Assembly (NCBI GenBank): GCA_934149365.1
Contig: CAKPEI010000007.1
Location: 126-64,125, forward strand
Direction: 5' to 3'
Source: an uncultured Clostridia bacterium
GTDB taxonomy: Bacteria; Bacillota; Clostridia; TANB77; CAG-465
Length of the DNA stretch: 64,000 nucleotides
The position numbers and the translations under genes are program-made. How positions within the stretch are numbered: position 1 is the stretch's first letter; every line of letters begins with the position of its first letter. The notes under the pieces are model-generated. The model was not told the origin of the DNA, made no database searches, and saw nothing but the letters and a program-made list of their open reading frames with translations. This document shows positions 1 to 64,000 of this stretch, piece after piece.

Positions 1-8390: not shown

Positions 8391-9746
8391 GTGAGAGAAA
8401 ATGATTTGATAGAGCTAGATATAATAGATAATGGAATGAATTTTGAAGGAATTGCAAGATATAACGATAAAGTGGTATTTGTACCAGATACTATAAAGGG
8501 GGAAAAAGTACTTGCAAAAGTTGTAAAGGATAATCCAAAATATACACTTGCAAAGGTTCAAAATGTATTGATTAAGTCAAAGGATAGAGTATATGAAGAT
8601 TGTATGGCATATTATAGTTGTGGTGGATGTAATGGTATGCATATGAATTACTCTAGAACTCTAGATGTTAAAAGAGAAATAGTTAAAAATACTTTAAGAA
8701 AACAAGGAATTGATGATGGCTTAGTAGATGATATTTATGGCATGGGAATTCCTTATCATTACAGGAATAAGGTGCAGTTTCCAGTAAGAAATATAAAAGG
8801 AAGAAATGCTTTTGGTATGTTTTCTGAAAAAAGCCACAAATTAGTTGAAGTTAGTAATTGTAAGATACAAGATGAAAGAATAAACGAAATAGCTAAATAT
8901 ATGTTTGACATTTTAAATAAAGAAGGTATTTTGTGTTACGATGAAACTAAAAAAAGTGGAGATGTAAAAAACATAATGGTAAGACGTGGAGTGCATACAG
9001 GTGAAGTTTTGTGTATACTTGTTGTGACAAGTAAAGAAGTTGCAAATAGTTCAAAAATTAAAAAGGTGTGCGATAGTGTAGCCCAAAAATATGAAGAAGT
9101 AAAAGGTTTTGTGGTAAATATAAATGAAACAATGGGCAATGTTATTCTAGGAAAAGAAAACCTAGTGCTTTATGGTGAAGATAGAATAAGGGATAAAATT
9201 GGTGATAAGACTTTCTACATTTCTGCTAATTCTTTTTTTCAAGTAAACACGATAATGGCAGAAGTGATATATTCTCTCTTAGAACAAATGCTTAAATTAG
9301 ATAAAACAGAGAATTTGCTAGAGTTATATAGTGGAGTTGGCACAATAGGAATATTTTTGTCTGATAAGGTAAAGAGTGTTTACGGAATAGAAATAGTAGA
9401 AGATGCAGTAAATATGGCAAAAGAAAATGTTGAACTAAATAACGTTTTAAATGCTGAATATATAGCAGGTGATGCTAGCAAAGAACTTGAAAAGTTATCA
9501 AAGGAAAATAAAGTGCTTGATGTAGTAGTTGTTGATCCTCCAAGAAAAGGACTAGATAATGAAGGAATAAATATATTGAAAAGGATAAAACCTAAAAAAA
9601 TAGGGTATATAAGTTGTAATCCTGCTACACTCGCAAGAGACTTAGCATTACTTAAAGAAGAATACGAAATTTCTAAAGTAGTACCAGTGGACATGTTTCC
9701 ATGGACGAGCCATGTGGAGTGTGTAACGGTGTTAAAACTTAAATAA
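8391..9746 (+). CDS. 23S rRNA (uracil-5-)-methyltransferase, RumA/RlmD family (TRAM + SAM MTase)
   Basis: TRAM N-domain, Cys cluster (YYSCGGCNG), C-terminal SAM methyltransferase motifs (DPPRKG). Confidence 0.85.
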   Translation: MRENDLIELDIIDNGMNFEGIARYNDKVVFVPDTIKGEKVLAKVVKDNPKYTLAKVQNVLIKSKDRVYEDCMAYYSCGGCNGMHMNYSRTLDVKREIVKNTLRKQGIDDGLVDDIYGMGIPYHYRNKVQFPVRNIKGRNAFGMFSEKSHKLVEVSNCKIQDERINEIAKYMFDILNKEGILCYDETKKSGDVKNIMVRRGVHTGEVLCILVVTSKEVANSSKIKKVCDSVAQKYEEVKGFVVNINETMGNVILGKENLVLYGEDRIRDKIGDKTFYISANSFFQVNTIMAEVIYSLLEQMLKLDKTENLLELYSGVGTIGIFLSDKVKSVYGIEIVEDAVNMAKENVELNNVLNAEYIAGDASKELEKLSKENKVLDVVVVDPPRKGLDNEGINILKRIKPKKIGYISCNPATLARDLALLKEEYEISKVVPVDMFPWTSHVECVTVLKLK

Positions 9747-9768
9747 ATTCCTAAAATACTGATATTAA

Positions 9769-9810
9769 AATGCTTGATAAAATTAGAAGTCTTTATCAAA
9801 AGTTTTTCTT
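9769..9810 (+). terminator. putative terminator hairpin after the methyltransferase gene
   Basis: ttgataaa...tttatcaa stem followed by a T-run. Confidence 0.35.
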
Positions 9811-9912
9811 ATTTAAGTTTTTATGATTATAAAGCATTAAAATAATATTTTTTAGATGAATATGGAAGAATAAGTTGTTTCGAATAAGTAGCTAATTGAA
9901 TATAAAAAGTAT

Positions 9913-10130
9913 ATGAGACAATTTTATCGTGCTTTTCCAAATCGTCACACACTGTGTGACGAATTAAGTTGGTCACATTACAGACTGTTAATGAGAGTAG
10001 GAAATTAAAAAACAAGAAGTTTTTATGCAGAAGAATGTGTGAAATCTGGGTGGAGTGTAAGGTAATTAGAAAGACAAATAGGAACATTTTATTATGAAAG
10101 ATTATTAGCAAGTCAAGATAAGGAGACGGT
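9913..10130 (+). pseudogene. fragment of DUF1016 (YhcG-like PDDEXK nuclease) gene, frameshifted and truncated
   Basis: MRQFYRAFPNRHTLCDELSWSHYRLL. then, in another frame, EKARSFYAEECVKSGWSVRQLERQIGTFYYERLLASQDKE. These are hallmark N-terminal DUF1016 motifs, but broken by stops. Confidence 0.5.
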
Positions 10131-10135
10131 AGAAA

Positions 10136-10477
10136 ATGTGCGACTATGGTTATAACATAGAAATAGGTGAAAACTTTTATGCCAATCACAATTTAATTAT
10201 ACTAGATGCAAATAAAGTTACTTTTGGAGATAATGTGTTTGTTGCATTTTATACGTCAGGACATCCTTTAGAATATGAAATTAGAAATAAGGGATTAGAA
10301 TATGCTAAGCCTATAAATGTAGGAAATAATGTGTGGATAGGTGGAAATGTCTGTGTATTGCCTGGTGTTACAATAGGAGATAATGTTGTGATAGGTGCAG
10401 GAAGTGTTGTTACCAAGGATATACCTTCAGGTGTTGTAGCTGTTGGAAGTCCTTGCAAAGTCATAAAAGAAATATAA
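10136..10477 (+). CDS. hexapeptide-repeat sugar O-acetyltransferase (Maa/LacA family), N-terminally truncated
   Basis: 113 aa matches only the C-terminal ~60% of maltose/galactoside acetyltransferases. Left-handed beta-helix hexapeptide repeats. Confidence 0.55.
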   Translation: MCDYGYNIEIGENFYANHNLIILDANKVTFGDNVFVAFYTSGHPLEYEIRNKGLEYAKPINVGNNVWIGGNVCVLPGVTIGDNVVIGAGSVVTKDIPSGVVAVGSPCKVIKEI

Positions 10478-10505
10478 TGATATATTAATATTAAGGAGAG
10501 TATAT

Positions 10506-11414
10506 ATGGAAATACAGAAAAATGGCGAAGGAGTAATAATTAAAAATACAGCAGAGTTATCATTAGAAAAATTAGATGAATTAAAGAAAAATGGACTCGT
10601 TTGGGTACAGTTAAGAGATGATAGAGGAACTGGTGAACCGAGTGTTTTCTATTGCGATACATTTGAAAAGATAAAAAATAAAGTATTAGAGTATGCCAGT
10701 GGCGCGCCTAAGGAGACAGCCGATGATCCAGATATGGAAAAGAAAAAATTTACATACGTATATGAAAAAATCGCTAAAAATGTTTCATATCACGAAAAAG
10801 CTTCTAAGGCCTGTGATCTTGTGGGATACGAAAGAGACATGGCTAGCCCTATGATCGAAAGGGCATCTGGTCTTGAGGCAATACTAGAAGATAAAGCACT
10901 ATGCTCTGGGTATTCAGAAATATTAAGAAATGTTCTATCAGAGGTGGGAATAGACTCGTTATATATTAGTGGTGGGCCTAAGAATATGGGTGAAGCTATA
11001 TCTACTAATTCTGGTTCACATGCATGGAATCAAGTAAAGCTGGATGGGAAATGGTATAATTGTGACTTAACAAATGATGCCGATTTCATATTAAGTGGGT
11101 TAAAGTTACCACACTATTTAAAGAGTAATGATGAGTTTACAAGATATACAAAGTATCCTTGTAAAGACTCGTCAAAAATTCAGCAGGCAAATGAAAGTGT
11201 ATCAGAAGAAAAGCAGGAAAAGTTAATTGAAGAACAAAGACAAACACTTTTGGAAGAAGAAAAATCAATAGAAAATGGTTCATTAAAAGAGCAGTCTATT
11301 GGTAAAGGATTTATTTCTAAATTAAAGGGATTCTTTAAAGGAAAAAAGGTAAATGCAAAAGAATTAAATGATTTTTCACTTGATAGTATAAATAGAGAAG
11401 AAAGAGGTAGGTAA
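10506..11414 (+). CDS. transglutaminase-like cysteine protease domain protein
   Basis: Cys...His...Asp arrangement (ALCSGYSEIL ... HAWNQVKLDGKWYNCDLT). Confidence 0.45.
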   Translation: MEIQKNGEGVIIKNTAELSLEKLDELKKNGLVWVQLRDDRGTGEPSVFYCDTFEKIKNKVLEYASGAPKETADDPDMEKKKFTYVYEKIAKNVSYHEKASKACDLVGYERDMASPMIERASGLEAILEDKALCSGYSEILRNVLSEVGIDSLYISGGPKNMGEAISTNSGSHAWNQVKLDGKWYNCDLTNDADFILSGLKLPHYLKSNDEFTRYTKYPCKDSSKIQQANESVSEEKQEKLIEEQRQTLLEEEKSIENGSLKEQSIGKGFISKLKGFFKGKKVNAKELNDFSLDSINREERGR

Positions 11415-11416
11415 TA

Positions 11417-11680
11417 ATGGAAAAAGAAAAAATATATGCAGAATTAGTTTTTGTTTTAGAACAATTACCTAGTAGTTATAGCAAACACATTCCACAGAGT
11501 TTAATAGATAAATTTAATATGAAAATGTCGTTAGAATGGTATTCAAAGTTTGACAAAGATAAAGTTTTCTATAAGCAGGATATACAAAGAGAAACTATTT
11601 TAATGCTAGCATTTATATATTACAAATATTTGTGCAACGATGATATGAAACAGGATTTTATAAAAATGATATATGAGTAA
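11417..11680 (+). CDS. hypothetical protein
   Basis: 87 aa ORF overlapping the upstream stop. Confidence 0.3.
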   Translation: MEKEKIYAELVFVLEQLPSSYSKHIPQSLIDKFNMKMSLEWYSKFDKDKVFYKQDIQRETILMLAFIYYKYLCNDDMKQDFIKMIYE

Positions 11681-11829
11681 AAGAAGAAAAAATTCTTTTA
11701 TTTACTTGCAAAACATGTAATAGCATAATATAATTAATACCCTAAGTAAAAAATACGAATATATATTTATATGCTAAATAAAATGTGATATAGCGTAAAT
11801 ATTTAATATATATAATAAGGGAGGAAATT

Positions 11830-12393
11830 ATGGCAGGTTTACCAATAGTTGTAAAATATTTAATGGTTTTTGTGGTGTCTATGGTTCCAATAGTAGAACT
11901 TAGAGGAGCTATACCTATAGCAGAAGGAATGGGACTTAATATATTCTGGTATTATCCAATAGCTATATTAGGAAATATGTTACCAGTACCAATTATCTAC
12001 CTTTTTGCAAGGAAAGTATTAGAATGGGGAAAAGACAAGAAGATAATAGGTAAATTTTTCACTTGGTGTTTAGAAAAAGGTGAAAAAGGTGGAAATAAGT
12101 TAAGAGAAATGGCTGGAAATAGAGGAATATTCTGGGCATTATTGATATTTGTAGGAATACCTTTACCAGGAACAGGTGCTTGGACTGGAACACTTGCAGC
12201 AAGCTTTTTAAAATTAGATTTTAAGACTAGTATTACAGCAGTTACATTAGGTGTTATACTTGCCGGTATCATAATGTCACTTGGAAGTAAGATAGTAGCT
12301 ACATTGGGATGGCTTGGTGTTATTGGTATATTAGTGGCTATTGCAGTTATAGTGGGTATTTCAATAATAGTAAAAAAAAGAAAGAAAAAATAG
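11830..12393 (+). CDS. small multidrug-export-like membrane protein (COG2426 family)
   Basis: 187 aa, 4-5 TM; VPIVELRGAIPIA motif. Confidence 0.45.
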   Translation: MAGLPIVVKYLMVFVVSMVPIVELRGAIPIAEGMGLNIFWYYPIAILGNMLPVPIIYLFARKVLEWGKDKKIIGKFFTWCLEKGEKGGNKLREMAGNRGIFWALLIFVGIPLPGTGAWTGTLAASFLKLDFKTSITAVTLGVILAGIIMSLGSKIVATLGWLGVIGILVAIAVIVGISIIVKKRKKK

Positions 12394-12468
12394 TAAAAAA
12401 GGCAGACTTAATTGCTATAAACGCGTTGGTCTGCTTTTTATCATGTTAGATAAATAATAACAGGGGGT

Positions 12469-12837
12469 GTGGACATGGAAGATAAAAAAGTGTATAATGT
12501 TTTAAACAATTTATCAAAATCTAACTTTAGAAGCAAATTTCACCTAAAGCCAAATGATATAAATTATGTGAAAGAAAAAGGGATAGACAAAATAAGGGAA
12601 CATGCTTATGATTTTGTAAATAAGAGGTTAGCTCCGAAGGATATATTAAATGATGGGAAACAAACACCAATGAGAGGACATCCCGTGTTTATAGCCCAAC
12701 ATGCTACAGCAACTTGTTGCAGAGGTTGCTTAAATAAATGGCATAAGATTCCTATGAAAGTAGAGTTAACTAATAGTCAAAAAGATTATATAGTGAATGT
12801 AATTATGGCATGGATAGATAAAGAGGTATCAAATTAA
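12469..12837 (+). CDS. DUF4186 domain protein
   Basis: HPVFIAQHATATCCRGCLNKWH conserved block. Confidence 0.5.
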   Translation: MDMEDKKVYNVLNNLSKSNFRSKFHLKPNDINYVKEKGIDKIREHAYDFVNKRLAPKDILNDGKQTPMRGHPVFIAQHATATCCRGCLNKWHKIPMKVELTNSQKDYIVNVIMAWIDKEVSN

Positions 12838-12935
12838 AAGTTTTATGTATATTTATTAAATATATGGTGATAATAAAATAAAGTGGAAACATATAATGAT
12901 AAAGTGTTTAAAAATAGTTTAGGAGGTATGAAACT

Positions 12936-13382
12936 ATGAATAAAGAAGAAAGAAATGAAAAAATGAATGAATTTAATGAAAAAATGAAAGAGCTTAACGC
13001 TAAAATAAAGGATACAACAGAGACAGCCATTTTGGAAGGTATGGAAGCAAAGGACGTATTATCAGAAAAAGTAAAAGATGCTAAAAGTGGTTTAGAAGCT
13101 GCAAAAGAACAATGCAGAATTATTGGAGAAAAAGGAAAAGGTAAAATATCAAGTGAACTTTTAAAGGCTCAAATGAATTTTAAAGTTGCAAAAGAAAATA
13201 TAGAGAATAAAATGGAAGCACGTAATAAAGAAAAACTTTCTAAATACATTGATTCTCAGTTAGAATATGCTGAACAGTCAGTTGCATTTGCATTGCTTGC
13301 TGCAAATGAAGCAAAATTAGCTTTCTTAGAGGCACTAGAGGCTCAACAAGAATACAATGAAAAATATGGTGAGGACGAATAA
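12936..13382 (+). CDS. hypothetical coiled-coil protein
   Basis: K/E-rich heptad-like sequence. Confidence 0.3.
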   Translation: MNKEERNEKMNEFNEKMKELNAKIKDTTETAILEGMEAKDVLSEKVKDAKSGLEAAKEQCRIIGEKGKGKISSELLKAQMNFKVAKENIENKMEARNKEKLSKYIDSQLEYAEQSVAFALLAANEAKLAFLEALEAQQEYNEKYGEDE

Positions 13383-13508
13383 GAATTAAAAATTAAAGAT
13401 ATTTAAGTAGGTGGTTTAAAAATCACCTACTTTTTTAATACTCTACTTAGTATATAAATTTAGTATATTGAAAATAATAAATAAAAAACATTTTTTTGTG
13501 AATAACTA

Positions 13509-13570
13509 TTGACATGTGAACGTATATTCAACTATAATATATTTAGTTGAACAAATATTCAACTAAAGGA
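13509..13570 (+). promoter_or_regulatory. sigmaA promoter with CadC/ArsR-type operator (inverted repeat tattcaacta...tagttgaaca overlapping the -10)
   Basis: TTGACA (13509) -N18- TATAAT (13533). The 10-1-10 style IR and a third half-site ATATTCAACTA lie directly upstream of the ArsR gene. Confidence 0.6.
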
Positions 13571-13578
13571 GGATTAAT

Positions 13579-13941
13579 ATGTCTCGAAATGAGTTTATAT
13601 GTGACTGTAACATAATACACGAAAAGGCAGTAAATGATGTTGTAAATAGCATGCCTGATGAAAATACTTTTAATCATTTAGCTGATTTATTCAAACTTAT
13701 AGGTGATACTACAAGATGTAGAATCTTGTTTGCACTTGATAAAAATGAAATGTGTGTATGTGATATTGCTAACGTATTAAGTATGACAAAATCTGCTGTC
13801 TCTCATCAACTTGCTACTTTAAGAAGAAGTGGAATAGTTAAGTGTAGAAAAAGCGGCAAAGAAGTATATTATACATTAGATGATGACCACATTGTAAAGT
13901 TATTTGAAATAGGCTTAGAGCATATTAATCATAAAAAATAG
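13579..13941 (+). CDS. ArsR/SmtB family metal-sensing repressor (CadC-like)
   Basis: HTH of ArsR family (CVCDIANVLSMTKSAVSHQL) plus N-terminal Cys pair. Confidence 0.85.
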   Translation: MSRNEFICDCNIIHEKAVNDVVNSMPDENTFNHLADLFKLIGDTTRCRILFALDKNEMCVCDIANVLSMTKSAVSHQLATLRRSGIVKCRKSGKEVYYTLDDDHIVKLFEIGLEHINHKK

Positions 13942-13956
13942 AAAAGAGGTAGTAAA

Positions 13957-14181
13957 ATGAAAAGTTATAAATTTAAAATTGAAGGGTTAGATTGTCCTAA
14001 TTGTGCTAACGAGCTAGAAGAAGCATTAAAAAAAGTTGATTTAATATCTAATATTTCAATAAATTTTATCACTCAAAAGTTATCTTTTGAATGTGAAGAA
14101 AATAATATAGATGAAGCACTAAATGAAATTAAAAAAGTTATAAAAAAAGAGGAACCTGATGTAACAATAGAGGAGGAATAA
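13957..14181 (+). CDS. heavy-metal-associated (HMA) domain metallochaperone
   Basis: GLDCPNCA (CxxC) ferredoxin-like fold, 74 aa. Confidence 0.7.
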   Translation: MKSYKFKIEGLDCPNCANELEEALKKVDLISNISINFITQKLSFECEENNIDEALNEIKKVIKKEEPDVTIEEE

Positions 14182-14183
14182 TA

Positions 14184-16058
14184 ATGAATAAAAAGATGAA
14201 AAAGAAGCTTTGGAAAATTATTATTTCTGCAATATTATTTGCATTGGCATTTGTGTTTAAAGCTCAATATGAGCTCATATCAAATGTGATGTTTACAGTA
14301 TCATATATTATTGTAGGATATGATATTGTAATAAAGGCATTGAAAAATATAACAAGAGGAAAGGTATTTGATGAAAACTTTCTTATGACTGTGGCAACAA
14401 TAGGAGCTTTTTGCATAGGCGAGCTTCCAGAAGCAGCAGCGGTTATGCTTTTTTACCAAGTTGGTGAAATGTTTCAAGATTATGCAGTTGATAAATCAAG
14501 AAAGTCAGTTGCAGCGCTTATGGATATAAGACCAGATTATGCAGTAGTTGTACGTGATAGATATGCAAAAAAAGTTAGCCCTGACGAAGTTAAAATAGAT
14601 GAAATAATCTTAGTAAAACCTGGAGAAAAGATTCCTCTAGATGGTATTGTAACTGAGGGAAAATCAACGCTAAATACATTAGCACTTACAGGAGAAGCAT
14701 TACCTAGAAGTGTAGATGTAGGAGATGAAGTGCTAAGTGGCTCTATAAATAATGATGGAGTTTTAAAAATAAAAGTAATAAAAGAGTTTGGCGAGTCTAC
14801 AGTAAGTAAGATATTGGATTTAGTAGAAAATGCAAGCAGCAAAAAATCTAAATCGGAGAATTTTATAAGTAAATTTGCTAAATATTATACACCGGTAGTA
14901 GTAATAATTGCAGTAGTGCTTGGCATTTTCCCGCCACTTCTTTTCAAGCAACCTTTTAATATTTGGGTTTATAGAGCATTATCATTCTTGGTTGTATCTT
15001 GCCCTTGCGCAATAGTTGTTTCTGTTCCTTTGAGTTTCTTTGGGGGAATTGGAGCTTCTTCTAGAATGGGAGTTCTTGTAAAGGGAAGTAACTACTTAGA
15101 GGCTTTATCAAAAGTTGAAGTGATAGTTTGCGATAAAACTGGTACTTTAACAGAAGGAGTGTTTAAAGTTCAAAAAATAGCACCAAATGGTGTTAGTGAA
15201 AATGAACTTATTAAATATGCAGCTTATGCTGAAAGTTTTTCAAACCATCCTATTTCCTTATCTTTAAAAGAAGCTTATGGAGATAAGATAGATGATAAAA
15301 AGGTATCAGATGTAAAAGAAATTTCCGGAAAAGGTGTTTACGCAAAAGTAGAAGGAAAAGAAATTTTGGTTGGAAATGAAAAACTATTAAAAGAAAACGG
15401 TATTGAGTTTCCTACTAGTAATGAAATTGGAACAATAGTATATGTAGCTCTAAATCATGAATATGCAGGTTTTATAGTGATATCTGATAAAATAAAAGAA
15501 GACACTTATATAGCAATAGATTTATTTAAGAAAAACAACGTAAAAAAAGTAGTAATGTTAACAGGTGATAAAAAAAGTATAAGTGAAGCTGTAAGCAAAG
15601 AATTAAATTTAGATGAGTACCATTCAGAACTTCTTCCACAAGATAAAGTAGAAATTGTGGAAAGACTAATGAAAGAAAAAGCAGAGGAAGGAAAACTTCT
15701 ATTTGTAGGCGATGGGATAAATGATGCTCCGGTTTTAGCTTTATCTGATATAGGTATTGCTATGGGAGGACTTGGAAGTGATGCAGCAATAGAGGCTGCG
15801 GATGTTGTTGTAATGACAGATGAACCATCTAAAATTGCAGAAGCTATAAAAATATCTAAAAATACCATGAGAATAGTAAAAGAAAATATCATAATGGCAC
15901 TTGCAGTTAAAATTTCAGTTCTTGTGTTAGTTTCTATAGGAATTGCAACTATGTGGTCTGCGGTATTTGCTGATGTTGGGGTGTCAATGATTGCAGTACT
16001 AAATGCACTTAGAATATTAAAAAAAGATAAGAAAAATCAAGTAATACAAAATGTTTAA
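14184..16058 (+). CDS. P1B-type heavy-metal (Cd/Zn/Co-type) translocating ATPase
   Basis: CPC motif in TM6 (SCPCAIVVS), DKTGTLT phosphorylation site, GDGINDAP hinge. 624 aa with no fused N-terminal HMA domain. Confidence 0.9.
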   Translation: MNKKMKKKLWKIIISAILFALAFVFKAQYELISNVMFTVSYIIVGYDIVIKALKNITRGKVFDENFLMTVATIGAFCIGELPEAAAVMLFYQVGEMFQDYAVDKSRKSVAALMDIRPDYAVVVRDRYAKKVSPDEVKIDEIILVKPGEKIPLDGIVTEGKSTLNTLALTGEALPRSVDVGDEVLSGSINNDGVLKIKVIKEFGESTVSKILDLVENASSKKSKSENFISKFAKYYTPVVVIIAVVLGIFPPLLFKQPFNIWVYRALSFLVVSCPCAIVVSVPLSFFGGIGASSRMGVLVKGSNYLEALSKVEVIVCDKTGTLTEGVFKVQKIAPNGVSENELIKYAAYAESFSNHPISLSLKEAYGDKIDDKKVSDVKEISGKGVYAKVEGKEILVGNEKLLKENGIEFPTSNEIGTIVYVALNHEYAGFIVISDKIKEDTYIAIDLFKKNNVKKVVMLTGDKKSISEAVSKELNLDEYHSELLPQDKVEIVERLMKEKAEEGKLLFVGDGINDAPVLALSDIGIAMGGLGSDAAIEAADVVVMTDEPSKIAEAIKISKNTMRIVKENIIMALAVKISVLVLVSIGIATMWSAVFADVGVSMIAVLNALRILKKDKKNQVIQNV

Positions 16059-16067
16059 TATATATAT

Positions 16068-16120
16068 AATCACGATTATTAGGTTAATTTAAATAGTCGT
16101 GATTTTCTTTTTCTGTTACA
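16068..16120 (+). terminator. putative terminator of the metal-efflux operon
   Basis: atcacga...tcgtgat stem followed by ttttctttttct. Confidence 0.4.
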
Positions 16121-16129
16121 ATAATATTA

Positions 16130-16571
<442 letters not shown>

Positions 16572-16638
16572 ATGAAAATGAAAAATTTAAAAAAGAAAAA
16601 GCGGAATATCATTAATAGTACTAGTAATAACAATAATA

Positions 16639-17739
16639 GTGATGATAATACTAGCAGCCGCAATAATATTATCACTGTCAAATAGTGGGATAATAGGAAA
16701 GGCAAATAAAGCAAAGACAGATAGTGATACAGCAAATTTAAAAGAGTATGTAAATACACTAAGAGCAGAGTATGAGTTAATGACGGCAGATGAACAGGTG
16801 GCAGCGGGGGAATTTGTAGATTATGCAAATACAAAGTTGGCGGAGAAAGGCTATAAAAGGAAGTTAGCAGCAGATGGAAAAACAATAATGAATGAAGCAG
16901 CAACAGCAGCAGTAGATGCAGGAATAAAAATAGGGGATGAAGTAAAGTATAGTGCAGTGCTAACAGCAAAAGATTATATAACAGACGGAAGTGAAACGTC
17001 GCCAACAGGAGCAGCAGATAGTACAAAAACACAAAAAGTAAAAACAAACACAAGTTATACATGGAAATATATAGGTTTAGGAGAAAATGGAAGTTTACTT
17101 ATAGCGCCAGATCTGACAGGAAGAATAGACAATGATTATAAACTAACATTAGGAAATAGAGGTGGATATTTAAACGGACCAAAAATGTTAAATACAGTGT
17201 GCGATGCTTTATATACGGTAGAAGGAAAAGGAAAAGCCCAAAGTATGAATATAGAGCTGGTAAATAAGTTATTGGAATATAATGGACCAAAGGGAATGTA
17301 TTATGACACTAGTAAAAATTTAGTAGAGACAGCAGAACCAAAAACAATAGAAGAAACAGGTTTAGAATCAAGTTTGGGTTCAAATACACAAACACCAGAT
17401 GGAAAAGATATAAGTACATATTATGCTGATTGTTACTATATAAATAAAACAGAGCATGCAAGTAGAATAACAAAAGACACAGTAAGACAAAACCTAGTAT
17501 ATCAATCAAATGCATATTGGCTTGCTTCTACCTGTGTCAATGCATATTTCAACTTAGGTTGGGTGCGTTTCTATGTACGTGACGTTGACTCTTCTTACAT
17601 GTGCAGTGGCGCGATCAACATGTTTGTTTCCACTGGCAATGCCGGTAACTATGCCTATGCAGTTCGTCCGTATGTTTCTCTAACAACTAATGTTCAAAAA
17701 ACAACGGAAAACGGAAAAACAGTATGGACATTAAGTTAG
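16639..17739 (+). CDS. pilin-like anchor / hypervariable C-terminal domain protein, paralog p2; 5' frameshifted like p1
   Basis: ATG at 16572 (MKMKNLKKKKR...) runs into a stop. The main ORF frame resumes at MMIILAAA. A-tract aaaaaagaaaaagcgg. C-terminal YWLAS.CV...VRPYVSL block present. Confidence 0.7.
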   Translation: MMIILAAAIILSLSNSGIIGKANKAKTDSDTANLKEYVNTLRAEYELMTADEQVAAGEFVDYANTKLAEKGYKRKLAADGKTIMNEAATAAVDAGIKIGDEVKYSAVLTAKDYITDGSETSPTGAADSTKTQKVKTNTSYTWKYIGLGENGSLLIAPDLTGRIDNDYKLTLGNRGGYLNGPKMLNTVCDALYTVEGKGKAQSMNIELVNKLLEYNGPKGMYYDTSKNLVETAEPKTIEETGLESSLGSNTQTPDGKDISTYYADCYYINKTEHASRITKDTVRQNLVYQSNAYWLASTCVNAYFNLGWVRFYVRDVDSSYMCSGAINMFVSTGNAGNYAYAVRPYVSLTTNVQKTTENGKTVWTLS

Positions 17740-17791
17740 GGGTAAAACTACTTTGAATGCTAGTTTTAGTTGACGTATTTATATATTTAGT

Positions 17792-17826
17792 CACGTAGAT
17801 AGTTTTTTATCTACGTGGCTATTTTT
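17792..17826 (+). terminator. rho-independent terminator in the conserved 3' module (cacgtagata/tatctacgtg + T-run)
   Basis: perfect 10-bp stem. The homologous hairpin after p4 shows compensatory substitutions. Confidence 0.7.
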
Positions 17827-17917
17827 ATATGAATATTTATAAAAGAAGAAAAAAATATATACAAATATTGTATCTTGTGATACAATATAATCAATGTAAA
17901 AAGAAAAGGAGGAAAAA

Positions 17918-18523
17918 ATGCCTAAACCAGTGAGAATAACTAAAGAGTTAATACTAGGAACTGCATTTGAAATTGCAAGAGAAAAAGGGCTAGAGGGTGT
18001 GAGTAATAGAGAGATAGCTAAGAAATTAAAATGCTCTATAAGACCAATATATTATCAATTTGAAAATGTGGAAGAATTGAACAATGAACTGTATAGAAAG
18101 ATAGAAAAGTATTTCTATAAATTTATTACGGATAACATGACAAAAGACATGCCAGAGTATAAGCAAGTAGGTATTAACTACATTAAATTTGCTAAGGCAG
18201 AGAAAAAACTATTTCAAATACTATTCATGAGTAAAACTAAACTTGGTCCAAATATGTTTATTTCAAAAGCAGGTGAGGATTACGAAAGCATTCAAAAGAT
18301 TATTAAAAAGAGTACTAAGTTAAAAGATGAGGAAATAAAAAGTTTCCACACAAAAATGTGGATGTTTACTCATGGTATTGCAACGCTAGTAGCAGCAGAA
18401 ACGCTAGAGCTTAGTTTGGACCAGATAAAAGAATTATTGTCTTACGAATTTCAAGCCTTGATGTTATTAGAAGAAAACCCGGATAACAAGTGGGTTTTAA
18501 GTAAAAGGAAAAATATTGATTAA
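17918..18523 (+). CDS. TetR/AcrR family transcriptional regulator
   Basis: N-terminal HTH (GVSNREIAKKLKCSIRPIYYQF). Confidence 0.8.
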   Translation: MPKPVRITKELILGTAFEIAREKGLEGVSNREIAKKLKCSIRPIYYQFENVEELNNELYRKIEKYFYKFITDNMTKDMPEYKQVGINYIKFAKAEKKLFQILFMSKTKLGPNMFISKAGEDYESIQKIIKKSTKLKDEEIKSFHTKMWMFTHGIATLVAAETLELSLDQIKELLSYEFQALMLLEENPDNKWVLSKRKNID

Positions 18524-18540
18524 AAATTGGGGGAATTAAT

Positions 18541-19230
18541 GTGAAAAAAATAGGAAATGTTTTATGGGGACTTGTTATAATAGCGCTTGGTGTTGTTATA
18601 GCAACAAATGAATTAGGAATAACCGATATTGATTTATTTTTTGATGGTTGGTGGACTTTATTTATAATAGTTCCTTGTTTTATAGGGTTATTTAGCGAAA
18701 GTGATAAAGCAGGAAATATTTTTGGCATAATTTTAGGTTTAGCTTTGTTTTTAGGTTGTCAAGGTGTATTAAAATTTGCTATGATAGGAAAACTTATACT
18801 TCCGTTAATTTTAGTTATAATTGGTTTTTCTATCATGTTTAGAGAAACTGTAAATAAAAAAATAAAAGATGAAATAAAGAAAGTAAATGAAAAAAATTCT
18901 AATAATAGCAAAACAGATTATTCAGCTATATTTTCTAAACAGGATGTAAAATTAGGAGAAGAACAATTTGAAGGTTCAAACATAAATGCTATATTTGGTG
19001 GTGCGGAATGTGATTTTAGTAAAATTAGTATAGCAAATGATGTGGTAATAAATGTTACCGCTATATTTGGCGGAGTAGAAATATACCTACCTCAGAATGT
19101 AAACGTTAAAATAAAGCAAACTGCAGTATTTGGTGGAATAGAAAATAATAGGAAGCAAGATATAAACGGTGAAGGGACTACAATATATATTAATGCCACA
19201 TGTGTGTTTGGTGGTGTTGAGATTAAATAA
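18541..19230 (+). CDS. LiaF-like / DUF2154 membrane protein (cell-wall stress module-like)
   Basis: N-terminal TM helices plus a C-terminal beta-rich repeat of FGG.E. motifs. Confidence 0.4.
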   Translation: MKKIGNVLWGLVIIALGVVIATNELGITDIDLFFDGWWTLFIIVPCFIGLFSESDKAGNIFGIILGLALFLGCQGVLKFAMIGKLILPLILVIIGFSIMFRETVNKKIKDEIKKVNEKNSNNSKTDYSAIFSKQDVKLGEEQFEGSNINAIFGGAECDFSKISIANDVVINVTAIFGGVEIYLPQNVNVKIKQTAVFGGIENNRKQDINGEGTTIYINATCVFGGVEIK

Positions 19231-19523
19231 TGAAAGATAATTTGAGTAGATATAATGCGACAAGAAAAGTTTTAATATTTTGGTGCCTTTTTATTGGAAT
19301 AAGTGCAATATGGGGAAGTTTACTTATGTTTATTGACCCTACAGGGGGGTTGCTAAAAATGGATACACTTCTTCCATATTTTAAAGTTTTGCCATTTTCA
19401 GATATTTTGTATCAAAACTATATATTTCCAGGAATTGCTTTACTTATAGTAAATGGTGTAACCAATATTATAGCTAGTATTATGCTTATTAAGAAAAATA
19501 AATGTAGGAGTGAATATATATGA
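19230..19523 (+). CDS. hypothetical membrane protein
   Basis: 97 aa, 2-3 TM. Confidence 0.3.
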   Translation: MKDNLSRYNATRKVLIFWCLFIGISAIWGSLLMFIDPTGGLLKMDTLLPYFKVLPFSDILYQNYIFPGIALLIVNGVTNIIASIMLIKKNKCRSEYI

Positions 19524-19912
19524 AAGTTATAACTATAAAACAACCATGGGCTTCATTAATTGCAAAAGGATATAAGGAGTATGAATTTAGAACGTGGAAA
19601 ACTAAATACAGGGGAGACATTCTAATTCATGCAGGTAAGGGAATTGATAAAGAAGCATTGAAAAGGTTTGAAAAATATAATTTGGAATATCCACAGGGCT
19701 GTATAATAGCAAAAGCTAAAATTACAGACTGTATTCCAGTAGATGAAAAGTTTTTAAACATCATGATTTCAAAAAATAAAGATGTATATAAAGGAATGAA
19801 AAACTATCTAGACAAAAATGGATATGGGTTTAAGTTAGAAGATGTAGAAGAAATTACTCCTATTAAAATAAATGGAAAACTAAGTCTATGGGAGTACAAT
19901 TATAAAAACTAA
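19520..19912 (+). CDS. ASCH domain protein
   Basis: MKVITIKQPWASLIAKGYKEYEFRTWKT typical ASCH/PUA-like N-terminus. Confidence 0.7.
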   Translation: MKVITIKQPWASLIAKGYKEYEFRTWKTKYRGDILIHAGKGIDKEALKRFEKYNLEYPQGCIIAKAKITDCIPVDEKFLNIMISKNKDVYKGMKNYLDKNGYGFKLEDVEEITPIKINGKLSLWEYNYKN

Positions 19913-19941
19913 GATTATTAATGAGTTAAAAAGGAGAAATT

Positions 19942-20880
19942 ATGGAAAATATAATTGAGGTTAAAAATTTAACAAAGTCATATAAAAAACTAAAAGCAGT
20001 AGATGATTTATCTTTTTACGTAAAAGAGGGAGAAATATTAGGACTTCTTGGCCCTAATGGTAGTGGAAAATCAACAACAATAAATTGTCTATTATCACTT
20101 TTAAAATTTGAAAAAGGTAGTATAAAAATATTTGGTGAGGAAATGAAACCAAGTTCATATGATATAAAAAGAAATATAGGAGTTATATTTCAAGAAGTGG
20201 CTGTATTTGAAGAGCTTACTGTTTATGAGAATATCGATTATTTCTGTGGACTATATATAAAAGATAAAGAAAAAAGAAAAACATGCGTAGAAGAGGCAAT
20301 TAAATTAGTTGGAATAGAAGAATTTAAAAAATTCTATCCAAAACAACTATCTGGTGGACTACTAAGGAGACTTAATATTGCCTGCGGTATAGCACACAAA
20401 CCTAAATTGATATTTTTAGATGAGCCAACTGTTGCTGTAGACCCACAAAGTAGAAATAATATTTTAGATGGAATTAAAAAACTAAGAGATGAAGGAGCAA
20501 CTATTGTGTATACAACCCATTACATGGAAGAAGCTGAAATATTATGCGATAGAATAATTATATTAGATAAAGGAAAGATTATAGCCGAAGGAACAGCAGA
20601 TAAACTAAAAGAACTTGCCAATATAGAAGAAAAAATAACTGTAGAAATTAATTTGGAAGTAGAGGGTATTACAGAAAAAGTAAAAGAATTAAAAAATGTA
20701 GATAATGTTACTTTAAATAGAAATATATTAACAGTTACATATAAAAAAGGCAAAAATAATTTAGGAGATTTAGTAGATTATTTAAAGAGTAATAAAATAG
20801 CATATAGTAAGATATTTTCAGAAAGACCAACATTAAATGATGTGTTTTTGGAACTTACTGGAAAGGAATTAAGAGATTAA
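19942..20880 (+). CDS. ABC transporter ATP-binding protein
   Basis: Walker A GPNGSGKST, signature LSGGLLRR, Walker B LIFLDEPT. Confidence 0.9.
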   Translation: MENIIEVKNLTKSYKKLKAVDDLSFYVKEGEILGLLGPNGSGKSTTINCLLSLLKFEKGSIKIFGEEMKPSSYDIKRNIGVIFQEVAVFEELTVYENIDYFCGLYIKDKEKRKTCVEEAIKLVGIEEFKKFYPKQLSGGLLRRLNIACGIAHKPKLIFLDEPTVAVDPQSRNNILDGIKKLRDEGATIVYTTHYMEEAEILCDRIIILDKGKIIAEGTADKLKELANIEEKITVEINLEVEGITEKVKELKNVDNVTLNRNILTVTYKKGKNNLGDLVDYLKSNKIAYSKIFSERPTLNDVFLELTGKELRD

Positions 20881-22064
20881 TGTTTTTTCATAATTTTAAA
20901 TATACATTAAAAACGTTATTTAGGAATAAAGCACTAATATTTTGGACTTTTGCCTTTCCAATAATATTAGGAACACTTTTTAAACTTGCTTTTTCTAATA
21001 TAGAAAACAAGGAAAAATTAGATATTATTGATATTGCTATTGTAAATGACCAAAACTTTGAGGATAGCCCAGTGTACAAGGAAGTTTTTAAAACCTTAGG
21101 TGACAAAGAAAGTGATGAATATATGTTTAATATAACATATACAGATAAGGAAACTTCTAAGAAGATGTTAGAAGATGAGAAAATTACAGGTTATTTAGTA
21201 TTCACAGATAAAAATAATGTAAAAATAACGGTGAATGAAAGTGGCATTAATGAAACAGTACTAAGGTATGTAGTAGATGAAATAGCTAGTAAAAAAGAGA
21301 TAATAGAAAACCTTGTGGAAAAGAAGGTAAGTGAAGAACTTGCTAAAGGAAATTTTGATATAAAATATGAAGAGATTTCTAGTAATATAACTTCAATTAT
21401 TCAAACAGACAATGTTAAATTAAATAATATATCAAATAAAAATATGAGTTATACAATGATAGAATATTATACGCTTATTGCTATGACAGCACTATATGGT
21501 TCAATGATTTCTCTTTTTGTTATAGACTATAAATTAGCCAATATGAATTCAGTGGGAAAAAGAACTTCAATATCTCCAATGAAAAAAGGACCAATGATTT
21601 TAGGAAGTTTACTTGCAAGTTATATTGTTCAAATAATTGGTTTGATACTACTTTTTGGTTATACTATATTTGTTATGAAAGTGGACTATGGGGATAACTT
21701 ACTACTAGTTTGTATTTTAGCACTTGCAGGTTCTCTTGCAGGTTTATCGTTAGGAGTAGCAGTTGGTACTTTGGTAAAATCAAATGAAAATACTAAAACT
21801 GGAATATTACTTGCCACTACTATGATTGGCTGTTTCCTATCTGGAATGATGGGTATAACTATGAAGTATGTATTAGATAAAAATGTACCTATACTAAATA
21901 AGATTAATCCTGCAAATATGATAACGGATGGCTTTTATTCTTTGTATTATTACAATACATTAGATAGATACTATTTTGATGTGCTAAGTTTAGTTGTGTT
22001 TTCTGCTATTATGATAATTATATCTTATGGCGAAATGAGGAGGCAGAAGTATGACAGTATTTAA
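20880..22064 (+). CDS. ABC-2 family transporter permease
   Basis: 6-TM ABC-2 permease topology, start overlapping the ATPase stop. Confidence 0.65.
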   Translation: MFFHNFKYTLKTLFRNKALIFWTFAFPIILGTLFKLAFSNIENKEKLDIIDIAIVNDQNFEDSPVYKEVFKTLGDKESDEYMFNITYTDKETSKKMLEDEKITGYLVFTDKNNVKITVNESGINETVLRYVVDEIASKKEIIENLVEKKVSEELAKGNFDIKYEEISSNITSIIQTDNVKLNNISNKNMSYTMIEYYTLIAMTALYGSMISLFVIDYKLANMNSVGKRTSISPMKKGPMILGSLLASYIVQIIGLILLFGYTIFVMKVDYGDNLLLVCILALAGSLAGLSLGVAVGTLVKSNENTKTGILLATTMIGCFLSGMMGITMKYVLDKNVPILNKINPANMITDGFYSLYYYNTLDRYYFDVLSLVVFSAIMIIISYGEMRRQKYDSI

Positions 22065-23193
22065 AACATTTTGGAAAGTAGTAAAAAAATATAAATTTGT
22101 AGTTATATTATATACAGTAATGCTAATTGGCTTTGGCGGAGTTAATATGTCAGTTAATAAATCAAATACTACTTTTACTGATAGTAAGCCAGATATCTTT
22201 ATTGCAAACCAAGATGAAAATATAGGAATTACTAAAAATTTGATAGAATACATGACAAAAAATGCAAATATAGTAGAAGTGGAGAATACAGAAGATGCTT
22301 TAGATGATGCACTCTTTTATAGAGATATCAGCTATGTTATATATATACCTGAAAATTACAGAAGTGATGTGTTAAATAAATTAAATCCTACAATTGATAT
22401 TAAAATAACTGGAGATTATGAAGCAAGCTTAGCTGAAATGATGCTAGGAAGATATGTAAATATTCAAAATACATATGTAAATAACATGGAAAACGAAGAT
22501 GAAATAATATCACAGATTAATAACACTATAGATAAAAAATCAGAAATTGAAATAGCATCTAAGATAGATGTAGGAAAAGCAGAAAAAATGGCAAGCTATT
22601 TTAACTTTTCAAGTTATAGTATTATGGCAGTAACTATATTTATAATATGCACGGTGCTATCAAGTTTTAGAAAAGAGCCGGTAAATAAAAGAATAATTAT
22701 AAGTAGTATGGACTATAAAAAGCATAATTTTTTGTTACTTGTTTCAAGTTTTATATTTTGTGTAATTGTTTGGGGAGCATATGTTGTACTTGCAATGGTA
22801 TTACTTGGAGACATAGTCTTATCTACAAATGGAATATTATATATAATTAATACTTTTGTATTTACAATATGTTGTTTAAGTATATCTTTATGTATAAGTA
22901 CAGTTGTAAAAAGCAAAAATGCAATAAATGGAATAATTAATGTTTTTGCACTAGGGTCAGCTTTTCTTTGTGGTGCTTTTATACCAACATATATGTTGCC
23001 AAGTAGTGTTTTAAAAGTAGCACATGTACTTCCAGCTTATTGGTATATAAATTCAAACAATAGATTAAAAACATTAGAGCAAATATCTTATGAAAAACTA
23101 CAACCTATACTCATTAATACAGTAGTGCTATTAGGATTTACAGTGCTGTTTATTATACTAAACAATATTATTTCAAAGAAAAAGCAAAAATAG
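22051..23193 (+). CDS. ABC-2 family transporter permease
   Basis: second permease, overlapping gene arrangement. Confidence 0.65.
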   Translation: MTVFKTFWKVVKKYKFVVILYTVMLIGFGGVNMSVNKSNTTFTDSKPDIFIANQDENIGITKNLIEYMTKNANIVEVENTEDALDDALFYRDISYVIYIPENYRSDVLNKLNPTIDIKITGDYEASLAEMMLGRYVNIQNTYVNNMENEDEIISQINNTIDKKSEIEIASKIDVGKAEKMASYFNFSSYSIMAVTIFIICTVLSSFRKEPVNKRIIISSMDYKKHNFLLLVSSFIFCVIVWGAYVVLAMVLLGDIVLSTNGILYIINTFVFTICCLSISLCISTVVKSKNAINGIINVFALGSAFLCGAFIPTYMLPSSVLKVAHVLPAYWYINSNNRLKTLEQISYEKLQPILINTVVLLGFTVLFIILNNIISKKKQK

Positions 23194-23320
23194 GTTAAAA
23201 TATATTTAAAAAAATTAGTTATACTAAATGATGTAACTAATTTTTTACTTTTTTATATAAAAACACTTGACTATCTTTACTAAATTTATTAAAATTTTTG
23301 AAAAAATGGAGGAGATAGTT

Positions 23321-24262
23321 ATGAAAAAAAGAGAAGATATATATAATTTGTATTGGTATTTCGCAGCGGAAAGACAAAACATTTTCTATAAAAAACTAAA
23401 TGGAGAAAAAGCGCCTTGGACTAATGATAGAATATTACAAGAGTACAAATTTTGTAATAGTTATAGAGCAAGTGATAGAGTGTCACAGTATTTGCTTAAA
23501 AATGTAATATATAACGGAAAAAAGTATAGTAAGGAAGATACAATATTTAGAATAGTACTATTTAAAATATTTAATAAAGAGGCTACGTGGGAGCTTTTTA
23601 TAGATGAACTAGGAGATGTTAAGTTAGATAATTTTGAATTTAAAAAGTATTGTAATATACTTCAAAAAGCCAAAGATAGAGGAGAAAAAATATATACAGA
23701 TGCATATATGTCTTGTGCTACTAAAGCGTATGGATATGATAAAAAACATGAAAATCATATTGCACTTATAGAAGAAATGTTTGTAAAGGACAAGTTACAA
23801 GATAAAATAATTAATTCAAAAACAATGGAAGAAGCTTTTAATTATATAAAAGGATATCCTCTTATTGGGGATTTTATGGCATATCAATTAATAACTGATA
23901 TAAATTATAGTGAGGCAGTTAATTTTAGTGAAATGGAATTTACTGTTGTAGGACCTGGCTCAAGAAGAGGGATAGCTAAGTGTTTTACTGATCTAGAAGG
24001 AATGAGTAAACAGCAGGTTATAATGTGGATGTGTGAACATCAGGAAGAAGAGTTTCAAAGATTAGGAATAAATTTTAAAAGCCTAGGTGGCAGAAAACTT
24101 CAATATATAGATTGTCAAAATTTATTCTGTGAGTTAGATAAATATTTAAGAAAAGCTAAGCCAGAACTTAAAAGTAATAGAACTAATATAAAGAAAAAGT
24201 ATGTACCTAAAAAAGAAAAAATAGATTATTTATATCCACCTAAGTGGAATATTGTAATATAA
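23321..24262 (+). CDS. putative DNA base hypermodification protein (alpha-glutamyl/putrescinyl thymine pyrophosphorylase-like family)
   Basis: N-terminal block YNLYWYFAAERQNIFYKKLNGEKAPWTNDRILQEYKFCNSYRASDRVSQYL resembles the aGPT-Pplase family. Start at the SD-preceded ATG 23321. Confidence 0.35.
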   Translation: MKKREDIYNLYWYFAAERQNIFYKKLNGEKAPWTNDRILQEYKFCNSYRASDRVSQYLLKNVIYNGKKYSKEDTIFRIVLFKIFNKEATWELFIDELGDVKLDNFEFKKYCNILQKAKDRGEKIYTDAYMSCATKAYGYDKKHENHIALIEEMFVKDKLQDKIINSKTMEEAFNYIKGYPLIGDFMAYQLITDINYSEAVNFSEMEFTVVGPGSRRGIAKCFTDLEGMSKQQVIMWMCEHQEEEFQRLGINFKSLGGRKLQYIDCQNLFCELDKYLRKAKPELKSNRTNIKKKYVPKKEKIDYLYPPKWNIVI

Positions 24263-24282
24263 CTAATTGTAACAAAAATGTA

Positions 24283-24524
24283 ACACAAAAAGTGTTGAAA
24301 AAAGAAATAATATACAGTAGAATAAAAATGTGAGAAAAATAACAAGAAAGAAAAAATAAATAAAAGAATATAGTAAAGTAAAAAAGTTTGTTATATAAAG
24401 TAGAATGTATAGCTAGCTTTTTTGCGTTTTAACTAAAAAATAAATCAAGGTATAATCATGATAGTAAATCATGTAAATATACAAAAAGTTTTGTTCAAAA
24501 GAAAAAATCAAGGAGGTAAAAAGT
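24283..24524 (+). promoter_or_regulatory. conserved leader module C preceding paralog p3
   Basis: TTGAAA(24295)-N17-TAGAAT(24318); atagctagcttttttgcg; ggtataatcatgatagtaaatcatg; SD aaggagg. Confidence 0.65.
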
Positions 24525-25718
24525 ATGAGAACAAAAGTTAAACTAAAAGGCGGAATATCATTAATAGTATTAGTAATAACAATAATAGTAATGATAATAC
24601 TAGCCGCAGCAATAATATTATCGCTATCAAACAGTGGAATAATAGGAAAGGCAAATAAAGCAAAGACAGATACAGACATATCAAATGCAAAAGACTTAGT
24701 GGCTATGGCTCATGCAGACTGGATGCTAGATGAGGCAAAGATAAAAGAGAACGATGATACAATAACATCATTTAGTAACTATGCAGAAAAGAAATTACAA
24801 GAAGCAGGATATAAAGTAGGAGCAGGAGAAGGAGCATATACAGTAACAGAAGATGGAGAAGTATATACAGGTCTAACAGAAACAGCAAGAACAGCAGTAA
24901 CATCTGGGATAAAAATAGGAGATGAAGTAAAGTATAGTGCAGTGCTAACAGCAAAAAGTACTACAACAGACGGAAGTGAACAAAGTGCAACAGGAGCAGC
25001 AGATAATGCGAAGAAACAAACAGTAAAAACAAACACAAGTTATACATGGAAATATATAGGCTTAGGAGAAGATGGAAGTTTACTTATAGCACCAGATATG
25101 ACAGGAGCAATAGGAGCAGACTATAAATTAACATTAAGAGATAAAGGTGGTTTTTTAAATGGGCCTAAGATGTTAAATACAGTATGTGATGCGCTATATA
25201 CAGTAGCTGGAAAAGGAAAAGCTCAAAGTATGAATATAGAGCTAGTAAATAAGTTATTAGAATATAATGGACCAAAGGGAATGTATTATGATGCAAGAGG
25301 AATTCAAGTAGAGACTGCAGAACCAAAAACAATAGGAGAAACGGGCTTAGTATCAAGTTTGGGCTCTAATACCCAAACACCAGATGGAAAAGAAATAAGT
25401 ACATATAAAATAGATTATTACTCTATAGCCAAAAAAGGGAAGGCAAGTAGAATAACTAAAGACACGGTAAGACAGAATCTAGTATATCAAGAAAATGAAT
25501 ATTGGCTTGCTTCTCCGTGTGTCTGGGCCAATGTTGACTTCGGCTGTGCGTTTTTCTTTGTACGCTACGTTATCTCTTCTGATGTGAACACGGTAAGCAT
25601 GTTCTATTCGGATGGCGGCTCTGATAGCTATACCTGTGTTATCCGTCCGTATGTTTCTCTAATATCTAATGTTCAGAAAACAACTGAAAATGGAAAAACA
25701 GTATGGACTTTGAGCTAG
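24525..25718 (+). CDS. pilin-like N-terminal anchor / hypervariable C-terminal domain protein, paralog p3 (intact)
   Basis: MRTKVKLKGGISLIVLVITIIVMIILAAAIILSLSNSGIIGKANKAK: basic leader, then G followed by a ~25-residue hydrophobic helix. C-terminal YWLASPCV...FFVRYV...VIRPYVSL. Confidence 0.75.
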   Translation: MRTKVKLKGGISLIVLVITIIVMIILAAAIILSLSNSGIIGKANKAKTDTDISNAKDLVAMAHADWMLDEAKIKENDDTITSFSNYAEKKLQEAGYKVGAGEGAYTVTEDGEVYTGLTETARTAVTSGIKIGDEVKYSAVLTAKSTTTDGSEQSATGAADNAKKQTVKTNTSYTWKYIGLGEDGSLLIAPDMTGAIGADYKLTLRDKGGFLNGPKMLNTVCDALYTVAGKGKAQSMNIELVNKLLEYNGPKGMYYDARGIQVETAEPKTIGETGLVSSLGSNTQTPDGKEISTYKIDYYSIAKKGKASRITKDTVRQNLVYQENEYWLASPCVWANVDFGCAFFFVRYVISSDVNTVSMFYSDGGSDSYTCVIRPYVSLISNVQKTTENGKTVWTLS

Positions 25719-25732
25719 GAACAAAACTAGGA

Positions 25733-25784
25733 AAAATGGGAGCTGGAGGGCTTTTTGCAGGGTGGCGTCAGCCTCCCATTTTTG
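25733..25784 (+). terminator. G+C-rich rho-independent terminator after p3
   Basis: aaaatgggag...ctcccattttt stem with an internal GC-rich loop and a T-run. Confidence 0.6.
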
Positions 25785-25853
25785 GAGGGATAAGATTTAA
25801 CAACCAATAAGAAAACCATATAAATTTCAAAATGAATTTATATGGTTTTTTTG

Positions 25854-26690
25854 TTAATTTCTTTTTTCTCTCTTTATAAGTTTTGCGTGAAGTACTGCAC
25901 GTTCAGTATCTTTATAACAAGTGGAAAGTGTTAATATGTAATCCTTTGCAGATACCTTTGTTTTAAAGTTATGCTGACTTCTTTTAAGAAGCATATTCGC
26001 AAAATTTAAAAATTCTTGGTCGCTACCAAAGGTTGTACTTAAGTAATCACTAGTAGTAGGAATATGGTATATGCTAAAGACTTGCCATAATGTATTTTCT
26101 GTTTCTGTAGATAGTTTTATTACATAATTTTCAGAGTTGTTTAACCAACCATTAGTAAATATATTTATTAAAGAGCCAAACATTGTTTTGTTAAGTCTTG
26201 AGTGACCATATATTATTGTGTTTTTATTTAAGTTTTTGATGTTATTCCTATAATCTAAGAAAATCCAACCTGCAGCATTATTTGTTTTATCAAAAGAATG
26301 TGTTAAATAATATTCATTATTGTCTACTTGAACAAATGGATAATTTATATTAGTACCATTTACTTGTATCCAACCAACAGTAGAAGAATTTTTTTCTTTT
26401 AATTTAGCAAAATCTACATTGATTAAGTTCATTTCTATAAAATCCCAGTAAGGATCATCTTTACTTACTTCTTCTTGTTCTATTATTTCTGTATTTTCAC
26501 TATCTTGTACTTCACTTACGTCATTGATTTTTTCTATGTTTTGCTCAACATTTTTGGTTTTACCATTGTCTAAAAACCATTTAACTATATATATACTAGA
26601 AAGTACAATTAATAATGAAAAGAAACATATTAATATTATATTTATTTTCTTTATTTTTCTGTTTTTTTCTTGTTTTACTGCTTTTCTCAT
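25854..26690 (-). CDS. srtB: class B sortase
   Basis: IYGHSR (His), TLSTCYKD..R (Cys/Arg) catalytic triad spacing, N-terminal signal-anchor, NNEYYLTHSFD block. Confidence 0.75.
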   Translation of the reverse strand: MRKAVKQEKNRKIKKINIILICFFSLLIVLSSIYIVKWFLDNGKTKNVEQNIEKINDVSEVQDSENTEIIEQEEVSKDDPYWDFIEMNLINVDFAKLKEKNSSTVGWIQVNGTNINYPFVQVDNNEYYLTHSFDKTNNAAGWIFLDYRNNIKNLNKNTIIYGHSRLNKTMFGSLINIFTNGWLNNSENYVIKLSTETENTLWQVFSIYHIPTTSDYLSTTFGSDQEFLNFANMLLKRSQHNFKTKVSAKDYILTLSTCYKDTERAVLHAKLIKREKRN

Positions 26691-26829
26691 AAAATCACCT
26701 ACTTTTAAATTATATCATAATAAGTATGTGTTTTGTATATATACTTTGAAATTATTTAATTTTATAGTATAAAAAGGTTTAAATAGCATTAAATTTAATG
26801 TATAATGTAGAGGTGGGAGGAAGGTATAG

Positions 26830-27402
26830 ATGAATAATATTTTAGAAATAACAATGATAATATCAACAATCATATATTCATATTTATTAATTTATCTAAA
26901 AAGACCGGCCTTTGTATTTGGAGTGATTTCCTCTGGAATAATGGCGTATTTACTTTTTTCCTCACATATATATATACAAGCTGTATTACATTGTATTTAT
27001 GTAGTTATGTATATATACTCATTTTTCTATTGGGGCAGAAAAATTCCACCCAGTATTTCGAATATTACCCAAAAGGAGTTAATACTTAGTATAGTATATA
27101 TAGTAAGTTTTACTGGAATAATGGGATATGCCTTTTCGGCAATATCAGAAGTTTATCCATATATAGACGCATTTAGTGCTGGTTGTTCTATGGTAGCTGT
27201 TTTTTTACTTAGTAAAAAGGTTATAGAACATTCATATATATTTATAATTTCAAACATTGCATCAATGGCTGTATGTTATATGACAAAAAGTTATGCCACG
27301 ATATTAACTTTTGTTATATATATGATTTTTAATATTATACGAGTGTACGTTTGGGAGAGAAATACTGACAAAAAATATGTAAAATGGGGGGTAAAAAAAT
27401 GA
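26830..27402 (+). CDS. polytopic membrane protein (possibly PnuC-like nucleoside transporter)
   Basis: 190 aa, ~7 TM; weak resemblance only. Confidence 0.3.
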   Translation: MNNILEITMIISTIIYSYLLIYLKRPAFVFGVISSGIMAYLLFSSHIYIQAVLHCIYVVMYIYSFFYWGRKIPPSISNITQKELILSIVYIVSFTGIMGYAFSAISEVYPYIDAFSAGCSMVAVFLLSKKVIEHSYIFIISNIASMAVCYMTKSYATILTFVIYMIFNIIRVYVWERNTDKKYVKWGVKK

Positions 27403-28355
27403 TAGAAATATTTAAAACTAACGATAATTTAAGAAAAATAGAAAAAGTAGATAAAATAGAAAAAGGAGTTTGGATAAATTTATATAGTCCTACTCATGAA
27501 GAAATAGAATATATTATATCAAAAACGGGCGCAGATAGAGGTTTTATAGAAAACTCACTAGACCAAGAAGAAAGGTCACATATAGATACAGAAGATGATC
27601 AAGTGCTAGTTTCTATAAATGTGCCAGTAAAAGAAATGACTGCAAAACAAACAAGAGTGAAAAGATATACAACCATACCTCTTGGTATGATTATAATAAA
27701 AGATGACTATATTTTAACAGTATCTTCTGAAAAGTTAGAAGTACTAAACAGTATAACAAGTGAAAGAATTATATTAGGTGAATTTGCAACATATAAAAAA
27801 TCAAGAATTATATTTCAAGTACTATACAAGGTTGCAGAGGAGTATATAGGCTTTTTGGACATAATAAACAAAGATATTGAAAAGTTTGAAGAAAAGCTAG
27901 AGAAGACTATGCAAAATAAAGAATTGATGAAATTAATACATTTCCAAAAAAGTATGATATATTTTGATGCAGCTTTAAAATCTAACCAGTCAGTTATGGA
28001 AAGATTAAAGAGAGGCAAAATAATAAAACTATATGAAGAGGATGAAGATATACTAGAAGATGCAGCAATTGAAAATAGACAAGCTATGGAAATGGTTACT
28101 ACATATAGTGAAATCTTAAATGGAATGATTGAAGTATTTGGAACAATGGTATCAAATAACCTTAACTTAGTAATGAAATTCTTGACTTCAATAACAATTT
28201 TAATATCAATTCCCACACTTATATCTAGCATATTAGGAATGAACGTAACATTCCCATTTATGACAAATGTATTTGGCTTTTGGATGGTTATGTTTATCTC
28301 TATTTTAGCTACTATATTGACGTGGTCATACTTAAAGAAAAAGGATTTAATGTAA
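27399..28355 (+). CDS. corA: magnesium/cobalt transporter CorA
   Basis: GMN motif (ILGMNVTFPFM) followed by 2 C-terminal TM helices. Confidence 0.9.
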   Translation: MIEIFKTNDNLRKIEKVDKIEKGVWINLYSPTHEEIEYIISKTGADRGFIENSLDQEERSHIDTEDDQVLVSINVPVKEMTAKQTRVKRYTTIPLGMIIIKDDYILTVSSEKLEVLNSITSERIILGEFATYKKSRIIFQVLYKVAEEYIGFLDIINKDIEKFEEKLEKTMQNKELMKLIHFQKSMIYFDAALKSNQSVMERLKRGKIIKLYEEDEDILEDAAIENRQAMEMVTTYSEILNGMIEVFGTMVSNNLNLVMKFLTSITILISIPTLISSILGMNVTFPFMTNVFGFWMVMFISILATILTWSYLKKKDLM

Positions 28356-28370
28356 GAAAGAGAGGAAGAT

Positions 28371-29739
28371 ATGGCAAAAGAAAAAGTAGTGTTTTTTTGT
28401 AAAGAATGCGGCTACGAGAGTGCAAAATGGCTTGGAAAATGTCCTGCTTGTAACAATTGGAATAGTTTTGTAGAAGAAAAAATAAAAACAAATGTTGCAA
28501 AAGGAAATACTAAATATAAAGTTGGAGAAAGCACAGTAAAAAAATTAAATGAAATACAGAATTTAGAAAAAAACAGACTAGATACAGGTTACGAAGAATT
28601 AAACAGAGTACTTGGACGGTGGCTTAGTAGATGGCTCACTAGTTCTTTTAGGCGGGGAACCTGGAATAGGTAAATCTACATTGGTACTTCAGGTTTGTAA
28701 TAATTTAACTAAACACGGAACATTGCTTTATGTATCTGGTGAGGAGTCTGATACTCAAATAAAAATGAGAGCAGATAGACTTAAAGTAAACAGTGATAAT
28801 ATACTTTTTTTAGGTGAAACCAATATAAACGAGATAGAGGCTCAAATAGAAAAAATAAATCCTAAGTTTTGTATTATAGACTCTATACAAACTATGTATG
28901 ATGAAGATATATCTTCTGCTTCTGGAAATATATCGCAGGTAAGAGAAGTTACAGCAAGGCTTATGAATATAGCAAAAAGCAAAAACATAAGTATGATAGT
29001 GATAGGTCATGTTACAAAAGATGGAAATATAGCAGGGCCTAGACTTCTAGAGCATATGGTGGATGTAGTGCTATATATTGAGGGAGAAAGATTTTTAAGC
29101 CATAGAATAATACGTGGCGTAAAAAATAGATTTGGCTCTACTAATGAAATAGGAATATTTGAAATGAGAGAAGAGGGGCTAGTTGAAGTAAACAACATGT
29201 CAGAAATATTTCTAAATAGAGATGAACAAGCTCTTCCTGGCACAGTTACTACAGCCATTTTAGAAGGTAATTCTACTCTTGCTATTGAAGTTCAGGCATT
29301 AACAACACATTCGTATTACAACATGCCACGAAGAGTATCAAATGGAGTAGATTTTAATAGACTAAACATGATAATAGCTGTTATAGAAAAAATGTGTGGT
29401 ATTAATTTGGGTACACAAGATATATATGTAAATGTAATTGGTGGACTTAAAATAACTGAGACTTCAGCAGATATTGCCATAGCTTTTGCAATAATTTCTA
29501 GTTATAAAGGAATACCTATTTCAAAAGATAGCATATTTTTAGGAGAAATGGCATTAAATGGTCAAATAAGGAATGTTGTTAATATAGAGAAAAGATTAAA
29601 AGAATTAGAAAAAATAGGGTATAAAAAAGTTTATGCTCCTAGGAAGCAACTAGAAAATTTAAAAGATACATATAATATAAAAATGATAAAATTAAATGAT
29701 ATTCAAACAATAGTAGAAAAGTTTTTAAACAGTAAATGA
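28371..29739 (+). pseudogene. radA: DNA repair protein RadA/Sms, interrupted by a +1 frameshift near 28617
   Basis: N-terminal Zn ribbon CKECGYE..CPACNNW. The reading frame then shifts. Walker A GGEPGIGKST and a Lon-like C-terminus continue in frame +1 from 28612; extra c in ggaCggtggc versus expected gga ggt ggc. Confidence 0.75.
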
Positions 29740-29749
29740 TAAAAAAGGG

Positions 29750-30832
29750 TTGATGAAAATGTTAGAAAAAGAAATGTTAGAAGTGATAAAGAAAATAGCA
29801 CCAGGAACAAGAATAAGGGAAGGATTAGATAATATTCTAAGAGCCAAAACGGGAGCACTTATTGTTGTAGGTGATAGTAGTGAAGTTATGCAAGTTGCAG
29901 ATGGTGGGTTTGAAATAAATCAGGAATATACACCTGCTAAAATATATGAACTTGCTAAAATGGACGGAGCAATAATTGTTAGTAAAGATTTTAAAAAGAT
30001 ATTGAAAGCAAATGTACAACTTATACCAGACCATAAAATACAAACAATAGAAACAGGTACAAGACATAGGGCAGCAGAAAGAACAGCAAAGCAAACAGGT
30101 GAATTAGTTATTTGTATTTCACATAGAAGAGGTATTATAACATTATTTTTAGGAAATACAAGATATATAATAAATGAAACAGATACTATTATAATGAGAG
30201 CAAACCAAGCCTTAGAAGTTATGGAAAAATATAAATCTGTATTTGACTATACTATATCAAACTTGAATGAGCAAGAACTTGAAAATATTGTTTCCTTAGA
30301 TGTTGTAACCAATGCTATATATCGTTCTGAAATGGTAATTAGAATGGAAGAAGAAGTTCAGAAAAATATAATTGAGCTTGGAACAGAAGGAAAACTTATA
30401 GAAATACAATTAAGACAACTTTTAAATGGTGTGGAAGCAGAAGAAAGAAAAATAATACAAGATTATATTGTAAATAGTAAAAAGACCAAACCAGGTATTG
30501 ATAAGACTGTTGAAGCAATAAGAAAACTAAGTAAAGAAGAAATACTAGCAGGTGAAAAAGTTGCTAAACTTCTAGGGTATAAGGTAGAGCCAAATATACT
30601 AGATGAGTCAGTAATTCCAAGAGGATATAGAATACTTAGTAAAATACCTAAAATGCCAAACAATATAATAGAAAATTTAATAGATGCTTTTTATAGCATT
30701 CAAGGTGTCAGAATGGCTACTGTAACAGAACTTGATGAAGTTGACGGAATAGGCGAAACAAGAGCGAAGATTATTAGTCAAACTCTAAGAAAGTTAGAAG
30801 AACAATATCTTATAAAAAATTACAAAATATAG
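29750..30832 (+). CDS. disA: DNA integrity scanning protein DisA (diadenylate cyclase)
   Basis: DAC domain N-terminus, C-terminal HhH; conserved radA-disA gene order. Confidence 0.9.
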   Translation: MMKMLEKEMLEVIKKIAPGTRIREGLDNILRAKTGALIVVGDSSEVMQVADGGFEINQEYTPAKIYELAKMDGAIIVSKDFKKILKANVQLIPDHKIQTIETGTRHRAAERTAKQTGELVICISHRRGIITLFLGNTRYIINETDTIIMRANQALEVMEKYKSVFDYTISNLNEQELENIVSLDVVTNAIYRSEMVIRMEEEVQKNIIELGTEGKLIEIQLRQLLNGVEAEERKIIQDYIVNSKKTKPGIDKTVEAIRKLSKEEILAGEKVAKLLGYKVEPNILDESVIPRGYRILSKIPKMPNNIIENLIDAFYSIQGVRMATVTELDEVDGIGETRAKIISQTLRKLEEQYLIKNYKI

Positions 30833-30954
30833 TAGAAAAATTATATCAATGTAACAAAAATATATTATTTGTGTTAAAATTTTATTACAGGTATTGTTAT
30901 ATGTAAAAATTAATGTTATACTTCGTATATGAAGTAACAGATGAGGAGGATATT

Positions 30955-31197
30955 ATGGAAGGTTTTTGGAAAAGAGAATGGAATTTATTTTTAAAAGATA
31001 TGCAAGAATTAGGTGAATTTTTCTTACAACCAGTAACATTTGGTAAAAAAGATTTAATGCTTAAACCAACTAAAGAAGAGGTTATAGAAAAATCTGAAAC
31101 TATAGGAACTTCTTTCTGGCAAAGAGAAAAACAAGCTTTCTTAAATGACATGCAAGAATTAGGTGAATTCTTCATGCAACCAGTATCTTTTAAATAG
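30955..31197 (+). CDS. small protein composed of two tandem copies of a ~31-aa motif
   Basis: FWKREWNLFLKDMQELGEFFLQPVTF / FWQREKQAFLNDMQELGEFFMQPVSF; SD gaggagga before ATG 30955. Confidence 0.4.
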   Translation: MEGFWKREWNLFLKDMQELGEFFLQPVTFGKKDLMLKPTKEEVIEKSETIGTSFWQREKQAFLNDMQELGEFFMQPVSFK

Positions 31198-31220
31198 TAT
31201 AGAATGTTTAGATAGATATA

Positions 31221-31262
31221 GGCATACAAATAGCTCTAAAAAGGGCTATGTTTGTATGCTTT
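31221..31262 (+). terminator. rho-independent terminator
   Basis: gcatacaaa...tttgtatgc stem followed by ttttctgtttt. Confidence 0.5.
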
Positions 31263-31286
31263 TCTGTTTTATGTTTTAATATATAA

Positions 31287-31320
31287 AAAAGGAGCTTTTA
31301 CATAAGCTCCTTGATTTAGT
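31287..31320. terminator. bidirectional terminator hairpin (aaggagctt/aagctcctt)
   Basis: 9-bp stem flanked by A5 on the plus strand and T-run on the minus strand; sits at the 3' end of the minus-strand dehydrogenase gene. Confidence 0.55.
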
Positions 31321-32293
31321 TATTTACTACAAGTTCATCTATATTTGATATTGTTTTAGCAATAATTCTTTGTACAGCTTCAATACTATTAAAAGCATTA
31401 TGCGGTGTTATTACAACGTTTGGTAGTTCAGTAAGCTTCTTGTTAAGTTCAATTGCTTTAGAAGCTTCTTTTATTGGAGAGTTAAACATATTTTCTTCTA
31501 TCATTAAATTTTCACCCTCTAATACATCTAGACCTGCACCATATATTTTCCCTGATTCAATATGTTTTATTAAATCGTTAGTTTTTACTAAATCACCTCT
31601 TGCTGTATTTATAAGAATAGAGCCATCTTTCATTTTGCTTAATGTTTCATCATTTATCATATGGTGAGTATATTTGTTTGAAGGAACGTGTAATGTTACA
31701 ATGTCTGATGTTTCTAAAAGTTCGTCTAAAGAAACATACTTGAAGTTTATAATTTCTGCTAAAAACTCATCTTGTTTTATATCATAAACTCTAACATGCA
31801 TTCCAAAACTTCTAGCCATTCTTGCAACATGAAGTCCAATTCTACCTCCACCTATAATACCAATTGTTTTATTCTTTAAATCAAATCCCATTAAACCATC
31901 AGTTGAGAAGTTCCCATTACATGTACTTATGTAAGACTCGTTAATTTTTCTAGATAAAGAAAGCATAAGTGCAAATGTATGCTCTGCAACTGTATTTTCA
32001 CCATATAGTGGAACATTCTTTACAGCAATATTTTTTTCTTCTGCATACGCAACATCTATGTGGTCAGTTCCAGTGGAACGAGTTGCAATCATTTTTAAAT
32101 TAGGGCAAGCTTTAATAGTTTCTTTAGATACTTTTGAATGTACAAAAACACAAATAGCATCACTATCTTCATACTCTTTAATATCAACGTTTTGTAATGG
32201 CTCAGAAAAAAATCTGGCTGTATTATGTTTGTTAAAAACCTTATCAAATTCTTCTTTTTCCATATCTGTAACTTCAAAAAATGAAATAATCAT
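31316..32293 (-). CDS. D-isomer-specific 2-hydroxyacid dehydrogenase (D-lactate/glycerate dehydrogenase family)
   Basis: NAD-binding GIIGGGRIGLHVARM, catalytic His/Glu region, 325 aa. Confidence 0.85.
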   Translation of the reverse strand: MIISFFEVTDMEKEEFDKVFNKHNTARFFSEPLQNVDIKEYEDSDAICVFVHSKVSKETIKACPNLKMIATRSTGTDHIDVAYAEEKNIAVKNVPLYGENTVAEHTFALMLSLSRKINESYISTCNGNFSTDGLMGFDLKNKTIGIIGGGRIGLHVARMARSFGMHVRVYDIKQDEFLAEIINFKYVSLDELLETSDIVTLHVPSNKYTHHMINDETLSKMKDGSILINTARGDLVKTNDLIKHIESGKIYGAGLDVLEGENLMIEENMFNSPIKEASKAIELNKKLTELPNVVITPHNAFNSIEAVQRIIAKTISNIDELVVNN

Positions 32294-32494
32294 AAATAAC
32301 CTCCTAAAATATATAATTATTATTTGAAATTACATACATTATATACTAAAAGTATAAAAATACAAATATAATATCTAAATAAATGTAGATAGATAATTAA
32401 ATAAAAGGCAAAAGGAAAAATGTTGACATGATTAATAAAATATAGTATATTGAAAAAGAGCGAATAAGCTCCTAAATGAAAAGGAGGAATATAT

Positions 32495-32917
32495 ATGGAT
32501 TACACAGAATATGGAACAATGTTAATATCAGAAGCACCAGAAGCTACTATATTTGGATTTATAGCTGGACTTGGAGCCACTGTTTGGGTTGTATCTTTGG
32601 TTATTGGAATAATATCTATAATAGCATTATGGATGGTATTTGAAAAAGCAGGTAAACCTGGTTGGGCATCAATTATTCCAATATATAATGCTGTTGTTTT
32701 ACTTAATATAGCTGGTTTTTCAGGATGGTATATATTGCTAATGTTAATTCCTATAGTAAATGTTTTCTTTGGCTTTTACATGAATATTAAACTAGCAAAA
32801 GCATTTGGAAAATCTACAGGCTTCGGAATTGGTTTAATACTATTAAACACAATTTTTGTTGCAATATTAGCATTTGGAGATTCAAAATATATCGGAAACA
32901 AAAAAGTAGAAGCATAA
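32495..32917 (+). CDS. hypothetical small polytopic membrane protein
   Basis: 140 aa, 4 TM. Confidence 0.35.
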   Translation: MDYTEYGTMLISEAPEATIFGFIAGLGATVWVVSLVIGIISIIALWMVFEKAGKPGWASIIPIYNAVVLLNIAGFSGWYILLMLIPIVNVFFGFYMNIKLAKAFGKSTGFGIGLILLNTIFVAILAFGDSKYIGNKKVEA

Positions 32918-33034
32918 TATATAAATATGTATGCACATAAGGTGAGTGATGTTGTTTATGAAACATCACTTGCTTTTTTTACGCATATATTATATATTTT
33001 ATTAAAATTAAAAGTAATAAAGGAGTGGAATTTT

Positions 33035-34054
33035 ATGATAATAAGATATCCTAGGCAAGTTAAAGAAGGAGATTATGTTGGAATAACAGCAATATCTAGT
33101 GCAGCTAATTTAGATAAGGTAGAAGTAGCAGAGAACAATTTAAAAAAGTTAGGATTTAATATAAAAGAAACAGAGAATGTACGAACGGTATATAAACTTG
33201 TAAGTTCAAGTGGAAAAGAAAGAGCAAATCAGTTTATGAAACTTTGGGAAGATGAAGAGGTATCATACATAATAGCCGCAAGAGGTGGAGAGTTTGCTAT
33301 GGAAATGTTACCATATTTGCATGATTACAAAGAGAAATTAAATACTCTTGCACCAAAATGGATGCAAGGCTATTCTGATACTAGTTTGATTAATTTCTAT
33401 TTAACAACAAACTATAATATTGCAACAGTACATAGTCAAAATCTTGGAGACTATGCAATGAGAAAATTACATCATTCATTACTTGATGCAATTAATATGG
33501 TAAAACTAGAAGAAGGTAAAGAATATATAGAGGAAAGCTTTTATAAATTTGCCAAAAGAGATGAAGAAAATGATGTAGAAGCGGAGTATGAGTTAGTATA
33601 TGATAATGAGTATAAAACATTAGATGGTAAAAAAGAATGCAAAGTATCTGGAAGAGCTATAGGAGGCTGTATTGATGTTATAAAAACAGTAATAGGCACA
33701 CCATATGATAATGTTAAGAATTTTTGTAATCAGTTTGAAGAAGGTATGATTTGGTGTATTGAAAATTGTGAACTTTCTGTACCAGATTTATACAGGGCTT
33801 TGTGGCAAATGAGAGAAGCTGGTTGGTTTGATAATGTAAAAGCATTTTTAATAGGTAGAACATATAGTAAAGAGGAAGTAGGAGAATTTACATATCAAAA
33901 TGCAATAGAGGATGCATTAGGCTTTTTCAACGTACCTATAATATATGATATAGACATAGGGCATGTCCCACCACAAATTACATTTGTAAATGGTGCATAT
34001 TTGGAGTTTGAATATAAAGCGGGAAAAGGGAAATTTATTCAAAAATATATTTAG
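33035..34054 (+). CDS. LD-carboxypeptidase (peptidase S66)
   Basis: GYSDTS nucleophile motif, S66 His/Glu region. Start set at the SD-preceded ATG 33035. Confidence 0.75.
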   Translation: MIIRYPRQVKEGDYVGITAISSAANLDKVEVAENNLKKLGFNIKETENVRTVYKLVSSSGKERANQFMKLWEDEEVSYIIAARGGEFAMEMLPYLHDYKEKLNTLAPKWMQGYSDTSLINFYLTTNYNIATVHSQNLGDYAMRKLHHSLLDAINMVKLEEGKEYIEESFYKFAKRDEENDVEAEYELVYDNEYKTLDGKKECKVSGRAIGGCIDVIKTVIGTPYDNVKNFCNQFEEGMIWCIENCELSVPDLYRALWQMREAGWFDNVKAFLIGRTYSKEEVGEFTYQNAIEDALGFFNVPIIYDIDIGHVPPQITFVNGAYLEFEYKAGKGKFIQKYI

Positions 34055-34267
34055 TGTGTCAGAACAATTTACTGATGGCAGTAAGATGTAAAAGTGTGCG
34101 AATAGTGAAGATTATAAACCAATTTGATATATTTATCACTTAATAGCCTAAAATAGGGATAGTAGAAAAAAGTTGTTGTTTTGTCTAAATCATATTCAGT
34201 AGTACAAACTATTTTATGAAGCAAAGCGCAAAAAGGAAAATTCATTCAAAAATATATTTAACGTACA

Positions 34268-34304
34268 CACCTTAATGTAGTTTAAAATAAAATACATTAA
34301 GGTG
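34268..34304 (+). promoter_or_regulatory. perfect 12-bp hairpin sequestering the cysE Shine-Dalgarno
   Basis: caccttaatgta-13nt-tacattaaggtg. The 3' arm contains AAGGTGG 5 nt before the ATG at 34310. Confidence 0.5.
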
Positions 34305-34309
34305 GTTTT

Positions 34310-34834
34310 ATGTTTAAATTTTTTAAAGAATTATATGAAGATGCAAAGAATATAAAAGAAAAGGATCCTGCCACTAAAAGCATAATAGAAGTTGTTTTAT
34401 TATACCCAGGTTTCCACGCAGTATTATGGCATAGATTATCGCACAAACTGTATAAAATAGGGTTAAGGTTTTTACCAAGATTAATATCTCAAATTGTAAG
34501 AGGATTTACTGGAATAGAAATACATCCGGGGGCTAAGATAGGAAGAAGACTTTTTATAGATCATGGAATGGGAATTGTAATAGGCGAAACTGCAGAAGTT
34601 GGAAATGATTGCACAATATATCATGGAGCTACTTTAGGAGGAACAGGAAAGGACATAAATAAAAGACATCCAACAATAGGAAACAATGTTATGGTGGGAA
34701 CAGGTGCAAAGATATTAGGTCCAATAGAAATAGCCAGCAACATAAAAATAGGTGCAGGTGCAGTTGTTTTAAAAGAATGCTTAGAAGAAAATGTTACATT
34801 AGTTGGTATGCCCGCAAGAGTGGTTAAAAAATAG
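34310..34834 (+). CDS. cysE: serine O-acetyltransferase
   Basis: CysE N-terminal helical block plus hexapeptide repeats, 174 aa. Confidence 0.9.
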
Positions 34835-34988
34835 ATAAAATTCATAAATAGTCATATATATAAATGTGATATATAGACTATTTATTTTTTGCCTAAAACA
34901 CAAAAAAGTTACACAATATTTATTGCATACGAAAATATATATGGTATAATTATGACTAGGTTGTAATTATTATGAAGGGAGGTATATT

Positions 34989-36185
34989 GTGCGAAAAAAA
35001 ATATTAATAGCAGTGAGTATTTTTTTGGGTATGATAGTATTTTTGAATAGTTCTTATGCTATTATAGAAAAAGTGCAAGATGAAAATATATTTCAAAATA
35101 CACCCGCTGTAATTATTGAAGATAAAGGAATAGAAAATACTGAGGAAGCGACAAACGAAATGTCTTCTGGTAGAGTGCAAAACCTAGTTGTAGAGGTATT
35201 GTCAGGAGAAAAGAAAGGCAACAAATATAACGCGACATATACGGTATCAGCAAGAGAAGATAGTACATTTAAATTTGATATATTAAAAGTTGGTGATAAG
35301 GTTTACCTTACAATAGACGAAAGAATGGAAGAACCACTTGTTTATGTATCAGGGATACAAAGGCATACTGCACTTGCTGTTTTGGCAATAATATTTTTAC
35401 TATCTATAGTTATAGTTGGTAGAAAAAAAGGTCTGAAAACTATAATATCACTTGCAATAACAATAGCAATTGTGTTCTTTTGGGCACTGCCAAGAATTAT
35501 AAATGGAGCAAGTCCTTTATGGGTCGCAATAACAGTGAGCTCTGTTATAACAATAGTGACATACATAATAATTAGTGGGTTTAACAAGAAAACAGTGGCA
35601 GCCATATTAGGTACAGTAGGAGGACTGTTGCTTTCAGCGATAGTTGTATTAATATTTGGTTATGTTACAAGATTATCTGGATTAAATGAAGAGACTATGT
35701 ATTTGTTTTTCTTGCCACAAGGGATAAAATTTGACCTAGTTGAAATAATATTTGCTGGAATAATAATTGGTGCTTTAGGAGCATGTATGGATATGGCAAT
35801 GTCTATTGCTTCGGCACTTGAAGAAATAAAAAAGGAAAATCCGTCGGCTGGAAAGGTAACTCTTTTTAAAGCAGGAATGAATATAGGAAAAGATGTAATG
35901 GGAACAAACACAAATACTTTAATACTTGCGTATGTTGGAAGTTCACTTACAATACTTATATTATACATGGCTTATGGAATGAGTTTTTCGGAAATAGCAG
36001 ATGTTGAGGTTGTAGCGGAAGCTATAATACGTTCACTAGCAGGAAGTATCGGGTTAATAGGCGTAATACCACTTACTGCATTTATAAGTAGTTTGTTATA
36101 TTCTAAAAACGGGGAATATGAAGAATATGAGGACTCTGATGAATACGAAGAGGACGAAGACGAATTATATGAGGAGGAAGAATAA
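34989..36185 (+). CDS. YibE/F family membrane protein with acidic (E/D/Y-rich) C-terminal tail
   Basis: polytopic; YibE/F-like blocks; C-terminal EYEEYEDSDEYEEDEDELYEEEE. Confidence 0.6.
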   Translation: MRKKILIAVSIFLGMIVFLNSSYAIIEKVQDENIFQNTPAVIIEDKGIENTEEATNEMSSGRVQNLVVEVLSGEKKGNKYNATYTVSAREDSTFKFDILKVGDKVYLTIDERMEEPLVYVSGIQRHTALAVLAIIFLLSIVIVGRKKGLKTIISLAITIAIVFFWALPRIINGASPLWVAITVSSVITIVTYIIISGFNKKTVAAILGTVGGLLLSAIVVLIFGYVTRLSGLNEETMYLFFLPQGIKFDLVEIIFAGIIIGALGACMDMAMSIASALEEIKKENPSAGKVTLFKAGMNIGKDVMGTNTNTLILAYVGSSLTILILYMAYGMSFSEIADVEVVAEAIIRSLAGSIGLIGVIPLTAFISSLLYSKNGEYEEYEDSDEYEEDEDELYEEEE

Positions 36186-37888
36186 TGGCAAAAGAAATTA
36201 TTCATTATGATGTAAGAAAAATAAGAGATGTAAAAGATTTAGTAAACAGTAGTGCAGAAATATATCAAAACAAAGCTGCATATTTAGTAAAAAACTCTAT
36301 GAGAGAGTACGAAGAGGTAAGCTTTAATCAAGCTAAAAATAATATGGATGAATTAGGTACTGCCCTTATAAACTTAGGACTTAAAGGAGAAAAAATAGCT
36401 GTAATAGGAGAAAATAGATATGAATGGGCAATATCATATTTAGCTGTAATTTGTGGAACAGGAATTGTTGTACCACTAGATAGAATGCTTCCTGAAAATG
36501 AAATAGAAAGTTGTTTGAAAAGAGGAGAAGTAACAGCAGTTATTTATTCTGATAGAGTAAAAGATGAAATAACGAATATATCAGAAAGATTAGATAATGT
36601 TAAATATTTTATTGGAATGGACTTAAAAGAAGAAGTAGGAAAATTTAAATCTTTAGAACTATTATTAAAAAGAGGAAGAACACTTTTAGATGAAGGAAAC
36701 AGAGATTTCTTAGATGCTGAGATTGATGTAAATGAGGTTGCAGAGATATTGTTCACATCTGGAACTACATCTGAATCAAAAGCAGTAATGCTATCACATA
36801 ATAATTTGGCATTTAACATTATGAATCAATGTTCAATGTTATATATTGATGATAAAGATATATTCTTATCAATACTTCCTATACATCATGTATATGAATG
36901 TGTATGTGGTTTCTTAACACCTTTTTATAGAGGTTGTACAGTAGCATACTGTGAGGGCTTAAAATATATACAAAAAAATATGCAGGAAGCAAAAGTTACA
37001 ATGATGTTAGGTGTACCTTTAATATTTGAAACCATGTATAGAAAGATATGGAAAGAAATAGAAAAACAAGGAAAAGAAAAATTAGTTAAAAGTATGATAA
37101 AAATAACTAATGCACTAGGACCAGTTGGAAAGAAAATGAAAAAGAAAGTTTTCAAAAGTATATATGACCAATTTGGCGGAAATATACGTCTATTTATAGC
37201 TGGTGCAGCTGCTATAAATCCAGAAGTTTCAAAAGGCTTTAAAGATTTTGGAATATTAGCTCTTCAAGGTTATGGCCTTTCTGAATGTGCACCTATAGTT
37301 GCATTAAACCCAAATACTTGTCCTAAAGACGATGCAGCAGGATTACCTTTGTTTAATACTGATGTTAAAATTGTGGATAAAAACAAAGAAGGTGTAGGAG
37401 AAATAGTAACAAAAGGTGAGCATGTAATGCTTGGTTACTATAAAGATGAAAATGCTACTAAAGAGGTTATGAAGAATGGTTACTTCTATACAGGCGACTT
37501 AGGTTATTTAGATGAAGAAGGTTATGTTCATATAACTGGAAGAAAGAAGAATGTTATAATAACTAAAAATGGTAAGAATGTATATCCTGAAGAAATAGAA
37601 GGATTATTAAATGACTTGCCATATGTCAAGGAAACCATGGTATATGGAAAGAAAGAAAAAAATGATATTCTTTTATCAGTGCAAGTTCTAGTAGATAGAG
37701 ATAAAATCAAAGAAGAAAAAGGTGACATTTCTGAAGAACAAGTTAAAGATATAATTTGGTCAGAAATAAAGAAAGTAAATGAAGGCTTAGTTCAATACAA
37801 GAGAATAAAAAATCTAGAATTAAGAGATAAAGAATTTGAAAAAACTACTACTATGAAAATAAAAAGATATAAAGAGAATGTAAATTAG
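36185..37888 (+). CDS. AMP-dependent (long-chain) fatty-acid--CoA ligase
   Basis: AMP-binding motif TSGTTSESKAV, 567 aa. Confidence 0.85.
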   Translation: MAKEIIHYDVRKIRDVKDLVNSSAEIYQNKAAYLVKNSMREYEEVSFNQAKNNMDELGTALINLGLKGEKIAVIGENRYEWAISYLAVICGTGIVVPLDRMLPENEIESCLKRGEVTAVIYSDRVKDEITNISERLDNVKYFIGMDLKEEVGKFKSLELLLKRGRTLLDEGNRDFLDAEIDVNEVAEILFTSGTTSESKAVMLSHNNLAFNIMNQCSMLYIDDKDIFLSILPIHHVYECVCGFLTPFYRGCTVAYCEGLKYIQKNMQEAKVTMMLGVPLIFETMYRKIWKEIEKQGKEKLVKSMIKITNALGPVGKKMKKKVFKSIYDQFGGNIRLFIAGAAAINPEVSKGFKDFGILALQGYGLSECAPIVALNPNTCPKDDAAGLPLFNTDVKIVDKNKEGVGEIVTKGEHVMLGYYKDENATKEVMKNGYFYTGDLGYLDEEGYVHITGRKKNVIITKNGKNVYPEEIEGLLNDLPYVKETMVYGKKEKNDILLSVQVLVDRDKIKEEKGDISEEQVKDIIWSEIKKVNEGLVQYKRIKNLELRDKEFEKTTTMKIKRYKENVN

Positions 37889-37896
37889 TTTTAAAA

Positions 37897-37930
37897 GAGG
37901 AAGAAAGTCAAAATTTCTTCCTCTTTTTGC
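37897..37930 (+). terminator. rho-independent terminator (agaggaagaaa/tttcttcctct)
   Basis: 11-bp stem followed by ttttg. Confidence 0.6.
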
Positions 37931-38053
37931 TATTAGAAAAAAATAAAAAGTAAAATATTTAAAAAAGTTATTTCTGAAATGAGAAATAACTTTTTATAAC
38001 GTAAAAAATGTAAAAGGAGTATTTTGCATAAAAAAAGCATATATTAATATCAG

Positions 38054-38719
38054 GTGATGTTATATATGCCAAAGAAAAAAATTGAAATAAATGAAATTAT
38101 AAGCTGGATAGTTAGAGTATTACTTCTTGTTGCTATAGCTGAGAGTATATATACTAAAAAATATCAAAATACATTTATAGGAGTAATATCAATTATAATG
38201 ACATTTTACCCTAGTATTTTGAAGAAGAAATTAAGAGTATACCTGCCATCAAGTTTACAAATAATTATAACTCTATTTATATTTGCTGCTGAATTTTTAG
38301 GAGAATTTTATGAGTTTTATTACAAAATACCTTGGTGGGACAATATGTTACACTGTATATCAGGTAGTGTACTTGGAATAGTAGGCTTTATGTTTGTATA
38401 TTTTTTAAACAAAACCCATATAAAAAGAACAAAATTAAGTCCGTTTTTTATAGCTTTATTTGCATTTTGCTTTTCAATAACTATAGGTGTATTTTGGGAG
38501 TTTTTTGAGTTCTCGGTAGATAGATTATTAGGTTTTAATATGCAAAAATTCAGAATGCCAGGAGAAGATGGATTAGTAGATACTATGATAGATTTGTTTG
38601 TAGATGCATTAGGTGCTTTTGTTGTTTCTGCTATTGGTTATGTCTATATGAAAAGAAATAAAAAAACTAGAGTAGAAGCTTGGATGCAAGAGCAAAGTAA
38701 ACTTGAAATGGGAGAATAA
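38054..38719 (+). CDS. hypothetical polytopic membrane protein
   Basis: 221 aa, ~6 TM. Confidence 0.35.
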   Translation: MMLYMPKKKIEINEIISWIVRVLLLVAIAESIYTKKYQNTFIGVISIIMTFYPSILKKKLRVYLPSSLQIIITLFIFAAEFLGEFYEFYYKIPWWDNMLHCISGSVLGIVGFMFVYFLNKTHIKRTKLSPFFIALFAFCFSITIGVFWEFFEFSVDRLLGFNMQKFRMPGEDGLVDTMIDLFVDALGAFVVSAIGYVYMKRNKKTRVEAWMQEQSKLEMGE

Positions 38720-38749
38720 TTGTTACAATAAAATTACAAATAAATAAAA

Positions 38750-38968
38750 TAACACAAAAAGTGTTGAAAAAAGTAATGATATACAGTAGAATAAAAACGT
38801 GAAAAAAATAACAAGAAAAAGAAAAGAGATGAAATTAGTTATATGCTGAAAGTATATAACTAGCTTTTTGTATTAAAAATAAAATAGAAAACTAAAGGTA
38901 TAAACATAGTAAAAAACTATGATTATATAAATAATTTGTCCAAAGGAAAAATACGAAGGGAGAAAAAT
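38750..38968 (+). promoter_or_regulatory. conserved leader module D preceding paralog p4
   Basis: TTGAAA(38764)-N17-TAGAAT(38787), tataactagctttttg, ggtataaacatag; a more diverged copy. Confidence 0.6.
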
Positions 38969-40153
38969 ATGAGAACAAAAGTTAAATTAAAAGGCGGAAT
39001 ATCATTAATAGTATTAGTAATAACAATAATAGTAATGATAATATTAGCCGCAGCAATAATTTTGTCACTATCAAATAGTGGAATAATAGGCAAGGCAAAT
39101 AAAGCAAAAACAGATAGTGATACAGCAAATTTAAAAGAGTATGTAAATACCCTAAGAGCAGAATGGGAGTTAATGACAGATGCAGAAAGATCAGTCAAAG
39201 CAAATTCATTTGAAGAATATGCAAACAAAAAGCTAGCTGATAATGGCTACAAAGGAGCAGTAGGAGCAGATGGAGAAGTATATTCAAACTTAAATGAAAA
39301 TGTAATGGCAGCAATAAGAGCAGGAATAAAGGTAGGAGATGTAGTAACAGGATATACAGTAACATCGACTACGTATACAACAGACGGAAGTGAAAATACA
39401 GCTTTAAACGGCTCAGAAACCAATCCACAATCACAAACAGTAACAGCAAATACTGCGCTAACATGGAAATACTTAGGAGTAAATGCAAATGGAGAGCTAG
39501 AAATAATGGCAGATTTAGGAGAAGAAGTTGCAGCAAATACTAAGGTAAATTTATCAGGAAAAGGTGGATACTTAAAAGGGCCAGGAATGTTAAATACAAT
39601 ATGTGAAAAGTTATATTCAAAAGAAGGAGTAGGAACAGCAAGAAGTATGAATATAGACGATGTAAATAATATATTAGGATATACAGGACCAAAAGGAAGT
39701 TATTCCGATACTAATTATAACACAGTAACAACAGCAGAACCATTAACAATAGGAGATATAGATAAGAAATTAGGAACATCACTAGGAAATACAACAACAA
39801 CACCAGATGGAAAAGCCTTATCCACATATTATGCAGATTGTTACTTTATAGATAAAACTAGCGGCAAAAAAGAGATGAAAAATCCAGGAAATGTAGATTT
39901 AGTATACAATGCTAAAAATGCGTACTGGCTTGCTTCTCCGTGTGTCAATGCGCTTTTTGGCGGCAGCTATGCGTACTTCTATGTGCGCTACGTTTACTCT
40001 GCTAGCGTGGACATGTGCGAAATGTTCTATTCGAATGACATCTCTAACTTCGATACGTTTGCGGTTCGCCCTGTGGTTTCTCTAAAATCTAATATCCAGT
40101 TAACACGAGATATTGGGGAAACAGAATGGAAAATAAAGCAGGCACAAAACTAG
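38969..40153 (+). CDS. pilin-like anchor / hypervariable C-terminal domain protein, paralog p4 (intact, most diverged)
   Basis: MRTKVKLKGGISLIVLVITIIVMIILAAAIILSLSNSGIIGKANKAK; C-terminal YWLASPCV..FYVRYVYS..FAVRPVVSL. Confidence 0.75.
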   Translation: MRTKVKLKGGISLIVLVITIIVMIILAAAIILSLSNSGIIGKANKAKTDSDTANLKEYVNTLRAEWELMTDAERSVKANSFEEYANKKLADNGYKGAVGADGEVYSNLNENVMAAIRAGIKVGDVVTGYTVTSTTYTTDGSENTALNGSETNPQSQTVTANTALTWKYLGVNANGELEIMADLGEEVAANTKVNLSGKGGYLKGPGMLNTICEKLYSKEGVGTARSMNIDDVNNILGYTGPKGSYSDTNYNTVTTAEPLTIGDIDKKLGTSLGNTTTTPDGKALSTYYADCYFIDKTSGKKEMKNPGNVDLVYNAKNAYWLASPCVNALFGGSYAYFYVRYVYSASVDMCEMFYSNDISNFDTFAVRPVVSLKSNIQLTRDIGETEWKIKQAQN

Positions 40154-40287
40154 GGAAAATTGGCGCTGGAGGGCTTTTTGTAGGGTGGCATCGGGGTCTC
40201 CCGCCAAAGCGGGAGAAATTATCATCCCTATATAGAACTGTAACAGTTGAATGCAGATGTTTTAGTTGACATATTTATATATTTAGT

Positions 40288-40322
40288 CATGTAGACACTC
40301 TCTCGTCTACATGGCTATTTTT
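40288..40322 (+). terminator. terminator in the conserved 3' module (catgtagac/gtctacatg + T-run)
   Basis: homologous to the 17792 hairpin, with compensatory base changes. Confidence 0.7.
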
Positions 40323-40408
40323 GTATTGGTGTATATTGCAAAATATTGTCGAATGTTGTATACTATAAAAGGATGATTAGACAACATAATTATTACTTGG
40401 GGGAATTA

Positions 40409-41947
40409 ATGAAGTTTATAAAAAAGATATTTAAGGTTATATTCGGTAGAACTACAATAGCACTTATTGCGTTATGTTTTCAACTAGCTATATTATATGT
40501 TAGTTACAAATTCTACCAAGAATATATAGGATATATATTTACTGGTTTTGTAATACTTAGTGCTTGTATTGTAATTTATATAATAAATGCAAAACAAAAC
40601 CCTGCTTTTAAACTTGCATGGATAATACCAGTATTAGTATTTCCGTTTTTTGGTGTAGCAATGTACTTGTTTGTAAAAACACAACAAGCTCCAAAAAGAA
40701 TAAATAAAAAAATAAAAAGAATATCAGGTGAAATGAATAAAAATTTAGAGCAAAATGAAAGTATTTTATCTGAGTTAAAAAATGAAAATTGTGATATCCA
40801 TAATTTAGCTTATTATATGCATAATGCAGGTAATTTTCCGGTATACAAAAATACAGATATTGAGTATTTTCCAGTAGGCGAAGTTAAGTTCAAAAAACTT
40901 ATAGAAGAATTAAAAAAAGCTGAAAAGTATATATTTATGGAGTATTTTATAATTGAAAAGAGCAAAATGTGGAATATCATACTTGAAATATTAGAAGAAA
41001 AAGTAAAACAGGGAGTAGAAGTCAGAGTGATGTATGATGGAATGTGCTCTATAGCTATGCTTCCTTGGAATTTCCCTGAAACTCTCAAGAAAAAGGGAAT
41101 AAATTGTAAAATATTTTCACCTATTGTACCAGCTCTTTCTACTTGTCAGAATAATAGAGACCATAGAAAAATTGTGGTTATTGATGGTAAAGTAGCTTTT
41201 ACAGGTGGAGTAAATATAGGGGACGAATATATAAATGAGTACGATAAATATGGGCATTGGAAAGATACATCTATAATGCTAAAGGGAGATGCAGTTAAAT
41301 CATTTGTACTTATGTTTTTGCAAATGTGGAGTATAGATGAGAAGACACTTAAAGATTATGAAAAATATATAAATACAGAAGAAAACTTAATTAAAAGCTC
41401 ATCATATGTAATACCTTATTCAGATAATCCATATGATGAGGATAATATAGGTGAGCAAGTATATATGGACATTATAAATACAGCGAAAAAATATGTTCAT
41501 ATAATGACACCATATTTGATATTAGATAATGAAATGATTATGGCACTAAAATATGCTGCTAAAAGAGGTGTAGATACTGTTATTATTATGCCTCACGTAC
41601 CAGATAAAATTTATGCGTATTTGCTTGCTAGGACATATTATGAGGAACTTTTGGAAGCAGGAGTTAAAATATATGAATACACACCTGGGTTTGTACATGC
41701 CAAGGTTTTTATAAGTGATGATGACGAAGCGGTTGTTGGAACTATTAATTTAGATTTTAGAAGTTTGTATCTCAATTTTGAATGTGCTGCATATATGTAT
41801 AGAAATAGTGCGATAAATTACATAGAAAAAGATTTTGAAAGGACGTTAGAAGAGTGTGAGAACATAACACTGGAAAATCATAAAAAGTACAGTGTTTTTA
41901 AGAAAATTATAGGAAGAATACTTAGATTGTTTGCTCCGCTTATGTAG
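40409..41947 (+). CDS. cls: cardiolipin synthase
   Basis: two PLD HKD motifs (HRKIVVIDG..., HAKVFISDD), 2 N-terminal TM helices. Confidence 0.85.
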   Translation: MKFIKKIFKVIFGRTTIALIALCFQLAILYVSYKFYQEYIGYIFTGFVILSACIVIYIINAKQNPAFKLAWIIPVLVFPFFGVAMYLFVKTQQAPKRINKKIKRISGEMNKNLEQNESILSELKNENCDIHNLAYYMHNAGNFPVYKNTDIEYFPVGEVKFKKLIEELKKAEKYIFMEYFIIEKSKMWNIILEILEEKVKQGVEVRVMYDGMCSIAMLPWNFPETLKKKGINCKIFSPIVPALSTCQNNRDHRKIVVIDGKVAFTGGVNIGDEYINEYDKYGHWKDTSIMLKGDAVKSFVLMFLQMWSIDEKTLKDYEKYINTEENLIKSSSYVIPYSDNPYDEDNIGEQVYMDIINTAKKYVHIMTPYLILDNEMIMALKYAAKRGVDTVIIMPHVPDKIYAYLLARTYYEELLEAGVKIYEYTPGFVHAKVFISDDDEAVVGTINLDFRSLYLNFECAAYMYRNSAINYIEKDFERTLEECENITLENHKKYSVFKKIIGRILRLFAPLM

Positions 41948-41962
41948 AAAGAAGGAATTAGT

Positions 41963-42583
41963 ATGAAGATGGAAAAACTAAAAAAATATTTTCTTCTGTT
42001 TGTAATGTATTCTGTAGTTGGCTGGCTTATGGAAATAACTCTAGCAGCAGTTTGTTTGAGAAAGTTTGTAAATAGAGGAGTGTTAGTGGGGCCATATCTT
42101 CCAATTTATGGTGTAGGATGTATGCTTATTTTACTTTTAGTTGAACGATTTAAAGATAAACCATGGGTACTTGTTTTATTTAGTATGCTTATATGTTCTG
42201 TTTTGGAATATGTTACTAGCTTTTTACTTGAAGTTATATTTAATACAAGATGGTGGGACTACTCAAACAGTTTGATTAATTTAAATGGTAGAATATGTTT
42301 AGAAACCACAGCATTATTTGGAATTTTAGGCGCATTAATAGTGTATGTAGTAAATCCATTATTTTTGAAACTTATAGATAAATTATCAGTTAAAACAATA
42401 AACATATTGTTTTATTCACTAGCTAGTATAATGCTTATAGATGCAGTTATGTCATTTACGTCTGTTTCTTTAATACGTAATAGTTTTGATGGAAATATAA
42501 AAGATACTACAGAGGAAGTATCACAAAATATGATTAGGTTTATAAAAAATATATTTGTTAAAATAAAGGAAGCAATCTGCTAA
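41963..42583 (+). CDS. hypothetical membrane protein
   Basis: 206 aa, 4-5 TM. Confidence 0.35.
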   Translation: MKMEKLKKYFLLFVMYSVVGWLMEITLAAVCLRKFVNRGVLVGPYLPIYGVGCMLILLLVERFKDKPWVLVLFSMLICSVLEYVTSFLLEVIFNTRWWDYSNSLINLNGRICLETTALFGILGALIVYVVNPLFLKLIDKLSVKTINILFYSLASIMLIDAVMSFTSVSLIRNSFDGNIKDTTEEVSQNMIRFIKNIFVKIKEAIC

Positions 42584-42614
42584 GGGAGATTGCTTCTAAA
42601 TATTTATTCTTTAA

Positions 42615-44027
42615 TTATAATAAATCGCTTAATTTAGTTATTGTTCCAGCTCCTATTGTAAGTACAATATCATTTGGCTCAATAATTTCTTTTATTTTCT
42701 TTGCAATATCTTCAAATGAACTTATATACATAGCATTTATTCCGTTTCTTACAAGTTCATCTGCAAGCATCTTTGAAGAAATAGTTTCATCAAAAGATTC
42801 TCTTGCTGCATAAATGTCTGTTAATATAACAAAATCAGCGTTGTTAAATGCATGAGCAAATTTATCAAATAACAATTTAGTTCTTGAATATGTATGAGGT
42901 TGAAATACAGCAATAACTCTATTTTTTGATTTGTTTCTTGCAGATTCTAAAGTTGCTTTGATTTCAGTTGGATGATGAGCGTAATCGTCATACACATTAA
43001 CATTATCACCAATTGTTTTTTTGTATTCAAATCTTCTACTTGCACCAGTAAAGTTTTCAATACCTTCTTTTGCTTTAAGTATATCCAAGTTGTTTGCGTA
43101 AATACTTCCAACAGTTGCAAGACTATTTGCTACATTATGCTTTCCAGGTGCATTAAGAGAAATATCAGTAACATATTTACCATTTATATATAAGTCGTAT
43201 TTGTAGCAACCATTTTCGTTAATTGCAATATTATCAGCATATAGATTAGCTGATTTATCTTTTAAAGAATATGTAAGAACTGTTATGTTATTTTCTTGTA
43301 TAAAGCTTTGTAAACTTAAAAGAACGTCATTACAATTTTCATCATCTTTATTAATTATTAATTTACCGTTTTTAGGTAGCATTGATATAAATTTTGTAAA
43401 TGATTGTTTTATTTGATTTATATCTTTAAAATAATCTAAATGTTCTTCTTCAATATTTAGTATTACAGCTGTTTCTGGTGGAAAGTTAAGAAAACTATCT
43501 ACATATTCGCAAGCTTCTAATACGAAATATTTATTTTCACCAATAAGGTAGTTCACATCCCCAAGTTCTTTTAATTTTGACCCCACAAGTACAGTAGGGT
43601 GAGTGTCAAGATGCATGAATGAGCTTGCTATCATAGAAGTTGTAGTTGTTTTTCCATGCATTCCTGCTATACATATAGGCTTTTCGTATTCTTTTAATAG
43701 TATCCCAATGAAAGGTGCTCTTTCAAGAGTTGGTTTGCCTATTTCGTGTGCATAAGAAAGTTCTTCATCACTATCTTTTATAGCTGCTGTATATACTATT
43801 AAATCAGCATCCTTTACTAAATCTTTGTTGTGACCTATGTGGACAGGGATATTTTCATTTCTTAATATTTTTATCATATCACCGTCAAAAGCATCCGAAC
43901 CAGTTACAGTAAAACCTGCTCTTTTTAGCATTACTGCAACTCCACTCATACTTACGCCACCTATACCAATCATGTGTATTTTATTTATATTTTTTAAATC
44001 GATATTTGTATTACTCAAAATAATCAC
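42615..44027 (-). CDS. murC: UDP-N-acetylmuramate--L-alanine ligase
   Basis: MIGIGGVSMSGVA N-terminal motif, Mur ligase central and C-terminal domains. Confidence 0.9.
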   Translation of the reverse strand: MIILSNTNIDLKNINKIHMIGIGGVSMSGVAVMLKRAGFTVTGSDAFDGDMIKILRNENIPVHIGHNKDLVKDADLIVYTAAIKDSDEELSYAHEIGKPTLERAPFIGILLKEYEKPICIAGMHGKTTTTSMIASSFMHLDTHPTVLVGSKLKELGDVNYLIGENKYFVLEACEYVDSFLNFPPETAVILNIEEEHLDYFKDINQIKQSFTKFISMLPKNGKLIINKDDENCNDVLLSLQSFIQENNITVLTYSLKDKSANLYADNIAINENGCYKYDLYINGKYVTDISLNAPGKHNVANSLATVGSIYANNLDILKAKEGIENFTGASRRFEYKKTIGDNVNVYDDYAHHPTEIKATLESARNKSKNRVIAVFQPHTYSRTKLLFDKFAHAFNNADFVILTDIYAARESFDETISSKMLADELVRNGINAMYISSFEDIAKKIKEIIEPNDIVLTIGAGTITKLSDLL

Positions 44028-44148
44028 TTCCTAATCAACATTATACTAAAATATATTTTGCATATCAATAATGAATGTGTAAAAAACTAATAAAATTTGC
44101 AAAATACATACATTTAGTATATAATATACAAAAATTGAGGTAGAGTTT

Positions 44149-45195
44149 ATGTGGTTTGAAAATGTAGTTATAATTCTTACTTGGTTTGTTATATTATCAG
44201 TTTGTTTAAAAAACTGTATAAAAACTAGAAATATTGCTAGTATAATATTTACAGCCTTTGATATACTGATTGGTTTAATATATTTTATGAGAAATATATT
44301 AGGAGTAGAGCTTACAAACGCATGGCAAGTGCTATTTATATTGTTTATGTATGTAATTCCACTTCTTAATTTATATGTGTATAGGAACGATATTGCAATA
44401 AAACAAAACATTATTTGTATTTTGGGTAAATTCTATTACAGCATGGGAAGATACGATATTGCAGCAAAGTTATACACTCATAGTATTAGAACAAATAAAA
44501 AAAATATAACATCAAACAATTATTATATTTTGGGTAGATGTTTAAGAAAAGAAAAAAGATATTCAGAGTCTAGAGATATGTTAATAGACGCAATAGAGCT
44601 AGATAAGACAAATTATATGGCATATTATGAGCTAGGACTTACTTTAGAAGAATCTGATAAAAAAGATACAGCCATTATAATGTTTAGCAATGCACTTAAA
44701 GCTAATCCTGAGTATAAAGAAGCTAAGATAGCGTTAGCTATTACATATTCTGAAATAGGAAGATATAAAGAAGCGATGGCTTTATATGAAGAATTAATAA
44801 AAGAAGAAAGCGCAAATGAAGAAGTTTGGTACAATTTAGGGAATATTTATTATTATAACCAAGGTGATAGTAATAAAGCAGAGGAATGCTATTTAAAAGC
44901 TACTGAAATAAATAACAAATTATATGTTGCTTGGTTTAACTTGGGAATAATAAATTATCTAAAGGGAGATTATGGACTTAGTATAAAGGCTTTTGAATTG
45001 GCAAGGCAAAATGATGCGTTAAAAGATAAGGCTGAGTTTAATCTTGCTAAGTGCTATGCAGCAATAAAGGAAAATGGTAAGGCTATAAAAATATTGTCTA
45101 AGCTTGTATCAACAAATGAAGAGTATACTTCTAAAATAAAAGATGAGATTGTTTTTGAAGAGATTTTACCAGATGTTATTGTAGAAGAAAATTAA
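44149..45195 (+). CDS. TPR-repeat protein with N-terminal membrane anchor
   Basis: multiple 34-aa TPR-like repeats (AYYELG, WYNLGNIYY, AWFNLG). Confidence 0.6.
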   Translation: MWFENVVIILTWFVILSVCLKNCIKTRNIASIIFTAFDILIGLIYFMRNILGVELTNAWQVLFILFMYVIPLLNLYVYRNDIAIKQNIICILGKFYYSMGRYDIAAKLYTHSIRTNKKNITSNNYYILGRCLRKEKRYSESRDMLIDAIELDKTNYMAYYELGLTLEESDKKDTAIIMFSNALKANPEYKEAKIALAITYSEIGRYKEAMALYEELIKEESANEEVWYNLGNIYYYNQGDSNKAEECYLKATEINNKLYVAWFNLGIINYLKGDYGLSIKAFELARQNDALKDKAEFNLAKCYAAIKENGKAIKILSKLVSTNEEYTSKIKDEIVFEEILPDVIVEEN

Positions 45196-45250
45196 TTATA
45201 AATGTAGACATTTGAAAAAAATTATGCTAATATATATTAGCATAAGATAT

Positions 45251-45333
45251 GCCGATGTGGCGGAACTGGCAGACGCACACGACTCAAAATCGTGCGGGAA
45301 ACCATGTGGGTTCGAGTCCCACCATCGGTACCA
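45251..45333 (+). tRNA. tRNA-Leu (anticodon CAA)
   Basis: acceptor stem GCCGATG/CATCGGT, anticodon loop cuCAAaa, long variable arm, TTCGAGT T-loop, encoded CCA. Confidence 0.8.
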
Positions 45334-45615
45334 TAGTTTATAGTGTTCGTAGAGAGCACTCTTTTTTTGACTTTTATGTGATATAAAAAACTTGATAAAT
45401 TCATTTAGTTATTAAGGAAAATGTGTAGAACGTTTAAAATATTGCTAAAATTATGTAAATATGATATACTTAGGACTGTTAAAAAAACATATCCTGTTTT
45501 ACGAGTCGTAATACAAAATAATTTTTGGGGAGGAGAGTAAAAAATCAAAAAGAATGTATAAGTAATTTGCTAGTATACTTATATAACTTAAAAACAAATT
45601 TGTTGAGGAGGAAAA

Positions 45616-46050
45616 GTGATGAAAAATCAGAATGTAAAGATATTTTTTGAGGTCATGGCAGGAGGAATATTAGCAATTTTTCTTATACTACCTGAAATGT
45701 TAATTTCCAAATTAATTTATGCAAATAGTCCTGAACATTATAGGTTTTGTGTTACAGTTATGATATTTATAACTTTACTTATTTATGTGATTGCTTCGAT
45801 AATAAGAACTGTAAGATATCTGAATGATTTTAAAAAATATAAACAAGAGGGATTGGAAAAAGCACACAAAGAACTAACGAAAGAGTCTAAGCCGGTTCGG
45901 TTGAATTATGCAGGAGCTATTTCTAAAGATTTGTTTAAATGTCAGGCTAGAATAGATGATGATGGAAAAATAGCTTGCAAAATTCAACTTGATTATGAGG
46001 TGAAATTGGGAAGCTATGAAGAGTTTTTTAATTTTTTTGACTTTGATTAA
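45616..46050 (+). CDS. hypothetical membrane protein
   Basis: 144 aa, 2 TM. Confidence 0.3.
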   Translation: MMKNQNVKIFFEVMAGGILAIFLILPEMLISKLIYANSPEHYRFCVTVMIFITLLIYVIASIIRTVRYLNDFKKYKQEGLEKAHKELTKESKPVRLNYAGAISKDLFKCQARIDDDGKIACKIQLDYEVKLGSYEEFFNFFDFD

Positions 46051-46467
46051 AGGGAAATGATGATAAAATGAGAGAATTTTTTGGATAATAATTCAAAGAG
46101 TTCTCTCATATTTTATACTTTGATTAATATAATCGGGCTTGAATGTAAATAATTAAATTTTTTTAAAAAAGTAATCAAAAATGCTTGCAAAAAAATATAA
46201 ATATGATATACTTAATTTGCAATGATAAATGATTGCATGTTGCTAATTTTTGTTTTTTGTTTCATATATTGAAACCTTTATGTATAGTCAGGCGGCCTTC
46301 CATCTGGCTATACTTTTTTGTTATGTAAATGTGCGTAATTGATTTATCATATAATTAGAGAAACATTACAAGGTCACAAGTTCTAATGACTACAAAAAAC
46401 TTTACTTTTAAACTTTTTTGTGTTATAATATACATGTAGTTTGAAGTACAGAAATGGGGGACGGAGT

Positions 46468-46998
46468 ATGTTTCATATAGGAGATAAAGTAGTATATCCA
46501 ATGCATGGAGCAGGAACAATTGAGTCAATAGAAGAAAAGGAAATGTTTGGAGATAAATCAGAATATTATATAATAAAAATGCCAATGAACGATATGAAGC
46601 TTATGGTGCCCACTAAAACAGCGGCTAACGTTGGAGTAAGAGAAGTATCAGATGGCAGTATCGCAGAAGAAGTATTCAAGGTATTAGAAAAACCAAAACA
46701 AGCTTATGTTCACGAGAATAATTGGAGTAAAAGATATAGAGCGAACGTTGATAAAATAAAATCAGGTGACATTTTGGAACTTGCTGATGTTGTAAGAGAT
46801 CTTTCACATAGACATATGGAAAGAGGACTTTCAACTGGTGAGAAAAAAATGCTTACATCTGCTAAAGAAATTTTAATAAGTGAACTTGTGTTAGCACAAG
46901 ATTTAGATCATAATTTAGTAGACGAAGAAATAGAAGAAAAAATAAAAGTGTCTTTTGATTTAGGAGAGGCAAATCAAGGACCAAGTGAACAGTTATAA
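46468..46998 (+). CDS. CarD/CdnL family RNA-polymerase-binding transcription regulator
   Basis: MFHIGDKVVYPMHGAGTIESIEE..; start set at the SD-preceded ATG 46468. Confidence 0.8.
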   Translation: MFHIGDKVVYPMHGAGTIESIEEKEMFGDKSEYYIIKMPMNDMKLMVPTKTAANVGVREVSDGSIAEEVFKVLEKPKQAYVHENNWSKRYRANVDKIKSGDILELADVVRDLSHRHMERGLSTGEKKMLTSAKEILISELVLAQDLDHNLVDEEIEEKIKVSFDLGEANQGPSEQL

Positions 46999-47077
46999 TA
47001 AAAATAAGATGTAGCGAAGTTATTGACTTCGCTATTATTGACTTTAAAAACTATAATGATATAATATACGTAAAATT

Positions 47078-47153
47078 GCTGGTGTAGCTCAGTTGGCAGA
47101 GCAATTGATTCGTAACCAATAGGTCGCCAGTTCGATTCTGGCCATCAGCTCCA
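47078..47153 (+). tRNA. tRNA-Thr (anticodon CGU)
   Basis: 76 nt cloverleaf. D-stem GCTC/GAGC, anticodon loop uuCGUaa, T-arm GCCAG/CTGGC with TTCGATT loop, encoded CCA. Confidence 0.8.
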
Positions 47154-47218
47154 GGAGAAAATCTCAAAAGAAGGAAAAAACAAATTACATTGGTTAATCT
47201 TTGAGTGTAATAATCCGA

Positions 47219-47245
47219 AACGCTCCCTTATTTAGGGAGCGCTTT
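47219..47245. terminator. terminator hairpin cgctccct/agggagcg
   Basis: 8-bp G+C-rich stem between the tRNA and the convergent minus-strand gene. Confidence 0.5.
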
Positions 47246-47268
47246 AATATTTTATGATAAATTTATTA

Positions 47269-47727
47269 TTAAATCTCATTTGTGCGATTTTTAATTAATT
47301 GTATCATTTCAAGTATAATATCTTTTTCTTGAAGACATATAATTCCACTTTCTGTGTATTTCATGCACATAGCATCCATTTCTTCTTTTGTTATATTAAG
47401 TCTTTGTGTGGCTTCACTTGTTATTGTGTAATATTCATTATTTACAAATTCCCAAAAAATAAATAACGCATCTAAAATATTCATTGTGATATTTTCATCT
47501 GTTTTAGAAAGAATAGCTTCAACTGAAGATTTTAAATTTTTTCTTCTTCCATCTACTACAAAATTATTATCTATATCAAAATCATATTTAGAAAGAGCTT
47601 TCTCTAATAAATCTAGTAACTCTTTTATTTCAGGTATTGTCATTGATTTTGACCATATTTTATTACTATCTGCTAAGTCTATAAATTTAGACCTTTTTAA
47701 GTAGTTCTTCTTTTTAAATATAAACAT
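47269..47727 (-). CDS. hypothetical protein
   Basis: 152 aa ORF. Confidence 0.3.
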   Translation of the reverse strand: MFIFKKKNYLKRSKFIDLADSNKIWSKSMTIPEIKELLDLLEKALSKYDFDIDNNFVVDGRRKNLKSSVEAILSKTDENITMNILDALFIFWEFVNNEYYTITSEATQRLNITKEEMDAMCMKYTESGIICLQEKDIILEMIQLIKNRTNEI

Positions 47728-47830
47728 ATTTATCTCTCCTCGTAATTATATAATTATTTTTAATTCATTTGATTAGTTTTTCAAAAGAATCTGCATAATG
47801 CTAAATTTAACAGTTAACAATATCGTTAAT

Positions 47831-48556
47831 TTATTTAGCTTGATACATTCTTTTTCTCTTAATTCTTTTTGCAATTGAAATAGGTAGTCTAGATATAATT
47901 GAGCCAACAACACCTATTGTTAAACTTAATATAATGAATGCAGCCATAGCTTGAGATTCAAAATTAAAATTGCTTAGTACTGTGTAATATAAATAGGAAA
48001 TTAGTGTTAGTATAAACACACGTAATAATGTAGAAATCTCTATCCTTTTCTTTGTAAATAGCAAAATAGCTAATACATTGAATATAATAATTGATACAAG
48101 TGCAGGTAAAGCAAGCCATTTTAAGTAGTTTAATTCATAAAGTGGCGCAATATATTCTTCAATAGCTATAATACTTCCAGATATAAAGAATAAAGTTAGA
48201 ATTACCCTTATAACAATTTTTTTAAATAGCCCTCCGTTTCTAGCTGGTGCGTATGGAATACCGTTTGCTACGCTACTACTGTAATATTTAGTATCTGATG
48301 AATTACATGAACCAGAGGCTCCCATTGCGCTAGTTAAGTTACCAGCACCATCTACGTGTACATCGCCAGGTGCCCTTAAGTTTCCAGATTCATCGATAAA
48401 CATATCACCTGGTGCTCTTAACTGTCCTGAAGCATCTATATAAAAGTCATTAGGGCCTCTTAATTGACCAGAATAGTCTATGTAAAAATCACCTTTTTTT
48501 CTTAATTGTCCAGAGGCATCAGTGAAAAACTCGTCTCCGTTTTGGTTATTTGCCAT
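47831..48556 (-). CDS. membrane protein with N-terminal tandem DASGQLRAPGD-type repeats
   Basis: 4-5 copies of a ~14-aa repeat (FYIDASGQLRAPGD), then 3-4 TM helices. Start at the SD-preceded MANNQ. Confidence 0.4.
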   Translation of the reverse strand: MANNQNGDEFFTDASGQLRKKGDFYIDYSGQLRGPNDFYIDASGQLRAPGDMFIDESGNLRAPGDVHVDGAGNLTSAMGASGSCNSSDTKYYSSSVANGIPYAPARNGGLFKKIVIRVILTLFFISGSIIAIEEYIAPLYELNYLKWLALPALVSIIIFNVLAILLFTKKRIEISTLLRVFILTLISYLYYTVLSNFNFESQAMAAFIILSLTIGVVGSIISRLPISIAKRIKRKRMYQAK

Positions 48557-48678
48557 ATAATCAACTCCTTTTAAAGGCATTATATCACATGTAATATATA
48601 AGTCAACATAAGAGAAGTATATATAATTCATATATTGTTATATATTACATATGTATTAGTGTAAGGGGGAATGTATCA

Positions 48679-49152
48679 GTGCAAAATACAAGAAATATAA
48701 ACAGTTACTTGCCACAAGCAATGGTAATTATAAAAGGAAGTGAAAAGTATAATAAAATAAATGGTAAAGCGTACTTGTATTCTTTTAAAAATGGCACAAT
48801 ATTTAAAGTTGAAATTGAAGGACTGCCTAATGTTAATAAAAATAACTTTTTTGGGTTTCATATACACGAAGGTCCTGAATGTGGTAGTGGTAAAGAAGAA
48901 AAACCTTTTGAGATTGCAGGAGATCATTTAAATCTTGAAAATGATAAACATCCAAATCACATAGGAGATTTACCAATGATATATTCAAATGGAGGATATG
49001 CATATATGGAATTTTTTACCAGTAGATTTAAACCAAGTGATGTAATAAATCATGTATTAATGATACATGAAAATATGGATGACCTAATGACTGACCCTGC
49101 TGGAAATTCTGGAGAAAGAATTGCATGCGGAAAAATAGTAAAGTATAAATAG
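48679..49152 (+). CDS. sodC: Cu/Zn superoxide dismutase-like protein (no signal peptide)
   Basis: GFHIHE.G.C, HPNHIGDLP, AGNSGERIACG motifs. GTG start with SD AAGGGGGA. Confidence 0.75.
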   Translation: MQNTRNINSYLPQAMVIIKGSEKYNKINGKAYLYSFKNGTIFKVEIEGLPNVNKNNFFGFHIHEGPECGSGKEEKPFEIAGDHLNLENDKHPNHIGDLPMIYSNGGYAYMEFFTSRFKPSDVINHVLMIHENMDDLMTDPAGNSGERIACGKIVKYK

Positions 49153-49363
49153 AAAAAGAAGCATAAGCATTGAAATAGCAGTGTTTATGCCGTTTTTATT
49201 GCTACATTATAGCTGAAATGCAGAGTTTTCTAAGTAAATGTGCAAATTGAAAAAAATATGTAACAAATATGTTACAAAATATGTAAAAAGACTTGAAATT
49301 ATTTAATTTTATTATATAATAAATGCAGAATAGATAACACGATTTATCGAGGAGGGGAACACT

Positions 49364-50503
49364 TTGTCAGATATAGTAGTAAGCTCTGCAAAAAAAGTTA
49401 ATATATTAGATAAGATAATACAAAGCGTAGTAATAATGGTAAATATGGGCAAAATGAACCGTGCTATAGATGAACATCTTGAAGTTATAAAAAACACAGA
49501 TAGAGACGACCAAAGAGTATATCAAGAGAATATTCTAAAAGAGATTGTGTATGTTAAATATCAGTATGATATAATGCAAAGAACAATGTACGATTTAAAG
49601 ATGTCTTATTCTGACGAAATAATTGAAAATATAAATTCTACTGACAAAACTCAGAGATTAACACTTCAAAAAGAATTTCTAGAAATGGAATATGACAGAA
49701 TAACAAAATTGAAATTCAAAAATAGAGAAGATTTAAAATATATGCTACTTATAATTTCTGGGGCTATAGGAACAGTAAAACAAGGCATAAAAGATGAAGG
49801 AAAGAATTTAAGATATAATCAAGTAATAAAAGGTGCAGAAGACGTTGATACTAAATTAAAAGAAAATACTTATTCTGACGAGGACTATGATAAAGTATTC
49901 GAGTATCTTGACGAGTATGTAAGTTATATAAATGATAATTATGATATATCAAAATTGCCAGACGATGAAAAAGAGATAATAGAACTTGTTATTGAATCTA
50001 CTATAAATGGAATTGAGTCTGATATAGATGAACTTAATTATCAATATGATTTAATAATAAATATTTGTAAAAATGCTTATAGATATTTTAAGATTGTGGA
50101 CAAGATTTTTGAAAAATTACAACATGTATATGAAGAGTCTTTAGAAAGACAAAGTATAAATGTTTCAGATTATATTTTGTTCTACAAACAAATATATGAT
50201 AAGAAAATTAAGACTATGGTAAACGATGTTCATAGAACAATCAAAGTAGAAGATGAATATTTAGAGTATTCTAAGGCACTTCAAGATGAAACTATAGATG
50301 AATTTATACTAGGTAAAGCGTATGAAACTAGTACATCTGAAAAAACTAAACAAATTCTACAAGATGAACTAAAAAAATATATAGTTGAAGATGAAAGTAT
50401 TAATGAAAATGATATAGTAGGTGCTAAAGAAGAGAATACTCAGGAAGTAGAAGAAAATAAAGTAGAAGAAGTAACAGACGAAGAAGTTACAGAAGCTGTA
50501 TAA
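49364..50503 (+). CDS. hypothetical acidic protein
   Basis: 379 aa, D/E-rich. Confidence 0.3.
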   Translation: MSDIVVSSAKKVNILDKIIQSVVIMVNMGKMNRAIDEHLEVIKNTDRDDQRVYQENILKEIVYVKYQYDIMQRTMYDLKMSYSDEIIENINSTDKTQRLTLQKEFLEMEYDRITKLKFKNREDLKYMLLIISGAIGTVKQGIKDEGKNLRYNQVIKGAEDVDTKLKENTYSDEDYDKVFEYLDEYVSYINDNYDISKLPDDEKEIIELVIESTINGIESDIDELNYQYDLIINICKNAYRYFKIVDKIFEKLQHVYEESLERQSINVSDYILFYKQIYDKKIKTMVNDVHRTIKVEDEYLEYSKALQDETIDEFILGKAYETSTSEKTKQILQDELKKYIVEDESINENDIVGAKEENTQEVEENKVEEVTDEEVTEAV

Positions 50504-50551
50504 AAATAAGAAGTAGTGGTAATATTATCACTACTTCATTTTTGCTTTTTA

Positions 50552-51124
50552 TCACTCTATTTTTTCAATTAAGTAATAAAGTATGTCCATGTATTCATCA
50601 GGGGTAAGAAGGGTTTCATTACTATCTTTGCAACCTACAGAGTGAATTAAAGTATAATTTTCTTTTTTAGCCTTGTTAATTGCATAACTAAATATTTCAG
50701 ATTGTTCATATAGAGCGATGTAAGCTCTTTTTAGCAAAAGAATATAATCTTCGCTATGCCTATCATAAGTGCGCCCTTTCCAATATATTTGTTGTTTTAC
50801 TCTCCAGTCATCAAACATTGTACGAATACTGTAACAAAAAGGCCCGGTTTTTGCACAAAGCTCTCGTTGAAGTTGTGTGTTTTTTACTTTTAGTGACTGA
50901 ATAAATGCTTCCATTGAATAACAATAAACGTTATCGAATTTGAAAGAGTAAGGGCATAAATTTGACAAAGCCTTTGCTATACCTTTTGATTTAAAGCTTA
51001 TATCAATGATGTTAGAGCCTTGAATAAGATAGTTGCATGAAGGATTTTGACATTTGTTTAAATCGCCTCCTAAAAAAATTAGTTCATTTCCGCATTTTGG
51101 ACAATAAAGCGTAGAATAATTCAT
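50552..51124 (-). CDS. hypothetical protein with N-terminal zinc ribbon
   Basis: CPKCG...C.NPSC. Confidence 0.3.
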   Translation of the reverse strand: MNYSTLYCPKCGNELIFLGGDLNKCQNPSCNYLIQGSNIIDISFKSKGIAKALSNLCPYSFKFDNVYCYSMEAFIQSLKVKNTQLQRELCAKTGPFCYSIRTMFDDWRVKQQIYWKGRTYDRHSEDYILLLKRAYIALYEQSEIFSYAINKAKKENYTLIHSVGCKDSNETLLTPDEYMDILYYLIEKIE

Positions 51125-51180
51125 AAAATTTACCTCCTAAAATTATTTGAAGATTATCACATTAAATTTGAAATATTGTA

Positions 51181-51450
51181 TCATAGTAGCCTTTTGGAAT
51201 CAAGGAAAGCCTTGCAAATTTGCAAGGCTAACCAAAAAAATATAAGGGGGATTTGGCAATTTAGGGTATAATTTACATTTATATGGTAAAAAAACAAGTA
51301 ATAAGTAAAGTACAAACCCAGTAAAATAAACCAGCAAAGTATAAATAGGATTATCCGTAGTATTGTAAAATCAATTGAAAAAATTCTGAAAAAACCAGTA
51401 CAAACCCCAAACAACTTTCCATTATCTTTGTCCATATAAAGAGATTTCAT
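51181..51450 (-). CDS. PspC-domain membrane protein
   Basis: GKLFGVCTGFFRIFSIDFTILRIILF resembles the PspC domain. Confidence 0.45.
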   Translation of the reverse strand: MKSLYMDKDNGKLFGVCTGFFRIFSIDFTILRIILFILCWFILLGLYFTYYLFFYHINVNYTLNCQIPLIFFWLALQICKAFLDSKRLL

Positions 51451-51621
51451 GTGATTATTCTAATCCTAAGATATATATATTAATAATAACTCAAAAAATA
51501 ATTATATAGAAATTATACAATACAAACTAGGTAAAATCAAGTGATATCATTGTTTTTTTGTACATTGTAATATATAATATACGAAGAAATTAAAAGTGAA
51601 ATTAATAATCTGGAGGTGCTT

Positions 51622-54600
51622 ATGTCGAAAGATTTTGTACATTTACACATGCATACAGAATATAGTTTACTAGATGGCGCAAATAGAATTAAAGATTTAG
51701 TTAAAAAAGTAAAAGAATTAGATATGAAAGCTGTTGCAATTACTGATCATGGTAACATGTTTGGAGTAATAGAATTATATAAAGAATGTAAGGCAAATGG
51801 AATAAAGCCAATACTTGGTATGGAAGCTTATGTCGCACCTAGAAGTAGACTTGAGAAGGAAGGAAAAATAGATACTGAGCCTAATCATTTAATACTTCTT
51901 GCTATGAATAATATAGGGTATAAAAATTTGATTAAACTTTGTTCTATAGGGTATACAGAAGGATTTTATTATAAACCTAGAATTGACATGGAGGTTTTAG
52001 AAAAGTATAACGAAGGAATAATTGTATTATCTGCATGTCTTGCAGGAGCAGTTCCAAGAAAGATATTAGCAGGGGATATTGAAGGCGCAAAAGAAACAAT
52101 ATTAAAGTTTAAACAAATATTTAAAGATAGATATTATTTAGAGTTACAAGATAATAAATATAGCGACCAAATGATAGTTAATCAAAACTTAATAAGGATG
52201 TCAAGAGAGCTTGATGTCCCTCTTGTTGCAACTAACGATTGTCACTATTTAACCAAAGAAGATTATTATGCACATGAAGTTTTACTTTGTATACAAACAA
52301 GGAAGAAAATGACCGATGAAGATAGAATGTCTTTTGAGAAAAATGAATTTTACGTCAAGTCTAAAGAAGAAATGGCAGAAGCATTTGAAAATTTTCCGGA
52401 AGCAATAGAAAATACATCTAAAATAGCGGATATGTGTAATGTTGAGATTGAATTTGGACATACAATTCTTCCACATATAGATGTAGGTGAAAATGTATCA
52501 CATTTAGAATACTTTAAAAATGTGTGTTATACTGGTTTAAACGAAAAGTATTCTGGTGAAAGATATGAAGAAGCAAAAGCAAGACTAGATTATGAGATAG
52601 AAGTAATAGAAAAAATGGGGTATATAGATTATTTCCTTATAGTTGCTGATTTTATAAAATACGCGAAGGATAATGAAATTCCAGTAGGCCCTGGACGTGG
52701 TTCTGGAGCAGGCTCCATAGCAGCATATCTTAGTAATATAACTGCTATAGATCCACTTAAATTCAATTTAATATTTGAGCGTTTCCTAAATCCTGAAAGA
52801 GTAAGCATGCCCGATTTTGACGTGGACTTTTGCTATGAAAGAAGAGCAGAGGTTATAGAGTATGTAGCTAGAAAATATGGAAGAGACCATGTGGCTCAAA
52901 TTATAACGTTTGGAACTATGGCAGCAAGAAATGCTATAAGAGATACAGCAAGAGCTCTTGATATATCTTACCAAAAAGCAGATTTAGTAGCTAAGCTTGT
53001 GCCACAAGAAATAAAAATGACTATAGATAAGGCACTTAGCATTTCTAGTGAATTAAAACAGTTATATGATACTGATGAGGAAGTAGCCAAACTTATAGAT
53101 ATAGCTAAAAAAATGGAAGGACTTCCAAGACATGCATCAACACATGCTGCTGGTGTAGTTATAACTAAAGATCCAGTGGATACATATGTACCGTTATATT
53201 TAAATCAAGATGCTATATCTACTCAGTTTACAATGACTACATTGGAAGAATTAGGCCTTTTAAAGATGGACTTTTTAGGTTTAAGGACTTTAACTGTTAT
53301 ATCAGATACAATATATTTAATTAAGAAAATACATGGTATAGACATAAAGTTTGATGATAAATATGATGACGAAGAAGTGTATAAATTATTATCTGAAGGT
53401 AAGGCTACCGGAGTGTTCCAGATGGAAAGTGCTGGTTTTAGAAATGTAATGAAAGAACTAAAGCCAAATAGCATAGAAGATATTATTGTTATGATTTCGT
53501 TATATAGACCAGGCCCAATGGATCAAATACCTAGATATATTAAAAACAAAAATAACCCTGAAAATATTGAATATACACATAAAGCATTAGAACCTATACT
53601 TAAGGTAACATATGGATGTATGGTATATCAAGAACAAGTAATGCAGATATTTAGAGAACTTGCAGGCTATAGCCTTGGAAGAGCTGACTTAGTAAGGCGT
53701 GCAATGGGAAAAAAGAAAATAGATGTAATGAATAAAGAACGTCAGATTTTCATAAATGGCTTAAAAGATGAACAAGGAAATTATATAATAGATGGAGCAG
53801 TAAGAAGAGGAATAGACGAACAATCTGCAAATAAAATATTTGATGAAATGGCTGAGTTTGCCAAATATGCCTTCAATAAATCACATGCAGCAGCGTATGC
53901 TGTGGTATCATATCAAACAGCTTTTTTAAAGGCACATTATCCGGCTGAATTTATGGCTGCTACTATGAACAGTATGCTTGGCAATTTAGACAGAATACCT
54001 GAGTATATAGCAGAGTGTAAAATGTCTAATATAGAAGTTTTAAGACCGGATATAAACGAAAGTTATGCAAGATTTGCTGTAATTAATTCTAAGATAAGAT
54101 TTGCGCTTGCTTCTATAAAAAACGTGGGTGAAATGGCAATAGAAACAATAGTAGAAGAAAGAAAGAAAAATGGCAAATATGAAAGTTTTGTAGATTTCTT
54201 AAAAAGAATAGAAACTGAAAAGGTAAATAAAAAATGCGTTGAGTCTCTTATAATGGCAGGAGCATTTGATGAATTAGAAAAAGACTATACAAGAAGAGAT
54301 TTACTTGATAATTATGAAGATATAATAGATTCAATTAGTCAGGAAAGAAGAAATAATTTAAAAAATCAGGTAAGTATATTTGATGCTATGCAAGGTGAAG
54401 CATCAAACCAAGATGTCATGATAAAGATAAAAAAGAGCAATATTGAGATGACTAAGAAAGAAATGCTTGAAATGGAAAAAGAAATGATGGGTTTGTATAT
54501 ATCAGGACATCCGCTTGATGAATATGTGAATGATATAAAAAAATTAAGTACAGTATATACTAAAGATTTGGAAATTAAAAATGAAGCTATAGAAGATGAT

Positions 54601-55125
54601 GCAGAATATGTAAAAGAAGAAAATACATCTCAAAAATATGATGGAACAGAGCAAACTATATGTGCAGTTATATCTTCTGTAAAGCAAATATATACAAAAA
54701 ATAACAAACCTATGGCTTTTCTTTTGATAGAAGATTTATATGGAACTATGGAAGCTGTAATTTTTCCTACTGTTTATGCTAAATATTCTAATGTTATAAA
54801 AACAGGGGAAATATTAAAAATAGAAGGAAAAATAAGTTTAAAAGAAGGCGAAAGACCAAAAATATTGGCTAGTACTTTAAAAGAAATGACAAGAGGAGTT
54901 AAAAAAATATACATAAAAATAAATGAAGATATGGATGAAAAAGAAGCATTAGATAAAGTAGTATCTAACGTTATTACGACAGATGGCAGTATACCTATAT
55001 ATCTATATTTTGAGGAAAAAGATGAACTTAAGCTTTTATCAAAAAAATGGTGGACAGAGATAGATGATAATTTAGAAAATCATTTAAAAGAAGTGTTTGG
55101 AGAAAGTAATGTGAAATTTTGCTAA
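51622..55125 (+). CDS. dnaE: DNA polymerase III subunit alpha
   Basis: PHP domain HLHMHTEYSLLDG, polymerase core, OB fold. ~1167 aa from the SD-preceded ATG. Confidence 0.95.
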   Translation: MSKDFVHLHMHTEYSLLDGANRIKDLVKKVKELDMKAVAITDHGNMFGVIELYKECKANGIKPILGMEAYVAPRSRLEKEGKIDTEPNHLILLAMNNIGYKNLIKLCSIGYTEGFYYKPRIDMEVLEKYNEGIIVLSACLAGAVPRKILAGDIEGAKETILKFKQIFKDRYYLELQDNKYSDQMIVNQNLIRMSRELDVPLVATNDCHYLTKEDYYAHEVLLCIQTRKKMTDEDRMSFEKNEFYVKSKEEMAEAFENFPEAIENTSKIADMCNVEIEFGHTILPHIDVGENVSHLEYFKNVCYTGLNEKYSGERYEEAKARLDYEIEVIEKMGYIDYFLIVADFIKYAKDNEIPVGPGRGSGAGSIAAYLSNITAIDPLKFNLIFERFLNPERVSMPDFDVDFCYERRAEVIEYVARKYGRDHVAQIITFGTMAARNAIRDTARALDISYQKADLVAKLVPQEIKMTIDKALSISSELKQLYDTDEEVAKLIDIAKKMEGLPRHASTHAAGVVITKDPVDTYVPLYLNQDAISTQFTMTTLEELGLLKMDFLGLRTLTVISDTIYLIKKIHGIDIKFDDKYDDEEVYKLLSEGKATGVFQMESAGFRNVMKELKPNSIEDIIVMISLYRPGPMDQIPRYIKNKNNPENIEYTHKALEPILKVTYGCMVYQEQVMQIFRELAGYSLGRADLVRRAMGKKKIDVMNKERQIFINGLKDEQGNYIIDGAVRRGIDEQSANKIFDEMAEFAKYAFNKSHAAAYAVVSYQTAFLKAHYPAEFMAATMNSMLGNLDRIPEYIAECKMSNIEVLRPDINESYARFAVINSKIRFALASIKNVGEMAIETIVEERKKNGKYESFVDFLKRIETEKVNKKCVESLIMAGAFDELEKDYTRRDLLDNYEDIIDSISQERRNNLKNQVSIFDAMQGEASNQDVMIKIKKSNIEMTKKEMLEMEKEMMGLYISGHPLDEYVNDIKKLSTVYTKDLEIKNEAIEDDAEYVKEENTSQKYDGTEQTICAVISSVKQIYTKNNKPMAFLLIEDLYGTMEAVIFPTVYAKYSNVIKTGEILKIEGKISLKEGERPKILASTLKEMTRGVKKIYIKINEDMDEKEALDKVVSNVITTDGSIPIYLYFEEKDELKLLSKKWWTEIDDNLENHLKEVFGESNVKFC

Positions 55126-55147
55126 AAGTTATAAAATTTGTCGAAAA

Positions 55148-55413
55148 ATGTTGAAAAAAGTTTTTGGTTAAAGTAGAATAGTTGTAGAGAAAATGTATGA
55201 AAAAAAATAGAGGTAGAGATATGAAAGAGAGTAAGTTTAAATAGCGGTATAAAAAGGTTAGTTATGCGTAAATAATTATGCATAGCTAGCTTTTTGTGCA
55301 TAAAAAGTATATTACGATAGAAAATATTAATATGAATAAAAATAAATATTCAAAAATCATTTTAAAAAGTGCAAAATGTGAAAAAAACAGGTATACAAGG
55401 AGAGGAAAAAGAT
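55148..55413 (+). promoter_or_regulatory. conserved leader module E preceding p5
   Basis: TTGAAA(55151)-N17-TAGAAT(55174); short uORF MKESKFK containing gagagag; catagctagctttttgtg. Confidence 0.55.
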
Positions 55414-57201
55414 ATGAAAAGACTTAGAACAAAAGAGGGAGTATCATTAATAGTTTTGGTTATAACAATAATCGTGATGATAGTATTAGCAGGAGCTGTT
55501 ATACTTGCTTTAAATAATTCAGGTATTATAGGTAAAGCAAATATGGGAAGAGCCAAAAGTGATTTATCAACATTAATGGAAGAGGTACAAGTTAAAGCTG
55601 CAGAAAGAAAATTAAATGGACTAGATGTAGATGGAAGATATAAATTATCTGACTGGGGAATAGAAAGTCAAGAATATGAAGATAGAGTTATAATAGACAG
55701 TGGAAAGTTAAAAGTATCAAATAAAGGAAAAAATGATGAATTTGAAAAGGCAGCAAAAGAACTTGGTATTTTAACAAATACAGCTAATGCAGTACTTGAA
55801 AATACTACAGGAGAAAGTTTATTAGATTACAAGATATATGGAAACACTATACAAGGTGGTAATTTATTAGATAAAAATAATGTAAATTACATCATAGGTT
55901 ATTTTTTCAGAAGTAAGCCAGTAGTAACTACACATGCTAATGCTAGAACAATATATATCGAGTGTAAACCTAATACTTCATATGAGGTAACAAGAAGTGC
56001 TAGCTTCTCACAATTCCACATAGGTTGTACTTCTGATGTGCCAGAAGTTGGAATGGAAGTAAAAAATGTCGTTAGCGCAGATAAAACGACACAAATGAGA
56101 CTTAAGACTACTACAGATGATACTGCAAAGTATTTAGTTATATATTGCTATAATGGATATGAAGTTTCTGATAATTGGGAAGATATAGTAAATTCAATAG
56201 TAGTATCTGAAACACCTTCAATTAATAGTCCAGTTCAAATGCTGAGTTTGGGAGATTTAGTAACAGATGCAAATGATGCTAACTATGGTAAATATAAATT
56301 GCAAGTTGATATTAGTGGTAAGAATTTGCTACATTCTGATGTTACAACAAAAACATTAAATGGAGTAACGTTGATAAATAATAATGGAGAAATAACATTA
56401 AACGGAACTTGTACAGCAAGTGCAAATTTTGATATGGGCTATATTGATTTTGAAACAGGTACATATACTTTATCCGCAAATGCAAACAAAGTTCCGGTAG
56501 ATAACGGTCATTCATTGGTGCAAATATATGATTCTGTTAATCAGCAAGATTTACAGTTAACTAATAAAAATGCCTTAACATCAATAACTGGCACTGTGAA
56601 AAAGAAAGCTAAGTTTTTATATAGGATTCGTATAGAGGGTGGAACAACATATGATAATCTAGTTATAAAACCACAAATAGAGAAAGGAGAACAATCAACA
56701 AGTTATGAAACCTATCAAACTCCTAAACTAGTTACTATTTACCTAAATGAGCCACTTAGAAAAACAGGAGATTATGCTGACTATATTGATTTTAAAGAGA
56801 AAAAAGTAGTGAGAAATGTTAAATCTGAGCTTTCAGCTAATAAAGCTTGGAGTTATAGACAAGAAGACGATATAATATATTATGGAGTAAAAAATGCAAG
56901 ATATGAGGCAGATATATTTTGTAATTATATACCTAGTGAGACTAAAAGAATAGATGGTATGTCTTATGTAAGAACAGTAGATGAAGTTGTTAGAATATAT
57001 AACAGAGGATATTGGGAAAGTTTGGATGCATTTAAAAATTGGCTAGCAGACAAAAAAGATTTTGAAGTGATTTATCCATTAATTACACCAACTGAAGAGA
57101 GTATAACATTACCTGATATACCAACGTTTAAGGGAACAACAATAATTTCTGTAAGAGGAACAAATGGAATAGAAGCTTCTAATATAGTAGCAGAATATTA
57201 A
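55414..57201 (+). CDS. pilin-like N-terminal anchor fused to a large C-terminal domain with phage tail-fibre-like motifs, paralog p5
   Basis: MKRLRTKEGVSLIVLVITIIVMIVLAGAVILALNNSGIIGKANMGRAKSD; internal YLNEPLRKTGDYADYIDFKEKKVVRNV and SLGDLVTDANDANYGKYK. Confidence 0.6.
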   Translation: MKRLRTKEGVSLIVLVITIIVMIVLAGAVILALNNSGIIGKANMGRAKSDLSTLMEEVQVKAAERKLNGLDVDGRYKLSDWGIESQEYEDRVIIDSGKLKVSNKGKNDEFEKAAKELGILTNTANAVLENTTGESLLDYKIYGNTIQGGNLLDKNNVNYIIGYFFRSKPVVTTHANARTIYIECKPNTSYEVTRSASFSQFHIGCTSDVPEVGMEVKNVVSADKTTQMRLKTTTDDTAKYLVIYCYNGYEVSDNWEDIVNSIVVSETPSINSPVQMLSLGDLVTDANDANYGKYKLQVDISGKNLLHSDVTTKTLNGVTLINNNGEITLNGTCTASANFDMGYIDFETGTYTLSANANKVPVDNGHSLVQIYDSVNQQDLQLTNKNALTSITGTVKKKAKFLYRIRIEGGTTYDNLVIKPQIEKGEQSTSYETYQTPKLVTIYLNEPLRKTGDYADYIDFKEKKVVRNVKSELSANKAWSYRQEDDIIYYGVKNARYEADIFCNYIPSETKRIDGMSYVRTVDEVVRIYNRGYWESLDAFKNWLADKKDFEVIYPLITPTEESITLPDIPTFKGTTIISVRGTNGIEASNIVAEY

Positions 57202-57228
57202 TATGCTTTTTAGGAGAGGTGAGACTGT

Positions 57229-59091
57229 ATGAAAATTAAGAAAAATAGAATTGGAATATCGTTAATATTATTAGTAATTACAATAATTATCATGATAGTG
57301 CTAGCTGGAGCTGTTATGCTTGCCCTAAGTAATTCAGGCATTATAGGAAAAGCAAATATGGGAAGAGCTAAAAGTGATCTATCCACATTAATGGAAGAAG
57401 TACAAGTTAAAGTTGCAGAAAGAAAATTGAATAACTTAGATACAGAAGGAAAATATAAATTATCTGAGTGGGGAATACAAAACAGCACATATGAAGATAG
57501 AACTATGATAGTTGGAGGAAAACTAAGAGTATTAAATAAAGGAAAAGATGATGATGTAGAAAAAGCTGCAAAAGAGCTTGATATTATAATAAATACAGCT
57601 AGTGCAGTACTTGAAAATACAACTGGAAGTAGTTTGCTAAACTATAAAATATATGGAAATAGTATTCAAGAAAAACAAAATGGGAAAAACCACATAGAGT
57701 TCCCTTATTATAATAAAAACAAAGTAGAAGATACAGGTTTAACTTTTGTACAAAATGACGATAATACTATTACTATTAATGGTACTTCTACAAAATATGT
57801 TGTATATTATTTAAATTCAGGTTTAAAACTTCCTAATAATAAATATTTCTTGTCAGGTCTTCCAAGTGAACTTACGGGTATTAAACTTACTGCAGGAGCA
57901 AAAGATGAAAGTGGAAATACGCTGTTATACGTAGGAGACACTGGGGAAGGAACATCGTTTGACGTTACTAATATTAAATTTTGGGGTGTAACAATAGCAA
58001 TTAGAATAGATGCAGGTGTAACATTAAATAATGTAACTATAAAACCACAACTGGAAGTGGGCTCTACTTCAACCGAATATGAAAAATATATACAAAGTCC
58101 AACTCCAAATAACCCGGTTAAAGTGCAAAGTCTTGGAGATTTAGTAACAGATGCAAATGATGCTAACTATGGTAAATATAAAATACCGGTTAGAATTAAT
58201 GGAAAGAATTTGTTTAATAATAATCAGAATCCAACTAATTATTTTTATGATGATTTAGGAGTATATAGGGCGTCGCAAGTTATTGACTCATTTAAATATG
58301 TTAGAGCTGATGTTAGCCAGAACAAATATATAACTTGTAGTTATTCTTCATATCAATCCAATGTTACCGAACTTCCATATATAAGATTTACTGAATTTGA
58401 TGAAAACAATAATTTCATAAAAAGAACGCTAGTTAGCTATAAGGATATAGTAGATAAAAAAATAACCTATGTGGCAAGTGCAAATGCTAGTTATTTAGAT
58501 ATAAGAACTGAAGCAGATAATAGCCCACAAAAATCATATTTTAGCAATCTTCAAATAGAATATGGAAAAGAGGCAACAAGTTACGAAGAATATGAAGAAA
58601 AACAAGTTAACATTTATTTAAATGAGCCACTTAGAAAATTAGGAGAATATTCTGATTACATTGATTTTGAAAAGAAAAAAGTAGTAAGAGAAATAGGAGT
58701 AGACAAAATAGGTGATTTAACTAATGTTGAATATCATGCTTCAGCTATGCCAACGTATCCATATGGCTTTTTTGTAGCATATACTACCAAAGCTAGAAAG
58801 ACAGGAGAAAAATTATTATCTAGTGCATATGTTAGTAAAGCAAACTTTAATATAGATAAAGTGGCTTTCGGCAATGCTAAAGGTAAAAATATATACTTTG
58901 TAGATAAAGATTATACTGACGCAAGTACCTTTATAAAAGCGCTTCAAAATGAAGAAGTACAATACATATTAGAAGATCCAATAGAAGAGAGTATAACGTT
59001 ACCGGATATACCAACATTTAAGGGAACAACAGTAATTTCAATAGTAGGGGTAAACGGAGTAGAAGCTTCTAATATAGTTGCTGAATATTAA
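57229..59091 (+). CDS. pilin-like N-terminal anchor fused to a tail-fibre-like domain, paralog p6 (tandem to p5)
   Basis: MKIKKNRIGISLILLVITIIIMIVLAGAVMLALSNSGIIGKANMGRAKSD. Shares the N-terminal 140 aa, the YLNEPLRKLGEYSDYIDFEKKKVVR motif and the C-terminal ESITLPDIPTFKGTT..ASNIVAEY with p5. Confidence 0.6.
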   Translation: MKIKKNRIGISLILLVITIIIMIVLAGAVMLALSNSGIIGKANMGRAKSDLSTLMEEVQVKVAERKLNNLDTEGKYKLSEWGIQNSTYEDRTMIVGGKLRVLNKGKDDDVEKAAKELDIIINTASAVLENTTGSSLLNYKIYGNSIQEKQNGKNHIEFPYYNKNKVEDTGLTFVQNDDNTITINGTSTKYVVYYLNSGLKLPNNKYFLSGLPSELTGIKLTAGAKDESGNTLLYVGDTGEGTSFDVTNIKFWGVTIAIRIDAGVTLNNVTIKPQLEVGSTSTEYEKYIQSPTPNNPVKVQSLGDLVTDANDANYGKYKIPVRINGKNLFNNNQNPTNYFYDDLGVYRASQVIDSFKYVRADVSQNKYITCSYSSYQSNVTELPYIRFTEFDENNNFIKRTLVSYKDIVDKKITYVASANASYLDIRTEADNSPQKSYFSNLQIEYGKEATSYEEYEEKQVNIYLNEPLRKLGEYSDYIDFEKKKVVREIGVDKIGDLTNVEYHASAMPTYPYGFFVAYTTKARKTGEKLLSSAYVSKANFNIDKVAFGNAKGKNIYFVDKDYTDASTFIKALQNEEVQYILEDPIEESITLPDIPTFKGTTVISIVGVNGVEASNIVAEY

Positions 59092-59102
59092 GCATAAAAA
59101 TA

Positions 59103-59146
59103 TATAGGTATTACACTGAAGCCTATATATTTTTTTATCCACATAA
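59103..59146 (+). terminator. rho-independent terminator (atatatagg/cctatatat + T7)
   Basis: 9-bp stem followed by a T-run after the p6 stop. Confidence 0.55.
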
Positions 59147-59227
59147 GTTGACATAAATACTTATGAATGGTATAATATACTTGTTCAAAGAACAAAATCT
59201 TATCAATAATTTGTAGGAGGAATTAGT

Positions 59228-59413
59228 ATGTCAAAAAAAGAAGTAAGCAAGAAAAACAATGCACTCTGTACATTACTTACAATTATCGGTATCATCTCTA
59301 TGGTTGGCATTGCTTTTTCAAAAAATTTACCTACTACTGCACTTATACTTGTTATCTCGCTTGCTGTTATATTTACCATAAGCCAAAACATGGATAAACC
59401 TAAAGATAAATAA
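59228..59413 (+). CDS. small membrane protein
   Basis: 61 aa, 2 TM, SD ggagg. Confidence 0.3.
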   Translation: MSKKEVSKKNNALCTLLTIIGIISMVGIAFSKNLPTTALILVISLAVIFTISQNMDKPKDK

Positions 59414-59463
59414 TTTATTCATATATTAAAAGAATTAAGGAAGCAAATTTTGCTTCCTTAATT

Positions 59464-60348
59464 TTAACCTTTTGATATTTTGTGATGTCTTTCTTTTAAT
59501 CTTGTTATTAATGAATAATTTGATATATTTAAATTGTTATCAATACCTTTTCCTATCTCTGTATTTCTATCTGACAAACCGTGGTAATCAGAACCAACAG
59601 TTGGTACTAAATCAAGTTTATTTGCAAGAGTTAGTAGAGTATAAGTTTGTTCTTCTGTATGGTGAGGATTATATACTTCTAAGCCTTCAAGGCCACAAAC
59701 TTTTAAAAAGCATAAGAAGTCATATAAGTCGTCAACATTTAATTTTAAACTTTTGGGATGAAATAATACAGGGACACCACTCGCCATTAATATCTGGTAT
59801 ATTAAGTCTTGAGGTGAAAGTTTTTCTCTATTTACATATGCCGGCATGTTGCAATCTAAGTAGTCACCATAAGCAGATATAGGACTATCAGAATAACCCA
59901 TTTGATACAATGCTATAGCTATATCAAATCTGCCAATACTGATTTTTTTTCTTGCATACTTTTCAACCTTTGAATATGTTATAGGAATATTTAGATTTTG
60001 CAGTCTCTTAATTGTCCGTTTAACACATTTATCTCGGCTTGTTTCGAATATGTCAAATACTTTAATTATCCTATATGATGGATAATATGCGCCTATATGA
60101 CATACATGCTTTTTTGACATACCAAAACAATCTAAGTTTGTTCCAAATTCTACTCCTGGAATTATTTCTATATCACTTCCGGCAAGAGTTCTTGCTTTTT
60201 GATAAGAACCCAAGTTATAATGCTCAGTAAGTGATAAAACGCCAACGTTATTTATTTTAGCTTTTGATATTATTTCGTTCACTTTATCTTTTCCGTCTGA
60301 ACAGGTACTGTGTACATGTAGGTCTATTATTTTACTACTATTTTCCAT
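59464..60348 (-). CDS. PHP-family metal-dependent phosphoesterase
   Basis: IIDLHVHSTCSDG N-terminal PHP motif. Confidence 0.7.
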   Translation of the reverse strand: MENSSKIIDLHVHSTCSDGKDKVNEIISKAKINNVGVLSLTEHYNLGSYQKARTLAGSDIEIIPGVEFGTNLDCFGMSKKHVCHIGAYYPSYRIIKVFDIFETSRDKCVKRTIKRLQNLNIPITYSKVEKYARKKISIGRFDIAIALYQMGYSDSPISAYGDYLDCNMPAYVNREKLSPQDLIYQILMASGVPVLFHPKSLKLNVDDLYDFLCFLKVCGLEGLEVYNPHHTEEQTYTLLTLANKLDLVPTVGSDYHGLSDRNTEIGKGIDNNLNISNYSLITRLKERHHKISKG

Positions 60349-60472
60349 TTGTTTTTCCTCCCATATATTAATATTTCGGTTATGTAATTTTTACCAAAAT
60401 AGTATAACACATTTATGTTATATATGATATAATAATACCTAAATATTTGAAAAATAATAAGGAGATATACAT

Positions 60473-64000: not shown

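What the first reader, a model, noticed from the sequence alone, without database searches (positions are those of the whole stretch)
55414..59091. The same N-terminal anchor is fused to unrelated, phage-tail-fibre-like C-terminal domains in a tandem gene pair (p5/p6)
p5 and p6 carry the family N-terminus and share ~140 N-terminal residues with each other. Their central parts diverge, but both contain motifs I associate with phage receptor-binding or tail-fibre proteins: SLGDLVTDANDANYGKYK and IYLNEPLRK(T/L)G(D/E)Y(A/S)DYIDF(K/E)(E/K)KKVVR. Both end with ESITLPDIPTFKGTT(I/V)IS..G.NG(I/V)EASNIVAEY.

They lack the YWLASPCV/VRPYV hypervariable core. No other phage genes flank them: there is no capsid, terminase, integrase or tape-measure gene. 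So they are not a prophage tail module. They look like host surface proteins built by fusing the family's anchor to a binding domain of phage origin. This implies modular domain shuffling within the family.
Basis: partly seen in the sequence, partly recalled or inferred. Interest (0 to 1): 0.55.

Follow-up and report, generated by a model that had tools for sequence, protein, structure and literature searches.

The report
Pilin-anchored proteins carrying phage adhesion modules
Two neighbouring chromosomal genes of an uncultured human-gut Clostridia bacterium encode large surface proteins in which a type IV pilin-like N-terminus is fused to sugar-binding-type domains otherwise found mainly in phage tail and head fibre proteins, and one of those domains is swapped like a cassette between strains.

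Summary
p5 (55414-57201) and p6 (57229-59091) are tandem paralogues sharing about 147 N-terminal residues and all the quoted motifs. The locus is ordinary chromosome (dnaE upstream), is syntenic in three other samples, and is not a prophage.

1. The "anchor" is a type IV pilin module. It has a 9-residue basic leader ending in Gly, then 24 hydrophobic residues and a predicted helix to residue 67. A profile of it hits only type IV pilins in the PDB (E 8e-6). It lacks Glu5. Paralogues on a second contig, probably of the same genome, sit directly after pilB-pilT-pilC.

2. The C-terminal part is not a beta-helix tail fibre. It is a conserved frame carrying beta-sandwich inserts.
- About 89% of new family representatives have no anchor.
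- All 23 viral-contig homologues lack an anchor. The five contigs checked place the homologue among tail, baseplate, lysis or head genes.
- Between strains the second insert is replaced wholesale (13-30% identity) while flanks stay 96.6-98% identical.

Best reading: modular pilin-like adhesins with phage-type glycan-binding modules, a new variant of the known "modular pilin" idea. Pilus assembly and the ligand are inferred, not shown.

The parts
55414..57201 (+). p5 CDS (595 aa): pilin-like module plus a phage-type adhesion module
   Evidence: ORF; AGGAG ribosome-binding site; alleles P0008 (96%) and P0007 (78%).
55414..55512 (+). p5 class III-like signal: leader MKRLRTKEG, then 24 hydrophobic residues VSLIVLVITIIVMIVLAGAVILAL; position +5 is Val, not Glu
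   Evidence: Sequence. A profile of this region hits type IV pilins only. hhalign to GFTLIE pilin N-termini gives 89% probability.
55414..55818 (+). p5 pilin-like module (residues 1-135), about 77% identical to that of p6
   Evidence: By homology with the p6 models: helix to residue 67, then a small hairpin and helix.
55819..55854 (+). p5 frame motif LLDYKIYGNTIQ, where the phage-type module begins
   Evidence: Nearly invariant Y-G-N..Q in 118 homologues. Phage homologues reach this motif after a leaderless N-terminus of roughly 20-70 residues.
55855..56211 (+). p5 insert domain D1 (about residues 148-266)
   Evidence: Nearest non-allelic relatives are anchorless proteins at 45% identity or less.
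56212..56328 (+). p5 frame motif TPSINSPVQMLSLGDLVTDANDANYGKYKLQVDISGKNL; upstream breakpoint of the cassette
56329..56695 (+). p5 insert domain D2, the swappable cassette. It is replaced in allele P0007 (13-30% aa identity) while flanks are 96.6-98% nt identical
   Evidence: blastn of the window against L114-L116, and sliding identity. Closest relatives at 58-63% are anchorless or phage proteins and proteins with a 'GLTYAYY' N-terminus. tblastn hits the PMBT5 Dit.
56737..57201 (+). p5 conserved C-terminal domain, from IYLNEPLRK... to ...EASNIVAEY
   Evidence: By homology with the p6 C-domain family of 1,484 representatives.
57229..59091 (+). p6 CDS (620 aa), tandem paralogue 27 nt downstream of p5
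   Evidence: (P0001 is 100% identical).
57229..57327 (+). p6 class III-like signal: leader MKIKKNRIG, then ISLILLVITIIIMIVLAGAVMLAL; position +5 is Leu
57229..57633 (+). p6 pilin-like module (residues 1-135)
   Evidence: AF2: helices 12-35 and 38-67, hairpin 92-103, helix 109-116.
57670..58095 (+). p6 insert domain D1 (residues 148-289), a confident beta-sandwich
   Evidence: pLDDT 74-95. tblastn to a Ceridwen tail-module protein at 1e-8. Relatives at 44-46% are anchorless.
58096..58212 (+). p6 frame motif SPTPNNPVKVQSLGDLVTDANDANYGKYKIPVRINGKNL
58213..58593 (+). p6 insert domain D2 (residues 329-455), replaced in alleles P0005 and P0006; no relatives found outside its own alleles
   Evidence: Low model confidence (pLDDT 40-72).
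58612..59091 (+). p6 conserved C-terminal domain
   Evidence: 1,484 representatives at E<=1e-3 in 1.84 billion proteins, almost always at the C-terminus.
59228..59413 (+). 61-aa small membrane ORF, conserved downstream of p6 in all strains seen; membership in the system is uncertain
   Evidence: Called gene in L003 and L114-L116; sequence.

Best explanation
p5 and p6 are modular type IV pilin-like surface proteins.

Architecture:
- Residues 1-135 form a pilin module. It has a 9-residue basic leader ending in Gly, a 24-residue hydrophobic alpha1-N, an amphipathic alpha1-C reaching residue 67, and a very small head.
- From the motif (L)xYKIYGNxxQ onward, each protein is a copy of a module whose main home is phage virion adhesion proteins. 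That module is a conserved frame (YGN motif, PSP-SLGD-YGKY motif, IYLxEPLRK...C-terminal domain) into which two variable beta-sandwich, CBM-like domains (D1, D2) are inserted.

Inferred mechanism:
- The protein is inserted in the membrane N-in/C-out by its class III-like signal.
- It is handled by the type IV pilus machinery encoded elsewhere in the same genome, where two paralogues directly follow pilB-pilT-pilC.
- It is displayed at the cell surface, most plausibly at or near a pilus tip, because it is bulky and lacks Glu5.
- There D1 and D2 bind a saccharide ligand.

Specificity is diversified by recombination at the conserved frame motifs, which swaps D2 between alleles, paralogues and probably phages.

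Shown here: the architecture, the homologies, the genomic contexts and the cassette replacement.
Inferred only: leader cleavage, incorporation into a filament, carbohydrate binding, and the direction of transfer (phage to host).
For: Pilin nature:
- Leader, Gly(-1) and hydrophobic tract are read directly from the sequence. They fit the class III signal definition quoted in PMC8179133.
- An HMM of the first 75 residues of 15 such anchors, searched against 177,635 PDB sequences, returns type IV pilins as its eight best hits, aligned in register at Gly(-1). These include Geobacter PilA-N (E 8.4e-6 and 1e-5), S. sanguinis PilE1 (4e-4) and MshA (2.5e-3).
- hhalign to homologues that carry canonical GFTLIELL prepilin ends gives probability 89% and E 2e-6.
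- The same C-terminal module is fused to canonical PF07963 prepilin N-termini in other Firmicutes.
- AF2 predicts a helix to residue 67 followed by a small beta element.

Link to pilus machinery:
- On NODE_162 of the same sample, the order is an A24_N protein, a 376-aa and a 65-aa pilin-like protein, pilB, pilT, pilC, and then P0015 (616 aa) plus a 619-aa paralogue.
- NODE_162 has coverage 33.1 against 34.6 for the window's contig.
- Its tetranucleotide correlation with the window is 0.9955, equal to the within-window values.

Phage module:
- tblastn hits lie in a phage tail module and a Dit.
- All 23 viral-contig homologues are anchorless.
- Their neighbours are tail fibre + amidase, TMP-Dit...Tal, or portal...minor head protein. 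An endolysin follows the pair on L005.
- BFVD Foldseek reaches E 2e-21 to 1e-11.
- 116 of the 131 newly retrieved family representatives have no anchor.

Cassette swapping.

The absence of Glu5 fits a tip-capping subunit, as described in PMC10191384.
Against: - Glu5, a hallmark of bacterial pilins, is absent. Pfam N_methyl does not hit p5 or p6.
- The N-terminal model has no Foldseek match in the PDB. Its head is far smaller than known pilin heads.
- No pilus gene lies in the 64-kb window.
- The 'PilD' of the linked operon has only the A24 N-terminal domain and no recognisable aspartyl-protease domain. A processing enzyme has therefore not been found.
- That the two contigs belong to one genome is inferred from coverage and composition only.
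- PDB fold matches for the beta-sandwich domains are weak (best E 3e-4, CBM-like or GH2 sugar-binding domains, XepA). Carbohydrate binding is therefore argued by analogy.
- D2 of p6 is poorly modelled.
- No oligomeric state was tested.
Confidence: 0.6

Rival explanations
1. p5 and p6 are plain signal-anchored (bitopic, N-in/C-out) surface proteins. The pilin-like N-terminus is only an uncleaved membrane anchor. The proteins are never processed by a prepilin peptidase or polymerised. They hold phage-type binding domains at the membrane surface.
For: - No Glu5 and no N_methyl hit.
- No pilus genes in the window.
- Genes of this kind are scattered among housekeeping genes in several organisms: after dnaE here, between rpoD and ctsR in L113, and between secY...recD2 and adk in L117.
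- No PDB fold match for the head.
- No catalytic prepilin peptidase domain in the linked operon.
Against: - The in-register profile match is to pilins and nothing else.
- The same module sits on canonical prepilin N-termini elsewhere.
- The closest paralogue pair sits immediately after pilB-pilT-pilC.
- A conserved Gly at -1 after a short basic leader is not needed for a mere anchor (G9 is nearly invariant).
Confidence: 0.25
2. Whatever the anchor, the function is anti-phage. The displayed phage-type receptor-binding modules bind the cell's own wall polysaccharide and mask it, or act as decoys, against phages that use the same modules. The strain-level cassette turnover would then reflect an arms race.
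For: - The modules are homologous to phage adhesion modules that, in related phages, recognise host wall saccharides (PMC6669499 and PMC7291167, listed).
- D2 is replaced between strains while the flanks stay 96.6-98% identical.
- The closest D2 relatives of p5 are in phage-type proteins.
Against: - No experimental or contextual link to defence genes.
- The PADLOC library was not searched.
- Cassette turnover is equally expected for an adhesin under host, diet or immune selection.
Confidence: 0.08
3. The pair is a remnant of a prophage tail module or tailocin left in the chromosome.
For: - Homology of the C-terminal modules to phage virion proteins.
- Phage contig L005 also carries a tandem pair of such genes.
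Against: - No structural, lysis or integrase genes within 10 kb.
- Locus dnaE-p5-p6-PHP is syntenic in four samples.
- Intact ORFs with ribosome-binding sites.
- The N-terminus is a pilin-like anchor shared with four non-phage-like paralogues.
- All 23 phage homologues lack that anchor.
Confidence: 0.02

Closest known systems
Modular type IV pilins, e.g. Streptococcus sanguinis PilB (vWA module) and PilC (ConA-like lectin module); also CofB (PMC8179133, PMC9934059, PMC10191384)
   Same: A small N-terminal pilin module carries a bulky adhesive module grafted through a linker. These proteins are thought to be tip-exposed. The concept of 'cut and paste' of domains not specific to pilus biology applies. 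They occur in monoderm Firmicutes with pilB/pilT/pilC machinery.
   Different: - p5 and p6 lack Glu5 and the IPR012902/PF07963 signature used to define that set. They would therefore have been missed by that survey.
- The grafted module is a multi-domain phage virion adhesion module with no Pfam family.
- The genes are orphan tandem paralogues far from pilus genes.
- One insert is exchanged as an allelic cassette.
CBM-decorated phage adhesion proteins of Gram-positive siphophages ('evolved' Dit, BppA-type CBMs, neck and head decorations) (PMC6669499, PMC7291167); concretely Eggerthella phage PMBT5 Dit and the Butyrivibrio phage Ceridwen 708-aa tail-module protein
   Same: - Sequence homology of D1 and D2.
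- Whole-module structural similarity (E 2e-21).
- Beta-sandwich inserts in a conserved scaffold.
- Modular exchange of binding domains.
   Different: - p5 and p6 have no Dit, Tal or fibre attachment domain. A pilin module replaces the short phage N-terminus.
- They are encoded in a housekeeping chromosomal region.
- Their ligand is unknown.
Pilin-family cellulose-binding proteins of Ruminococcus albus (CbpC/GP25). This is recalled from my own knowledge and was not checked here.
   Same: Gut or rumen Clostridia using pilin-family proteins for binding a polysaccharide.
   Different: Those are small (about 20-25 kDa) canonical pilins without grafted phage-type modules. No sequence comparison was made here.
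Tip-capping minor pilins lacking Glu5 (GspK/PilK type; PMC10191384)
   Same: Absence of Glu5 combined with an extra domain and a proposed tip location.
   Different: No sequence or fold relation was shown. In the operon linked to this genome, the 376-aa, 65-aa and two large pilin-like proteins also lack Glu5. That is not the GspK situation.

Membership tests
Type IV pilins (class III signal peptide, T4F superfamily) | Short hydrophilic leader ending in Gly or Ala | tested here: met
   MKRLRTKEG| and MKIKKNRIG|. Gly is nearly invariant in 15 anchors.
Type IV pilins (class III signal peptide, T4F superfamily) | About 21 predominantly hydrophobic residues after the cleavage site, forming alpha1-N of an alpha-helix of about 50 residues | tested here: met
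   24 hydrophobic residues. AF2 helix 4/12-35, a kink, then 38-67.
Type IV pilins (class III signal peptide, T4F superfamily) | Glu at position 5 of the mature protein | tested here: not met
   Val (p5) and Leu (p6) at +5. Known exceptions are tip-capping minor pilins.
Type IV pilins (class III signal peptide, T4F superfamily) | Signature PF07963 / IPR012902 (N_methyl) | tested here: not met
   No Pfam hit at E<=1. However, a family profile hits solved pilins at E 8e-6, and hhalign to PF07963-bearing homologues gives 89% probability.
Type IV pilins (class III signal peptide, T4F superfamily) | Globular head: beta-sheet packed on alpha1-C | tested here: inconclusive
Type IV pilins (class III signal peptide, T4F superfamily) | Genetic association with pilB/pilC-type assembly machinery | tested here: inconclusive
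   None in the window. The closest paralogue pair follows pilB-pilT-pilC on a contig of the same sample with matching coverage and composition.
Type IV pilins (class III signal peptide, T4F superfamily) | Cleavage and N-methylation by a prepilin peptidase; polymerisation into a filament | not testable with these tools
   Only an A24 N-terminal-domain protein without a catalytic domain was seen.
Modular pilins (Raynaud et al. 2021) | A pilin module plus at least one extra domain not specific to pilus biology | tested here: met
   Residues 1-135 occur only with this anchor type. Residues 136 to the end are shared with anchorless phage proteins.
Phage tail fibres or tailspikes with a trimeric beta-helix | Beta-helix or triple-beta-helix fold | tested here: not met
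   The AF2 model is a chain of beta-sandwich domains. PDB matches are CBM/GH2 sugar-binding-type sandwiches and XepA. Only a monomer was modelled.
Phage virion adhesion proteins carrying CBM-like modules (evolved Dit, tail fibre, head fibre) | Homology to proteins encoded in phage structural modules | tested here: met
Phage virion adhesion proteins carrying CBM-like modules (evolved Dit, tail fibre, head fibre) | Virion attachment domain (Dit N-terminal/galectin core, fibre N-terminus) and location in a phage genome | tested here: not met
   The N-terminus is a pilin-like anchor. The locus is chromosomal and syntenic in four samples. The match to the PMBT5 Dit covers only an internal insert.
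Phage virion adhesion proteins carrying CBM-like modules (evolved Dit, tail fibre, head fibre) | Carbohydrate binding | not testable with these tools
   Only weak fold resemblance to CBMs.
Sortase-anchored (LPXTG) surface proteins | C-terminal LPXTG sorting signal | tested here: not met
   Both proteins end in ...EASNIVAEY with no hydrophobic tail. This is despite a sortase gene at 25854-26690.

The most novel reading that the evidence does not exclude
A gut Clostridia lineage has captured phage receptor-binding modules onto an unusual Glu5-less type IV pilin scaffold. It keeps exchanging the binding cassette among its own paralogues and with phages. The pilus-displayed modules would then recognise bacterial cell-wall glycans, its own or its neighbours'. 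They would serve kin or prey adhesion, or mask the receptor against the very phages that carry the same modules. That would amount to a shared, two-way 'adhesin pool' between phage virions and host pili.
Probability: 0.15. Interest if true: 0.8.

Novelty: new variant of a known kind. Interest (0 to 1): 0.6.

Why it matters
Modular pilins are a recognised way of making pili sticky. The published survey relied on the IPR012902 signature and on InterPro-defined cargo domains (PMC8179133). p5 and p6 show a branch that such surveys cannot see: a Glu5-less, signature-negative pilin scaffold carrying an unannotated module. That module has 1,484 representative clusters and no Pfam, NCBIfam or PDB relative, and its main reservoir is phage virion proteins.

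This links two fields that are usually treated separately, phage host recognition and bacterial adhesion, in abundant uncultured human-gut Clostridia.

The sharp, motif-bounded cassette replacement between strains offers a concrete handle for studying how binding specificities move between phages and hosts. It also gives a ready-made domain boundary map for expressing the binding domains.

If pilus display fails, the genes would still be a new family of phage-derived surface proteins.

Tried and rejected
- Pfam, NCBIfam and PHROGs on p5 and p6 gave nothing significant. phmmer of p6 against PDB sequences gave only a chance AcrIIA13 hit at E 0.007. The A1 profile against the PDB found only pilins for the N-terminus and nothing for the C-terminal module.
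- A genome-contig scan with p6 found no relative. The second scan used dnaE. The closest species representatives are only 43-66% identical in DnaE, and none has p5/p6 homologues next to dnaE. The organism stays 'uncultured Clostridia', and the gene pair was found only in this species among the genomes sampled.
It was redone with a 53-residue core, A2.
- The exact look-up of window ORF 32927-34054 failed.
- The cryptic prophage reading is rejected on context and synteny.
- Sortase anchoring is rejected because there is no LPXTG.
- The beta-helix fibre reading is rejected from the model.
- I looked for a catalytic prepilin peptidase in the linked operon. Only an A24_N domain was found, followed by a possible Glu5-bearing pilin-like segment (KKG|VFNIE). 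That segment gave no PDB pilin hit.
- A literature search for the anchor sequence strings found nothing. The top-ranked of the 29 papers from a search combining pilin and phage-adhesion terms contained no mention of 'type IV pilin'.

Full report
**1. What is there**

The span holds two + strand genes. p5 is at 55414-57201 (595 aa) and p6 is at 57229-59091 (620 aa), separated by 27 nt. Each has an AGGAG ribosome-binding site. BLASTP between them gives E 4e-89. Neither protein has the YWLASPCV/VRPYV block that marks the four other paralogues in the window. The shared N-terminus occurs six times in the window.

**2. Where it is**

The window is 29% G+C. It matches a 334-kb contig from a Hadza gut metagenome: ERZ4560092, NODE_31, coverage 34.6.

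The genes around p5 and p6 are dnaE, a PHP-domain protein, an acyl-ACP thioesterase, a U32 peptidase, scpB and addB. The rest of the window is housekeeping: ftsW/rodA, murC, radA, disA, carD, ABC transporters and others. No capsid, terminase, integrase or tape-measure gene is present.

The order dnaE-p5-p6-61 aa ORF-PHP is conserved in three other samples. The closest DnaE in 185,579 species genomes is only 66% identical, from uncultured Clostridia MAGs. None of the related loci carries p5/p6-like genes next to dnaE. This is therefore a stable chromosomal locus of one uncultured Clostridia species, not a prophage.

**3. The N-terminal 'anchor' is a type IV pilin-like module**

The sequence starts with a 9-residue basic leader ending in Gly. 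This is followed by 24 hydrophobic residues whose pattern (xS/T-L-I-x-L-V-I-x-I-I-x-x-I-L-A) runs in register with G|FTLIELLVVIAIIGILA of classical pilins. Position 5 is Val or Leu rather than Glu.

- Pfam N_methyl does not hit.
- A profile of the first 75 residues of 15 such anchors was searched against every PDB sequence. Its eight best hits are all type IV pilins, aligned from Gly(-1) through alpha1-C: Geobacter PilA-N (E 8.4e-6 and 1e-5), S. sanguinis PilE1 (4e-4) and MshA (2.5e-3).
- hhalign against homologues that carry canonical GFTLIELL ends gives 89% probability and E 2e-6.
- AF2 predicts a helix to residue 67, a hairpin at 92-102 and a short helix.
- This head is unusually small, and Foldseek found no PDB match. 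The fold-level test is therefore inconclusive.

Context supplies the strongest support. P0015, a 616-aa paralogue with 61% identity in the pilin module, lies on NODE_162 of the same sample at coverage 33.1. Together with a 619-aa sibling it sits immediately downstream of pilB, pilT and pilC. Two further pilin-like genes (376 and 65 aa) and a protein with the A24 N-terminal domain lie upstream of pilB.

With the homologous genes removed, that contig's tetranucleotide profile correlates 0.9955 with the window. This is as high as parts of the window correlate with each other, and higher than any other locus. The same genome therefore very probably has a T4aP-type machinery whose pilin slot is occupied by p5/p6-like proteins.

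Caveat: the A24_N protein lacks a recognisable catalytic domain. No processing enzyme has been identified.

**4. The C-terminal part is a phage virion adhesion module**

There are no Pfam, NCBIfam or PHROG families and no PDB sequence relatives.

Database searches found 811 relatives of p6 and 961 of p5. An exhaustive search with the last 172 residues of p6 found 1,484 representative clusters, almost always at the C-terminus of the hit.

The N-termini of relatives fall into classes:

| Sample | No anchor | Glu5-less pilin type | Canonical Glu5 prepilin | Other hydrophobic / 'GLTYAYY'-type |
|---|---|---|---|---|
| 131 newly retrieved representatives | 116 | 3 | 3 | 9 |
| 188 closer hits | 99 | 54 | 10 | 25 |

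Some of the 'other' class carry a GLTYAYY-type N-terminus, which I recognise from my own knowledge as resembling SipW/TasA-type signals.

All 23 IMG/VR homologues are anchorless. They begin with a short, phage-style N-terminus that leads into the (L)xYKIYGNxxQ motif. Their neighbours, in the five viral contigs checked, are virion or lysis genes:
- tail protein, collagen-like tail fibre, homologue, amidase (L109);
- tape measure, Dit, 111 aa, homologue, Tal-like protein (L092);
- tail fibre, homologue (L091);
- terminase, portal, two small genes, homologue, minor head protein (L104; L100 shows the same ORF layout);
- on metagenome contig L005, a tandem pair of homologues just upstream of an endolysin.

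tblastn links p6 residues 147-279 to a tail-module protein of Butyrivibrio phage Ceridwen (1e-8). It links p5 residues 283-434 to the Dit of Eggerthella phage PMBT5 (2e-4).

The AF2 model of p6 has mean pLDDT 73.5. D1 is modelled confidently and D2 poorly. It is a chain of beta-sandwich domains.
- Against viral structure predictions it matches the PMBT5 Dit (E 2e-21) and proteins named distal tail protein, tail fibre, head fibre, BppU-domain and receptor-binding protein.
- Against the PDB only weak CBM/GH2-type sandwiches and XepA appear.
- There is no beta-helix.

**5. Architecture and dynamics**

The alignment consensus and the coordinates define a conserved frame of three elements:
- the YGN motif;
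- the PSP-SLGDLVTD-YGKYK-GKNL motif;
- IYLxEPLRKxGDYxDYIDF..KVVR plus the C-terminal domain.

Two variable inserts, D1 and D2, sit within this frame.

Comparing strains shows how the inserts move:
- DNA flanks are 96.6-98% identical. Window 56328-56695 (p5 D2) has no nucleotide match in L114-L116.
- Allele P0007 is 13-30% identical there and 93-100% identical elsewhere.
- p6 alleles P0005 and P0006 show the same replacement at residues about 330-445.
- The replacement cassette in the p5-locus allele P0007 is 86% identical to the one in the p6-type allele P0005. It is 58% identical to D2 of the pilus-operon paralogue P0015.
- D2 of p5 itself is closest (58-63%) to anchorless, phage-type proteins, and to proteins with a 'GLTYAYY'-type N-terminus.

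D2 therefore behaves as a recombining cassette, bounded by the conserved motifs and shared among paralogues. Related versions, though not identical ones, occur in phages.

**6. Mechanism proposed**

Shown: the architecture, the homologies, the contexts and the cassette exchange.

Inferred:
- Membrane insertion through the class III-like signal.
- Handling by the pilB/pilC machinery.
- Display at or near a pilus tip. Bulky cargo and absence of Glu5 both fit a tip-capping subunit (PMC10191384; PMC8179133).
- Saccharide binding by D1 and D2, by analogy with the CBMs that decorate Gram-positive phage virions (PMC6669499, PMC7291167).

The main rival is an uncleaved membrane anchor without pilus assembly. 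A defence role, such as receptor masking, is possible but has no direct support.

**7. Comparison and novelty**

The closest concept is the modular pilin, exemplified by S. sanguinis PilB and PilC. p5 and p6 meet its architectural definition. They fail two signature tests for canonical pilins, Glu5 and PF07963, and processing cannot be tested here.

They are homologous to phage adhesion proteins but are not members of any phage structural class. They have no virion attachment domain and do not lie in a phage genome.

I found no paper describing this anchor or a pilin-phage module fusion. The searchable library is incomplete, so this absence is weak evidence.

Verdict: a new variant of a known kind, of moderate to good interest.

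Noticed in passing
window 121-1248, 16639-17739, 24525-25718, 38969-40153: Four paralogues (p1-p4) share the pilin-like N-terminus. Their C-terminal block YWLASPCV...VRPYVSL has conserved flanks and interspersed hypervariable positions between copies. This resembles a diversity-generating-retroelement or C-type-lectin-type variable region. No reverse transcriptase was seen in the window scans.
   Followed up: partly
window about 60-125 and 16580-16645: p1 and p2 have in-frame stop codons immediately upstream of the GISLIV motif. They therefore lack an obvious Met plus basic leader. They may use an unusual start or be degenerate copies.
   Followed up: no
window 23267-24262 (+) and 50552-51124 (-): A strong 5-hmdU DNA kinase-like gene (PF18723, E 8e-106) and a Phage_30_3 (PF08010) gene sit in otherwise housekeeping chromosome. 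Both families are associated with phage DNA hypermodification.
   Followed up: no
window 25854-26690 (-): A sortase gene lies directly downstream of p3. Neither p5 nor p6 carries an LPXTG signal.
   Followed up: partly
window 59228-59413 (+): A 61-aa two-helix membrane ORF is conserved downstream of p6 in all four samples. Function unknown.
   Followed up: partly
L112 3618-4412: The 'prepilin peptidase' of the linked pilus operon has only the A24 N-terminal (four-Cys) domain. Its C-terminal half instead looks like a small Glu5-bearing prepilin (MKRKMADEELEKVNSKKG|VFNIEILVAIF...). This could be a gene fusion, overlapping genes, or a candidate major pilin.
   Followed up: partly
L112 4417-5547 and 5557-5754: The other pilin-like proteins of that operon also lack Glu5. 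The 376-aa one has a weak ConA-like lectin hit (Laminin_G_3, E 5e-4), reminiscent of S. sanguinis PilC.
   Followed up: no
L113 3023-11551; L117 10001-11515: In other gut Firmicutes, genes with this anchor and module lie among core housekeeping genes. L113 has six consecutive ORFs between rpoD and ctsR, five with the anchor and one anchorless. L117 has a single gene between secY...recD2 and adk in the ribosomal protein region.
   Followed up: no
P0021, P0124, P0128, P0133, P0190 (homologues): A further class of homologues carries an N-terminus of the form ...LLGLTYAYY.... This resembles SipW/TasA-type signal peptides. The phage-type module has therefore been attached to at least three different kinds of N-terminal export or anchor sequence.
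   Followed up: no
L104 8879-10570, L100 8519-10579: In one group of viral contigs the homologue lies between the portal and minor head protein genes rather than in the tail module. This suggests a head-fibre or decoration role in those phages.
   Followed up: partly
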